A stretch of DNA of 64,000 nt from Sphyrna mokarran (taxonomy: Eukaryota): positions 69,688,001 to 69,752,000 of the forward strand of contig JAGIQG010000009.1 in the NCBI GenBank assembly GCA_024679065.1, written 5' to 3'. Within the stretch, counting starts at the first letter, position 1. The number at the start of each line of letters is the position of its first letter. Shown piece by piece: positions 1 through 64,000 of the stretch. The notes under the pieces were generated by a model. The model searched no databases, had not been told where the DNA came from, and worked only from the letters and a program-made list of their open reading frames with translations. A program made the translations under genes and the position numbers.

Positions 1-470
1 GAGAAAAACTTTCAGGTAGTGGTGTTTCCATGCGTTTGCTGCTTTTTGTCCTTCTAGATGTTAATGGACGCCCAGTTTTTGGTCAATAATCAATCCCCAG
101 TGGGAGATTCAGTGATGGTAATACACAAAAATGTCAATGTCAAGAATGCAACAATTAGATTATCTTGTTGTTAATGATCATTAGCTGGTGTTTGTGTGGC
201 ATGCATGAATGTTGCCACCTGTAAGTCAAAGCCTAGATATTGCCCAGGTCTAAGTGTATTTGTACTGAAGCAATTCATATCCAAAGTCACAAATGGTGCT
301 CATCAAACCATGCAGTCATCAGCCACAATCTTCACTTCTGACCTTTAGGGGGAAGGATGGTCATTGGTGAAGCAGTTGAAGATTGTTTCACCTAGGACAC
401 CATACTGAGGAACGCCACCAATGACAACCTGGAAGAGAGCTGACTGATCGCCAATATTCTTGATATCACA
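1..470 (-). mobile_element. Highly decayed non-LTR retrotransposon RT fragment
   Basis: GGVPQYGVLGETIFNCFTND, followed in a shifted frame by EVKIVADDC, resembles GVPQGSVLGP..F..ND / FADD. Confidence 0.65.
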
Positions 471-584
471 AGGAGTGAACTGATTTGGCTGAAGACTGGC
501 ATCTGTGATGCTGGTTACATAGAAATCAGAAGCAGAGTAGACCATTTGACAGAGGCCTTTCATTTTGTTCATGGCTAATCATAA

Positions 585-750
585 AATGTGTGGATTAGGT
601 TGACTGACCGATGATAAACTACCCTTTGGTATCAGGGGACACAAATATGTAGGGTTATGGAGGTAGGCCCTGACTGCGATTGTTGCAGGTGCGGGCTCGA
701 TGGGTCAAATGGTTTCTTCCCACTCTGTAGGGATTCAATGATTTTATGAA
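585..750 (+). mobile_element. 3' part of an HE1-like SINE, followed by a short CR1 relic at about 770-890 (-)
   Basis: ttaggttgactgacc..taaactaccc..gggctcgatgggtcaaatgg..ctctgtagggattc. Confidence 0.65.
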
Positions 751-1020
751 ATCAGATCATGTTTTGGCCTCAAATACATTGTGGTAGCGAATTCCACACA
801 TTTACCACCGTCTCGATGAAGAAATTTCTCTTCACCTCAGTTCTAAAAGGTTTATCCCTCATCCTCAAACCATGATCCCTAGTTATGGAAAAGTACCTCA
901 ACAGGAAGCCTATATGAAAGAAAGGCATAGCGTCAGTTTCGCATCTCATCTGAAAGACTGTGCTTCCTCAGCACTGTACTATTGTGGAAATCTAGGCTAT
1001 GTGCAAATCTCTGGCATGGT

Positions 1021-1136
1021 AAAAGCAAAATACTGAGATGCAGAGATCGGAAACAAAAACAGAAAATGCTGGAAAACCTCAGCAGGTTTGATAGCATACA
1101 AAGAGAGAGAGAGAATAGAGCCAGAATGACCCTTTG
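1021..1136. mobile_element. Short dispersed repeat, probably a second Penelope-like family (opposite-orientation copy at about 49550-49610)
   Basis: aaaatgctggaaaacctcagcaggtttgatagcat versus atgctgccagacctgctctgagcattttaagcatttt. Confidence 0.5.
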
Positions 1137-1434
1137 TGGCACAGCATTGTTTGTTTTTGTCCCTGGAATGAGATGAGATCTCATTATTAAAAATCCTTCA
1201 AAACAAAATTTATGAAAATGTACAGAAAGTCCTGATGACATCGAAAACCCCTGATGGACATAGTTGAGCCCAATTGGAAGTGAGCTAAGTCAGGCAAGGA
1301 GACATGCAGTCAAAAGCTCATGTAACAGTATCCCAGCCAGGACAAGTGAAGCACATAAATATTATGATCACTGCACAATCCTAAGTCATCTCAAATTTGA
1401 GGCAATGATCCCATGCAGAAACGCACTGCCTATT

Positions 1435-1470
1435 TTATATTAAGATTGAGACTTATATTAAGATTGAGAC
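1435..1470 (+). repeat. Perfect 18-bp tandem duplication
   Basis: TTATATTAAGATTGAGAC twice. Confidence 0.95.
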
Positions 1471-2275
1471 TTACACCAATGTGATTATATAGATCACTGG
1501 CATGAAACATGCCTTGGCAATCAATTCAAATTTAAAGATCATTCAGCATCAGCAACATATCAATTTCCTACCTCTGACAAGGGAAAATAGCAATAAGCTC
1601 TCATGGTTGTGCACTTCATATAACTTGTGCTCATTGCTCAACTGTTTTATTTTTTTAAAAATCCCTTGAATGAAGAAAATTCTTTTAATCAGCAGCATGC
1701 CAAACAGAAAAAAAGAAAGCTTTACATCAACACTGAAGAAGCCACGGACAGAAGTCAAAAACAACTCACTTCAGATGTATCATTTCTTGAAAATAAAGAT
1801 GGGTTTAAAGGAATTGACTACTTCTTCTTCCCTCCCTTCACCAATTTGTCATAACACTTTTGTCAGAGGAGATCATTGAACAATGTGCAAGATTAATGCC
1901 AGAGCAATACGTGAAAGTTACAACACTTACACAGCCTTCATAGAACTTGCTTCCTTGTAGCAAATTCTAATCAATCACTGATACAGGCAGCAAATTAATT
2001 GGACAGATTGCATAATATCTGCTGTGAAAACTAATAATCTCATGGAATTCATTTTGGCAAAAATCAAAAAGTGAAATGAAATTATATCTTATTCTCTTTT
2101 CAAAAGGAATGTTAACCTTCCAAAATAACACTTAGCATCAGAATGTTCAACTTTATAATAAAACGCGCAAACGAATTCCTCTGCAAGGTCAGATCTCTGA
2201 TGCATCACTGCAGTTGTACGGTATACACTACCCAGACAGCTCCATACTCCCATCACAAATCTCTTTCCGAACGAT

Positions 2276-2372
2276 TCTCTCTCTCTCTCTCTTTCCCTCA
2301 CCCCATCCCACCCTCCTCCCCCCCCTCCTCCTCTCTACCCACCCCCCCCCCTCTCTCACATACACACAGACA
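2276..2372. repeat. (CT)n and C-rich polypyrimidine tract
   Basis: Directly visible. Confidence 0.85.
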
Positions 2373-3959
2373 GAACATGATTTTCACCCGAAGTGAAGTC
2401 AATTACCTGAAGCAGTTCTCTATCTCCCTGAATATTATCCTCCCTGTTCAAAGCCGTTACTGTATGTAAAATAAAAAGGAAGCTCGTTGCAGCTTGGCCT
2501 CAGCTGAGCTTGTGCACAATAGCTGCAGATGAACAATGATAGTGCTTCCCAATCCCCCGTTACCTTTAGGTTGGAGAAAAGTCAAATATTTTAGAAAATC
2601 CCACACTGTAGCAGAACTCGGAGGCAAGTACTCTGCAGTTAATTAAACGTACCCTTGTTTAAAGTGTGTGGATTGACGATTTTTTTTAAAGAATACCACA
2701 ACTAAAATCCTTCAACAATCGGGAACCTTTGTTAACAGTTAACATCTCATGTTTGGAGCACAGGTTTGCCACACTACACCTCCAGGAACTGATGTATATC
2801 AATATAGAACCTGAAGCTTCATTATTTTAATAGCGGATGTACATTTCCTCCTTACTCTGCTCCCGACCCCAGCATATTATTCAGATTTTATCCCTTATCA
2901 GTAACTTATATTTTGCAACTGGGCGATTCTATAGGCTGCGGTACGCTTTTCTAATAAAACAATTTGCAGCAAACAAAGTGCAAGGGCTGGGAGCTATAGA
3001 TTGCATTGCTGAGGAGTCACTTGGGAGGCGTTTCAAGACAGCCAAACATTGAATTCCACCCCCTCCCCTTCTTTTCCCCAACTAGTAACACCGAAACAAG
3101 AACTCGGAGCTCCACCTGGACCAGAATTTTGCTTGTAACATTTTTGCGCAGCCGGGCCGTTTGCGAACACATTTGATTTGATGGAATGAAGAATGAAGCT
3201 ATTTGGTCATGAACGCCAGAATATTACTAAAACTTCTCATTCGGTGATTTTAAACCAACTGCAGTTTTCAAATGCCATGTTGCGTTTGCCCTCCCCAGCA
3301 AACACATACAAATCCCAAATTGCTGAATTTACAATTTGATTAAAAAGCTAATACAACAGCCCCCTCAGCGGTTACACGCCTGAACTGTTCCAGTAAAAAG
3401 TCGCACTCAAATATGCGAAAGACCTTCTCTGCGAGAGGCAAAAACTGAGAGGATGGAGCAGTGAGTGATGATGCTGTGTAGACACTCTCATCAGTAATGC
3501 TATGGCGAATATCCATCCACCAGCCATCTCACTGGGGAAAACAGTAACAGCCTCTTCCAAACAAGCCAAAAGGGGCCTTCCAGAAATGGTCCATGAAAAC
3601 AAAGTGATTTTTTTCAGCTTAAATGAATAAGTGGTCAATTAAAATTGACATTTCTGGCTTAATTAAAGTGGCCAACAAAAACAAAGTGGCGTTTCTAATT
3701 TGACTGATGAATAAAGCACACCAAGTGGCTGTTAGTTCAACCAAAACCAGTTATTACTTAATACGAGTAAAATATACAGCACACACATTATTATGCAGTC
3801 CTAGGTATATTTCACACAGATGCCGCTCAAATATAATCCTTCTCTCCTCCAACCACTGATGCAGAGTCAGGATTTGCCGCGAAATAACCTTATTATAGAA
3901 AAATAAACTTGCTATTTGGAATATGTAACTATACAGCGAATCCAGCGATAACTATCTGC

Positions 3960-4600
3960 TCAATACAGCCATCAGTAACCAAGCCCCCACACAGTGAGAA
4001 TCAAGCCTCGCCTCTCTCTCAGACACATACCGAGGAGTTGCTTTCCTCCGGACACCGGGCTTGATAGCTCTGCAGGGCCACATTGGGCTCGTCCAGCAGT
4101 TCCAGCACCAAGCTCCGCTGGATGTTCCGCACTGCCGAGCGCTTGCGGTCGAACATGCCGTGAGTGCCCACATCGGGGCTCCAGATCGGGGCTTGCAAGA
4201 GTTCCACAGGAGACGGAGAAATCATTGGCGAGAAGGGAAAAAAAAAACACAATCCACCGGCTCAAAAAGTCATGTTTCGTTCCCAGCACCAAAAGCTGGA
4301 GTGCAGAGAGGTCGCCTTTTCTTGTCTCTCTCTCTCTCTCTCTCTGCCGTTGCCTGGCAGCCTCGTGGAAGCTTGCCCCAGCTTTCTGCCTAACGAGCAA
4401 CAGCTGCTGGCCAGCGCCACCTTCTCCCCTCCCACTCCACAGTCATCAAACTCCGCTCCGCATCCAGATCCACTCCGGATCGTACTGCCGCAGATTACCT
4501 CCCACCCTGATCTCACTCCCCCCCCCGTCTTGGATGTCTGAGAGAGAGGGAGAGAACTCCTGGCAGAAGCTCAGACACACACAACCTACTCTGGAGTAGG
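3960..4600 (-). promoter_or_regulatory. CpG-rich promoter/5' UTR region around the RGL1-like first exon
   Basis: Visibly higher GC and CpG density than the AT-rich, CpG-poor flanks; contains CT/GA tracts. Confidence 0.55.
4031..4225 (-). CDS. RGL1: Probable alternative first coding exon of RGL1 (Ral GDP dissociation stimulator-like 1); 65 aa, MISPSPVELLQ...VALQSYQARCPEESNSS
   Basis: ATG at 4225, 65 open codons, then a phase-0 donor TCG|GTATGT (4030-4025). CpG-rich context. The peptide resembles the long N-terminal exon of fish RGL1/RALGDS as recalled (MIS...LLLE..xVALQxYQxRxPE). It is antisense to APOBEC4, as in human synteny. Downstream exons lie outside the window. Confidence 0.7.
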
Positions 4601-4602
4601 TA

Positions 4603-4740
4603 AACACAGTAAGACGTCTCACAACACCAGGTTAAAGTCCAACAAGTTTATTTGATAGTAAACCCACTAGCTTTCGGGGTTTGCCCGAAAGGGGACTTCT
4701 TATTGCGTTTACCCCAGTCCAACGCCGGCATCTCCACATT
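4603..4740. mobile_element. Penelope-like terminal relic with an 11-bp TSD
   Basis: Homologous to 53201-53370. Flanked by TGGAGTAGGTA at 4592-4602 and 4741-4751. Confidence 0.7.
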
Positions 4741-5149
4741 TGGAGTAGGTAGGCAGGGTGCGAATTTGGAAAAGCGGTCAACTCTCGCTCTCTCTTTCAG
4801 GCAAACCAAATAAACCAAATTAAGTCTCGCACTGCACCAAGACACACGGAGTTCTTTTTACAAAAACAACACATTTCCTCACATTAAGTGTTCACTACAG
4901 CTCATTAGAATGAAGATAATTTGAGTCTTCAGCTATGATAGAGACTGGCTTCAACGCCTGCGGGACACCGCAGGGACTGGAGTGTATCACTGACCCCTTT
5001 AATCACATTTTGATTTGATGTTTTCAGTTTCCTTTGTACTTCTGTTCGGGCTGTTCCCCCTCTTTTTGGGGAGCTGCCCCTTTTACTTTGTCCCTGAGTT
5101 AATTTGAGTTAGTTTGGCTTGCTCTAAAAGACACCCCTTATAGCAGAGG

Positions 5150-6065
5150 GGAAGGGGATTGAGGTGCACAAAATTATGAGGGACGTAGCTGGGTAGATAG
5201 GAGAGAACTTTTTCCCCCTGAGTAGAGAAGTCACAAACCTGGGGGCATAGATTTAAAGCAAGGAGTAGGAGATTTAGAGGAGATTTGAGGATTTTTTTTC
5301 ATTTAGAGGATCATGAGCTCACAGCCTGAAGGAGTAGGAAAGGCAGGAATCCTTAGAACATTTAAGAAGCATTTGGATAAGCACTTAAAACTCATGGCAT
5401 ACAAGGCTATCGACCAAGTGATGGAAAGTGCAATCCGATTTTGTAGGTGCTTGATGGTCAACACAGATATAATGGATTGAACGTTTCCAGGCTATGCCAA
5501 AAAGTTCTACTTTTTTAATCAAAGATTTGGGCATGATTTAGGCTTGAATGTAAGAAGGCTGATCAGTAACTTTATGGAAGATACAAAAATTGGTGGAGAG
5601 ACAAATAGTCTTACATTACAGGAGAATATAGATGGGCTGGTCAGATGGGCTAATAATATGACTTCTCTACTAAGGGGGAAAAAGGTCTCTCCTATCTACC
5701 CAGCTAATATATAAACTCAGCAAGTTTTGATGATATGGAGTTCACTACCCAAAAGAGTAGTGGAAGCAGATTTGGGAATCAAAGGACAAAGTAGTGCCAA
5801 GCTAGGAGGAAAGAGCTGCAGGGGATGGGACCCACTGGGACTCTGCAAGGTGGTATAGGCACAATGGGGCGAAAAGCCACTATCTATCATGTAAAATTCT
5901 ATGAGAATGCTCACCAGTGAACTAATAAAGACACATTCTCATAAAGTCAAGAACAATACAGCATGGAAACAGGCCCTTAGGCCCAACTGGTTCATGCCAA
6001 TCATGTGCCCTCCCAGCCAGTCCCAATTGCCCAAATTTGGCTCCTATGCCTTTAATCCTTTCCAA
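5150..6065. mobile_element. Cluster of decayed CR1 3' fragments in both orientations
   Basis: Relics of the RT C-terminus (gaggtgcacaaaattatgaggg, ggggcatagatttaaag) and CR1-type tails (gcatggaaacaggcccttaggcccaac). Confidence 0.7.
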
Positions 6066-6224
6066 CAGGAAGAATGATTCAGTCCAGCTTGCCCATGCAA
6101 AATGCAGCAATCCATCCTCACCATCCGATGCAGAGACAGATAATGAGCTTAGTGGGAGAAATATACAGAGAGATCATGTGCTCAATATAGTACTAGCTCT
6201 CTTCTGAGATTCAGATTTCTGTTT

Positions 6225-8873
6225 AAGAACAAAGAACAAAACAGCACGGGAAACAGGCCCTTTGGCCCAACGAGCCTGCGCGCCACCTCACTGTTCCCAC
6301 TTCTACCCATGATCCCTGTCTATGTTTATAGATCAAAGAACAAAGAACAAAACAGCACGGGAAACAGGCCCTTCGGTCCAACGAGCCCATGCTGCCACCC
6401 TGATGTTCCCACCTCTCCCTGTGATCCCTGTCAATGTTTATGGATCAATAGATTAAAAACCAAATTTGAGACAATTTAGGGAGAATTTGTTTTGTCAATT
6501 AGCCTAAGGGCACATTTTTGGGATGTGGTAGGAAACCGGAGCACACGGAGAAAACCCATGCAAGCACGGGGAGAATGCACAAACTCCCACAGACACAGGC
6601 CCAAATCCATGTATCTGCAAAGCACAGCAATAGTCACTGAGCTGTCATGTTGCCCATCAAATGGTCCAGGTCAAGCGTACACTAACAATGTGAAGCACTA
6701 GAATACTCTCGAAAAAAATCCAAGAGCAGCCCTCTCACGACGCATCATGTGTATGCTCCTTGTTAGACAACAAGGTGGACCAAAGCACCTGTAAGATAAA
6801 AACAAGTACATCAACATCATCATCTATTTACACACTTCCCAAGGACTCCGAAGGTCATGACCTCTATTTTAAATCAGTTTTCTATACCCCTCTATTCCCA
6901 TTCTGTTCATGTGCCCATCTAAGTATTTCTTAAATAGCTCCAGAGTGCCTGCCTCCACCACTTGGCAGTGCATTTCATACCCCCACTGCCCTCTGTGTGA
7001 AAAAACTCCCTCTAGCATCCAAATTATACCTTACCCCCCTCATCCTAAGCCCGTGACCCCTTGTGCTATTCGAGTCCATCCGAGGAAAAAGCTTAACCCT
7101 GTTTACTCTATCTATACCCCTCATCATCTTGTACACCTCGATTAGATCTCCTCTAAGTCTATGTCTTTCTAAGGAAAACAGCCCCAATTTGCCTAACCTC
7201 TCCTCGTAACTCAGACCTTCCATACCAGGCAGCATCCTGGTAAACCTCCTCTGCATTCTCTCCAGAGTCTCTACGTCCTTTCGGTAGTAAGGCGACCAGA
7301 ACTGGACACAGTATTCCAAATGAGGTCTAACCAATGTTTTATACAACTGCAACATTAAAGGCCAGCTCTTGTACTCTATACTCCTTCCTATAAAGGCTAG
7401 CATATCACATACTTTCTTCACAACCTTCTCCACCTGCTCTGCCACCTTCAGAGACTTATACACCTGCACCCCCAGGTCCCTCTGTGTTTCTATACTCTTA
7501 ATAGGTCCACTCTTTATCATATACCTCCTCCCTACATTCTTTCTCCCGAAATGCATCACGTCACATTTATCAGGATTGAAATCCATCCGCCATCTATCTG
7601 CCCAAGCTACCAGCCTATCTATGTCCTGCTGTATTGCCTGACAATGCTCCTCACTATCCGCAAGTCCAGCCATCTTTGTATCATCTGCAAACTTGCTGAT
7701 CACTCCACTTACTCCTTCTTCCAAGTCATTTATATATATTACAAATAGATGAGGTCCCAGTGCCGAGCCCTGCGGCACACCACTAGTGACCGACCTCCAG
7801 CTGGAAAAACACCCTTCCACTATTACTCTCTGTCTCCTACTACCAAGCCAGTTACTTATCCATCTAGCTACCTGTCCTTGTATCCCATTAGCCTGGACCT
7901 TTTCAATTAACCTCCCATGAGGGACTTTCTCAAACGCCTTACTAAAATCCATATAGACGACATCAGCAGCTCGCCTTTGTCGACTGTTTTCATCACCTCC
8001 TCAAAAATTCTACCAGATTTGTAAGACACGACCTCCTTTTAACAAAGCCATGCTGCGTATCCCTAATCAGATCGCAACGCTCTAAGTGCCTATACATCCT
8101 ATCTCTAAGAATCCCCTCCAACAGCTTCCCTACCACTGATGTCAAACTCACCAACCTATAATTTCCAGGGTTATCCCTACTACCCTTTTTAAACAACGGT
8201 ACAACATTAGTTATTCTCCAGTCCTCTGAGACCTCACCTGTGTCCAAAGAAGAGACAAAGATTTGCATCAGAGGCCTAGCAATTTCACCTTGTGCCTCCC
8301 TAAGCAGCCTGGGATAAATGCCATCAGGCCCCGGAGATTTATCAGTTTTAATGCTACCTAGAAGCTCTAACACTTCCTCCCTCGGTATGGATACTTCCCT
8401 CAACTGGTCTACAGCTCCCTTAGAGACAGGACCGGTCAACAAGCCCCTTTCCTTCGTGAATACTGACGCAAAGTATTCATTCAGGATCTCCCCCATTTCC
8501 TCGGGCTCTAAGCACAGTTCCCCTCCTCTGTCCCTAAGAGATCCGATTTTTCCTCTAACCACCCTTTTATTCCTAAAATAGGAGTGAAAAGCTTTTGGAT
8601 TTTCCCTAATCCTATCCGCCAAAACCATTTCATGCCCCCTTTTTGCCCTTCTAACTCCCCGTTTGAGCTCCCTCCTACTCTCTCTGTATTCCTCCAACGC
8701 TGTTTCCAGCTGCTTTGACCTAACATATGCCTCTCTTTTCCTCCTAACCAAGTCCTCAATATCCCTAGTAATCCACGGCTCTAATCCTACCTTTCCCATC
8801 TTTCCTCTTAGCCGGCACATACCTTTCTTGCAACATTTTCAGTATTCCCTTGAAAGAATCCCACATGCCTAGC
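6225..8873 (-). mobile_element. CR1 LINE, 5'-truncated, same family as the 53.7-57.7 kb copy; ORF2 split by a frameshift (7993-8820 and 6975-7952)
   Basis: Translations are nearly the same as those of 54374-55360 and 56076-57158 (KSPGPDG, GVPQGS, FADD). Same long 3' UTR and (AAGAACA)n tail on the + strand. Confidence 0.95.
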
Positions 8874-11800
8874 ATAAAAACAAATTCCTGTTGATACTTT
8901 TGAGACTATCATTATGAGAGAAATTCTGCCACTTTTCTTACTGCTAAGTATATCTTTGAAATAATGTTTTAGATATTTATATCATGAAATATGATTTATA
9001 TCATATGATTTGGTAAATGATACCAATTATTTACAGAAACCTGGAAGTAAAACCCAAATTTAATTTAGCAGCATCATTCTTACTGTGTTAACAGATCTTT
9101 CCTAACTGGCAGACCGATCTTGAAGCAGTAGATCCATTTCAAATATAACACTGTGGGAATGACATGGAAACAAGGCACAGGGACCAGGGTTGTGGGAAGG
9201 GGGACATCTCACTATTCACACCACTGGCTAGGCCCATCAAAAATAGCCCTCAGTTTGGGAGATGTCTCACCAAACTATGGATTAACTAATCACAAGTTAG
9301 TGCTCCCCGTATTCTTTAATTTGCTTGAAATTATTGTGAGAAAGTACCTTCTCCAGAATGACATATAGCAACCAATTTCAATGGAGGTTGGAAGGAAAGC
9401 TTTAGTTGCTTTTAATCAACAAACAAGCTAACTCACATGTCATAAAACTCTGACTGGCACAACGTTATTAGTATATTTTAATCAAAACAGTCTATGTCGG
9501 ATTGTAGCTAAAATATAAGTTTGAGAATAATGTGTATTATTGCTATAGATGGATTTCATAGGTTAGAGCACTTCATATAGAAGGTTACTGTTTTGGACTA
9601 GTTGTTAAAATCCTCATGCTGAGGAGAGTTGAGTCCATTTATAGAACACCTTCCATAATCCCAAGACATCCCAAAATGTTTCCAGCCAATAAAATACCTC
9701 TTAAGTGGAATGACGGTAGGGGAAATTATAGCCAATGTGTATCTAATAAGGTACCACAGACAGCAGAGAGAATTACCAGATCATTTATTTAAGTTATGCT
9801 GGTTGAGAAGAGAATTCATGTTTTCTTTTGTAGTGTAGTGATATGGGATCTTTTATTGATTTAGCATGCAGTGACATGGAATCTTTTATTTCTACTTAGG
9901 AAGGCAGACAGGGGCTTGGTTTAACATATTTTAAAAATTACACTTGCAACAATGCAGCATTCCTTCAGTGTTGCACAGGAATGTAAAACTCAAAGACTCG
10001 GATGTGGGAATCAAATCCACTAGCCCCCAGAACCATGGCTGACCCCAGAAAGACAACGCTTCATTTACATGAATATAGGTGACTGTTTAAATATGGCAGA
10101 CAATAAAAGCAAATCTGTGTGAGTACTGCCTGCATAAGATGCATGATTAAATAATAAGTGTAATGTGTGAGTGACAAGGAGCTCTACAATTTGATGGTGT
10201 GTGAATTGCATATTCAAAGTAAAAAGGAGACAGCAGACTTTGGTAATTTTAACATGGATGAAACTGGCAAACCTTAGCATACATACATGAAATTCATCTT
10301 TTTTCAGCTACTTACTGAAGGTAAAATTCCCCAAGTGATACAGGTGAAAGAACATATCCCACTATAATTGATCACAGTTAATATTGGAATTCATAAAAAA
10401 TCCCTCGTTTTAAAATGTCGGTCTCTCCACATTTCTAATTAACCCCTTTTTTATTGCTGCACAATAGAGTTTTTTGCCTTGATTCATGTTAAATAGCAAC
10501 ATTCTGTTAAAAGACAAGTATTGTATCTTATGGGTTTTTAGCAACTTAATTCTTCACAACTGACCAGCACCTGTTATTTAAGAAACAAAATACTTAATCA
10601 GCCTATAATTCTGGATCATTTCCAAACCATATCATGTGACAAGTTAAAAATTCATAGTGAAACAGACTTCTTACAGAGTTCTGTCTTCTCTCTTGCTGCT
10701 GCCAGATTAAAAAAAGGCATTTGTATTATAAGATCTGTTTACTCAGAACCCTACAGGGAATTTCAGAGTTAGAGTCATTGGTGAATTCCCCGAGTGGATT
10801 TCCCAATGAAGAGAAGCTTTGGAGTTTCCACTGCAACATTTTCAAGCTTGATTTTCTGCCTCTCCATATTAATTGCTGATGGAGATGGAAAGCCCCAACT
10901 TTTGATTCCTTTGTGAAAGATCACGGAAAGTGTAGCAGCAGGTGGGTTTAAAGATAACATGGTAAGGCGGATGAGACAGATGGGACTGGATGCAATAAAT
11001 ATCCCACTATAATTCATCACAGTTGGTCTTGCAACATACACAAAGATTCTCTTTTTAATAAATAACGTTGGTCCCTGCACCTTTCTAACAAACACATATT
11101 GAATCATTACACAACACAGTGTTCATTCTCAAAAATGACATTATCTTGCCATTGAGAGTTGGACTGGGAAATACATGGGTGCAGACATTGATGCTCTCTC
11201 TGATTCAAAAGTCCAACATTGGTTATCTGGCTAAGAGTTTCTAATCAGTGTGTCTTGGCACACTGATGTCCCATGAAGACCCCCTCCAAAGAAAGATGCA
11301 ATATTTAAAAAATTCATGTAATTAAACCAAAACTAATTTTTGTCTTCAGCTTTGTGGTTGACCCCTCCAAGACCCAATGAATCTTGGCCTCCCGTGCATG
11401 CACCGTCTGGAAAGAGACACACATGCACAGTTTAAATTTTTTTTTGTTTGTCACGCCCATGTGCTTAAGCAATGGGACTTGGGGCTGAGGACAAAAAGCT
11501 GCATAAAAAACAAAAGCTCAAAGGGCACCAAAACCTTGGGAGAAATGAGAGAGAGAGAGAGAGAAAATGGAAGAAGCTAAAAAAAACACAGGCAAAAGAG
11601 AACAGGGAAAAGTTAAAAACAAAGTTCCCGGTAAGGGAAAACAGAGAAAATAGGCAGCCTCAAAATTCTTTCAGTCTGTTAGCCTCAGAGAGGAGTGGGA
11701 AGAAATGGAGGCTGAGGCCATGTCTGGACTAAAACCTGCGACTTCTGGCATACATTGATGGTCTTATTTGATGTTTCACCAAAAAGACAACATTCAGATA

Positions 11801-12574
11801 GTACTGCACTCCCTCAGTACTGTGCTAAAGTATTGGTTTAGATTGTGTGTTCAAGTCTCTGGAGTGGGGTTTAAATCCATAACTTTCTGCCTCAGATGGA
11901 TATTCTGCTGAGTCACAGTGGAGTGATGTATGTATAAGGAAGAGCTCACAATCAGTTAAAATATGCAAGTTGTTATTCACCAATCTCTGTGTCAACCAAT
12001 TAACAAACCACTTGTATGGTTCTGAATTCTTCCAACTGCACATTGAGCCATCTGCTTTGGGGCCGTTTCATACCATGGAAGTTCCTCTCACGGTGGTGAC
12101 AATGCAACTATGAGTGTTGGCATGTCTTCACCAATGCAGCTTTAATTGTTGAATTCCTAGCTAGTTCAAGGATGAATTTCAGTTTTTCATGTGCTATTTC
12201 AGGGATTGAAGTTTTGGAAAAATGCACAGATTTGCAATTCAATGTTGCAGAATGTTGGCAAGAGGTCAAAGGGATGTGAACTGAGTATCACAATGTGTAA
12301 CAGTCTCAATTCATTACAGACACTCATTTTCCCCTTTGTTTCCATTTACTGTATTTCAAATGCTGGATAACTTCCATGGAAATTGAGTTCTTAATGACAG
12401 AGGAAAAATCGTCACAGGGCAAGAACAAAATACTAACAGTCCCTGGAGTTCAAAAAACACTCAACAAAGTAAGAAAGTAGGAATAGGCCATTCAGGCATT
12501 GAAGCATTTTATTTGCAAATTATCCCATTTGAAGTCTTGGTTTCCAAGACTTGTTTAAAATTACAACATTAAGA

Positions 12575-12995
12575 ATACTTTTATATACACTTCTCATTAC
12601 CTCAAGATGTCCTGCAGCTCTTTACAAACAAATAAATATCTTTGAAATGACATCACTGTTGCAATGCGGGAAATGTAACAACCAACCTGCACAAATCACA
12701 TTCTCACAGCAGTATAATGGCCTGGTAATGAATATAATGTTGGTTGAGGGATAAATATTGGTCACAATTTTAGGAAGTACTCCAATGCATTTTGAAGTGG
12801 GTTTTTTACATCTACCTAAGGAGACAAGGAAGGCCTTATTTAACGTTATACCAATAAGACAGCACTTAGATGGTGCAGCACTCCCTTTAGTACTGCACCA
12901 AAATATTAATCTAGATTATGTGCTCAAGTCTCTGGAGTGGGACTTGATCCCACAATCTTCTGTCTCAGAGGTGGATGTTCCCAGTGAGTTGTAGC
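12575..12995 (-). mobile_element. Old Deu-domain SINE (SacSINE1-like); related fragments at about 930-1015, 9640-10030, 11755-11915 and 32120-32395
   Basis: Recurrent blocks gcagcactccct..agtactgcac..ctagattatgtgctcaagtctctggagtgggacttga and tgttggttgagggataaatattgg. The family name is from memory. Confidence 0.65.
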
Positions 12996-13164
12996 TGAGT
13001 GGTATATGCATAAGGAAGAGCTTGCATTCAATGAAAAAAAAACAATAATTTTTCACCAATCTCAATACTTGGGGAAGATGAAATCTGTACAAGCTAGATG
13101 GATTGCACCCCAGCAGACCTGGTTATTTCCTATTGCAGAACCAAAAGTAATATTTCTTTTGGTA

Positions 13165-13405
13165 ATATTTCTTCACTCAGAGCTGACAAACCCATGGAGT
13201 TCTCTGCCACAGAAGGATGTGGAGGCCAAATCACTGCACATATTTAATAAGGAAATAGATTTCTAGACTCTAAAGGTATCAAGAGTTATAGGAGGAGTGC
13301 TGGCGTATGGCATTGAGATAAAAGATCAACCATCATTATGTTGAATGGCAGAGCAGGCAAGAAGTGTCCAATGGCCTATCTTGCTCCTATTTTTTGTTTC
13401 TATGC
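13165..13405 (+). mobile_element. Decayed CR1 3' end
   Basis: ttcttcactcagag..tggagttctctgccacagaaggatgtggaggccaaatcactg and the tail tggcctatcttgctcctatt..gtttctatg. Confidence 0.7.
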
Positions 13406-14727
13406 CAACCAACTAATTGTATGAGGCTGAATCATGCAGCTCATCTGCTGCAATTCTTCCACAGGAAACAGGTGCCAAAACACTACAAATTGGACTAGTT
13501 CAGCACATGGAAATCCCCTAACACAGCACTTCATTCAGCATCTTGTTGCAGAACAAATTAGCTATAACAAATATGAAAAATTCTAAATGTGTTTGTTGTG
13601 CTTAATAGTGTAAAAGGTCCGCTTGGGAGGAGATGAGGAAAATGATGAGAAGTGTACAAAATGTGAAATGAAAGCAGAATAAAGTCTCGCCAGTGCACAT
13701 AACTTGGAAAAATGCTAATGCTTAAAATTAAACAAATGACTGAATTAAAATCCATTAATGAAGTAATACTTTCAAGTGTTTGATTGGCCTTACTTAATTG
13801 ATGTCAGAGAATATACTGACTGGCGTTTAAGCATGTTGAGTTGCCAAATTTTGTAATGCTATAACGTTGCTATTATTCTTAATGTTGATAATTGCAAACT
13901 GTCTTCGAAACAAGGTAAAGGATTGGAGAAGCTGACAGCAATTAAACCAAGCAGGTTTTCTCATTGCATTGTCACCCTGCTCAATTGTATTGCAGGTATT
14001 TGTGCAAGTGATGGATTTAATTTGTATGTATGATGAGCATTTAACTTCATGGTGGATGCTTTGTTTTCCCTGCAGCTTTCAAAATTCTCAAGATCCAAAT
14101 TAAGTGCCAATTCAAAACAAATTTGGACCAATCCACAAATGACTATCTTACACTCAATCAAGTCTAGCAACATGCAAAACTCAGGATAAATATGCAAACA
14201 CTAATTTCACACGTTGACGAGATTTTACAAAGTAGTCATTTATGCTTACAGATTGAAGCACAAAGCTATTGATTTTTTTTTGTCCAGACTTTGTTCATGT
14301 TGTCTTACCCTTGCTCTTCATCTAAAAAGCATTTCAAATTGGTTGTCCCATTTCCAACTTAGTGTTTGATTTTCTGCATTTTGTGTTAAGTGCCCTTGGG
14401 AAGTCTCGTTACATTAAGGTATAATTGAACTGCAAATTTCTTTTCATGATATCTGATTGTACATTTGAATTAATAACATTTCAGATTACAGTTTTTCAGT
14501 CTCTTGATCACCATCTGCTCTGCATTTCTGACGCCTGGATTATAAACTTGGTTTGGTGCAGACTGACTGAGGCTTCAAATCAAGCCTCAGCTGACGGGTT
14601 CCATTCCCCTATTTTCTGGCTCAGTGGGGTCCTATTAGAAGGAGCTTTCAGCAATCTTAGTTCATAATGCAGTGCTTCCCAAACATGTGGAAGCTCAGCA
14701 CCAATGCTAGGACTATCTTATCCCTTT

Positions 14728-14975
14728 TAGGACTGAGATGAAGAGAAATTTATTCACTCTGAGTAGTCAGCCTATGGAATTTGCTATCATAGAATGCATT
14801 GGGGCAAAAACATTGAATGTTTTCAAGAAGCAGTTAGATACAGCTCTTGAGGTGAAAGGGATCAAAAGATATGGGATCAGGCTCCTGAGTTGGATGATCT
14901 GCCATGATTATAATGAATGGCAGAGGAAGCTCAAAGAGACAAATGATCTCCATATCCTATGTTCTATGTTTCTAT
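14728..14975 (+). mobile_element. Decayed CR1 3' end
   Basis: ttaggactgagatgaagagaaatttattcactctgag and the tail atgttctatgtttcta. Confidence 0.7.
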
Positions 14976-16139
14976 TTGTCACAAGGCTGTTTGCAGACTA
15001 GATGATCATGGGTAAGTAAGGATGATGTGGACATGGGACGTGTTGGCAGTGTCAGAGTTCTTCTTCAGCACAGGCAGCCATACAGCATATAAGAGCTGCT
15101 AAGATTGTAGAATAAACCCTTCTGCTTGTTAATCCCTTGTCAACAAGTCTATACAACCCAGCAACTTCTACAACCATTCAAAGTGTGTCTTGCATTATGA
15201 GCGTGTCCAAGGAAGCCCCCAACTAATCAATCAGAGCGCTGACTTGAACAGTTAGTTGGGTACTGTAAGATTGATTAATTGGGGCAGCAAAATGCTGGCC
15301 CATTGATGAACTGTTAGGGCAAAAACACTGACCTCTTGTTGCAGTCTTCCCTTAACAGTTGCTATTGCTGCCTCAGTACTGACTCCATTAGGGCTTGCTA
15401 CCCAGGTTTTGAGAACCCCACTGGGGCTTGTCATCCAAGTTTTGGGAACCTCAGATTTAGTGGACAGGGGCTTCAGCACAAAACAAAAGTCCATAGGAGA
15501 GCTAGGGTTAATATTCTAACAATGATATACAATGACATTTTTGAAACTTGAACAGAAAATATCACACTGATACAACTGATACATTCTAGAGGTTGCTAGA
15601 TTGCTACGGTAGATTGCTGGGTCAGAGTTAAGGGAGCTTGACTCTTTTTCCAACCCATGCACTTTCCTGCCTTGAGATTGCTTGATGCTGACCTCCATCT
15701 GAAAACAAAAACTGGTGAAGTCTCCACTAACATCACTCATCTTTATAAAAGCAAAAAAAAAATCCAATTTATCCCTTGAATGCTTAACTATAACATTATT
15801 CACTTTAGAGATTTCACCAGCAAATTAACATACCTTTGTCTAGCAATAAGACTTCTAACTTTGATGTGAAAAGGCATTCGATGTGGATAAATCATTGTGC
15901 ATTACATCCCTCCTAGAAAAGCTTCAGCTGGCCCAGCATAACTAAGACAACTATGTAAAGCATATAACCAACCAACTATCTACAAGATATATTGTGATGA
16001 ATTATCAAGGCTTCGTCAACAACATCTATAAAACCTGTAATCTGAACCACATAAAAAGACAAGGAGCCACCATCACTTCCAAGTTTTCCATTGAGTCACA
16101 CCATTCTGATTTTGATATATATATTTTGTTTTCTCAGAA

Positions 16140-16235
16140 ATAAAAGATACAAAAGGTCACATACCAACCGACTCAAAAATGGCTTCTTCCTTGCTTCCAT
16201 CAGACTTTTGAGTGGCCCTACTCACACTAAGTTGG
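16140..16235 (+). mobile_element. Rex1/Babar-like LINE 3' relic
   Basis: accaaccgactcaaaaatggcttcttccttgcttccatcagacttttg translates as TNRLKNGFFLASIRLL, resembling the Rex1 C-terminus T.RL.NSFFP.AIRLLN. Confidence 0.5.
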
Positions 16236-17518
16236 CTACATCTCAATAAATAACTCCTTTTACAAAAATGTTTTCTTCAGAAGAGCTGCAGAATGCTGTG
16301 CTTGGTGACTAGAGCAGTCAGCACATACTCAGCACAACTAGTCTCTGGGATATGATGTATTTTATATAAAGATATTTCATACACTTGTTTTGGACAAAAC
16401 GAAGAAACTGAACATAAAACAAAATCAGCTTTAGATATGACAGTATAAATGGATGGAAAGTACATGAGATCTTTTAAAAATGTATTTCAATTTTAATGGA
16501 AGTTTTGACAGCCAGCAAGCACCAGAGAGGTAGCTGAAGTTATAGTCCCTGCAGTAACGGCAATGTAATGCAGTTTGTTATCAATCATAAAAGATTTTCT
16601 AATAGATCAACACTCAAATACCAGCTCTGCAGTTTATGAATCCTGCCCTTAAGTTCTTTTAAAATATATGTGAACCATAAATGATGATCCAGGTTTCTCA
16701 GAATGAGAATGGAAGTTGTATAGATTACTGCAGCATAATTCAGGCCTCAATAAGCTTGAACCATCAGATCTGTTTAATATTTAATAATCTTATCTGAAAC
16801 AAGTTCCAAGTCTTACTTCATATTGCGAGTTAATTGCTTTTTACATGTAGGATAACACATTTGCCAAAAGTGAGTTGATAGGGTTCTTTTGGACAGTGTA
16901 TAAGGGTCACTAGTTTGAAAGTATAACTGCTGAACTGCTACCTAGCATTGCTTGGCTGAATCCTTCTGTTAGATCACAGAATGTCAATCAATATAGATTT
17001 CACTGTACAATCAGTGGTTGGGGTTCAACATATATATATTGAACTTTGTTTGATGGACAACATCGAGATTATCATGATATGAAAATAATGCTCCAGCACA
17101 TATCCTGAGTGCTCATTAGGTTCTATGAAGGGACTGAGATATCATTGAATGCTGTGTCAAAACTGACTAGGCCACATCTCACTCAGATGACAAGGCCATG
17201 CAGGATGTAAACTTGGCAGACTCCCAACGACTGCCAGTAATGAGTGTTTGTTGATGATCACATGATTGTCCTGCTGACCCACTCTGTAAGGGCAATGCTA
17301 ACATAACTCATAGATTTGCATTCATATTGTCATGTGACATCATCTCTGCATTCTGATGTCTGATGGCATCCTGAGGCTCAGTATCAAGATGTGACCTTGG
17401 CATTAATCATGCATGAGAGATGGTATATGGAGAGCTGGCATTTGGGGAGCTGGTATTTGAAGATTTGGTGTTGTCCAGGTCAAACACCATCTTCAAACGG
17501 CGAAACGACAACAATTAC

Positions 17519-18124
17519 AAAGAACAAAGAACAAAACAGCACGGGAAACAGGCCCTTCGGCCCAATAAGCCCGCGCCGCCACTCTGATGTTCCCACCTCT
17601 ACCCGCGATCCCTGTCCATGTTTATAGATCTATAGATTAAAAACCAAATTTGAGACAATTTAGGGTGAATTTGTTTTGCCAATTAGCCTAAGAGCACATC
17701 TTTGGGATGTGGGAGGAAACCGGAGCACCCAGAGAAAATCCACGCAAGCACGGGGAGAAAGCGCAAACTCCCACAGACACAGGCCCAAATCCATGTATCT
17801 GCACAGCACAGCGATAGTCACTGAGCTGTCGTGTTGCCCATCAAATGGTCCAGGTAAAGCGTACGCTAACGACGTGAAGCACTAGGATACTCTCGAAAAA
17901 AAATCCAAGAGCAGCCCTCTCATGACCCATTGCGTGTATGCCCCTCGTTAGACGACAAGGTGGACCAAAGCACCTGTAGGATAAAAACAAGTACATCAAT
18001 ATCATCATCTATTTATACACTTCCCAGGGACTCCCAAAGCTCATGATCCCCATTTTAAATCAGTTTTTCTATACCTCTCTATTCCCATTCTGTTCATGTG
18101 CCCATCTAAGTATTTCTTAAATAA
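17519..18124 (-). mobile_element. 3' UTR-only copy of the same CR1 family
   Basis: Colinear with 6335-6935, from the aagaacaaagaacaaaacagcacgggaaacaggccc tail to cccatctaagtatttcttaaata. Confidence 0.93.
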
Positions 18125-18640
18125 CTCATTATGGTTTAACTTAACTTGTGCTTTAACCATTGTCTTGAGATTGACAACCTTTCCTGAGATGATATGATGA
18201 CAATGAAAGTGTTAACATCTCCCCTGCATTGAAGCATCAGGAGAATTGCACTCCTAGCAGCTTGGCTTCACCTTACTCCTCCTGCCATTACACTTGACCC
18301 GGTCATGTGCACATGACTATCCACCTCCCCCCACAATTCCCTTCAACATTGATGTGCTTATATCCTTTGTTGATCTGACTCTACTCCTTCTCGAGGCTAC
18401 CTGCACCCCTACTTTCTGGGAGTTACACCATGAGACCATTCATGACTTTGCAACTTACCAATTCCTGATGCCTTCTCTGAATGCTACAGTGCTCTCTGAC
18501 TCCAACTCCAAGGACCAAATGCCTTAGTTGACTGACGACACCTTTCAAACCATTCTGCCCAGTGATGCCTTTTCTCATCCAAGATCAGGACCAAGACGTT
18601 GGTGCCATGCGGACATTAAAACATGGCCCACACAGACCTG

Positions 18641-18820
18641 GGACAGTGTCTTCAATATGCCCCCAACAGAACAGCCCCAGCCCCAGAACAGTCTGTTTAA
18701 TATCTCGCTGACAGTGTGATCTCATCCCCAGGATAATCTCTTCAATATATCTCTGACAGTATGGCCTCAGCCTCAGGGCAGTCTGTTCAATATTCCCCTG
18801 ACAGCATAGCCTCAGACTCC
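18641..18820 (+). repeat. Degenerate minisatellite, 4 x 45 bp
   Basis: Units start at 18641, 18686, 18731 and 18776; consensus about ggacagtctgttcaatatntcnctgacagnnnngcctcagcccca. Confidence 0.85.
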
Positions 18821-21529
18821 TTGTACAGTCCTAACTCTTGACCCAGGACTATTTTTCATTTCTCCACTTTGGTCCTTATCAGTCCGTCACCCATCCCGTC
18901 CCCAGTCCTGCTTTTCTCTTCACCTTTCCTCCTATGTTCTAACACTTCATGCCAAGATCTGCCTCCATCTATCCTCTTCTCACAGGCCATTCCTCCCATG
19001 CACAGCCTTGGTGCAGCTTGCGATCTAGGCATCTGAAATCTTGCAGCAATGCTCTTTCAGATAGGCAAAGCAACAACTGCGCACCTCAAAATCGTTGATG
19101 AACTGGAGCTGACATATACACAATCAGGAAACAGACCATCCTAATTACCCACTGGCATGGTGCTTAATTTGGACAAGAACATTATTTCACTGAGTTGGCT
19201 ATTTAATGAGCATTCATGAAATACAAATAGATGTAAATCTGGTTCCCAACATAGATAAGCAGGAAACTCGGCCTGCCTTTAATCCACCATCAAAGTCGGG
19301 AGATCGAAATATCAACCTCATCTCCCACCGAGGTGAAACTGAACAAGCCACCCAGGTTTTATGTCTCAGCTCACCATGTTTCCCATTGTTGGTGGGAGTG
19401 GAGGATTCCACCTACTGAGGGCCATTTTGCATCTGCACTCACTGTAAGCACAAATGGTGATGTAGGCACACAATGTCATGAGAATTGGAAAGTTAGATTC
19501 TCATTGATGCAATCTCATTTCCCAATTACTTGTGAGGAGGAATCTTATTTCAATGCATTTCAATAAATTTTAATATGATTAGCAGACTTCCTCACCATAT
19601 GGGCACCCTCATATTTAGAATTACACATCACGTTGGCAAAGTTTAAAAAGGCTCCTTAAAACCATGAAGCAATCAAAGGAATCCATCCAGGGGCTGGTAA
19701 GTATAGTCTCCAGGGAAGAAGGACATGCCTGGGCATTACCCTCTGGCACTGCCAGCTCTGTCAGTCCCATCCCACACCTCCAGATTTTTGTACACAGAGT
19801 GCTAGATTATCAGGGGAGAAAACTTGGCAGTGCAGCTGGAGAGCTGCAAGCAGTTTTATTGCTCAGCCAGTGCTCTGTGCATACAGCAGAAAATCTCCTC
19901 CATTGTTTTTGTTTTTGGGCCTTGCACTGGCCATGACCCTATACTGAGCAAACATATTGTACAAGGAAAAGTATTTCTGTATGTATTGATGCTGGTTTGG
20001 GAGAAGGGTAGATGCGAAAGCATTTCAAAATTAGATTGAAGGGAAGAAATTTTGTCTCAAATTTCAACTTCCTGCATCCAAAAGCTGCCACATTTCATCC
20101 ATGAGATACAACATGCAAAACAAAAAGTAATTTTAAGATTTTAAAATATTATCACAATTTAAAACTAAATTAAAATGATTTGAATGTTTGCCTTCAAAGT
20201 CAAGAGGGCAACAACTTTTTCTTATCTACTGATTTCCTGATCAGATTTGTATTACTCAGACAGTGTGCGCCAAGGCTGTTTCAGCCCAGGATATTACTGC
20301 ACTAACTGTACAAATTGATTAAGTAAATCATACAGTGGTGAATGTCATATGTGATGATACTATACTATTTTGCTATATTTTAAGGTGGAGCCGCTTTAAG
20401 AGGCAGAACTTTGTTACAAGTGCCAATTGTCTAGTAAGCATGCAGCAGATGTTATAAATGCAAGCTAAAAACTGATTTTAGCTGGTAATGTGTTACTTTA
20501 CAGAGTTAAGGCACCTTTTGCTTTTTTAGGTTCTCCTGAGATTTTAGACTAACGTGAGTTATGATTAGGTTGATTAATAGGGACACAGTCATGTGGTTAA
20601 TGGGAGACACTAAACTTGCAGGAACAAAACAGTTTCATTTCATTTAAAATTACAAGCAGTTGCTGTCTGGACCTGCTAAAAGAAACAAGTGTCTCTCTCT
20701 CTCTCTCCCTCCCTCCAGAGGTTTTCTGAAAACTCCAGGACTATTAACCTAAGTCACAGGCATGTATGCATGATTTTCGTAACCAAGTATAAAGAGGGGT
20801 TTAAGTCTGTCGGGGTAACGTTGCTAGATTGGTACTCACAGTGATAGGTTAGCAGTTAAGAATTGTATCTTGTTATATTTAAGTTTTCAATTGTCTAAGG
20901 TTAAGCTAATTCATTTGTTGTAGTTAAACCATGTTATTAAACAAAGTTCATTTTCATTAAAAGTTCCCTGGTTTGTCAGTACAATTCAACTAGAGTGAAA
21001 CATCCTCCCCTCACATTAATGCCAAAATAGAAAATTGTTGGGGTCTGGTCTGGCTTCAGACTATACATTAGAGTTTCTGATCAGTGTCTTAACACATAGA
21101 TGCATTTAAGAGGAAGCTGAGTAAGTACATGAGGGCAAAAGGAATAAAAGGGTGTAGTAGTAGGATGAAGCTGGTGGGAAGGAGACTCATGTGCAGCACA
21201 AATACAGACAGAGACCTGACCTGTTTCTGTGCTGTCCATTCTTAAATTCTCCATAACTTCCTGATTCAAATGTACTCACCGACTGACATTTCAGTGATGT
21301 GTTCACATGAGGCTGACTTAATATTGGCTCCTTCAACTCAAATGAATTAAAACCAAAGGCCAATATTCTACTGTTTCAAAAATGTCAGCTTTACCAGGTA
21401 TATCCTGAAACTGTATAATGGCCACTTTGGATGACTCAATGATAGAATTATTAAAATTTTTGACATCCAGCTTGCACAAAGAGAGTTGCAATAAGGGTCC
21501 AGATGAACTGCAAGAGTAAAAATGCAAGC

Positions 21530-21910
21530 AGCGTATTATTTGAATTCAAACAATTCAAGCATATATCACACTGAGACACACAGGGAATTGTTAGGACTGA
21601 TGACCAAAAGCTTGGTAAAAGACGTAGTTTTCAAGGAATTCCTGAAGAAGGAACATGCAGTAGAGAGGCAGAGGACTGTACAGAGGGAATTCCAGAACAT
21701 AGGACCCCATAATGGACCAATTAAAATCAATGATTCTCGAGAAGCCAGAAAACTATGGATGAGAATCTGAAAATCAAATTGTTTATTTGACTGGGTGTCA
21801 GTGTAGTTCAGGAACATGGGGGTGACAAGTCAGTGGCATTTGACATTGGTTAAGACAAAGGCAGAAGAGTTTTGGATGGCCTCATGTTTACGAAGGGTTG
21901 AATTTGGAAA
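21530..21910 (-). mobile_element. Decayed L2-like 3' fragment (similar relics at about 22640-22850 and 31380-31620)
   Basis: tgaccaaaagcttggtaaaag..gtagagaggcagagg..gagggaattccaga. Confidence 0.45.
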
Positions 21911-24125
21911 CTCCCAATTTAACCTTCACTAAAGGGACTGCAGTGGTTTGAGTCACTGCAGCTTGCCACTGCCTTCTCAAAGGCAGTTAGGGTTGAGCAA
22001 TAATTATGGGCCTTGCTAGTGACATTCACATCCTGGGAACAAAAAAAAAAGCTCCACAGGGTAAAATTCCTCTGACATGAGTTCTGAGGCACTGAAAGTG
22101 TGGCCAACAGCTGGCCTCAGCCACATGTTGCTTTTTTGACAAATGATGGTAGATACTGTATGCAGCGCCTGTTACACTGGTATACATGACTGCATACCAA
22201 ACATTCCAGAAAACGGAAACAGATGCCAAAGATTACCAGCCACTATATAGACAAGCCGATCTGCACATTTGTTTCAGGAGTTGCTAATATCAAAGTCTCC
22301 CCTTGCTTCAGATTAAATGCAAAACATTTTCAGAGAAAAAAAGATCAATTTCAAATTCCATTCTGTTGTGGATTATTTTGCTGAATCATCGAATACAATG
22401 AGAACCATGAATTCTGTCATCACCTAATTTTGACACTTGTTAAATAGTCTTTAACAAGATTGGTAGACAACGGGGTAGGAAAACAAACGCCAAATTCCCA
22501 AGTTGAGTAAAGTTATTCTGATGAAGTATTTGAGTCAATACATCAACATGGATGTCCCTGAAGGTGCTACAGAATTTGAAATGAGAAAATATCTGTGGAG
22601 GTAGAGAAGAAGAGATAATTAAAGGTGTGAAGAGACCTAACTGAGTGGTATCATGAAGTCAGACTATGCAAATATTAGGAGAGAAAATTCAGTATCTTGA
22701 ATAATAATGCCAAGAGTAGTCAAGTTGATCCAATATGTTGTCAGATAAATGATGATCCATGCCAAATGCCACTGTCCTATCACCCCTGTGCTTGCTGATA
22801 TACACTGGCACCGAGCCAAACAGCAGCGTGAGTTTAAAATTCACATCCTTGTTTTCTGGCTTCTCGAAAATCATTGATTTTAATTAGTCCATTATTGGTG
22901 GTTGTTCTCATTCAGTTATTCAAAGAGTTGTTCTCTTTCAATCACTGAATGAGAACAATCACCAGATTGCACTTGTAACAAAATATTGCTTTGTGAGGAA
23001 AACAGCACGTGTAAAAAGAATTGGGACAGAGAGAACTGGTGGGACAATGGAATGGAGAGAAATTGAGTGGGGAAGTAGATCAACATAATAAGAAAAGTTG
23101 CCACACTTCATTCAGCATTATGTACTTTTTGCTAATGTACATCCAATTGTGCTATATTATTACCATTTTCAAAAGTTATATTCAATGGGCCAGAATTTGC
23201 TGGCAGAATAATGAGTGTTTAATGACATGCACCATTATTAGTGTGTAAAATGTTCAGCAATTTGTGGTGGGAAAGATATACCTATGAGCTGCAAAGATGG
23301 TGAGATTTATGTTCTTGCAATGCTATTCAGTCTCACCAGCCTGGACAGGGAACAATTTAAACTGCAGCACCTCATTCTTGTAGGTAATGCATTACTACTG
23401 GTTCGCTTACATTTTAATTTTGTCTTTTTTATCATATCTTTAATTTTCTTTCTGTATCCAAATTGATTATAATTTTTTCCTGATTTTTTTCTTAGCCCTT
23501 CCCCTGTTTATTTTTGCAATCTGGAGATAAATCTTGTCCTTCACTGAGGTCCCAAATGCCCATTGCTCTTCCTGTGTTATTATCAGCTCGCACTGCTAGC
23601 AGCTTGCAGCATGCAAATATTAAACTCAAAGACAAGGTGAAGAATAATGCATCTACAAATTCTGGATTTTTTTTGGCAATTATCAATCTCACTATTCTCT
23701 CCCCAAGGTCAGATCTCCCAGCACAAATAGATAGCTTGATTGGCCAATGCAGTTCAACAGCTCTTTTTGCACAACCATTTGCTATCAGACGACATGACAG
23801 CTGCTGTTGGCACATCTCAGCATGTGACACTGCAGTACTTACCCTGTATAACAAGCACACCAAGTGAGAGGCTTCCTGCTGCACTAAGTAATATTTTTCT
23901 CAGTACAAGTAGGAGCTTAATACAAGTGGCTCCAGGCCAAGCTGAATGAAATTTCTTCATTCCCAACAATCAATACATGTCATTAAAAAAGCTGGAAGGC
24001 ATAGATAAGGCAAACACAAATCTTGTAAATTCAAAGTGCATTAATTTAGCCTGCACTCTGAAGCAATATAAAACAGAATATTGGTTCTCTTTTAGAGTCA
24101 TAGAGGTTTACTAATTGATATGATT

Positions 24126-24190
24126 CACACACACACACACACACAAAGACATACAGACGCACATAGACGCACAAACACACAGTTACACAT

Positions 24191-24235
<45 letters not shown>

Positions 24236-24305
24236 TATACACACAAACATTGACACAAATAGATAGACACACAAACACATATACAGGCATACATAAATAC
24301 ACACG
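24126..24305. repeat. Compound (CA)n/(AT)n microsatellite
   Basis: Directly visible. Confidence 0.95.
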
Positions 24306-25384
24306 CTCCAAACCCAGGTCCCCAGAGAATGATCCTGATCTCTAGATTACGAGTGCAGTGACAATATCATTACCATCTCCCCTTTGGTGATATTTATAAG
24401 TGTATAGCAGTTGAATAGTTAATGGCAGCATTTTTCAAACGAAAAGCATGCATGTGACTTGGCTTCAGGTGCATAATACCACCATCTCTGCTTTTAGGTT
24501 TTAAAAAAAACCTGAATGAACTTGATGTTTTCCACTTTTGTAGATTCAGAGAAGTACATACAATCGATACAAAATACAAAAATGTAGGAGTTGCAGGGAG
24601 AGGCGAGGAGAGCCTTTGAGGAAAGAGCTCAACGCTGCCTGGTGGTTGGTGTTACTGCTGGAACTCACATACGCGGATGGACAGCACTAATATGGCACAG
24701 ATATAAAAAAAGCACAATTGAACAGCGCAATTGGTCAGAGCAACAACAAATTGTAATTTGATATACATTAATCTGCTTAGTATTAGTTCAACTTGATGGA
24801 TGTTAGCCAGGTTCTCTTTCCCTCCCTTCTATGATTTTCAACATTTAATCATTCAAAAAGAATGAGGAAATGACCTTTTATTCTGTCTCAGCACCTGAGT
24901 TGCTGCCTTTTCTAACCTTCCTTTGCTTTTGCTAATTCTAACAATGGCAAACCTACGGCCACACTTAGAATCTTCCGTCTTTGCTTGATAGCAATCAAAG
25001 GAAACTTTTGATCCATCAACCCATTGACTGTGAGAAGACCTGAATACAGAATCTGTGACTTTTATACATCGCTATTTGCATGTGATATACTTATCACATA
25101 GCAGAGCTTCTGAATAAATTGACCCTGACGTAAGAAATGATCTACATCTAAATATTCCACAAAAATACAAAGCAGGAAATATCTTGACTCACATGAAAAG
25201 GCCCGACATAAAAAGGCTTACTAGTCCACCCAGCCGATCTCTGTAATTGTGGCGTGTTATGTTTCACAGTACACACTTCTCTTGGCAAAAACACACTAAA
25301 AACCCAGGCCAAATAGAGAGAACAAAAAGGCAGAAAATTCCTTGCTGATCACCTCAGAATGTAAACTAGCCCGGGACACCACAT

Positions 25385-25610
25385 TAACCGATCTAGAAAA
25401 AGAGTAAGAGGTGAAGCCATTAAGATCCTGAAGAGTATTGGCAGATTGGACGTAGGACAAAACATCCTCTCTATCAGAAAATCTTGAACTAGAGGTCACT
25501 GTTTAAAGATAAGCGGTTGCTCATTTAATGACAGTGATCAGGAGAAATTGTTTCTTGCAAAGGGTCATGATTCTCTGGAACTTTCTTCCTTAAAAAGCAG
25601 TGGACGCAGA
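25385..25610 (+). mobile_element. Decayed CR1 ORF2 3' fragment
   Basis: actagaggtcactgtttaaagataag..ggagaaattgtttcttgcaaagggtcatgattctctggaac, a TRGH...FFxQRV..LWN relic. Confidence 0.6.
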
Positions 25611-27435
25611 GGGTGGAATTTTCCCTTCTCACCCGCCATGGGAGTCGTAACAGACGGGACATGGACCATGCAAAGGTCCATGGACCATAGGCAGTAATTT
25701 ATCTTTGTTTGCAACCACTGACATTCTTGTCACCAGAACAAATTCTATGCTGTACAGAGGGATATATGTATAATACTATACATTTAGACTGTTTGAGATA
25801 GCTGGAGAAAATCTGTGCAGGACCATAACATTAAAATTATAATGCACCACCCTCTCCCTCCACCAAAATAAAATGGGAGCTTAGAGTAATTTGTTTTGAG
25901 GAGCAGAAGCACTCAGTAGCTACTGAGGTCACTCATAAATGGACAATCAGGACAGCAAGTCAATGCTGCAGAATGGTAAACAACATTTCTGATGAAGTGT
26001 ACAGTCAAAGTATGCTGACTTTTCAAGAGAGAAGTGGGAATTTGTCAACACTATTCCATTTAATAACTTTCACTAGAATAAACTGTTGAAAGCCAAGGGA
26101 ACACTTGCACCAGTTAGGGAAGGGACTAAATGGCAAATCAACTGTTCAAGTTATAATTTGACAGAAGGAAGCCTTTTCTCTTTGTTGTTTTGCTGCACCA
26201 GAAAGTTGACTTTTCAGTGACTCTTTAACTCATTTAGTATTTTGCCGAGGAAAGCCATTAAGAGCGAGAGAGATAGAGAGGATGGTCACGTTTGATTTCT
26301 GTGCAAGACGCTAGACTCTAAGAGTAAAACTCAGAGCTGCAGAATCTGCATAATTCGACCACAGCTCAGCACTTTTGCTTTAAATTTCAAACCACAGCAC
26401 TTTCCAACAGAGATACTGATGACTCACGTTGACTGTGACCACTGCTAACAGTCTATTAGATAGAAAATCCCTAATGGCTTTCCCCAGTACAAATCCTCAC
26501 TGATAATGTATAAACTAAATGGAATTTCAATCCTTTACACACTTGAAGTTTTACTTGTACCTCCGGTATATGGTTCCAGAGGCATCCACTGGGTGATTGG
26601 GAACTTCTGTGCCTACTTCATTAGGCCACTGCTGCTGGTATTTTCAGCTGCTTCATCAAACTCCTTCACGGTATATTACTACATCCCCAGGATATCACCC
26701 AAACAGAGATAGGTTGCAGCATATCGAGTGGAGGAGGCACAGTGAACACGAAGGAGGGCGACTCCAGACAATTACACACAACGAGAGTTTGGAAGCCTGA
26801 TGGAAAGCAGGCCTGAAGGAATTCCAAAATGTAAATGATAAAGCAGCGGGTAGGTAGTTGGACAGACAGAATTTGCTCTCTGTGGATTCAGAGCAGCATA
26901 TAGTTTTGACCAGAAAAGAAAAGGTCACCCGCTTTACTCACTAACTATGCTAGAGAGAAAAGAGAGATAACGAGCACAGCAGGGAAAGTCAAAGAGAGAA
27001 AGAAAAGCAGAGACTAGAAGTCGAATAAAGCAGGACTTTAACGTCACTTCAAAAGAAAGCAAATGGAAAATACGATTTGTTACCCAGAATTGAATCCATG
27101 GAAATTATAGATCAACAATATTTTTTAAATCAAGAAATAAAGTTCATTGGTGTATGATTCCCAATGTCTGGCAGGCATATAAGTTAGAAGAAAATGAAAA
27201 GAAACCCTGCACATGACACAAGTCTCCACACAACTGGTACTATTCCAAAACATGTCATTACTGTAACAAATGCCGGCCTCCAGAAAGAGTTCACTAAGAT
27301 CATTTTACATGATAGTCACTGTAACTTCATGGAAATGATTTAAGAGACGCCACACTGTTAGCATCTCAAATATGATTGCTTGCTGCAATGCAGTGCACCA
27401 TTAAAAATACAATTAATTCTCCACAGTCCCGTAAA

Positions 27436-27436
<1 letters not shown>

Positions 27437-27471
<35 letters not shown>
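27437..27471. repeat. (CA)n microsatellite
   Basis: Directly visible. Confidence 0.95.
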
Positions 27472-27473
<2 letters not shown>

Positions 27474-28298
27474 TGGAATTTGGAGTAGCTGGACCAGAAT
27501 TTAGTGCATGATGAGGTGTCAAACTGATTTACTTAGTCAGATAACTTATTTTTGCTTTTTTGCCCATATTGGCTTTCTGAAGGTGGCGTCATAAATTAAA
27601 AGTCAAATTACTTTCTTACCCAGCATTGATCACTGTAACAATCAAATAGACATCTTGTCAAAGCAATATATACAGCACACATTGGCCACATTCCCAGACA
27701 ACATTGTGGCCATCATTTGACCCATTTTGGCAGTGCAAGTTCTCTTAGAGAGTTATCCAATTGGTCCAACTTTCCAAGTCTGTTATTCCATTTTTAACTA
27801 AAGATGCAGTTCCCTTTTAAAAGTTACTTTGAATCTGCCTCGTTCATGTTTTCAGTCAAAAAGTATTCCAAAAGAAAAAATCTCATCCCACCCCTGTTTG
27901 ATATATGACAAATCTACCCAAAGCAAAAAAGGAACTGCATTCGGGGGATCCTCTGTTGGCATCAGATGGCATTTCCACTGAGCCAAGTTCAGTCCGTGAT
28001 ACGGTCCTAGGCTGCAACAAGAGACAGCATATCTGTTCACCATCACCCTCTAGAAATATAGAAAGTGAACAAGATTAGGGAAAAAAGAGTAAAATCTTGA
28101 GCCCATGTTCACCATCTGCAAGGTCACCAGTGGGAGCTCAAGATCCAGAAATCACAATTCTCAACAACATTCTTGAGAATGCTATGACATTATGGCGTGA
28201 TATAACGTTAGTGTGTTTTACAACAGCCCCCCACAGCCATGCTGAAAGAGCCTGCCAGCAATCAAATTTCTATTCTCAAGCTGAAAAATGTAACCACT

Positions 28299-28644
28299 TA
28301 GAATCCCCACAGTACAGAAGGAGGTTGTTCACCAAATCTGTCTCGACCACATCCCATCCTAGGCCTATTTCTATAGCCCCACACATTTACCCTGCTAATT
28401 TCCTGACACTAGGGTCAATTTAGCATGGTCAATCAATCAATCTCACCTGCACATCTTTGGACTGTGGGATGAAACCGGAGCATCCAGAGGAAACCCATGC
28501 AGACACGGGGAGAAAGTGCAACTCTACACATTCAGTGACCCGAGGCTGGATTTGAACCTGGGTTCCTGGTGCTCTGAGACCTAGAAAAAAAGAGGCCCTG
28601 GTGCTGTGAGGCAGCAGTGCTAACACTGTGCCATCATACTGCCC
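28299..28644 (-). mobile_element. HE1-like V-SINE with a small internal duplication/insertion in the head
   Basis: Reverse complement of the 47498 copy; cctggtgct(c/g)tgag occurs twice at 28565-28610. Confidence 0.85.
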
Positions 28645-30807
28645 ACTTGGACCAGGCTCTGCCAGTCCTCCCAGAACCCTGCCCCAATCAAGAGAGAAAC
28701 TGGAAGTGGACTTAGAAAACTTCATCACACAATTAGAGGTTAGGTGATTCCATGATTCTGATGGGAGCTCCTAAACTGAAAATCGTATTATTTCACAACA
28801 AAATTAAGACTGCCATCCTGCCCACTGAAGTCATGCCAGTTCTCTGAAAGAGTTACCCAAATAGTTTTTCACAAGGTGTTTTTCTTCCAGCTTGCATTGA
28901 GTTCACTGGAACAATACCAGAGACTGAAGACAGAGGGGTCAGAGCGGGAGCAGGGAATTAAGATGACAGGATTTTAACTGAAGATTGTTTTGGTCCAAAA
29001 TGCAATTTAAAAGAAGGGAAACAGAGCATCACAGCACTAATGATTTCCAGCTGTGGTATTCATTCAGATAGCACTGAGTGTAACACAGTGCAGATGACAA
29101 CCAATGCTGATTTAACTATTTGGACAATTTGCTTCCTCTGTAATACACGCAATCTTTGTTTAAGACATAAAAATATTGTACAACAAAACCACAATACAAC
29201 TTGATTTCCTTGGTTCCATTTTAAGCCACATGCTCACAAATAGAGGAAATCAAATTTCGACAAGATGAAGCTTTTAGACCAGTCGAGCTTCCCCATTGTT
29301 TATAGCAATGTTGGATTATATTCTGGATCATAATTTAGTGAATTCAGAGTTTTAGGCCAAAGAATCCAAAAATGTCCATGTGGCACATTAAAGTTTAACA
29401 TAGCAGATCCACATACTGTTGCAAGTCTGCGAGAGTTACGCCATTATAAAACAGTAAATGAAAACCATCTGCTGAAATTTGGCACACAACTCATCTGCTT
29501 TGAGCAGCACAAAACAATTGCAGAATGGGCGAATGCGACATTCACAACTTGTTCACAACTTAGAGGATTCCACACATTGGACAGTCAGGTCAATGCCACA
29601 ATGTCCACATCCCATGACAGAATGAAAAATAATTGGCACTATCGATCTGCGTATGAACTGCGATCACAACCCAGGATCTAACAATCATGCAATTCAGTCA
29701 TAACGTTCTGAGTGTCAGATTCGTTTTGTAACTAAACATTAATTTTCTCCACTTCCAAAGGCTCAACCTGAACTTTAAACATTTAAAGATTCTAATATGG
29801 TAAGTAACTGCAACATCATAAGGCAGATGACTTATATTAACAAAAGCAATATCACCTGATTAAAACCAACATCACAAATTTATTGATTGTATCACTATAA
29901 ATCTTTTAGAGTTTAAGCGATAGGATTATGAGCATGTGATATCTTAAGAGATGTCGACCACCACGTTTAATAACTAAACAAACTATCTATTGTAACAAAT
30001 AAACAATGCACAAGAAAAGTGCTACTAACTACTTCAACTCCAGTTTTAGATTGCCTGGAAAAGCCTGCTCTTAGCCCCAGGATTCACGTACTTTAGCCCG
30101 ATTATCCCATCGAGTCACAGAACAACACCACCCCCCACCCTCTGCCATTCTCCCCCCCAGCTTACTTTATGAAATCTTGCCCCTAAAAGCGGCTCACAAT
30201 TACTGGACACAATATTCTAGCCGGCATCTCCTGTGGCTCCTCATCTCTACCCTAGACGGACTAAGCCCCCTTTCCCAGCTTGTAGTACAGTGCAGGGTTG
30301 GATGGAAATATTGCTGTAATCATGGGAACATTGCTAATATTTAACTGTCTGCCTGATCAAATTAACAAGGCTCTGTCCAAAGGAATGAATCTATATATAC
30401 ATTTCCTTCAGGAGATGCTGCAGCAAACATTTTGTAACTTATACATGGAAGTTTCAAGTTAATATAAAGCTTCACAATGAAAAATACTGACTATTGACTT
30501 GTTAGGTATCCAGTAATCTTGTATCAGGAGTTGCATGGTGTTTAGATAGTGTTGTTCATAGAATGTGTCTGTTGGAAATGTCTTTGTAATCTTCTGTATG
30601 TTAACAGCAAGTCTTAATTAATTGCTTGAAACTATATATAGGTATGCAGGAAGGGGTACAGGCAAGGAGATATCTCCATCTTTATGTTTGAACACATCAC
30701 AGGTCAACATCATACTGACCCTTGGTCTAGATCACATGCCTTCTTACAGCACTGTCTGCACAGTACTGTACTCAGTTGCAAATCTACTGGACCCATATAC
30801 CATATCT

Positions 30808-31132
30808 AAGTTTAAGTTTATTTATTATTACCAAAAGTAGGCTTACATTAACACTGTAATGAAGTTACTGTGAAAATCTCCTAGTCGTCACATTCCAATG
30901 CCTATTCGGGTACACTAAGGGAGAATTTAGCACGGCAAATGAACCTAACCAGCACATCTTTTCAACTCTGGGAGAGAGCCAGAGCACCTGGAAGAAACTC
31001 ACATAAACACAGGCAGAACACACAGACTCCACACAGACCTTGCCCAAAGCTGAAATTGAACCTGTGTCCCTGCAGCTATGAGGCAGCAATGCCTCATAGC
31101 TGCCTCATAGTAACTGTGTTACCATCCTGTCC
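30808..31132 (-). mobile_element. V-SINE family 2 (same head and core, different tail ending AATAAATAAACTT)
   Basis: The tail aagtaggcttacattaacactg.aatgaagttactgtgaaaat is shared with the copies at 46468, 52955, 61840 and 62776. Confidence 0.8.
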
Positions 31133-32474
31133 GAGCTCCTAGCTTTAAGAGAATAAGTACAGTGTATTAAATTTAACAGAAAGACAGCATGGCAAGCATG
31201 AACTCTCTCCCTACAATTAAAGATCAGAATGTGCCTGGAGCTTCTCATGTTTGATTATTGTGTAGACTGGCAAGGACCAGATTCTATCCTTGTGGCTTAA
31301 GCTGAGTTAGTTTACCTCGGTCAGGGTACAGGTCACAGGGCTGCAAATTATCCAAGGAAACCCTGGACTACAAGAAGAAAACAGCTTGCATCAATGAAGT
31401 ATCTTTTAATGTATAAAACTATTCCAAAGAGCAGGCTGTAAACAGACAAAAATGGACATTAAGCCAAAGGATGAAATCTGGAAAGAAGGTCAAGAGAGTG
31501 GGTTTGAAAGGAAGGTATTAAAAGAGGAAAAGGGATGAGAGGCAAAGAGACTGAATGAGGCAACTTCAAAGTCCTAAATAGCTGACAACATAGCTGTCAA
31601 CAATATGGCAAAGAACAGAGATCGCAAGTAAAAAATAAGCCATGTTTTCTCTTGTCATCCATCTAATTGTACTTATACTGCACGTGGGAGGATCTTGGTT
31701 GAGAACAAGATCAGGCTCAACTCCTCCAAGCCAAATAGCTTGCCAGCACCATCAGGAATCAAATATGGTTAAGGACAAAGTAACAGAATCTTAACTTCAG
31801 GAACTTTCAAGAGGACAATATGTGACTCTACACCAAGCTGGAGTTGTGCATTACCTTTGGTGTGATGTGCGACTTCTTTTGATTGTTTTGTGCACTGCAA
31901 AAATACTTTGGCTGGAATCTTACCACCATTCACGCCGGTGGGATTTTTCCATTATGCCGCAGTGAATGAAGATTTATTGGCTGCCAAATTCTCTGACTTC
32001 ATTGCAGCAGGAGTGTGTCATGAATAGCAGTTAATATCGTGCCCTACGTTGGATAGATGACTTGGTCAAAATCAAGGTGGCAGCTATTAATGAAAAGTTG
32101 AAAATCTGATTTCAGGTTTTTGACCTATCATCAGAATCTCAAGATATCTCATGGCAAGTGAAGCAATTTTGAAGCACAGCATAGGGAACGCGGCAATCAC
32201 TGTGCACAGAGCATGGTTCCCCTCACAGCAAAGAAATAAAAGACCAGAGCACCTGTTTTTTGTGGCATTTGTTGAGAGATAAATATTGACAAATAGAAAT
32301 AGTATAATTCCACTGCTCTTTGAATAGCACTGTGGAATCTTGCATATCCACGAGGGAAAGCAAACAGGCCTCAATTTATTGTCTCATTAGGTGGACAGTA
32401 ACCCATCCCCACCCATGCCTCCACCTCCCCCTGCCTCCCTCCCCTCTTCCCCAATAGTGGATTATTTTTCCAAT

Positions 32475-32732
32475 AGTCATAGAATCTATGGCACAGAGAC
32501 AGACACATCAGCCCAAACAGGTCCATGCTGACCAAAAAGCCCACCTAAGCTAACCCCATTTACCTGCAAATGGACCATATCCCTCTAAACCTTTCCAATC
32601 CATGTATCTGTCCAAATGTTGTCATTGTCCCTGCCTCAACCACTTCCTCCTGCAGCTCATTCCACATAAATACCACCCACCGTGTAAAAAAAATTGTTCC
32701 TTGGGTTCCCATTAATTTTTTCTCCTCTTAAC
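32475..32732 (-). mobile_element. Decayed CR1 3' end
   Basis: Tail agtcatagaatctatggcacagagacag, then ccatatccctctaaacctttcc..cagctcattccac. Confidence 0.7.
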
Positions 32733-35183
32733 TGCTGGATTTTGATATGACTGGATCAAGACTGGCACAATCTATAGTTGCCAGGCAATTCTGACAAGTC
32801 AGGAGAGATGAGCTCATGTGTAGCAAATATAAATAAATTCAGATCACAGAGTTAGGGGGTTAGGGGAACGCTAGGCTATGTGCCATACTGTAGCATGCAT
32901 CATGACCAGGTAACATGAGAGAAAAAAATGCTGAGAGAAATAATAAATATTTTGTTTCAGCAATGGCTACCATTTTTAATCCGGAACATAAACACAGAAT
33001 ATATCTGCCTATTATTCTGCTGTTAACACTCTACATAGCCTACATGTAACTTCTTATGGAGGGGCGCCAATCTTAAAAGTGAGCTTTCAAGTAGCATTTG
33101 AAATTGTGCACACTCCATCCATTCTACAGAAACATTAAAGGGGCGATCAATTTTCTTGCTCCTTTTCAGTATTAATGCATACATCAAGAAACCAAAATTC
33201 CAACTGGCGCCTGATAAATTTTTTACTGAAGCTCTTTGAAGGAAAAATCTATTCGTCTTGAACCCTGCTCTTTTCCCTACAGATCTACAAATGTTGCTTT
33301 CTCATGTGCATTTTGAAATTTGCTATTGAATCTAAAGTTCTTTAGTTTTATTTGTCTTAAATCTCATCCAGCACACTAAAGTAAGTTTTGCTCTTTCGAC
33401 ATGGGTGGCTTAAGTGGAAAATGAACTGGAATGCTGAACACTACTCCAAGATTTACTGGTGTTTGCGCATGTTACACCTGGGACTTACTTTTTTCTGTTA
33501 AATGCAGCTGCACACAAATTATCAGTTGCCTAATCTACCCAGAGACCTCCACAAAACCTTCGCTTCAAACTGGTCTTGCTCTCAAGTATCACTTGGGATC
33601 AAAGAAAGCGGATTGCCCAATAGTGAATATTTAAACCACACTGTCTCACTGTGCTAAGAGGCTCATTAAATGTGCACAGGCAAGCTCATTTTTAAAAACC
33701 GTACTTGGCATCACAAGGCTGAACATTGCTCAAAGGTACCACACCTTTCCTCCAGTGCACGTTAGGTCTTATTACGCTCCACACAAACCAATACTGCAAA
33801 CAAACAATAGATTGAAACAGCAACAGTGCTGAATATTAGCCTATAATGTGTGTAAACAATAAATTACACAGCAAGTGTCATTGGACCTTGCCTTGTAACC
33901 AATATTCCCTTTACTCTTATCAGAGGAAATAAAGTATCGTGTACTTGTGAACCTGACTTGAGGCACCAGATTTTTCCAGTCTTTTCTGGAACAAACCTTC
34001 ACTCAAATCTGACACTACTGAGTTTAAAAAAAGTTAGATTTTCCCCAAATAACCAAATTACACCAATACCAAAAAACTACCTCAGTTCAATCACAGTTGG
34101 GACTTCACCTAACAGATAAATCACACATCAGGAACATATTCAAAATGAATGAGGGTTAGGACTTTGCCCTTTGCCTGGCCTGTGCTATAGAGTCACAAAG
34201 CAGAAGAAGCTCTTCGGTCCATTGTGCCGATGCCAGTTCTTAATGGGATAATCCATTAGCACCGCTGCCCTGCTCTGTTCCCCACAGAATTGAAAATATT
34301 GGCCAGAACTTTCCAACTGTTCGCGCCGGCGAATTTACCTGCAAATGGACCATATCCCTCTAAACCTTTCCAATCCATGTATCTATCCAAATGCCTTTTA
34401 AATGTTGTCATCGTCCCTGCCTCAATTGTCCAATTCTGCCAATGGCGCCCCACCACTACAGGCTTCCCAGCAACATAGGGTCGTATCAATGGGAAATCCC
34501 ATGAAACATGTCGCGGCCAGAGAATCCCACCCATTGCCTTTTTACCACACACACACCTTTTGAAAGTTATTATTGCACTTAAAGTTCTTCAGTTGGTACT
34601 GGGTAATAAAAGTGGAAATATACCCATTGTTCCTTTACATCAAAAGGACACACAAATTAGCAAAAAAAAATTCATCTTCATTTCATTTATTCTTCTTACG
34701 CAATAATATTATAGATTTAAAATCTAGCAACAGCAAGATCCAAATACCTTCATTTTCTAATCACCTTGTATTTTCCTCTCCTAATGGCATGCCTTCCCAC
34801 TCCATTCCTATCAGCCATGAATTGGGTGAGTAACCACACTTGGTGGGAAGTTATAAGTGAAAAAGTATGTTCTAATATTTTGTTGGAAATCCCAACAGTC
34901 CACTCAGATCAATATCCTGATCTGATCCCATTCTCATGATCTCACTGAACAGCAGACGAACTCAATGGGACAAATGGCCTATTATTCCTACATCCTAAGA
35001 TCTAGTCTTGCTTCTTAACCTCCCAGTCATCCGACTGTAATTCCCCTAATTAACATTCATTGGTGCCTAGTCTGCGAATGTGAAGCACAAGGATACAATG
35101 GGTTTCAGAAGTGTCTATGGAATATTCCAATAGCGTCAAGTGTCCATCCCACATATATATGATGCCATGGCGGACGATTCTCA

Positions 35184-35309
35184 GGATGGAATTTTAATGC
35201 CCCGTCCGCCGCGGGAATTGTAGTGGCAGGATATGGACCATGCAAAGGTCCATTGATCACGGGAGGGATTTTCCGGTCTTGATCAAGCAAGGCCAAAAAA
35301 TTCCACCCT
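35184..35309. mobile_element. Short MITE-like element; relatives at about 25610-25690, 31910-32043, 34300-34530, 46810-46988, 59955-60150 and 62530-62597
   Basis: Termini ggatggaatttt...aaaattccaccc; shared internal atggaccatgcaaaggtccattga..gggattttccgg. Confidence 0.6.
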
Positions 35310-38300
35310 TGTGTGGTTCTCACAAAACAAGGACCATGAGAAAAGTATTTTTTGGATATGATATCATTGCAAAGTGCATCAGTTGTATGAAAACATCTGC
35401 ACAGCTGTGTTAAGTTAAGTAGCTGTCACCTATATTGATGATCACCATCTGATCTGGGTGTCTCGCAAGTTTAGATAAGCCTTTCTGGCTCTGCTGAATT
35501 TTTCACAGTATATATTTCAGTGTACCTGTTCCTTCAGACCACCAAATGCCCCTTCAAGATTGATCCCTGCTCCTTACTCACCCTGTCCATACCCCTCATA
35601 ACCTTATACACCTCATATCCAATACTGCATTTGCAGAGATTCCATGTACCACATAAATGTAAACCAAAGCCCATTTGCCACTTGAGGTGGAATGAAAAGT
35701 AGACCTGGCACTAATTAGAAAAGTAGGGACTTCTCCCTGATGTCCTGGACAATATTTATCTGAACCAAGTCATGATAGCTGCTATATAAAAATACATACC
35801 CATCCAAGTTTCTTTTTTCTATCAATGTGCTAAGGAACTTTCCTCCTTTTGTTTTAAACTCTAAGTACACCATTCTACACTTCCTTCCTTTTCCTTGTAG
35901 AGTCGTTTTTGAAAACTGGATATTCGTCACACCATCTCTTAGTTCCAATATTCTCAAAATTGTGGAACTCCTTTCCCAAGAGTTTATCATTTATGTTTTA
36001 AAAAAAGCTAACTCTGACACTAGGTAATCAGTGCCTGATTCCAACCACACCACTGCCAACCCCCCACCACCTCCTCCCCCTCCTCCACATCATCTCCTGC
36101 TCTTTTCAACCTTGGCCATATACTGCATTACAGACTTTTGGCTAATAACCCTACTATTTATTTAAAAAGTAATTCCCCCAGAGCAGCACAACTGGCCAGA
36201 ACCGCTTTTCCTTTTAGTTACTGGCATTAAAAATATTTTGAATGCAGTTTAACAAATCACAATACGAGTTCAGCTTCATCACATTCTCAGACACATGTGG
36301 CAGATGAATTGTTTGCTTGTACTAAGTCTAGCTGGGCTATGATAATGCCGAATGAAGGATTCCAGAGGAATAGAGAACACATTACTGACATTATGCACTG
36401 TAGTTGTCATTGCTATCTGAATATTAAACCCTCCAAATACCCTAAAACGTATGCAAACAGCCAAGATACAATGCATTTAATATCGCACTTTTGATTTAAT
36501 TTGTGAGTAGTTTGTGAAGGCTGATGACCCTACATTTCCTGGCACCTGGTACTGCCCATTGGCCACCAGGCACTACCAAGGGGATGGGCCTGGGGGGGAG
36601 GGGTGGGGGTCTGATGGCAGCCGAGTTTGACTGGAGGTGGAATCTGACGGTGGAGGAAGGAAGGGTGTCTGTAGGAAAGAATTAAAGGGGTGTGGGGGGG
36701 ATGGCAATCAGGAGGTTGGTGAGCAGAGTACTGGTGAGCAGGGGGCCGACAATCATGTTTGGGGATGGTGATCGAGGGGGGCGTTGATGTCCTGCACACT
36801 GGCACTCCCAGCGCCTTCCTGGCATGAACACACTCCACCTGCTCCCCCTGCTGGCAGGAATCACATTACAGCCTCTGTACTGCACAAAGTGCCAAAGTTA
36901 TGGCATCTATCTCATTGGCAAGACTGGAATAAACTCTTGTACATTGCATTTTGAAATCTTATTTGGAAGTTCCCAAGGTGCTGTTATTGCAAGAAACATT
37001 ATCCTGAGAATGACTCTCTTTATCCTAAGTTCCCATCATTGTTAGATTTCCGAGCAGTGGCTATAGCCATTCCCTCACAGAAGAAAGGGGAATGAGAGGG
37101 AGATTCCAGAGCTGATCATACACACCATCTTGCTGTTATGCTCATAGCAGTGTTAGCAGAGGCCTGGGGAAGTTATCAGCCAGCTGAACCAGTAATAAAT
37201 GCCATGTGGCATTTAACTGTGGAAAGGGGAGAACGCGTGCTTAGGGAATGTTTCACGAAAAGACAAAGGGCTCCTGGTAACAAGGCTCACTTTTCAAGGC
37301 AGAATTCAGATCACCCTTTTAATTTTGCATTATTAGAAAGTTTATCAAGACATTTCCCAGACAGGGGAAGGGGAGATTCCAACAGGAACAGAGGGAAAGG
37401 CAATCAAATACAGTTTAATTAATGTCAAGAGGCATAATGAAAACACGGGGCAGAATTCAAGCTCCCACTCCATGAATTGAGTTGTGAGACACACTGTGTG
37501 ATCGAGTGGAACAGTGCAGAGGAAAGATCCCACTGCCTTCTCTCCTCTCAGCAATTAAGTCTTGGAGAGGAAGGCTTGCAGGTAGCCTTCTCATCCTGGT
37601 ATCAATTAAAGCCCTTGTGAGGCACTTAATGGCCTCATTTCATCACTGCTAGTATTCAACCAGAGCTAGGCGGGAGATCCACCATGTGGGAGACGGACAA
37701 ACAAATCCAAGCAGCATACAAGTTGTGAGGGAAGCATCCCTTGTTCAAAGGCACTTATTCCCTAGCAAGGGACCCAGGATTGGGAATGAGGGGCAGGTGG
37801 GGAGGGGGAGTGGATGAGGGGATTGGTGGGGGGGAGGGGGGGTATGCGGTATGTGTGCCTGCAGAGAAGCAACCCCTCCCTTTTGTCCATTACGTCTCTC
37901 CCACCCATCACCGGCACCTGACATCACATATCTTTCCTGCTGAAGGCCCAAGTCAGCAGCCATTTCTCCCAGTGGCACTGTGGGTTATGGAGAGGAAGTT
38001 GGGCTACTGGGTGGGATTTCTGCCCTACTGGTGGAAGTCCTGGAATTAACTGCCCCACCAACCCCCCACACAATGTGGTTCCCACTGCCAATTATGGACT
38101 TACTTAATTCCCTCAGGGCGCCTGGAGATTGGGTTGGTGAAGATGCCTTGATTTTGGTGATGGACATGGGGCCCCCTGCCACCCTCATTGATTTCCATCA
38201 ACATCAAGGACTTTGCTACAGCACTTTTAAAAATTGGATAAGAAGCTGCAAGCACAACCATGAAGAGAATGATACTGAATCATTCTCTTCTGGGAGGAAT

Positions 38301-39216
38301 TATACAGGATGTCAATTCAAAAACAGCTCCCCTGCTGGTCTGTCATTGTTTGGAAAGAGCACCACTTGCAGCCTAGAAAAAGAATTACGTTCCCTACCAA
38401 GACAAAGTTGTCTATGAACAACTTATATATTACTTAAAGGCACTGACTTGTGGCCCAATGAAGGCTAATGGAATAATTAACCAAACGGTTCAATTCACAG
38501 TTACCATGGCACAGATCTCAGTGTACAAGCAATGCCATATTAGAGTTCATGAGCATGGAAAACCCATAGTTCATGAATGCTGTGTTTATATTTTCACTGA
38601 CTCTCAAAACCCACACCATTTCTGTTGCATTCGTAGGCAAGAAACTTCATGTAAAATAGGGAGGTCCCTAGTAAGAGAGAAAATAGAAAAGGTAATTGTG
38701 AAAGACAGAAGGTGGGGGGAGTGAAAGACATAAAGAAAATGAAGCCACTGTCAAAACCATGGCTCTCAAGGGATTCCTGAAAGTAGGATCAATGGTTACA
38801 TGGGAAGGAAGTCCCAAAGGGTCACAGTGAAGTAGATTAATAAATGGTAGAGCAACAAGAACAAGGCAGAGGAACCCTAAAGAGTCTGGACAGGGAGATG
38901 ACACAGAGGGAATCATTAACATACTGAAGAGATAGTTGGGGTTGTGAATACCTATAACAACAGTAGACCATTTAACTTTTCCACCGTTGAGTTGGACAGT
39001 GGCAAATTTGCTTTTGAAAGTCATTTGCACACATTTGAACCCTACACATTTCAAGTGTACCGAGGTCAGGTGATTTTAATGCCCTGGTGTATGTCCTCCA
39101 ATTCTGTTTATTTAGCAAATACTAGGGTCAGCTTCAAAAGATGAAAGGCTTCTTCTTGCTCTGTTAGCTCCAACTGCCACTTTAACAGGAGGACAAAAAT
39201 ACGTTTCCAACATACT

Positions 39217-39592
39217 GGGCGGCATGGTGGCGCAGTGGTTAGCAATGCTGCTGCACAGCACAAGGGACCTGGGTTCAATTCTGGCCTTGGGTGTTTGTCT
39301 GTGTGGATTGTGTATGTTCTCCATGTGATCTGATTTCCTCTCACATTCCAAAGATGTGCAGCTTAGCTGGACTGACCATGCTAAATCGCCCTTTCATATT
39401 GCAAGATGTGTAGGTTGGATTAGTCATGGGGTAAATGTGTGGGGTTAGCAGGATATAGTGGTGGAGCAGCCTGGATAAAACACTCTGTCAGGAAAAGCTA
39501 AATGGTCGACTCTTGTTATATGTATTCACAATTCCAACTATCTCTTCAATGGACCAAATGGTCTCATTCCACACTGTGGGGATCCTATAATT
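39217..39592 (+). mobile_element. HE1-like V-SINE
   Basis: gggcggcatggtggcgcagtggttagc..gggttcaattctggcc, then the core and a CR1-type tail. Confidence 0.85.
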
Positions 39593-39596
39593 CATT

Positions 39597-39635
39597 TGAA
39601 TACTTTAAACTGCTGCCTACAGTTTAAAGTATTCA
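39597..39635. repeat. Perfect 16-bp inverted repeat with a 7-nt loop
   Basis: TGAATACTTTAAACTG-ctgccta-CAGTTTAAAGTATTCA. Confidence 0.95.
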
Positions 39636-40852
39636 GTTTAAAATTTACTCTTTTACACTGAGCAAGAAAATATTGCAATCAAAATGCTGATAGAATAAAC
39701 AAATAGATTTGTTTGGATGTATAGAATCAACTCATTTTTTTACCAGCAGTTAAGGCAGTCCTCAGATTAGACCAGACAATTTGATAAAAGATAGATAAAA
39801 ATGTTGAAATACTTAAAACCACTTCTCTATGGCATGAAAGTCTCCCCTTTTACAGGTTATGGATTGAAACATTTGATGTCCTCAATTATAAGCTATTTCC
39901 AAAAAAGGTTACTCATAAATGAAAAAATTAATCAAGGGGTTGGAAGAACTACTAGCAGTGATTATGTTTGCATGTCTGCAGCTTGATTAATGATGTCCTT
40001 ATTTAGTGGATGTACTCACTAGAAGAAATGAAAGCCCAAACCATTCCCCCCTCCCCTCCAATCCCTCACCCCCAACCATCCAATTCCTTGACAATTCTCC
40101 TTTATGTTTTCCCCTGAGAACCACTGACTCCTGCTGAGTCCACCCAGTTTTGCAGTTGACAGTCAGTGATCAGTGCTTGTGTGCCAGCCTTACAACTGAG
40201 CATCAACACAATCTTCAACCAAATACTCAACCTCATTCCACATTTGCAGGCAGATTTCCAACAGTAAAGAGACCCTCCCCAGTGAAAAAAAACTTCCCCT
40301 TCCTAGGTTTGGACAATGGAACCGAACTCCGAGTGCAGCAGCAGCTGAAAGTAACTAAACACAGACTGGGGATTGAGTGCTTCCTGGCCCTGTGACACTC
40401 ATTAACCTTAGCCTTGTGAAGAGAGGAATGGGAAACAATATTAAATTCCATCTCCCACCTCTCCATCTCGCTAAACACCATCAGTTCTTGTTAACTCTTG
40501 CACCTTGTATACCCGAAAATCAATCAACTCCGTCTTTAGCTGAACTACCAGGAAACAAATATAGCAAATGTAATCAGATTTTAAAATCAGGAAATGAAAG
40601 GTGTTAGCTGCTAAACGTTCATCAAAAGCAGTTTGAGGAGTTGACTATTTTGTTTGGCAGGCTGAATTTATATGCTTTAGTTAGTTCCTTACATGTACAT
40701 TTAATGCAAACATGCTAAATCTACTCAGTACACTAGCGATGATGAGAAATCTACCCCGATTATTATAAAGAATCAAAAGTTGTCAATTGTGATGAAATAT
40801 ATTTCCGGAGGTTTGGTCACATCACTTGCTCTGTGCCCCATCTTCCAGCTAA

Positions 40853-41560
40853 CATAAGAACTAGGAGCAGGAGCAGACAATTCAGCTCCTTGAGCCTGCT
40901 CTGCCCTTCAATATAATCATGGCCCATTCTCCATAACCCTCCAATCCATTACTAATTAAAAATTTATACATCTCATCCTTAAATATACTCAATGTCCTAG
41001 TATCCACTGCAATCTGGGGCAATAAATTCCGCTACTGACTCATAACCTTTTCAGAAGAAGTAGTTTCTCTTCATCTCTGTTTCAAATTTGCTACCCGCTA
41101 TCGTTAAACTATGATGTCTTATTCCAGATTGTTTCACAAGAGGAAGCACCTGCTTCTGTTTTGCCAATACCATTCATCATCTTATATTCCTCAATTAGAT
41201 CTCCCTTTCATTCTTCTAAATTCTGGAGAGTTTCGGACTAAATAGAACCATAGAAAATTACAGCTCAGAAACAGGCCTTTTGGCTCTTCAAATAGCCCAA
41301 TCTCTTTTCATAAGACAAGTCCCTTATCTCTGGAATCAATCGAGTGAACCTCCTCTGAACTGCCTCTAATGCCACTACATCTTTCCTCAATAAGGAGAAT
41401 AGAACTGGACATAGTATTTCAAGTGCGGTCTTAGCAATGCCTTGTATAGTTGCAGCAATACTTCCTTTCTTTTATACTCCATTCCTCCAGCTATAAATGC
41501 CAAAATTCCCTTTCCATTCCTTATTACCTTTATGCCTGCATATCTACCCTTGTGATTTAT
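40853..41560 (-). mobile_element. Old CR1 3' fragment containing a 44-bp younger CR1 tail (41246-41289)
   Basis: Tail cataagaactaggagcagg and a decayed RT C-terminus. The insert matches 47955-48000 and is flanked by AAATAG (41240-41245 and 41290-41295). Confidence 0.8.
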
Positions 41561-43844
41561 TAGCTTCCTACATCAATACACCCACGCTTGACTGTCAGAC
41601 AGTCTCTCCTGCGGTCCATTTTTGATATTTTTATTTCTGCTAGAAAGGTCAAAGAAAATGGCAAAAATATATAATTAGCATTGGATTGCTACTCTGTATC
41701 CACTTACCTGAGCCAATCTTTTTCTGTGCCTGACTTGGCCAATCTTCTTGACTCAGTATGGGCAAGATCCAAACAGTACAGGGATCACTGAGACCCAGCA
41801 TCAAAATCTAACAGAACAGGAGTGAAGGAGGACATGACTCCTTTTTTTAATCATAAAGCACTGAAAATGACAAGCCAGAAAGAAGGTAAACATCTAAGGT
41901 AAATGGATGACATTTGAGGGGTGGCAAGGAATTGGATATTGGAAAGGGAGGTCAAACATGGTGGGGGTGAGATATCAGAGGCTTGGGGGTCAGATGGTCA
42001 GATGGGGAGGGTTGTGTTGGATTGACGGTGGAAATTCAGATCTAACTTTTTCTGTGTAACTATTCATGTAAGACTGGCAGAACGATTTAGGACTAATAAT
42101 AATTGAAATCACTTTGTCGGATGGTTCTTAAAAAGTGCAATTGTCCAAGGGAGGTAAAGCCTTAGCTGGGAACTGCCAAGAGGAATTTCCCAGCACACCT
42201 TTGGGATAGCTCCCAAATCAGGCACTGGGGAGCCCAGCAGTTAAGGCACAATATTCCTTAACGTCCTAATGATTTTGCTCCAGAATTTCACACAGCCAGT
42301 GTACTGGAGATTGATCTTCAATCCCTGGAGCCTGCAGGCCAATCCTGGAGGGCTGGCAATCTGAATCAAAGGCCCTTCATCGTATTTCCTGCTCCACATG
42401 ACAAGGTCAAATATTTTGCTGCAAACATGCCCTCCCTCATCCTCGATCCAACCTCTTTTGCAGACATGCAGATGTTTACTGATATTTGAGGCTCCAGGAT
42501 GAAAGCAGCTGAACCTCAGACATTCAAAATCTGAAACTTGTAACCTTACCAGTCATAGGTAGAATCCAAAATCAAACTGACGGAGTGGATAAGATTTGCA
42601 AATCTGCTGTCACATGGAGCCGGAATGCTAGGAAACGTGCATAGTTCTTTGCGTCACAGGTTGGCCTCTAGGGTTCAGGAGCTGCATTATTAAGAGTTTA
42701 TTCCCCACTGATTAGATGGCTTTCAGAAAGGATGCCAAGTTGGAACAGTTTGTGACTTATTCACACACGAGAAGACTGAATGTGAAATTCTATATACGAG
42801 CACCCGTTGGAAATATCCGACTGATTCGGTACTTTAAGGGAGTACGCGATTAACTTTTACATTTAAGACCTGCAAGAGACATTTCACAGGAAGTGCTGCA
42901 ACACAGTCAGCACAAACCAGGTCATAGTTCAGCACACAAGACACAAGCCCCTTTCCATAATTTCCTGAAATAGCAAACTGCGCACTATTTCAGGTTGATC
43001 CTATCCCCTGCCCCCGTGAACCATCTGGTAGACTACTTTCCAAATGAAAAATTTCAATTCTTTGGCAGCCTGAAGAATGATAGGGCGGAAGGAAATCTTT
43101 GTGCGCCTGGTTCACAGACACAAGCCTACAAAGCCTTCCAACTCCAGCCTCCAGAAACGAACCCAATAAATAGTGATATCATCGTGGCCGCTTGCCTAAA
43201 ACAAAGTCAAATTAACCAAAACAAAAAGCAGATAAAATACTGGATTCATTTTATTCTATCATTTTTCAACATGCCTCTCATACATACAGAACTATTGCTT
43301 AACATTAGTGGAAGTTCTTAAACATTGCCCCATATTGAATGTACACATCATCAATATGATGTGTTCGGCACATGTTCGGCACAACTTGTGGGCCGAAGGG
43401 CCTGTTTGGGCTGTAGTGTTCTATGTTCTATGTTCTAATATCATCCCCTCCCTGAGGAAGAGTATCTTCAAGAATTATGTCCATTGCTGCACATTTACAC
43501 ACAAGCTTCGAGCCACCAAAGAAGTAAACACCTCCATGAAACTGCAATACTGGAATAGGTGTAGGCAAGTCGGCCCTTTGCGCCTACTTGGCCTTTCAAC
43601 GAGATCACGGCCGCTTTGCTTGTATTTGCAGTTCCGCATTCCCATCTACCTTCCGGTAACCTTTGATTCCATTGCCGAACAAGAATCTATCTACTTCTGC
43701 CTTAACCATGTATAACAGTTTGGTTTTTGTTTACCAGATACTAGTTCCAGGTCGACCCCATTTGAGATATTTGAACCCAATGGTGGGTTCAAACATACTG
43801 CCAGCTAATTTTTTGTTGTTGTTTGTTAATCTAGACATATATAC

Positions 43845-44112
43845 ATATAGAGAGAGATATGCAGCATGGAAACAGCCCTTTAATCCAACTCGTTCATGCT
43901 GACTGACCTTGACTATTTGTTTGTGTTTAGTCCATATCCCTTTTCATCCATGTACCTGTACAAATGTGTAATTGTACCTGTCTCTACCATTCCTCTGGCG
44001 GCTCATTCTATATATATTCTGTGTGAAAAAGTTGCCTCTCGGGTCCCTTTTAAATCTTTCCCCGCACACTTTAAACCTCTAGCTTTGGACTCCTCTGTCC
44101 TGGGGAAAGGAC
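43845..44112 (-). mobile_element. Decayed CR1 3' end (further short CR1 tails at 43365-43437 + and 43545-43710 -)
   Basis: gcagcatggaaacagccctt..ccatatccc..ctgtgtgaaaaagttgcctctc. Confidence 0.65.
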
Positions 44113-44929
44113 TATACATTTGAGGTCAAGTCACAGTGATTCTTTGCTAGTGGAACATGTTAGTAATTCAACAGTGTGGCCAGTTATGTGTACATTTACT
44201 GTGCAGATGAATGAAATGAGGGGATTGCCTCCTGCAGGATTTCCCTGATTTCAGTGTCTACACATCCAGAACACACCTGGTGGCATGGATATGCAGCAAC
44301 CTGAGCGGTGCATGAATGGGAATGCACTGCTCTAACCAGCCTGTTTTAAAAAAAAGCCGACTGTCAGGAGCTCTGCTGCAAAACACACCACCCAGCCCAT
44401 ACCGACATGAACTTGCTTTACGAATCATTGAAAACCTTGCCGTGCGGGTCACAGGATAACAGGTTAATCACTTGCCACCGAACGAGAAGTCAAAGCATGC
44501 CCAATGAGGACATCTGAGCCCTAACTTGCTGCCAGTGGTTTCACCTCTCAAGTTTGAATCTAACCTGGCTCCAGTGCAAGTCAGCGGAAACATGCCTCCT
44601 CTGGGGAATCAGCCCTCAGCCCAACGCTGATTTTTAACATTGCCTTCTTGATGACACACAGAAGGAACAGCGCAGGGCGAAATATTTTGCTTTACTTTAC
44701 ATGCGACGTTCCCAGTTTAAATAAGGAAAAATGCAGATTCATGTGTTCAAATATCTCAAAAAGCAGCAGTTCTGTTTATACAAAGCCTCATTATATATTT
44801 CCAATTTTAAAATGCACTAGTCCATTTCAAGATACGTATATAAAAACAACTGCTAGAAAAACACTCAGAACGCATTCGTCTCCAACAACTTTTTCCTCTC
44901 TTCCATTCCATTTAAGCCCAGATATACTA

Positions 44930-45380
44930 ACCAACAAAGGAAAATAAGCCATTCTTCTGGACCATATTTTGCATTTGCCTCAAGGTGAACCATGGTGAGA
45001 AAGAGATACAGTGGCACTTGGGAAAGTCATCCTCCAGGTTACAGCTGAGATCCAGCAGGTTACTCCACTCCGAGTTCAGACCTTGCACTCCCTCCCCGCT
45101 GGAAGTCGAAATCTGCGCAGATCTAGGACTAAATTGCAGAGTGCTCCCACGGTACCCGTGCTCGGATGAGGGAGAAGATGAATTCCCTTGCCCGATGCTA
45201 ACTAAGGAGATGCTCGGTAACAATTGACGGAAGTGAGCTGCTGAGCTGGTTTAATCTGCATCATGCTCCCACACAGACTGTGTGACTCCGGCTCTGGAGG
45301 AGGGGGAGGGCCGGCGTGGGGGGGGCGGTGAGCAGTGGAGAGAGAGAGAGAGAAAAAAGCAGCTAACTCGGCCGTGCCAA
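44930..45380 (-). promoter_or_regulatory. Second CpG/GC-rich, promoter-like region (candidate alternative RGL1 start)
   Basis: GC box GGGGCGG near 45321-45328, ETS-like CGGAAGTG near 45228-45236, a (GA)n tract and many CpGs in non-repeat sequence. Confidence 0.45.
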
Positions 45381-46467
45381 GAAACTACTCCAGATTTTCA
45401 GCAGCCTTTTCAGATTTGACACAAGCACTTCTTTGTTGTTCTAGCTTTTGTCTTGATATATCCAAGTAACCCTTAAGCCAAAAAGTCCACGTTCGACAGA
45501 TTAAAAAGATATCTATCAAGTTATTCAATTGTAAACAAAATTGAATTCTCAACAGCTCGTCACAGACTTGAGTGGAAGAGAAAAGAGGCAATTTCAAAAT
45601 AGCAAAACATTCCTAAGCGTTGCTGTCATTTTCCAAGTGTAAAAAATAATGTTTAGGGACTTGCTATGCTTCCAGAGAAAGTTGAGTCGATAATGAGGAC
45701 TTTAATGTCTTTCTTTCAAAGCTGGGTTAATTAGTGTACCTGCAGATTTTGGCAATGGGCAAATCTCATTCAGACTCAATGTAAGTGAACAATTATGAAC
45801 ACACACATCCCAGGCAGTTAAGTAACTCTCTCTCTAATTAAATGAATAACCTAAAAACAGATTACTCTGTTCAATCTGAAGGCATTGCAGGATCTAAACT
45901 CGTGTGCCTGCACTCTTCATGGATGTGCTTTTTCCTCATGGCTGCTACTGCACTGGTTTATGTTAGTAATTCTTTTTTTCTTTTCCACCCCACTCACAAC
46001 CAATAAGGTCAAGCTACAAAAAAACTGAACAGGTATCATTCCATGAAAACAACATTCAAAGCTCTGCCGCACTTCATGTCTAGGATTCCTTGAATTTTAC
46101 ACATCTAGTCTGCCAACATTTGAATATTATGACAAATTGATCTAAAGCACACGCTTTTAAAGTGGAATTGGATATATACTTGGAAACGAAAAAAGAGTTA
46201 TGGGAAAGTTGTAAAGGATTGGGACTATTTGGATAGTTCTTCTAGAAAGGTACTACAATAACCATGACTTACTTCAGTGCGGTGTAATTCTATGAATACT
46301 TTTAAGAAGAGCCAGAATACAACAACCTTAAAGGTTAACAATCTGAAAATTTGTGATGTCCCACCAAGGCACTGTAATTTAAAATAGATATTGAGCTTGA
46401 CGTTCATTCTTTTCATCAAGTAAATGATATCCCTAATTTATTCTGCTAGGAACAGGAATTAACGTAT

Positions 46468-46756
46468 AAAGTTTACTTATTAGCCACAAATAAGGTTTAC
46501 ATTAACACTGCAAATACGTTATTGTGAAAATCCTCTACTCGCCACACTCCGGTGCCTGTCGGGTACACAGAGAGAATTTAGCACTTAACCAGCACGTCTT
46601 TCAGACTGTGGATGGAAACTGGAGCATCCGGAGGAAATCCATGCAGACACCGGGAGAACGTGCAGACTCCACACAGACTGTGACCCAAACCGGGAATTGA
46701 ACCAGGGTCTCTGGCACTGTGAGGCAGCTATACTAACCACTGTGCCACTATGCTGC
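46468..46756 (-). mobile_element. V-SINE family 2
   Basis: Head, core and family-2 tail are all recognisable. Confidence 0.85.
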
Positions 46757-46989
46757 TCTGAATGCATAAAAACGCATTCAGAAGAATCAAGTACCAAATA
46801 ACAGAGTCATAGGGAGGGACATGGACCGTGTAAAGTTCCATTGACCTTAGGTGGGATTTTCCGGCCTGGAAAATCTTGCCTCACTTTTCCTGAAATCTTA
46901 AAATCCTGCCCGAGGTCAACAGACCTTCCCATGCTCCGCCCCTCACCCACTCCAATTCTTATGTGGGTGGACTGGTAAAATTTTGGCTA

Positions 46990-47337
46990 TAGAGTTTTAC
47001 AGCACAGAAAGAAGATTGTTGATCCATCGTGTCTGTGTTGGCATTAAGCACCTGTATATTCTAATTCCATTTTCCAGTATCAGAGGCCTAAAACTTTGTA
47101 TAGTTTGGCATTTCTAAATGCTTCATCAATATTGTGAGGGTTCTGCCTCTAACCCCCTTTGAGGCAGGAGTTCCAGACTCCCACCACTCTCTGGCTGAAA
47201 ATGTTTTACTTGAAATTCCTTCCAAATCTCTTGCCCTTTACCTGAAATCTATACTTCCTGGTTATTGTCCCCTTGACTAAGGGGTAAAGTTTCTTCCTAT
47301 CTACGCTATTAATGCCCCTCAAAATGCTGTATACCTC
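46990..47337 (-). mobile_element. Decayed CR1 3' end
   Basis: Translates as EVYSILRGINSVDRKKLYPL..TRKYRFQVKGKRF. Confidence 0.7.
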
Positions 47338-47497
47338 ACTTGCAGTGACTTCAAATGCTGCACCAAAGCAGTGGGGATCTGAGTCACAAAAAGTCCCAAA
47401 CATTTAAGTTTTTAATACAAAACAAAACTGCTGTGTTGCCATTTCTAATACAGCCAATTTTGGGGACTTACTCAATTTGGAAATAAAGTTTAAACAT

Positions 47498-47820
47498 GGG
47501 CAGCATGGTAGCACAATGGTTAGCATTGCTGCCTCACAGTGCTAGGACCCGGGTTCAATTCCGGCCTTGGGTCACTTTGTGTGGAGTTGGCACATTCTCC
47601 CTGTGTCTGTGTGTGTATCCTTTGGGTGCTCCATTTTCCTCCCACAGTCCAAATGTGTGCAAATTAGGTGGATTGGACATGATAAATTGACCCTAGTGTC
47701 AGGGGATTAACAGGATAAATATGTGAGGTTGCTGGAATAGGGCCTAGGTGGTTATGTGGTCAGTGCAGTCTCAATGGGCTGAATGGCCTCCTCCTGTACT
47801 ATAGGAATCCTATGCTTCTG
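47498..47820 (+). mobile_element. tRNA-derived V-SINE (HE1-like) with a CR1-type tail
   Basis: A box gggcagcatggtagcacaatggttagc, B box gggttcaattccggcc, core tgtggagttggcacattctccc, tail tgggctgaatggcctcctcctgtact. Confidence 0.85.
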
Positions 47821-47948
47821 AGTATCTGGAAGTATTACAATAGGTATGTCCCAAAACCAATTGGCTCTTAAATTAGAACAATGTTTGGTGATACAGGGTT
47901 TAGTCAAATTTTCATAGAATCCCTACAGTGCAGAAGGAAGCCATTCAG

Positions 47949-48735
47949 AGAACGATAGAAACATAGAAAATTACAGCTCAGAAACAGGCCTTTTGGCCCT
48001 CCTTGTCTGTGCCGAACCATTTTTTGCCTAGTCCCACTGACCTGCACTTGGACCATATCTCTCCACACCCCTCTCATCCATGAACCCATCCAAGTTTTTC
48101 TTAAATGTTAAAAGTGGCCCTGCATTTACCACTTTATCTGGCAGCTCATTCCATACTTCCATCACTCTCTGCATAAAGAAGCTCTCCCTGATATTCCCTT
48201 TAAACTTTACTCCTTTCACCCTTAACCCATGCCCTCTGTTTTTTTTTCCTCCAGCTGTAGTAGAAAAAGCCTGCTTGCATTCACTATATCTATACCCATC
48301 AAAATCTTGTACACCTCTATCAAATCTCCTCTCATTCATCTACACTCTAGGTAATAAAATCCTAACCTATTCAATTTCTATCTTGTAACTCAGCTTCTCA
48401 AGTCTCAGCAACATCCTTGTGAACCTCTTGTACGCTCTTTCAACCTTATTTACATCCTTCCTGTAACTAGGTGACTAAAACTGTACACAATACTCTAAAT
48501 TCGGCCTCATCAATGCCTCATACAACTTTACCATAATGCTCCAACTTTTATACTCGATACTCCAATTTATAAAGGCCAATGTACCAAAAGCTCTTTACAA
48601 CCCTATCCACCTGTGACACCACTTTTAGGGAATTCTGCACTGTATTCCCAGGTCCCTCTGTTCAACTGCACTCTTTGGAGTCCTATCATTTACCCTGTAT
48701 GTTCTACTTTGGTTTATCCATCCAAAGTGCAATAC
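47949..48735 (-). mobile_element. CR1 3' fragment inserted into a SINE tail
   Basis: Degenerate RT C-terminus (RGHGLRVKG..FFMQRVMEVWNELP). Splits a SINE tail between 47913-47948 and 48747-48878. ATTCAG occurs at both junctions. Confidence 0.85.
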
Positions 48736-51700
48736 AATTCAGTGCAATTCAGCCCATCAAATTTGCACCAATCATAATCCCACCCAGGCCATAACCCCAC
48801 ATATTTACCCTGCTAATCTGCTGACATTAGGGTGAATTTAGTATGGTCAATCAACCTATCCCACACATTTTTGGACTTTTATTTTAATTTAAGCAATATA
48901 CTGCTCACTTACATTTGCTCAATTTGGTCTAATTTCAATTCTTTTCCTACACCAAGTAGCACACTAGGGCAGACTGTTATCAGTTTCTCTTGTTGGTTAT
49001 TCCTCTAACAGCTTGCTAGTCCATTATCAAAACTTGGGAAGGCCACTCCATATCAAGTTTGGCTGACCAGGAGTTTGTCCCACTCTTACTGTCAACATTG
49101 GTGTATTTGAAAGAATTTGCAAATTGACATTAAAATTGTTTGGTTGTATAATGAACGTATCTTCCATGGCCATCAAGTGGGACTCGAACCCAGAATTTCT
49201 AGCTGAGAGGCAGTGACACTAACCCCTGTGTCAAAAGACCTCCCACTTTCGTTGCAAAGTAGAAATCAATTGTCAACATTTCAAAACTTTAAATGAAGTA
49301 GGTTAGTAAATGCACAAGATCATGAATAACAGCTTATAGCACAAAACTAATATCAACTGAATTGAACAGCATTTAAAGTAAACTTTATAATTCTTGTACA
49401 AAAACAAACCAAAATATTTGGAAAGACAAGCGGCTCCCAACTTTAGTGAGTGAAGAAAGAAAAGACAAGGGCTAGCAGGAGAAGGGAGAGGAACAACTGC
49501 AGAAAGACCAGATTTGTACTGATGAAAGCCACACACCAGATCATGAAGAGGTTTTCATTCCACAGATGCTGCCAGACCTGCTCTGAGCATTTTAAGCATT
49601 TTCAGCTTTATTGTTCAATTTGCAACACCCGCATTATTTTATTTTTGTAGTTTTTGTGGCCATGTATGATCTTGCCTGTCACTGTTTGATTTGCCAAGAG
49701 ATGAAAACCAGCAGTAAAGTTGAAACTGAGCATTTTAGTTTTGGGGGGAGAAACACACACTCACACATTAGACAACTTATCCACATTCATTTCCTAAATG
49801 ACAGTTAACTACAAACACTCCAGGCACTAAAACATGGCTTCTGCTTGATCATTTGGAGCTGAATTCAGTAAAACTCAAGCCCCCCTCTTCCTCCCAGTGT
49901 ATCAACTCAACTTCAATTCCAAGAAATCTCAGTGACTTAATCCAACAGATCAGAAATTGCTGGAAATATAAGATTACAGAAGTGTATTTTTCTTCTGTTG
50001 TTCACATCCATACACCAGCCCAACTGTCTCTTATTGCTCCAAATGGACTCTGCCATTATGTGCTAGCTGGGAACACTTAGTTCTCTGCTGTATCACAAGA
50101 GGCTGCTCCAGCTGAGGCACTTCCTGTGCATGTGTTGCCTAATGCGTTCAGCACATCATTTGAAGCAATCCAGCTCCCTAGGAGCCAGTAAGACCCAGAA
50201 TCAAATGAACAGATCTTATTTTTATTTTAATGAGCAAACTGGAGTATGAATTGTGAATGACACACACAAATGCCTCTGACAATGGCATTCAATAAGTAGA
50301 ACTTTACTGTTCCGGTTAGCTGCAGTTGAAAACAAATGGCTATGATTGCTCAACTTCCCAACATTTCCCTACAAAACAAGCTACTTTGTTGTAAATGTAA
50401 CTCGTCCTTTAATGATGAGTCAATGATGGGATTTAAAATTAATACTTAGTTATTGTAAGACAGCAAAACAGCAGGCTGAGATATTGTACTCTGTTGTAAA
50501 CCCAAATGAAATTTTTAAAAGCGCACAAATTGAAGTACTTGATAACACAGAAGTTGTTGATGAGTGCCTATTCTACCATCTTCAGGCAGCAAAGCCCAGA
50601 ACATTAGTTACTCACAACTTCAGGGAACAGATGTTTTCGCACACAAGCTTGAGTTCTGTAAATACACCCATTAACCAACTAAGATATACCAAAACGTACA
50701 CACCTCCCACTCAGGCCAACAGAGTATGAACTCATCTCTTAGTCGCTAAACATTAGTTATTCCCTTCCTCTTTCATAAAGAAAATTTTCCATTTTTCTCG
50801 CAAAAGACTCCACCGAGAAAATATTTGCAAACAACCACAAAAGCCAAGAAAAATGCTGTTTTATTATCCATTCATACTTGCAAACTAAATTAAGAAAACC
50901 TTCTCCACAGGACAGATACACATTTTTAATAAGAGGTAAAGTATATGTCCACCCACATTCTACTTTGTGTTTTCTACAGTAATGATGACATGAGGACAAC
51001 AAAACAATTCTAAAAAATATACCAAATAATTATAGCCATTTTAAATTATTTTGGTTCTATTTCTAATGTGAGCCATATATTCCCACATTAGGTTTAGACA
51101 GAGTATTGGGAGCATTATTATGCATCTGATCACAACTATATAACTTGATCATTTTTCCACATCAACAGAATTAAGCTCCCAGAATTTACAGCCATTTTAC
51201 ACTATAGAAATAGGGAAAATGGATGAGTATAAATTAGTGATTTATGAGAAGAAGAACAAGGATGATGCTTTGCACTGGACTATAGATGAACAAATGGGTG
51301 CAAGTGAAGCCATTGGAGGTGACATTCCACAAGCATCAAAGGAGGATCAAGATGCAGGATGTTGTTTATATATGAAAACAAAATCAATGTCCTTTGGCAA
51401 ACACTCATCTGTTTCCCAACTTGAACCATACTTCAGTGCAACTTTATATCTGTAATCTTGGGATTGCTGTTTTTATTTTATCCTCATTGCCAATGTAATA
51501 ATTCCTGTTCCACAGTTAGGCAAATAAAAGCTGCATTGTTTATTTACATATAACTATAATACAGAGGTTTACAGCCTCATGGCTGCCAGTCAACTTCCTG
51601 GATTGAATTTATATAGAAGCCCAACGTACTAGGATGAACTCCCACCCTGGTCCCTGATTGGTTACCTGGATCCTGTGACCCTCTTGGCAAATCGCTCCAT

Positions 51701-52954
51701 AGAGGGGACAAACACCACAAGGGTCTAATGTGTTTAGCTTGCAGTGTGAAGATTTGAGGACAGGGCAAGTTCTAGGAACTTCAGTTGAAAGAAGGGGAGA
51801 AACAGAAAGGAATTACAACATTTTTCAATAAAGTTTATGGAAGCCATAAATCTAGACTCATTTTTTTTCTTGTTTTGATTTTCATTTCTGGCTCATTCTT
51901 AAGTTACCTCTTCTTTCTTTCACAATTCAGAAAGGAAAATATTAATCTTATCCAAAAATGTGAAGGAGTCTGGACAGTCTTTGTATTTTCTTTGGCAAGT
52001 ACACTATTGTAAAAGAACTCACAAATATTCTACAGCTTCATATTGAGTACTTTGCAGCAGTGCCAACTGATGTGTAGGTATCACCAGAATAATTATCTAG
52101 GTCATTCATCATCAGTTACAAATAACATTGGCAGCATAGACTAATGAGGAATTTTGTTTGCTGCACCGCGTCATTAGGAATCTGTTTGCCAGATGGTAAA
52201 TAAAAAATTAACTATTACCAGCATTTTGGCTGCAATGTGTTTCGTATGAAATGCTTAACAGCTTAGTTAATCCTGACTGGATTGAAATAATTTTAAACTG
52301 CATATTTGAGAGAAAGATACTTATTTAAAGCCAAAATGATCACATTCTGGCACATTCATAAAACAATCCATCTTTCTTACTTCACCCACTCTTCCTATTT
52401 TAGAAAGGCCAGGTCTGCACGCTTTCCTTTTTCCAGTGGTTAGGTTCGGAGTGTTCAAATAAATGCCAAGCTGCACATGGAATAAATATGATTCTGGGCT
52501 TTGTCCATCACTTACTATTGCACAGCAAACCCAAATTTACACTGAAATGAGGCAAGATGGCACAGCCCAGATTCCTGAAATGACAGATTAACTAACAAAG
52601 CAAGTCAAAGATCAATTGTTGGAAATCTTCAAATTGGAGAACATTCCTAGAACGGTTAAAAAGCGGCACATTAAAGAATAGCATTCCATTAATGAATAGT
52701 GAGAGATTAAAGGTAATCCACAGAAGATAAAGTGAAGGTTCCCAATACAGAAAATAACCAAGATATTAAAACTAAAGAAGTAGTGATAATATTGTGGCTA
52801 TGTTACTAGACTAGTAATCCAGAGGCCGAGACAAATAATTTAGAGACAAAATACATCATCACAGTTGAGAAATTAAATAAATCTGGAATTTAAAAATAAC
52901 TAGTCTTAGCAAGATGATCATGAACCTACTGAATTGTGAAAAAAATCATTATTT

Positions 52955-53173
52955 TCATTTGTTAGTGTCACAAGCAGGTTTATGTTAACACTGCAATCAA
53001 GTTATTGTGAACATCCGTTAGTTGTCACAATCCGTTGCCTGTTCAGGTTCAGAGGGAGAATTTAGCATGGCCAATACACCTAAAGAGCATGTCTTTTGGA
53101 CTGTAGGAGGAAGCCAGAGAATGTGGAGGAAACCCATGCAGACACAAGGAGAACATGTAGACTCCACACAGAC
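52955..53173 (-). mobile_element. V-SINE family 2, headless
   Basis: Family-2 tail plus core ggaaacccatgcagacacaaggagaacatgtagactccacacagac. Confidence 0.8.
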
Positions 53174-53200
53174 GTAGTTCATTGATGTTCTTCTGGGCAG

Positions 53201-53370
53201 AGTAAGAAGTCTCACAACGCAAGGTTAAAGTTCAACAGGTTTATTTAGAATCATAAGCTTGTGGGGCACTTCTCCTTCATCAGATGAGCCTAAATAAACC
53301 TGTTGGACTTTAACATGGTGTTGTGAGACTTTTTACTGTGCCTATCCTAGTCCAATGCCGGCATCTCCAC
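53201..53370. mobile_element. Penelope-like inverted terminal relic
   Basis: 48-bp inverted arms at 53201-53248 and 53290-53337 (5 mismatches); CTGATGA on the - strand in the loop. Confidence 0.7.
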
Positions 53371-53685
53371 TAAGGATGTCCTTTTAGGAAGAAACTCTGC
53401 CATCCTCACTTGTTCTGGTTTACATATGAATCTAAGCCAACAGCAATGTGGTTGATTCTTAACTGCCTTCTGAAATGGCCTAACCAGCCACTCATTTATA
53501 CCCAAGGAGAAGATTCATCACCAACTTCTCATGGATAAATGGAACTGCACAATAAATACTGGCTTTAACCAAGCTGGTACATTCCTACTAATGAATTTAA
53601 AAACATTGGAGAAGGTAGAATCACTCGCTAATGGAGTATAGCTCACAAAAAACAACATTTTTCACTGTATCCCAATACGTGTGAC

Positions 53686-53877
53686 AATAAGATCCTACAG
53701 CTGAATGTGTGGCTGAAGGACTGGTGTAGGGCAGAGGGTTTCATATTTGTGGATAACTGGGAAGTCTTTGTGAAAGAAGGGCACCTGTATAGAAGGGACG
53801 GGGAACACTTAAATGGGAAGAGCATGAGTATCTTAGCTGGGAGGTTAGCTGGAGTGTTTCGGCAGGATTTAAACTAA
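53686..53877 (+). pseudogene. C-terminal remnant of CR1 ORF1 (SGNH esterase-like)
   Basis: Translates as NKILQLNVWLKDWCRAEGFIFVDNWEVFVKEGHLYRRDGEHLNGKSMSILAGRLAGVFRQDLN*. The DGxHLN motif is typical of CR1 ORF1 esterase domains. Confidence 0.85.
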
Positions 53878-56800
53878 TATGGAAGGGGGGAGGGGCTGAG
53901 ACCGATAGCTCAGTCGAGAGAGAGATGGAAGATAGAGTAAGCTTGGATGAGAAGAAATACACCAGGGAGAAGGAGGTACCGAGTGGTCTTGGAGGTCTGG
54001 AGTGTGTCTGTTACAATGTGAGGAGCGTAACAGGAAAAACGTTTGAACTTAGGGTCTTAATGTTTGCGAGGAACTTGGATGTGGTTGCGGTGACGGAGAC
54101 GTGGTTAAAGGAAGGGGAGCAGTGGCAACTGAATATTCCTGGGTATAAGTGTTTCAAGTGTGACAGAGGAGGGTGCAGAAGAGGTGGGAGATTGGCGTTG
54201 TTAGTTAGGGAGAGCAACACGGCGGTGCAGAGGGAGGACAATACAGAGGAGTTAGGAGTGGAGTCGCTGTGGGTGGAATTGAGGAATAGAAAGGGGACGA
54301 TTACTATGCTAGGGGTGTATTATAGGCCACCCAACAGCCCTCGGGTAGTTAAGAAGGCATATGTAAACACATTTTGGATAGGTGCAGAAAGAACAGAGTT
54401 GTTATAGTGGGAGATTTTAATCTCCCTGGGGTGGATTGGAAGGTACCTAGAGCTGGGGGTTTGGATGGGCAGGAATTTGTAAAATGTGTACTGGAAGGAT
54501 CGTTGGAACAGTATGTGGCTAGCCCGACTAGAGAAGGGGCTATATTGGATTTAGTTCTGAGTAATGAGCCAGGGCAGGTGGTTGATGTTGTAGTAGGGGA
54601 ACATGTGGCTAACAGTGACCACAATTCTGTCTACTTTAGGATACAGATGGAAAAGGATGCTTGTTGCCCTAGGGGCAGGGTGCTGAATTGGGGGAAGGCT
54701 AACTACAGTTGGATTAGGCAGGAACTTATGGAAACTGATTGGGAACGGTTGTTCGAGGGTAAGTCCACGCTAGGCATGTGGGATTCTTTCAAGGGAATAC
54801 TGAAAATGTTGCAAGAAAGATATGTGCCGGCCAAGAGGAAAGATGGGAAAGGTAGGATTAGAGAGCCGTGGATTACTAGGGATATTGAGGACTTGGTTAG
54901 GAAGAAAAGAGAGGCGTATGATAGGTCAAAGCAACTGGGAACAGAGACAGCGTTGGAGGAATATAGAGAGAGTAGGAGGGAGCTCAAACGGGGAGTTAGA
55001 AGGGCAAAAAGGGGGCATGAAATGATTTTGGCAGATAGGATTAAGGAAAATCCAAAGGCTTTGTACTCCTATGTTAGGAATAACAGAGAGGTTAGAGGAA
55101 AAATTGGACCTCTTAGGGACAGAGGAGGGGAACTGTGCTTAGAGCCCGAGGGAATGGCAGAGATCCTGAATGAATACTTTGTGTCGGTATTCACGAAGGA
55201 GAGGGGCTTGTTGACAGTTCCTGTCTCTGAGGGAGCTGTGGACCAGTTGAGGGAAATATCCATACTGAGGGAGGAAGTGTTAGAGCTTCTACGTAGCATT
55301 AAAACTGATAAATCTCCGGGGCCTGATAGCATTTATCCCAGGCTGCTTAGGGAGGTGTGAGGTGAAATTGCTGGGCCTCTGACGCAAGTCTTTGTCTCTT
55401 CTTTGGACAGAGGTGAGGTCCCAGAGGACTGGAGAATAGCTAATGTTGTAGTTTTGTTTAAAAAGGGTAGTAGGAATAACCTTGATAGGTTGAGGGAGCT
55501 GGGACTCTTCTCCCTGAAGAGACGAAGGCTGAGAGGCAACCTGATAGACGTTTATAAAATGTTGAGAGGAATAGATAGAGTGGATTCTCAGAGGCTATTT
55601 CCCCGAGCTGAAATAGTCACTACGAGAGGACACAGATTTAAGGTGTAGGGAAGCAAGAACAGAGGAGATGTTAGGGGTAAGTTTTTCACTCAGAGGGTGG
55701 TGATTGAATGGAATCGGCTGCCGTCGGTGGTGGTAGAGGCAAACTCGCTGAGGTCTTTTAAAATACTTCTGGATGAGTACATGGGGTCTAATGGGATTGG
55801 GGGTTATAGATAGGTCTATGGCTTGGTAGGTATAGATGTGATCGGTGCAATTTATGGGCCGAAGGGCCTGTTTGTACTGTAGTGTTCTACGTTCTATGTT
55901 AACCCTGGAAATTATAAGCCGATGAGTTTGACTTCAGTGTAGGGAAGTTGTTGGAGGGGATTCTTAGAGATAAGATGTATAGGCACTTAGAGTTTTGCGA
56001 TCTGATTAGGGATACGCAGCATGGCTTTTTAAGGGGAGGTCGTGCCTTACGAATCTAGTAGAATTTTTTGAGGAGATGATGAAAACAGTCGACGAAGGGC
56101 GAGCCGTTGATGTCGTCTATATGGATTTCAGCGAGGCGTTTGACAAAGTCCCTCATGGGAGGTTAGTTGAGAAGGTCAAGGCTCATGGGATACAAGGACA
56201 GGTAGCTAGATGGATAAGTAATTGGCTTTGTAATAGGAGACAGAGAGTAATACTGGAAGGGTGTTTTTCTAGCTGGAGGTCGGTCACTACTGGTGTGCTG
56301 CAGGGCTTGGTACTGGGACCTCATCTATTTGTAATATATATAAATGACTTGGAAGAAGGAGTAAGTGGAGTGATCAGCAAGTTTGCAGATGATACAAAGA
56401 TGGCTGGACTTGCAGATAGTGAGGAGCATTGTCAGGCAATACAGCAGGACATAGATAGGCTGGTAGCTTGGGCAGATAGATGGCAGATGGAATTCAATCC
56501 TGATAAATGTGAGGTGATGCGTTTGGGGAGAAAGAATGTAGGGAGGAGGTATATGATAAAGGGTAAACCTATTAAGAGTATAGAAACGCAGAGGGACCTG
56601 GGGGTGCAGGTGAACAAGTCTCTGAAGGTGACAGAGCAGGTGGAGAAGGTTGTGAAGAAAGCAAATGGTATGCTAACCTTTATAGGAAGGGGTATAGAGT
56701 ACAAGAGCTGGTCTTTAATGTTGCAGTTGTATAAAATGTTGGTTAGAACTCATTTGGAATACTGCGTCCAGTTCTGGTCGCCTTACTACTGGAAGGACGT

Positions 56801-57708
56801 GGAGACTCTGGAGAGAGTGCAGAGGAGGTTTACCAGGATGCTGCCTGGTATGGAAGGTCTGAGTTACGAGGAGAGGTTAGGCAAATTGGGACTGTTTTCC
56901 TTAGAAAGACGTAGACTTAGAGGAGATCTAATAGAGGTGTACAAGATTATGAGGGGTATAGATAGAGTAAACAGGGTTAAGCTTTTTCCTAGGATGGACT
57001 CGAATAGCACGAGGGGTCACGGGCTTAGGGTGAGGGGGGTAAGGTATAATTTGGATGCTAGAGGGAGTTTTTTCACACAGAGGGTGGTGGGGTATGGAAT
57101 GCGCTGCCAAGTAAAGTGGTGGAGGCAGGCACTCTGGAGTTATTTAAGAAATACTTAGATGGGCACATGAACAGAATGGGAATGGAGGGGTATAGAAAAC
57201 GATTTAAAATAGGGATCATGAGCCTTGGGAGTCCCTGGGAAGTGTGTAAATAGATGATGACATTGATGTTTTTATCCTACAGATGCTTTGGTCCACCTTG
57301 TTGTCTAACAAGGGGCATACACACAATAGGTCGTGAGAGGGCTACTCTTGGATTTTTTTTCGAGAGTATCCTAGTGCTTCACGTTGTTAGTGTACGCTTG
57401 ACCTGGACCATTTGATGGGCAACATGACAGTTCAGTGACTATCGCTGTGCAGATACATGGATTTGGGCCTGTGTCTGTGGGAGTTTGCGCATTCTCCCCA
57501 TGCTTGTTCTGGTTTCCTCTCACATCCCAAAAATGTGCTCTTAGGCTAATTGGCAAAACAAATTCTCCCTAAATTGTCTCAAATTTGGTTTTTAATCTAT
57601 CTATAAACATAGACAGGGATCGGGGTAGAGGTGGGAACATCGGGGTGGCAGCACGGGCTCGTTGGGCCGAAGGGCCTGTTTCCCATGCTGTTTTGTTCTT
57701 TGTTCTTT
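53691..57708 (+). mobile_element. CR1-clade LINE, 5'-truncated within ORF1, with a near-complete but disrupted ORF2 (APE endonuclease + RT) and a long 3' UTR
   Basis: Endonuclease motifs (YNVRS, VTETWL, GVYYRPP, VGDFNLP, LDLVL, SDHN) and RT motifs (KSPGPD, DFSEAFDKVPH, KFADDTK). Frameshift near 54350-54400 and stop at 55358-55360. Tail (TGTTCTT)n. Candidate TSD AATAA at 53686-53690 and 57709-57713. Confidence 0.95.
55482..55899 (+). mobile_element. 3' fragment of a different CR1 subfamily, nested in ORF2 of the 53.7-57.7 kb element
   Basis: Interrupts the host motif KGSR(D/N)N|PGNY. Encodes LRELGLFSLKRRRLRGNLIDVYK. Ends in (GTTCTAT/C)n. Flanked by TAACC at 55477-55481 and 55900-55904. Confidence 0.92.
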
Positions 57709-60275
57709 AATAATAAATCAAATCATGGTGCAGGGCAGACTTGATGGACCAGGTTGTCTTTCCCTGTACTTTTTTGTAAGAATCCCACCTGGATTATATG
57801 TGGAAATAAATCTGAATATGTGTACATAAAATCACTCTGTAGTCTGTAATTTCTCTGATAGTGTGCTTTAGCAAGTCCAGTACTACTCATTACTTTATGA
57901 ATTACTCTTCCAAGTGATTGAGCAATAGCACCAAAAAGCTACAAACAGTCAGCACCACTAACCAATTTAAAACTAGCTTTAGCAATGATTTAACAGTAAT
58001 AAAATTCTTGTACATGGCGCGTGTCTCTTGGAAGCACAACACTAGCTGTCACACTTTAGCAAACCCTCTGACTCACCATGAGTGACAGCAGATTGGCTGC
58101 CGTATTTGAATAACAAAACCGAAAGACCCAGCAGGGAAACAATAGAGGAATTGAAATCTTCAAGCTCAAGATGAAACCCACTCAAACCTTTATTCTCATT
58201 ATTTCTCACAAACCCTTAACTTGCGCAATCCCTCGTAACTGGCAGTCAGCCAGCCATCCATAACATTTAAAAACATACTTATCATTCACTGAACCTTGTC
58301 GCGTACAATGTGGCATTTTGTCTTATCATTCCAGTTTTGAAATACTCAATGATGCAAGCAGTGGCAACACTGTGGTCTTATGATGATGACTTAATTAGGT
58401 TAAGGAAACCTGCCAGAAATGTACCAGCCCTCAATGCAAGGAACTGTAACCTAGCACAAAGTCTTATTGCCATGGAGTTCATTATCCATTCCCTTTGCTC
58501 ATAAACAAAAGCTGCCCCACCCTCACTCACAACTCACTAACACTTCCCCAGCAAATGGACAGAAGCAGAGGTGAAAGAAAAATACGTTTGCAAGATCTAC
58601 TGTAGAGTTTAACCAACAGAAGTCTGACATTTGGAATACACTTCATATTTGAGATGAATTGAAAAGACCACAAGTGCCACAAAAACAGGTTAATGAAGCT
58701 TAGCTGGGTCTCCAGGTTACAGGTAAACACTTAAAACATACATGCCGGATAATTTACATTTCCACCTTCAGGCCTAAGCCTATCACTTTAACTCTGTATT
58801 CGACAGCTTCATATTCAGCTCATAATAGATTCACAGGAATTTATTTATGATGACTCTCAGCTTTAATGCCACACTTGAGATTCAACACATTGAGTGATAT
58901 TTATGCAGCACAGCTGAAATGATTTATTTCTAGCTCGAAGCCTAGCTAGATTTTACTCCTGCAATAAAGCATATATTTGCATTAGTTTTGCTACCAATTT
59001 GTTTTTCTCATTTTGCATTTCAATGCTGAAACTAATTCTTCTTGCTATTGCTTACATTTGTGGATGCAAGTCTCCATTTAAAAATGACATGGCCATCGAT
59101 CACTTATTAAATTTCTCTCAACAGAGGTGAACCTAAAGGCTACCAACTCCGATTGCAAATGTTCCTGAAGGTTTCACCACACTATCTCCAATCATCACAC
59201 TCAGTGAAACAGCTTCTCACTCCCTTTAGTGTCCTTTATGCCTTGGATAGAAGAGGAGAAATCAGACTAAGTTGGGTATCTAAAAATGCATTCATTATCT
59301 CCTGATGTTTAATGTGAAGGCTCACAGATTGAATGAATAAAAGGTCACTTGGGCAACATACCGAGTATAACTGGCACTCATACAAGCTAAACTTAGTGAA
59401 AGGGGCTAAAATATTCAAAAGGAAAGAAGGGAAAAATGTCCATTCAAAAAATAAAATTCCAACGCACCAAAATAGGTAAACTGAAACTATCATGGAGACA
59501 TTTTATCCCAATGTAATCATGTGCAAATGAACATTATGTTATTATCATTTGGTGTTGTTAGTACTTAATAAATTTGCTATGATAATTGTCTCACCACTAG
59601 AGAGGTTCTGTCCCAGGGTCCCTATTACAGCACAGAAACAGGCCATTCAGCCCAAATCTTTTTTTATACTACTTATAATCTCCTCTGATACTATCTAATA
59701 TATCTTTGTATTGTTTTCCTCTTTTCTAGCTTCATTTTAAAAGCATCCAAGCTATTTGCATAAACAATTTCCTATGGAAGTAAGGCCTACATTCTAACCA
59801 CTAAGTAAAGACATTTCTAATCTCCCTTTTAAAATTATTAATAACTATCTGCTACTTATGGCCAATACAAAAATAAATGTCGCAAATGCTAGAAAACTGA
59901 AACAGAAAGATTCAAAACCTGAAATAATTTTAAAAGAAGGCGTGCTGATAGAAGGACCAGAATGCTCTTGCCATTCATGCCAGCAGGATTCTCCGGTCCT
60001 GCTAGCAGCACACTCCTGTCCACGGTTTCCCAGCGGCATGGGGGTGATGTCAAGGGGAATTTCCACTAATGGCATCAGGACCAGAGAATCCTGCCACTAA
60101 GAAACAATGCAACACCTCCCACTGGCAGGAAACACTTGGCGGGAGACTGGAGAATCCTGTCGAGGGTTTTGAGTTTCCGTTGTCTACTTTTATTCTAAAT
60201 TTGGAACATTGACTGGTTTTCCTTCTTACACGATCCCTGTATAAAAACACCTTTCTGTAAATAATCAGCACCCAT

Positions 60276-60292
60276 TTTAACTTCTTTTTCAG
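60276..60292 (+). promoter_or_regulatory. Probable splice acceptor of the APOBEC4 coding exon (exon starts at 60293)
   Basis: Polypyrimidine tract ttaacttctttttcAG|G, 75 nt upstream of the ATG. Mammalian APOBEC4 has a non-coding exon 1 followed by one coding exon. Confidence 0.7.
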
Positions 60293-60367
60293 GAATATAT
60301 TATTCTTAAAGGATTATGATGGTGCAATGAAATTATACTTTCCAAATGTGGAGATGAACCAGCCATC

Positions 60368-61495
60368 ATGACAGCTGTTTATGAAGAATATATTGCTCCT
60401 CAGGGCACACTGGTGAAACCTTACTACTGGCTATACTTCACTGAAAGCTGTCCAAAATGTCCATATCACATCAAAACAGGAGAAGAAGCACGTGTTTCCT
60501 ACATTGAATTTTATGAAAGCTTTGGGTTTCCCTATGCTCAACTACAGAGTGGCAGGCATCTGGTCTTCTATGAACTGAAGTTATCATCTGGTACTTTAGT
60601 GCAGAAAGGACAAGTAACTAATTGTACTTTATATCATCTTCATCCAGAATCTATCTTTTTTGATATAGATGGCTATCTAGATACACTTCTGTACTCCTAT
60701 GAAAATATTGCTTACATAACCATCTATTCCAATTACACCCCATGCAATGAAAGACCCCACTACTGTATAAACAAAATGTGTGATTTCTTGGTAAACTATC
60801 CCAGCACAAGGTTGGATATTTATTTCTCTGCCCTCTATCATACTGATGATCATTTTGCTGAATCTGGATGGAATAGAGAAGGTCTCCACAGCTTGGCTTC
60901 ACTTTGGCCAAGGGTTACCCTCAATCCCATTAGCAATGGAACATGGCTGACAATCCTTCATAGGTTTGTGAACGGTGTGCCTCGGACAACGCTTTACAAT
61001 CCAGTTCTGCCTGAGCGAGCTTTTGCCGACCTGAGCAATGCCCATCAGATAGCTGCCATCACTGGAGTTAATCCCTCTTACATAGATGTCGCACCCCGAG
61101 CAAAGAAACATCAAAAGCAACACTTTAAGCCAAGGGATATGGACTTATACCCTATTTCGCAAGCACCTCCGCCAATTGTGAATAGAATGGCGTTAATAGC
61201 TCCACCCCAACTGTACCAAACACTGAAAACTATCGATCTTCCAAACAAGTTGGCTTTGCCTTTGTACATGCACCCACTTCAACAACAGAACATGAAACCG
61301 AAGAACGTGGTGAGACATCTGAACATGCCCAACACATCCAATTGGGAACCACCAGCAACCCCATCACCACACAACATTCAATCAACTGAAACCATCGAAA
61401 TTTTAGAAGCTCCAGTGAAAAGAAGAGGAAGAGCAAACAATTCAAGGCAACAGAGGGAGACACGAAAAAGAGAGAAATCCACGAGAAGGAATTAG
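60368..61495 (+). CDS. APOBEC4: APOBEC4, putative zinc-dependent cytidine deaminase of the AID/APOBEC family; 375 aa, CDS in a single exon
   Basis: Uninterrupted ORF with HPE (HxE) and PCNERPHYC (PC-x6-C, the APOBEC4-type spacing). Blocks matching vertebrate APOBEC4 as I recall it: YEEY..GT.VKPYYWL, CxxCPYHIKTGEEARVS, FYELK.SSG.LVQKG, WNRE.L.SLASLWPRV, KPKNVVRHLNMP, and a basic C-terminus. Confidence 0.97.
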   Translation: MTAVYEEYIAPQGTLVKPYYWLYFTESCPKCPYHIKTGEEARVSYIEFYESFGFPYAQLQSGRHLVFYELKLSSGTLVQKGQVTNCTLYHLHPESIFFDIDGYLDTLLYSYENIAYITIYSNYTPCNERPHYCINKMCDFLVNYPSTRLDIYFSALYHTDDHFAESGWNREGLHSLASLWPRVTLNPISNGTWLTILHRFVNGVPRTTLYNPVLPERAFADLSNAHQIAAITGVNPSYIDVAPRAKKHQKQHFKPRDMDLYPISQAPPPIVNRMALIAPPQLYQTLKTIDLPNKLALPLYMHPLQQQNMKPKNVVRHLNMPNTSNWEPPATPSPHNIQSTETIEILEAPVKRRGRANNSRQQRETRKREKSTRRN

Positions 61496-61839
61496 CTGAC
61501 AAAACCAGCTGTTTCAAACTAGCAAAATCAAAACTAGATCCCTTTCAGATAGTAAGAAGGAAAACTAATTAGAATCATAGAATCCCTGTAATGCAAATGG
61601 AGGCCATCCGGCCTATCCAATCTGTACTGACTACACTCCCACCCAGGCCCTATTCCCCATTACTTGGCTCAAAAAATTCTACACCCACTGCTTTCTCAGA
61701 AACTTTGCACAAGAGGTACTATGGAAAATGCCATCAAATTCGTCAGCCCTATTGAACCAATGTTGTTAGTTTCAATTTTTAAATCCCAGTTTCTTCCCAT
61801 TTCTCACCACTTATACTACTGTCATTTCTCAAGTGTAAG

Positions 61840-62083
61840 CTTAGTTATTAATGTTACAAGTAGGCTTACAGTCACACTGCAATGAAATTACTGTGAAAAT
61901 ACCCTAGTCACCACCTGTTCAGGTACACTGAAGGTGAATTTAGCATGACCGATGTATCTAACCAGCATGTCTTTCAGACTGTGTGTGGGAGGAAACCCAC
62001 ACAGACACAGGCAGAATGTGCATCTCCATACAGACAGTGACCCATATCAGGAACTGAACCGCAGTCCCTGGCGCTGTGAGGCA
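61840..62083 (-). mobile_element. V-SINE family 2 (an HE1-like tail fragment also lies at about 61570-61665)
   Basis: acaagtaggcttacagtcacactgcaatgaaattactgtgaaaat..ccctggcgctgtgaggca. Confidence 0.8.
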
Positions 62084-62775
62084 CCAAAGTCTCCAAAGCA
62101 GCTCAATTCAATTTGTGTCTATGGTCTCCTGAAACTGCAGGTGTATTCCACATTCTGAAATCCCAAACACAGAAGCTTTTCCTGGGGCCACTTTTGATGA
62201 ACTTTGCTTAATTCCAAGAGACTCGGCACTTATTCGGATTCTCGCACTAAAATCACTCCTTAACCTCTAGAAAAACATCCCAAACTTATCATAAATTCAT
62301 TGGTTTTGTACGCTGGTGAATTGTTACAATCCAGTATCATTTTCCTGAATTGAAGCTTCCAAAATTAAATGCAATATGCCAGGTCACTGAATTGCTATGT
62401 AAAATTGCAGTAATGCCTTCTTACTCTTACATTATTTACTTGTCTTGGAGTCAATCTCATTTGTCTTTTTGATGAATTGTGCACTCAATCTGCCAACTCA
62501 GCACTCCCTCATCTGTCATCCTCACTATACAAAGGTTCGTTGACCTCAGGTGGGATTGTCTGGTTTTGAGATGAATGCGACTGGAAAATCCTGCCCATAA
62601 TGTGTACCACCTCACACTATGCTAAACTGCCTCTCACATCATTGTGTACATTGTGTTTAACTGTTCATTGTTTTTCTGCCATTTTTAATCTCCTTCACAA
62701 TTCATTATAGCCAGTAGTCAAATATCATGACCTTTGAGGGGCATCATATACCTTTCAGGAAGACTCTTTTGAATT

Positions 62776-63053
62776 AGTTAGTGGTTAGCACTGCTACCTC
62801 ATAGCGCCTAGGTCCTGGGTTCAATTCCCAGCTTGGGTCCCTATTTATGCTTAGTGTGTATGCTCTCCCCTTTTCTGCATGGGTTTCCTCCAAGTGTTCC
62901 AGCTTTCTCCCACAGTCCAAAAGGCATACTGGTTATATGCAATGGCTATACTAATTTCTCCCTCAGTGTACCTGAACAGGCGACGGAGTGTGGTGACTGG
63001 GGATTTCATTGTGACGTTAATGTAAACCTATTTCTGACAATAATAAATAAACT
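62776..63053 (+). mobile_element. V-SINE family 2
   Basis: agtggttagcactgctacctc..gggttcaattcccagcttggg..tgacaataataaataaac. Confidence 0.8.
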
Positions 63054-64000
63054 ATATCAAAAAGTCTTGCTTTCCTTCTCAGCTTTGTGTCATGGGTATG
63101 AAATTGGTTATTATCAATGCCACAGGTTTCGGTTTTAGCTAGCAATTCATTATGTGGAAATATAACAAACCAGCTTTGAACATCCATGTCCATGACATCT
63201 ATTCATTTTTTGTCCAACACCTCAATGATTGTTGAAGATGTCAATTAGGTTAGCTAGACAAAATTTTCATAAAACCATCCCACCTGTCTCTAATCAGTCT
63301 AAACCTTTTCAACTCCTTACTTCATTTCTCTGATGAGAGATTGCAGCAATTTCTCCACAACTGACAAAACTCACCAGCCTACAAGAATTGAGTTGTCTCT
63401 TCCTCCACTTGATTAATAGTTTTAAACTGTAGCATCTTCCAATCCTCTAGTCTCATCCACAAATCCAATAACTTTGGAAAACTCATTGCCAAATACTTTG
63501 CTTTTTAAGTTGCAATTTAGGATAAAATTTATTATGCAAAAACTAATGTAAGTATTAATTGCTCAGGGAAGAGTCAATAACATAAGGGTTTGAATTGGGA
63601 AAACTATTATGTCTGAGTCACTAATCAACTTCATAATTGATAATTCACATTCTCTACAGTATAAGACTGACAACTTGTCAATCTATGGTTAACATTGACA
63701 ATGAAGATCCAAAAGGCTATATATAATGGTGGCGGCAACTATTGAAACCTGATGATTTTAGGGATTTGTTATTTAGAGCAAATAAAACAATGAAAGTTAA
63801 GGTCCACCTTGAGTAAGACAAGATTTCATAGCTTCCCAAGGTGAAGTTCATAAAAGATAGTGGCATAGGGGTAATGTCACTGGGCTTGTAAGTGGGCAGA
63901 GGCCTGAGATTCTGAAGGACATGGATTTGAAACCCACCATGGCAGCTGATTAACAGGCATTCAATTCAAGGGCAATTAGGGATGGACAATAAATGCTAGC

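Follow-up and report, generated by a model that had tools for sequence, protein, structure and literature searches.

The CR1 copy in the window

The window, that is the whole stretch of 64,000 nucleotides analysed here, contains a dead copy of a CR1 LINE. The features of this copy are the following:

53686 to 57708, plus strand: dead 5'-truncated CR1 LINE copy, aligned at 91-94% to three near-full-length copies
53686 to 53877, plus strand: 3' remnant of ORF1 (C-terminus of an SGNH esterase) ending in Gln-Asp-Leu-Asn-stop
53868 to 57158, plus strand: ORF2, comprising a 43-codon linker, an APE endonuclease from about 53997 and a reverse transcriptase (RT)
53868 to 53874, plus strand: slippery heptamer U_UUA_AAC in phase with ORF1, intact together with the stop in 27 of 30 family copies
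53875 to 53877, plus strand: ORF1 stop adjoining the heptamer, TAA in the window copy and TAG or TGA in other families
53881 to 53895, plus strand: conserved G-rich tract, candidate stimulator
53894 to 53915, plus strand: hairpin noted earlier, not a feature of the family
53925 to 53927, plus strand: in-frame ATG of the window family (29 of 30 copies), with none in four other families; possible secondary start
55484 to 55900, plus strand: nested 3' fragment of a different CR1 family within ORF2, 66-67% identical to the 3' region of full-length copies

The alignment to the three near-full-length copies starts 188 nt before the end of the heptamer and reaches the 3' tail, the full-length relatives being about 4.7 kb long. 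The ORF1 remnant lies in an open frame (53632-53877) that stands in -1 relation to the next one (53793-54407). The latter contains a weak Exo_endo_phos match (E 5.8e-4, below the Pfam cut-off), and the ORFs after it match Exo_endo_phos_2 and RVT_1, both above the cut-off. ORF2 is disrupted by frameshifts, one stop and one insertion. The nested fragment appears as a gap in the alignment to the full-length copies and is bordered by a short near-repeat.

The genome searched comprises 2.77 Gb, and the window family is represented by 30 loci fetched out of 40 scored, from 2989 candidates. An intact ORF1 was identified in another copy (L018); it encodes an SGNH esterase of 305 amino acids and matches Lipase_GDSL_2 (E 3.8e-9) and OSK, as expected of the esterase-type ORF1 of canonical CR1. 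The ORF2 of the element combines APE endonuclease and RT, also as in canonical CR1. The 3' ends of CR1 elements carry short tandem repeats and no poly(A), and 5' truncation is frequent; all three traits were identified in the window family. Part of this description is given in PMC13343379. The named homologs of this ORF1 come from rays, skates and one shark, which makes a cartilaginous fish the likely host. The chondrichthyan L2 elements lack ORF1 according to the available part of PMC13343379. The architecture, the named ORF1 homologs and the lack of ORF1 in L2 fit a canonical CR1.

Three other observations were made in the window. The long 3'UTR of the window family contains a SINE-like block at 57460-57580, in the same place in 4 of 4 copies compared, a candidate V-SINE. 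A pair of long ORFs with an RVT_1 match at 6975-8838 (minus strand) is probably another LINE fragment, and a further long ORF is found at 60320-61495 (minus strand).

The ORF1-ORF2 junction and its conservation

ORF1 ends in GAT TTA AAC TAA (53866-53877), with the heptamer at 53868-53874 phased in the ORF1 frame directly before the stop, as the earlier note had read it. The positions it gave for the G-run (53881-53895), for the two arms of the hairpin (53894-53900 and 53909-53915) and for the ATG (53925) hold, and ORF2 was correctly placed in the -1 frame, with the ATG as codon 20 counted from the heptamer and the weakly matching endonuclease behind it. The heptamer has the X_XXY_YYZ form of a frameshift site and is phased in the upstream frame; in the -1 frame all three stops behind it (TAA, TAG and TGA) give Leu. 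Counting both strands, the window has 29 copies of TTTAAAC, two of them with a stop directly behind, so a single site is little proof and the excess over chance lies in conservation across lineages. Within the window family the counts for heptamer and stop and for the ATG have little weight, the copies being 92-96% identical.

Other families were searched with ORF1 queries deprived of their last 17 residues, 25 of 150 matches being examined per search. Together with a search by a distant protein ending in Gln-Gly-Asn, these queries yielded five more families in the genome, named by their last residues: RALN, EDLN, GGLN, GALN and GTLN. Among 50 loci (L031-L080), TTTAAAC was present at the predicted ORF1 end in 42, of which 38 had an intact stop; of the remaining 8, some were deleted or ended early and some were mutated. 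Metagenome loci (n=21, 26-44% identity) extended to the junction in 9 cases and stopped short in 12. TTAAAC TAG was identified in all 9 junctions and the leading T in 8, the imperfect heptamer G_UUA_AAC being that of L082. The other 8 junction loci seem to resemble named bird proteins at the C-terminus, and L082 is not among them. A Leu-Asn C-terminus was also found in proteins named from two turtle lineages, a snake, an eel, two birds and a chimaera.

The codon control comprised 11 representatives with 22-78% protein identity and 26 conserved columns; 14 had been tried and 3 were dropped with an open ORF1 that was too short. These representatives were chosen among motif-bearing copies (most copies of each family carry the motif) and are related, amounting to perhaps 4-5 independent groups. 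The only columns with a single codon were the final Leu (TTA in 11/11) and Asn (AAC in 11/11), compared with 0 of the other 24. TTA is the rarest Leu codon in the representative ORFs (14/173, 8%), and AAC accounts for 17 of 56 Asn codons (30%). Conservation beyond the need of the protein is thus found in 2 of 26 columns, both within the heptamer.

Some other cause might keep these bases: a required C-terminal Leu-Asn, a DNA signal, or an antisense pyrimidine tract followed by YAG. Leu-Asn is the end of 74 of 137 homologs, and the look-alike of an antisense 3' splice site is visible at every junction. A constraint on the protein leaves the codons free, however, as in the 24 control columns, and the tail before Leu-Asn varies in length by many residues; the antisense YAG is an automatic consequence of C plus stop. 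RNA-labelled contigs present no joint at the junction, a weak argument as these are contigs only and cannot show expression or splicing (the comparison covered contigs plus one raw-read run yielding 2 reads). Causes of this kind are very improbable. The look-alike on the minus strand of the window (53868-53895) could matter in host introns.

The protein tails were compared in 210 ORF1 homologs, 153 of them ending near the last esterase helix and giving 79 non-redundant tails. These comprise 25 ends in Leu-Asn, 9 in Gly-Asn and 1 in Lys-Asn, that is a terminal dipeptide compatible with XXXYYYZ in 35/79 against a background of 8%. In the other 44 no compatible dipeptide is directly terminal, and 11 of these carry one shifted inward by a residue. 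The position before Leu-Asn has a pyrimidine-only residue in 13 cases versus a purine-only one in 1, and the position before Gly-Asn or Lys-Asn in 0 versus 7 (Fisher p 7e-5); Gln precedes Gly-Asn in 7 of 9 tails and Leu-Asn never. This covariation of the preceding residue is what G_GGA_AAC and U_UUA_AAC would impose, the Gly-Asn/Lys-Asn group being known from protein alone. Distant ORF1 proteins in this group end in Gln-Gly-Asn or Ser-Lys-Asn (protein level only), and its relatives are named from a crab; the search profile behind these tails included the Leu-Asn end. The viral contigs searched contained no DNA for the group, and a further genome search with a distant ORF1 protein ending in Gln-Gly-Asn as query returned Leu-Asn families among the loci examined. 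One ORF1 homolog labelled as a bacterial hydrolase (P0014, 47% identity, Gly-Leu-Asn end) probably represents animal contamination in the record.

In 25 of 30 copies of the window family the -1 frame stays open for at least 50 codons and reaches the endonuclease. In GTLN it is open into the endonuclease in 9 of 10 copies, with a linker of 144 nt, and in the metagenome loci with an endonuclease match it is open in 6 of 7, with linkers of 99, 99, 99, 132, 141 and 252 nt. The -1 frame is fixed across six linker lengths (99, 129, 132, 141, 144 and 252 nt), although it is the minority state in GGLN (15/57) and GALN (3/11). By contrast, the start codon is variable. An in-frame ATG is present in the window family, in RALN and in most bird/reptile-type loci, at varying positions; GTLN, GGLN, GALN and EDLN have none before the endonuclease, with the exception of one mutated GGLN copy. 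The first Met of GTLN is codon 85, behind Glu 82, which aligns with Glu43 of the L1 endonuclease, a catalytic residue.

Two separate insertions, L120 (G000:C113) and L121 (G000:C772), have a common deletion between two short G-rich direct repeats. It removes the heptamer and the stop and joins ORF1 to ORF2 in frame, with 902 and 611 open codons. The exact fused junction was identified genome-wide in these two loci only, and no other private change is common to both; L069 and L146 carry out-of-frame versions of this type of deletion.

These data bear on termination-reinitiation, where a separate ORF2 would be translated, as in L1 and SART1, by ribosomes that start again on the AUG found 48 nt further on or, where there is none, on a non-AUG codon. 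Reinitiation is known for SART1 (PMC3708506, available part) and for mammalian L1 an initiation that does not need AUG is regarded as likely (PMC5009743, available part). In the window family the AUG has a strong context, with a G in positions -3 and +4 of most copies, and in several bird/reptile-type loci an AUG lies 2 nt past the ORF1 stop. In other loci, however, the codon at that place is TCG, TGG or GTG. No conserved AUG is coupled to the ORF1 stop, though a non-AUG restart keeps some probability. Reinitiation also leaves unexplained the invariant TTA AAC, the swap to other heptamer-type ends and the -1 frame over the six linker lengths. It is an unlikely general route to ORF2. The programmed -1 frameshifting proposed in the earlier note, on the other hand, gains support from the comparison across CR1 families, where heptamer, phase and adjacent stop are kept and the ORF2 ATG is not. 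Judged by this conservation, the junction signal is real and deeply conserved, and probably serves recoding. No long natural ORF1-ORF2 fusion protein turned up in a search for them, an absence of little evidential weight.

The G-tract and other downstream elements

The G-rich tract was examined in 16 representatives. In 14 of them positions +7 to +26 have a G4Hunter score that exceeds 97% of local windows. The first GGG is also located at +7 to +12 in 14 of 16, near the spacing of 5-8 nt given in the available part of PMC3919603. The minimum-energy fold contains a two-tier quadruplex in just 8 of the 16.

The hairpin at 53894-53915 noted earlier does exist in the sequence (-10.1 kcal/mol). It folds no better than 200 shuffles (z = 0.07), and its 3' arm needs bases private to the window copy: among 29 other copies, 27 have G at 53912 and all 29 have A at 53915. 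For these two reasons it was rejected as a stimulator of the family. Folding against shuffles and pairing searches identified no conserved hairpin, pseudoknot or long-range partner.

Long-range partners of the G-tract were sought in the rest of the element. A C-rich tract of the 5'UTR is the best pairing partner in GALN, GGLN and GTLN. Against a null of 12 shuffles this pairing stands out clearly in just one GALN copy, and the tract is absent from the 5'UTR of the window family (18 aligned copies), which led to its rejection as a general stimulator. Pairing with the 3' tail of the element was not above the null in three window-family and two GALN copies and was rejected for these two families. 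The G-tract, kept in position, is the only conserved candidate stimulator.

The C-rich tract belongs to a 5'UTR block common to GGLN, GALN and GTLN, formed by a TATA box, a perfect 10-bp hairpin and the tract itself, and located in L177 (about 790-880), L182, L183, L179 and L181, some 1020-1120 nt upstream of the heptamer. About 16 nt of the GALN block are complementary to the G-tract, and a spacing of one or two bases covaries between GALN and GGLN; the window family lacks the block. Rfam gave nothing near the gathering score on one stretch comprising 5'UTR, ORF1 and junction.

The evidence against a fixed -1 frame comes from the length of the G-run. In GGLN and GALN the ORF1 stop is followed by a pure G homopolymer, ranging from 7 to 10 nt in GGLN copies and from 8 to 10 in GALN copies. 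In GGLN (60 copies examined, 57 parsed) the 9-nt run, which gives the -1 frame, is that of the 15 copies mentioned above, and 32 of 57 have 8 nt; the 11 GALN copies are divided into 3 in -1, 4 in 0 and 4 in +1 frame. The old copies of RALN have frames scattered by indels.

Within GGLN the 9-nt length was identified in 9 of 14 interrupted runs versus 6 of 43 pure ones (p 6e-4), and an upstream G7 run is stable in 53 of 55 copies. The G8 copies were considered as a subfamily and this was rejected: no diagnostic site was identified in 64 variable columns between copies of 8 and 9 nt (best p 0.03). One short-read contig crosses the G8 run without a gap, so that G8 is not purely a fault of the assembly; loose ends of short-read contigs belong to a sister family with an interrupted 9-nt run. 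The off-frame runs are likely due to contraction, long G runs being shortened when the element is copied, once it is inserted or in the assembly, because G8 gives different frames in GGLN and GALN.

Alternatively, the frame could be set at the G-run itself, by slippage of the polymerase on the G homopolymer that would leave some transcripts in another frame. The length spread in GGLN and GALN is what such slippage would produce. The ORF1 stop precedes the G-run, however, and a change in length cannot join the two ORFs; moreover, the runs are interrupted and of fixed length in the window, GTLN and bird/reptile-type families. The probability of this explanation is very low.

Proposed frameshifting and comparison with known systems

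With good confidence, though from sequence comparison, esterase-type CR1 LINEs are proposed to make ORF2 by programmed -1 frameshifting, as an esterase-endonuclease-RT fusion. Most ribosomes would terminate at the end of ORF1 and yield the esterase ORF1p. A minority would slip in tandem, with tRNA-Leu moving from UUA to UUU and tRNA-Asn from AAC to AAA, read the C and two stop bases as Leu, and continue through a variable Gly-rich linker into endonuclease and RT. A minor fusion beside abundant ORF1p would fix a ratio like that of gag and pol. The weakest step is the pause, which may be caused jointly by the stop codon next in line and by the G-tract, either folded into a small quadruplex or occupied by a protein. 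In families with an AUG, such as the window family, reinitiation could take place as well.

A broader version of this proposal has about an even chance of being right. It holds that the esterase CR1s of jawed vertebrates and their invertebrate relatives (with G_GGA_AAC, A_AAA_AAC and U-run heptamers) would share a gag-pol-like fusion predating the split of sharks and bony vertebrates, driven by the stop and a short natural G-tract and not by a pseudoknot.

How the two-gene RNA of a LINE is translated into ORF2 protein is called unclear in the available part of PMC3708506, and the slip site offers a short and directly testable answer. Among the retrotransposons of most vertebrates, the CR1 group is the dominant one (PMC13343379, available part). 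If the proposal is true, the predicted protein is no longer a free ORF2p but one in which the esterase is joined to endonuclease and RT, and the cellular -1 frameshift signals would gain a very widespread member whose stimulator is unusual. In the broader version, a natural G-tract would represent a type of stimulator so far demonstrated mainly in engineered reporters. Frameshifting would also explain the ORF2s without AUG and correct the annotation and cloning of intact CR1.

No published description of frameshifting in CR1 was found in the literature searched, although an earlier remark may exist in older CR1 papers or in Repbase. The word 'frameshift' is absent from the text of PMC4120745, PMC3905857, PMC3708506 and PMC4316615 and from the main text and one supplement file of PMC13343379. 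PMC2734521 presents frame-shift mutations only, with nothing on frameshifting at the junction, and 'CR1' does not occur in 300,000 of the 449,034 characters of PMC5009743. The proposal thus concerns a known mechanism, -1 frameshifting, in an element where no description of it was found.

The nearest cases are TRE5-A and TRE3-A of Dictyostelium, APE-type non-LTR elements in which ORF2 needs a -1 frameshift according to the available part of a review (PMC5911963), as proposed here for CR1; the available part of PMC5006619 adds nothing further on this frameshift. They belong to another clade and have an unrelated ORF1, whereas CR1 is an animal element with an esterase ORF1, U_UUA_AAC and the G-tract. 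The canonical vertebrate CR1, as presented in the available part of PMC13343379, has an esterase ORF1 and an ORF2 with APE and RT, the same arrangement as the window family.

The sites of IBV and coronavirus type have the same U_UUA_AAC, which is among the most shift-prone heptamers in mammalian ribosomes (PMC5009743, available part). The viral sites and CR1 both have a -1 overlap, and the viral product is a fusion of structural protein and polymerase. CR1 differs in that no pseudoknot or hairpin stands at the usual distance, the stop adjoins the heptamer and the host is a non-LTR element. With quadruplexes engineered behind UUUAAAC at a spacer of 6-8 nt, frameshifting reached up to about 7%; these constructs are three-tier in the available part of PMC3919603, whereas CR1 is predicted to have two tiers at most, in 8/16. 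Finally, L1, SART1 and CR1 are all LINEs with a bicistronic RNA in which ORF2 depends on the translation of ORF1. As far as the sources available in part go, L1 and SART1 give a free ORF2p, whereas the frameshift reading of CR1 gives a fusion.
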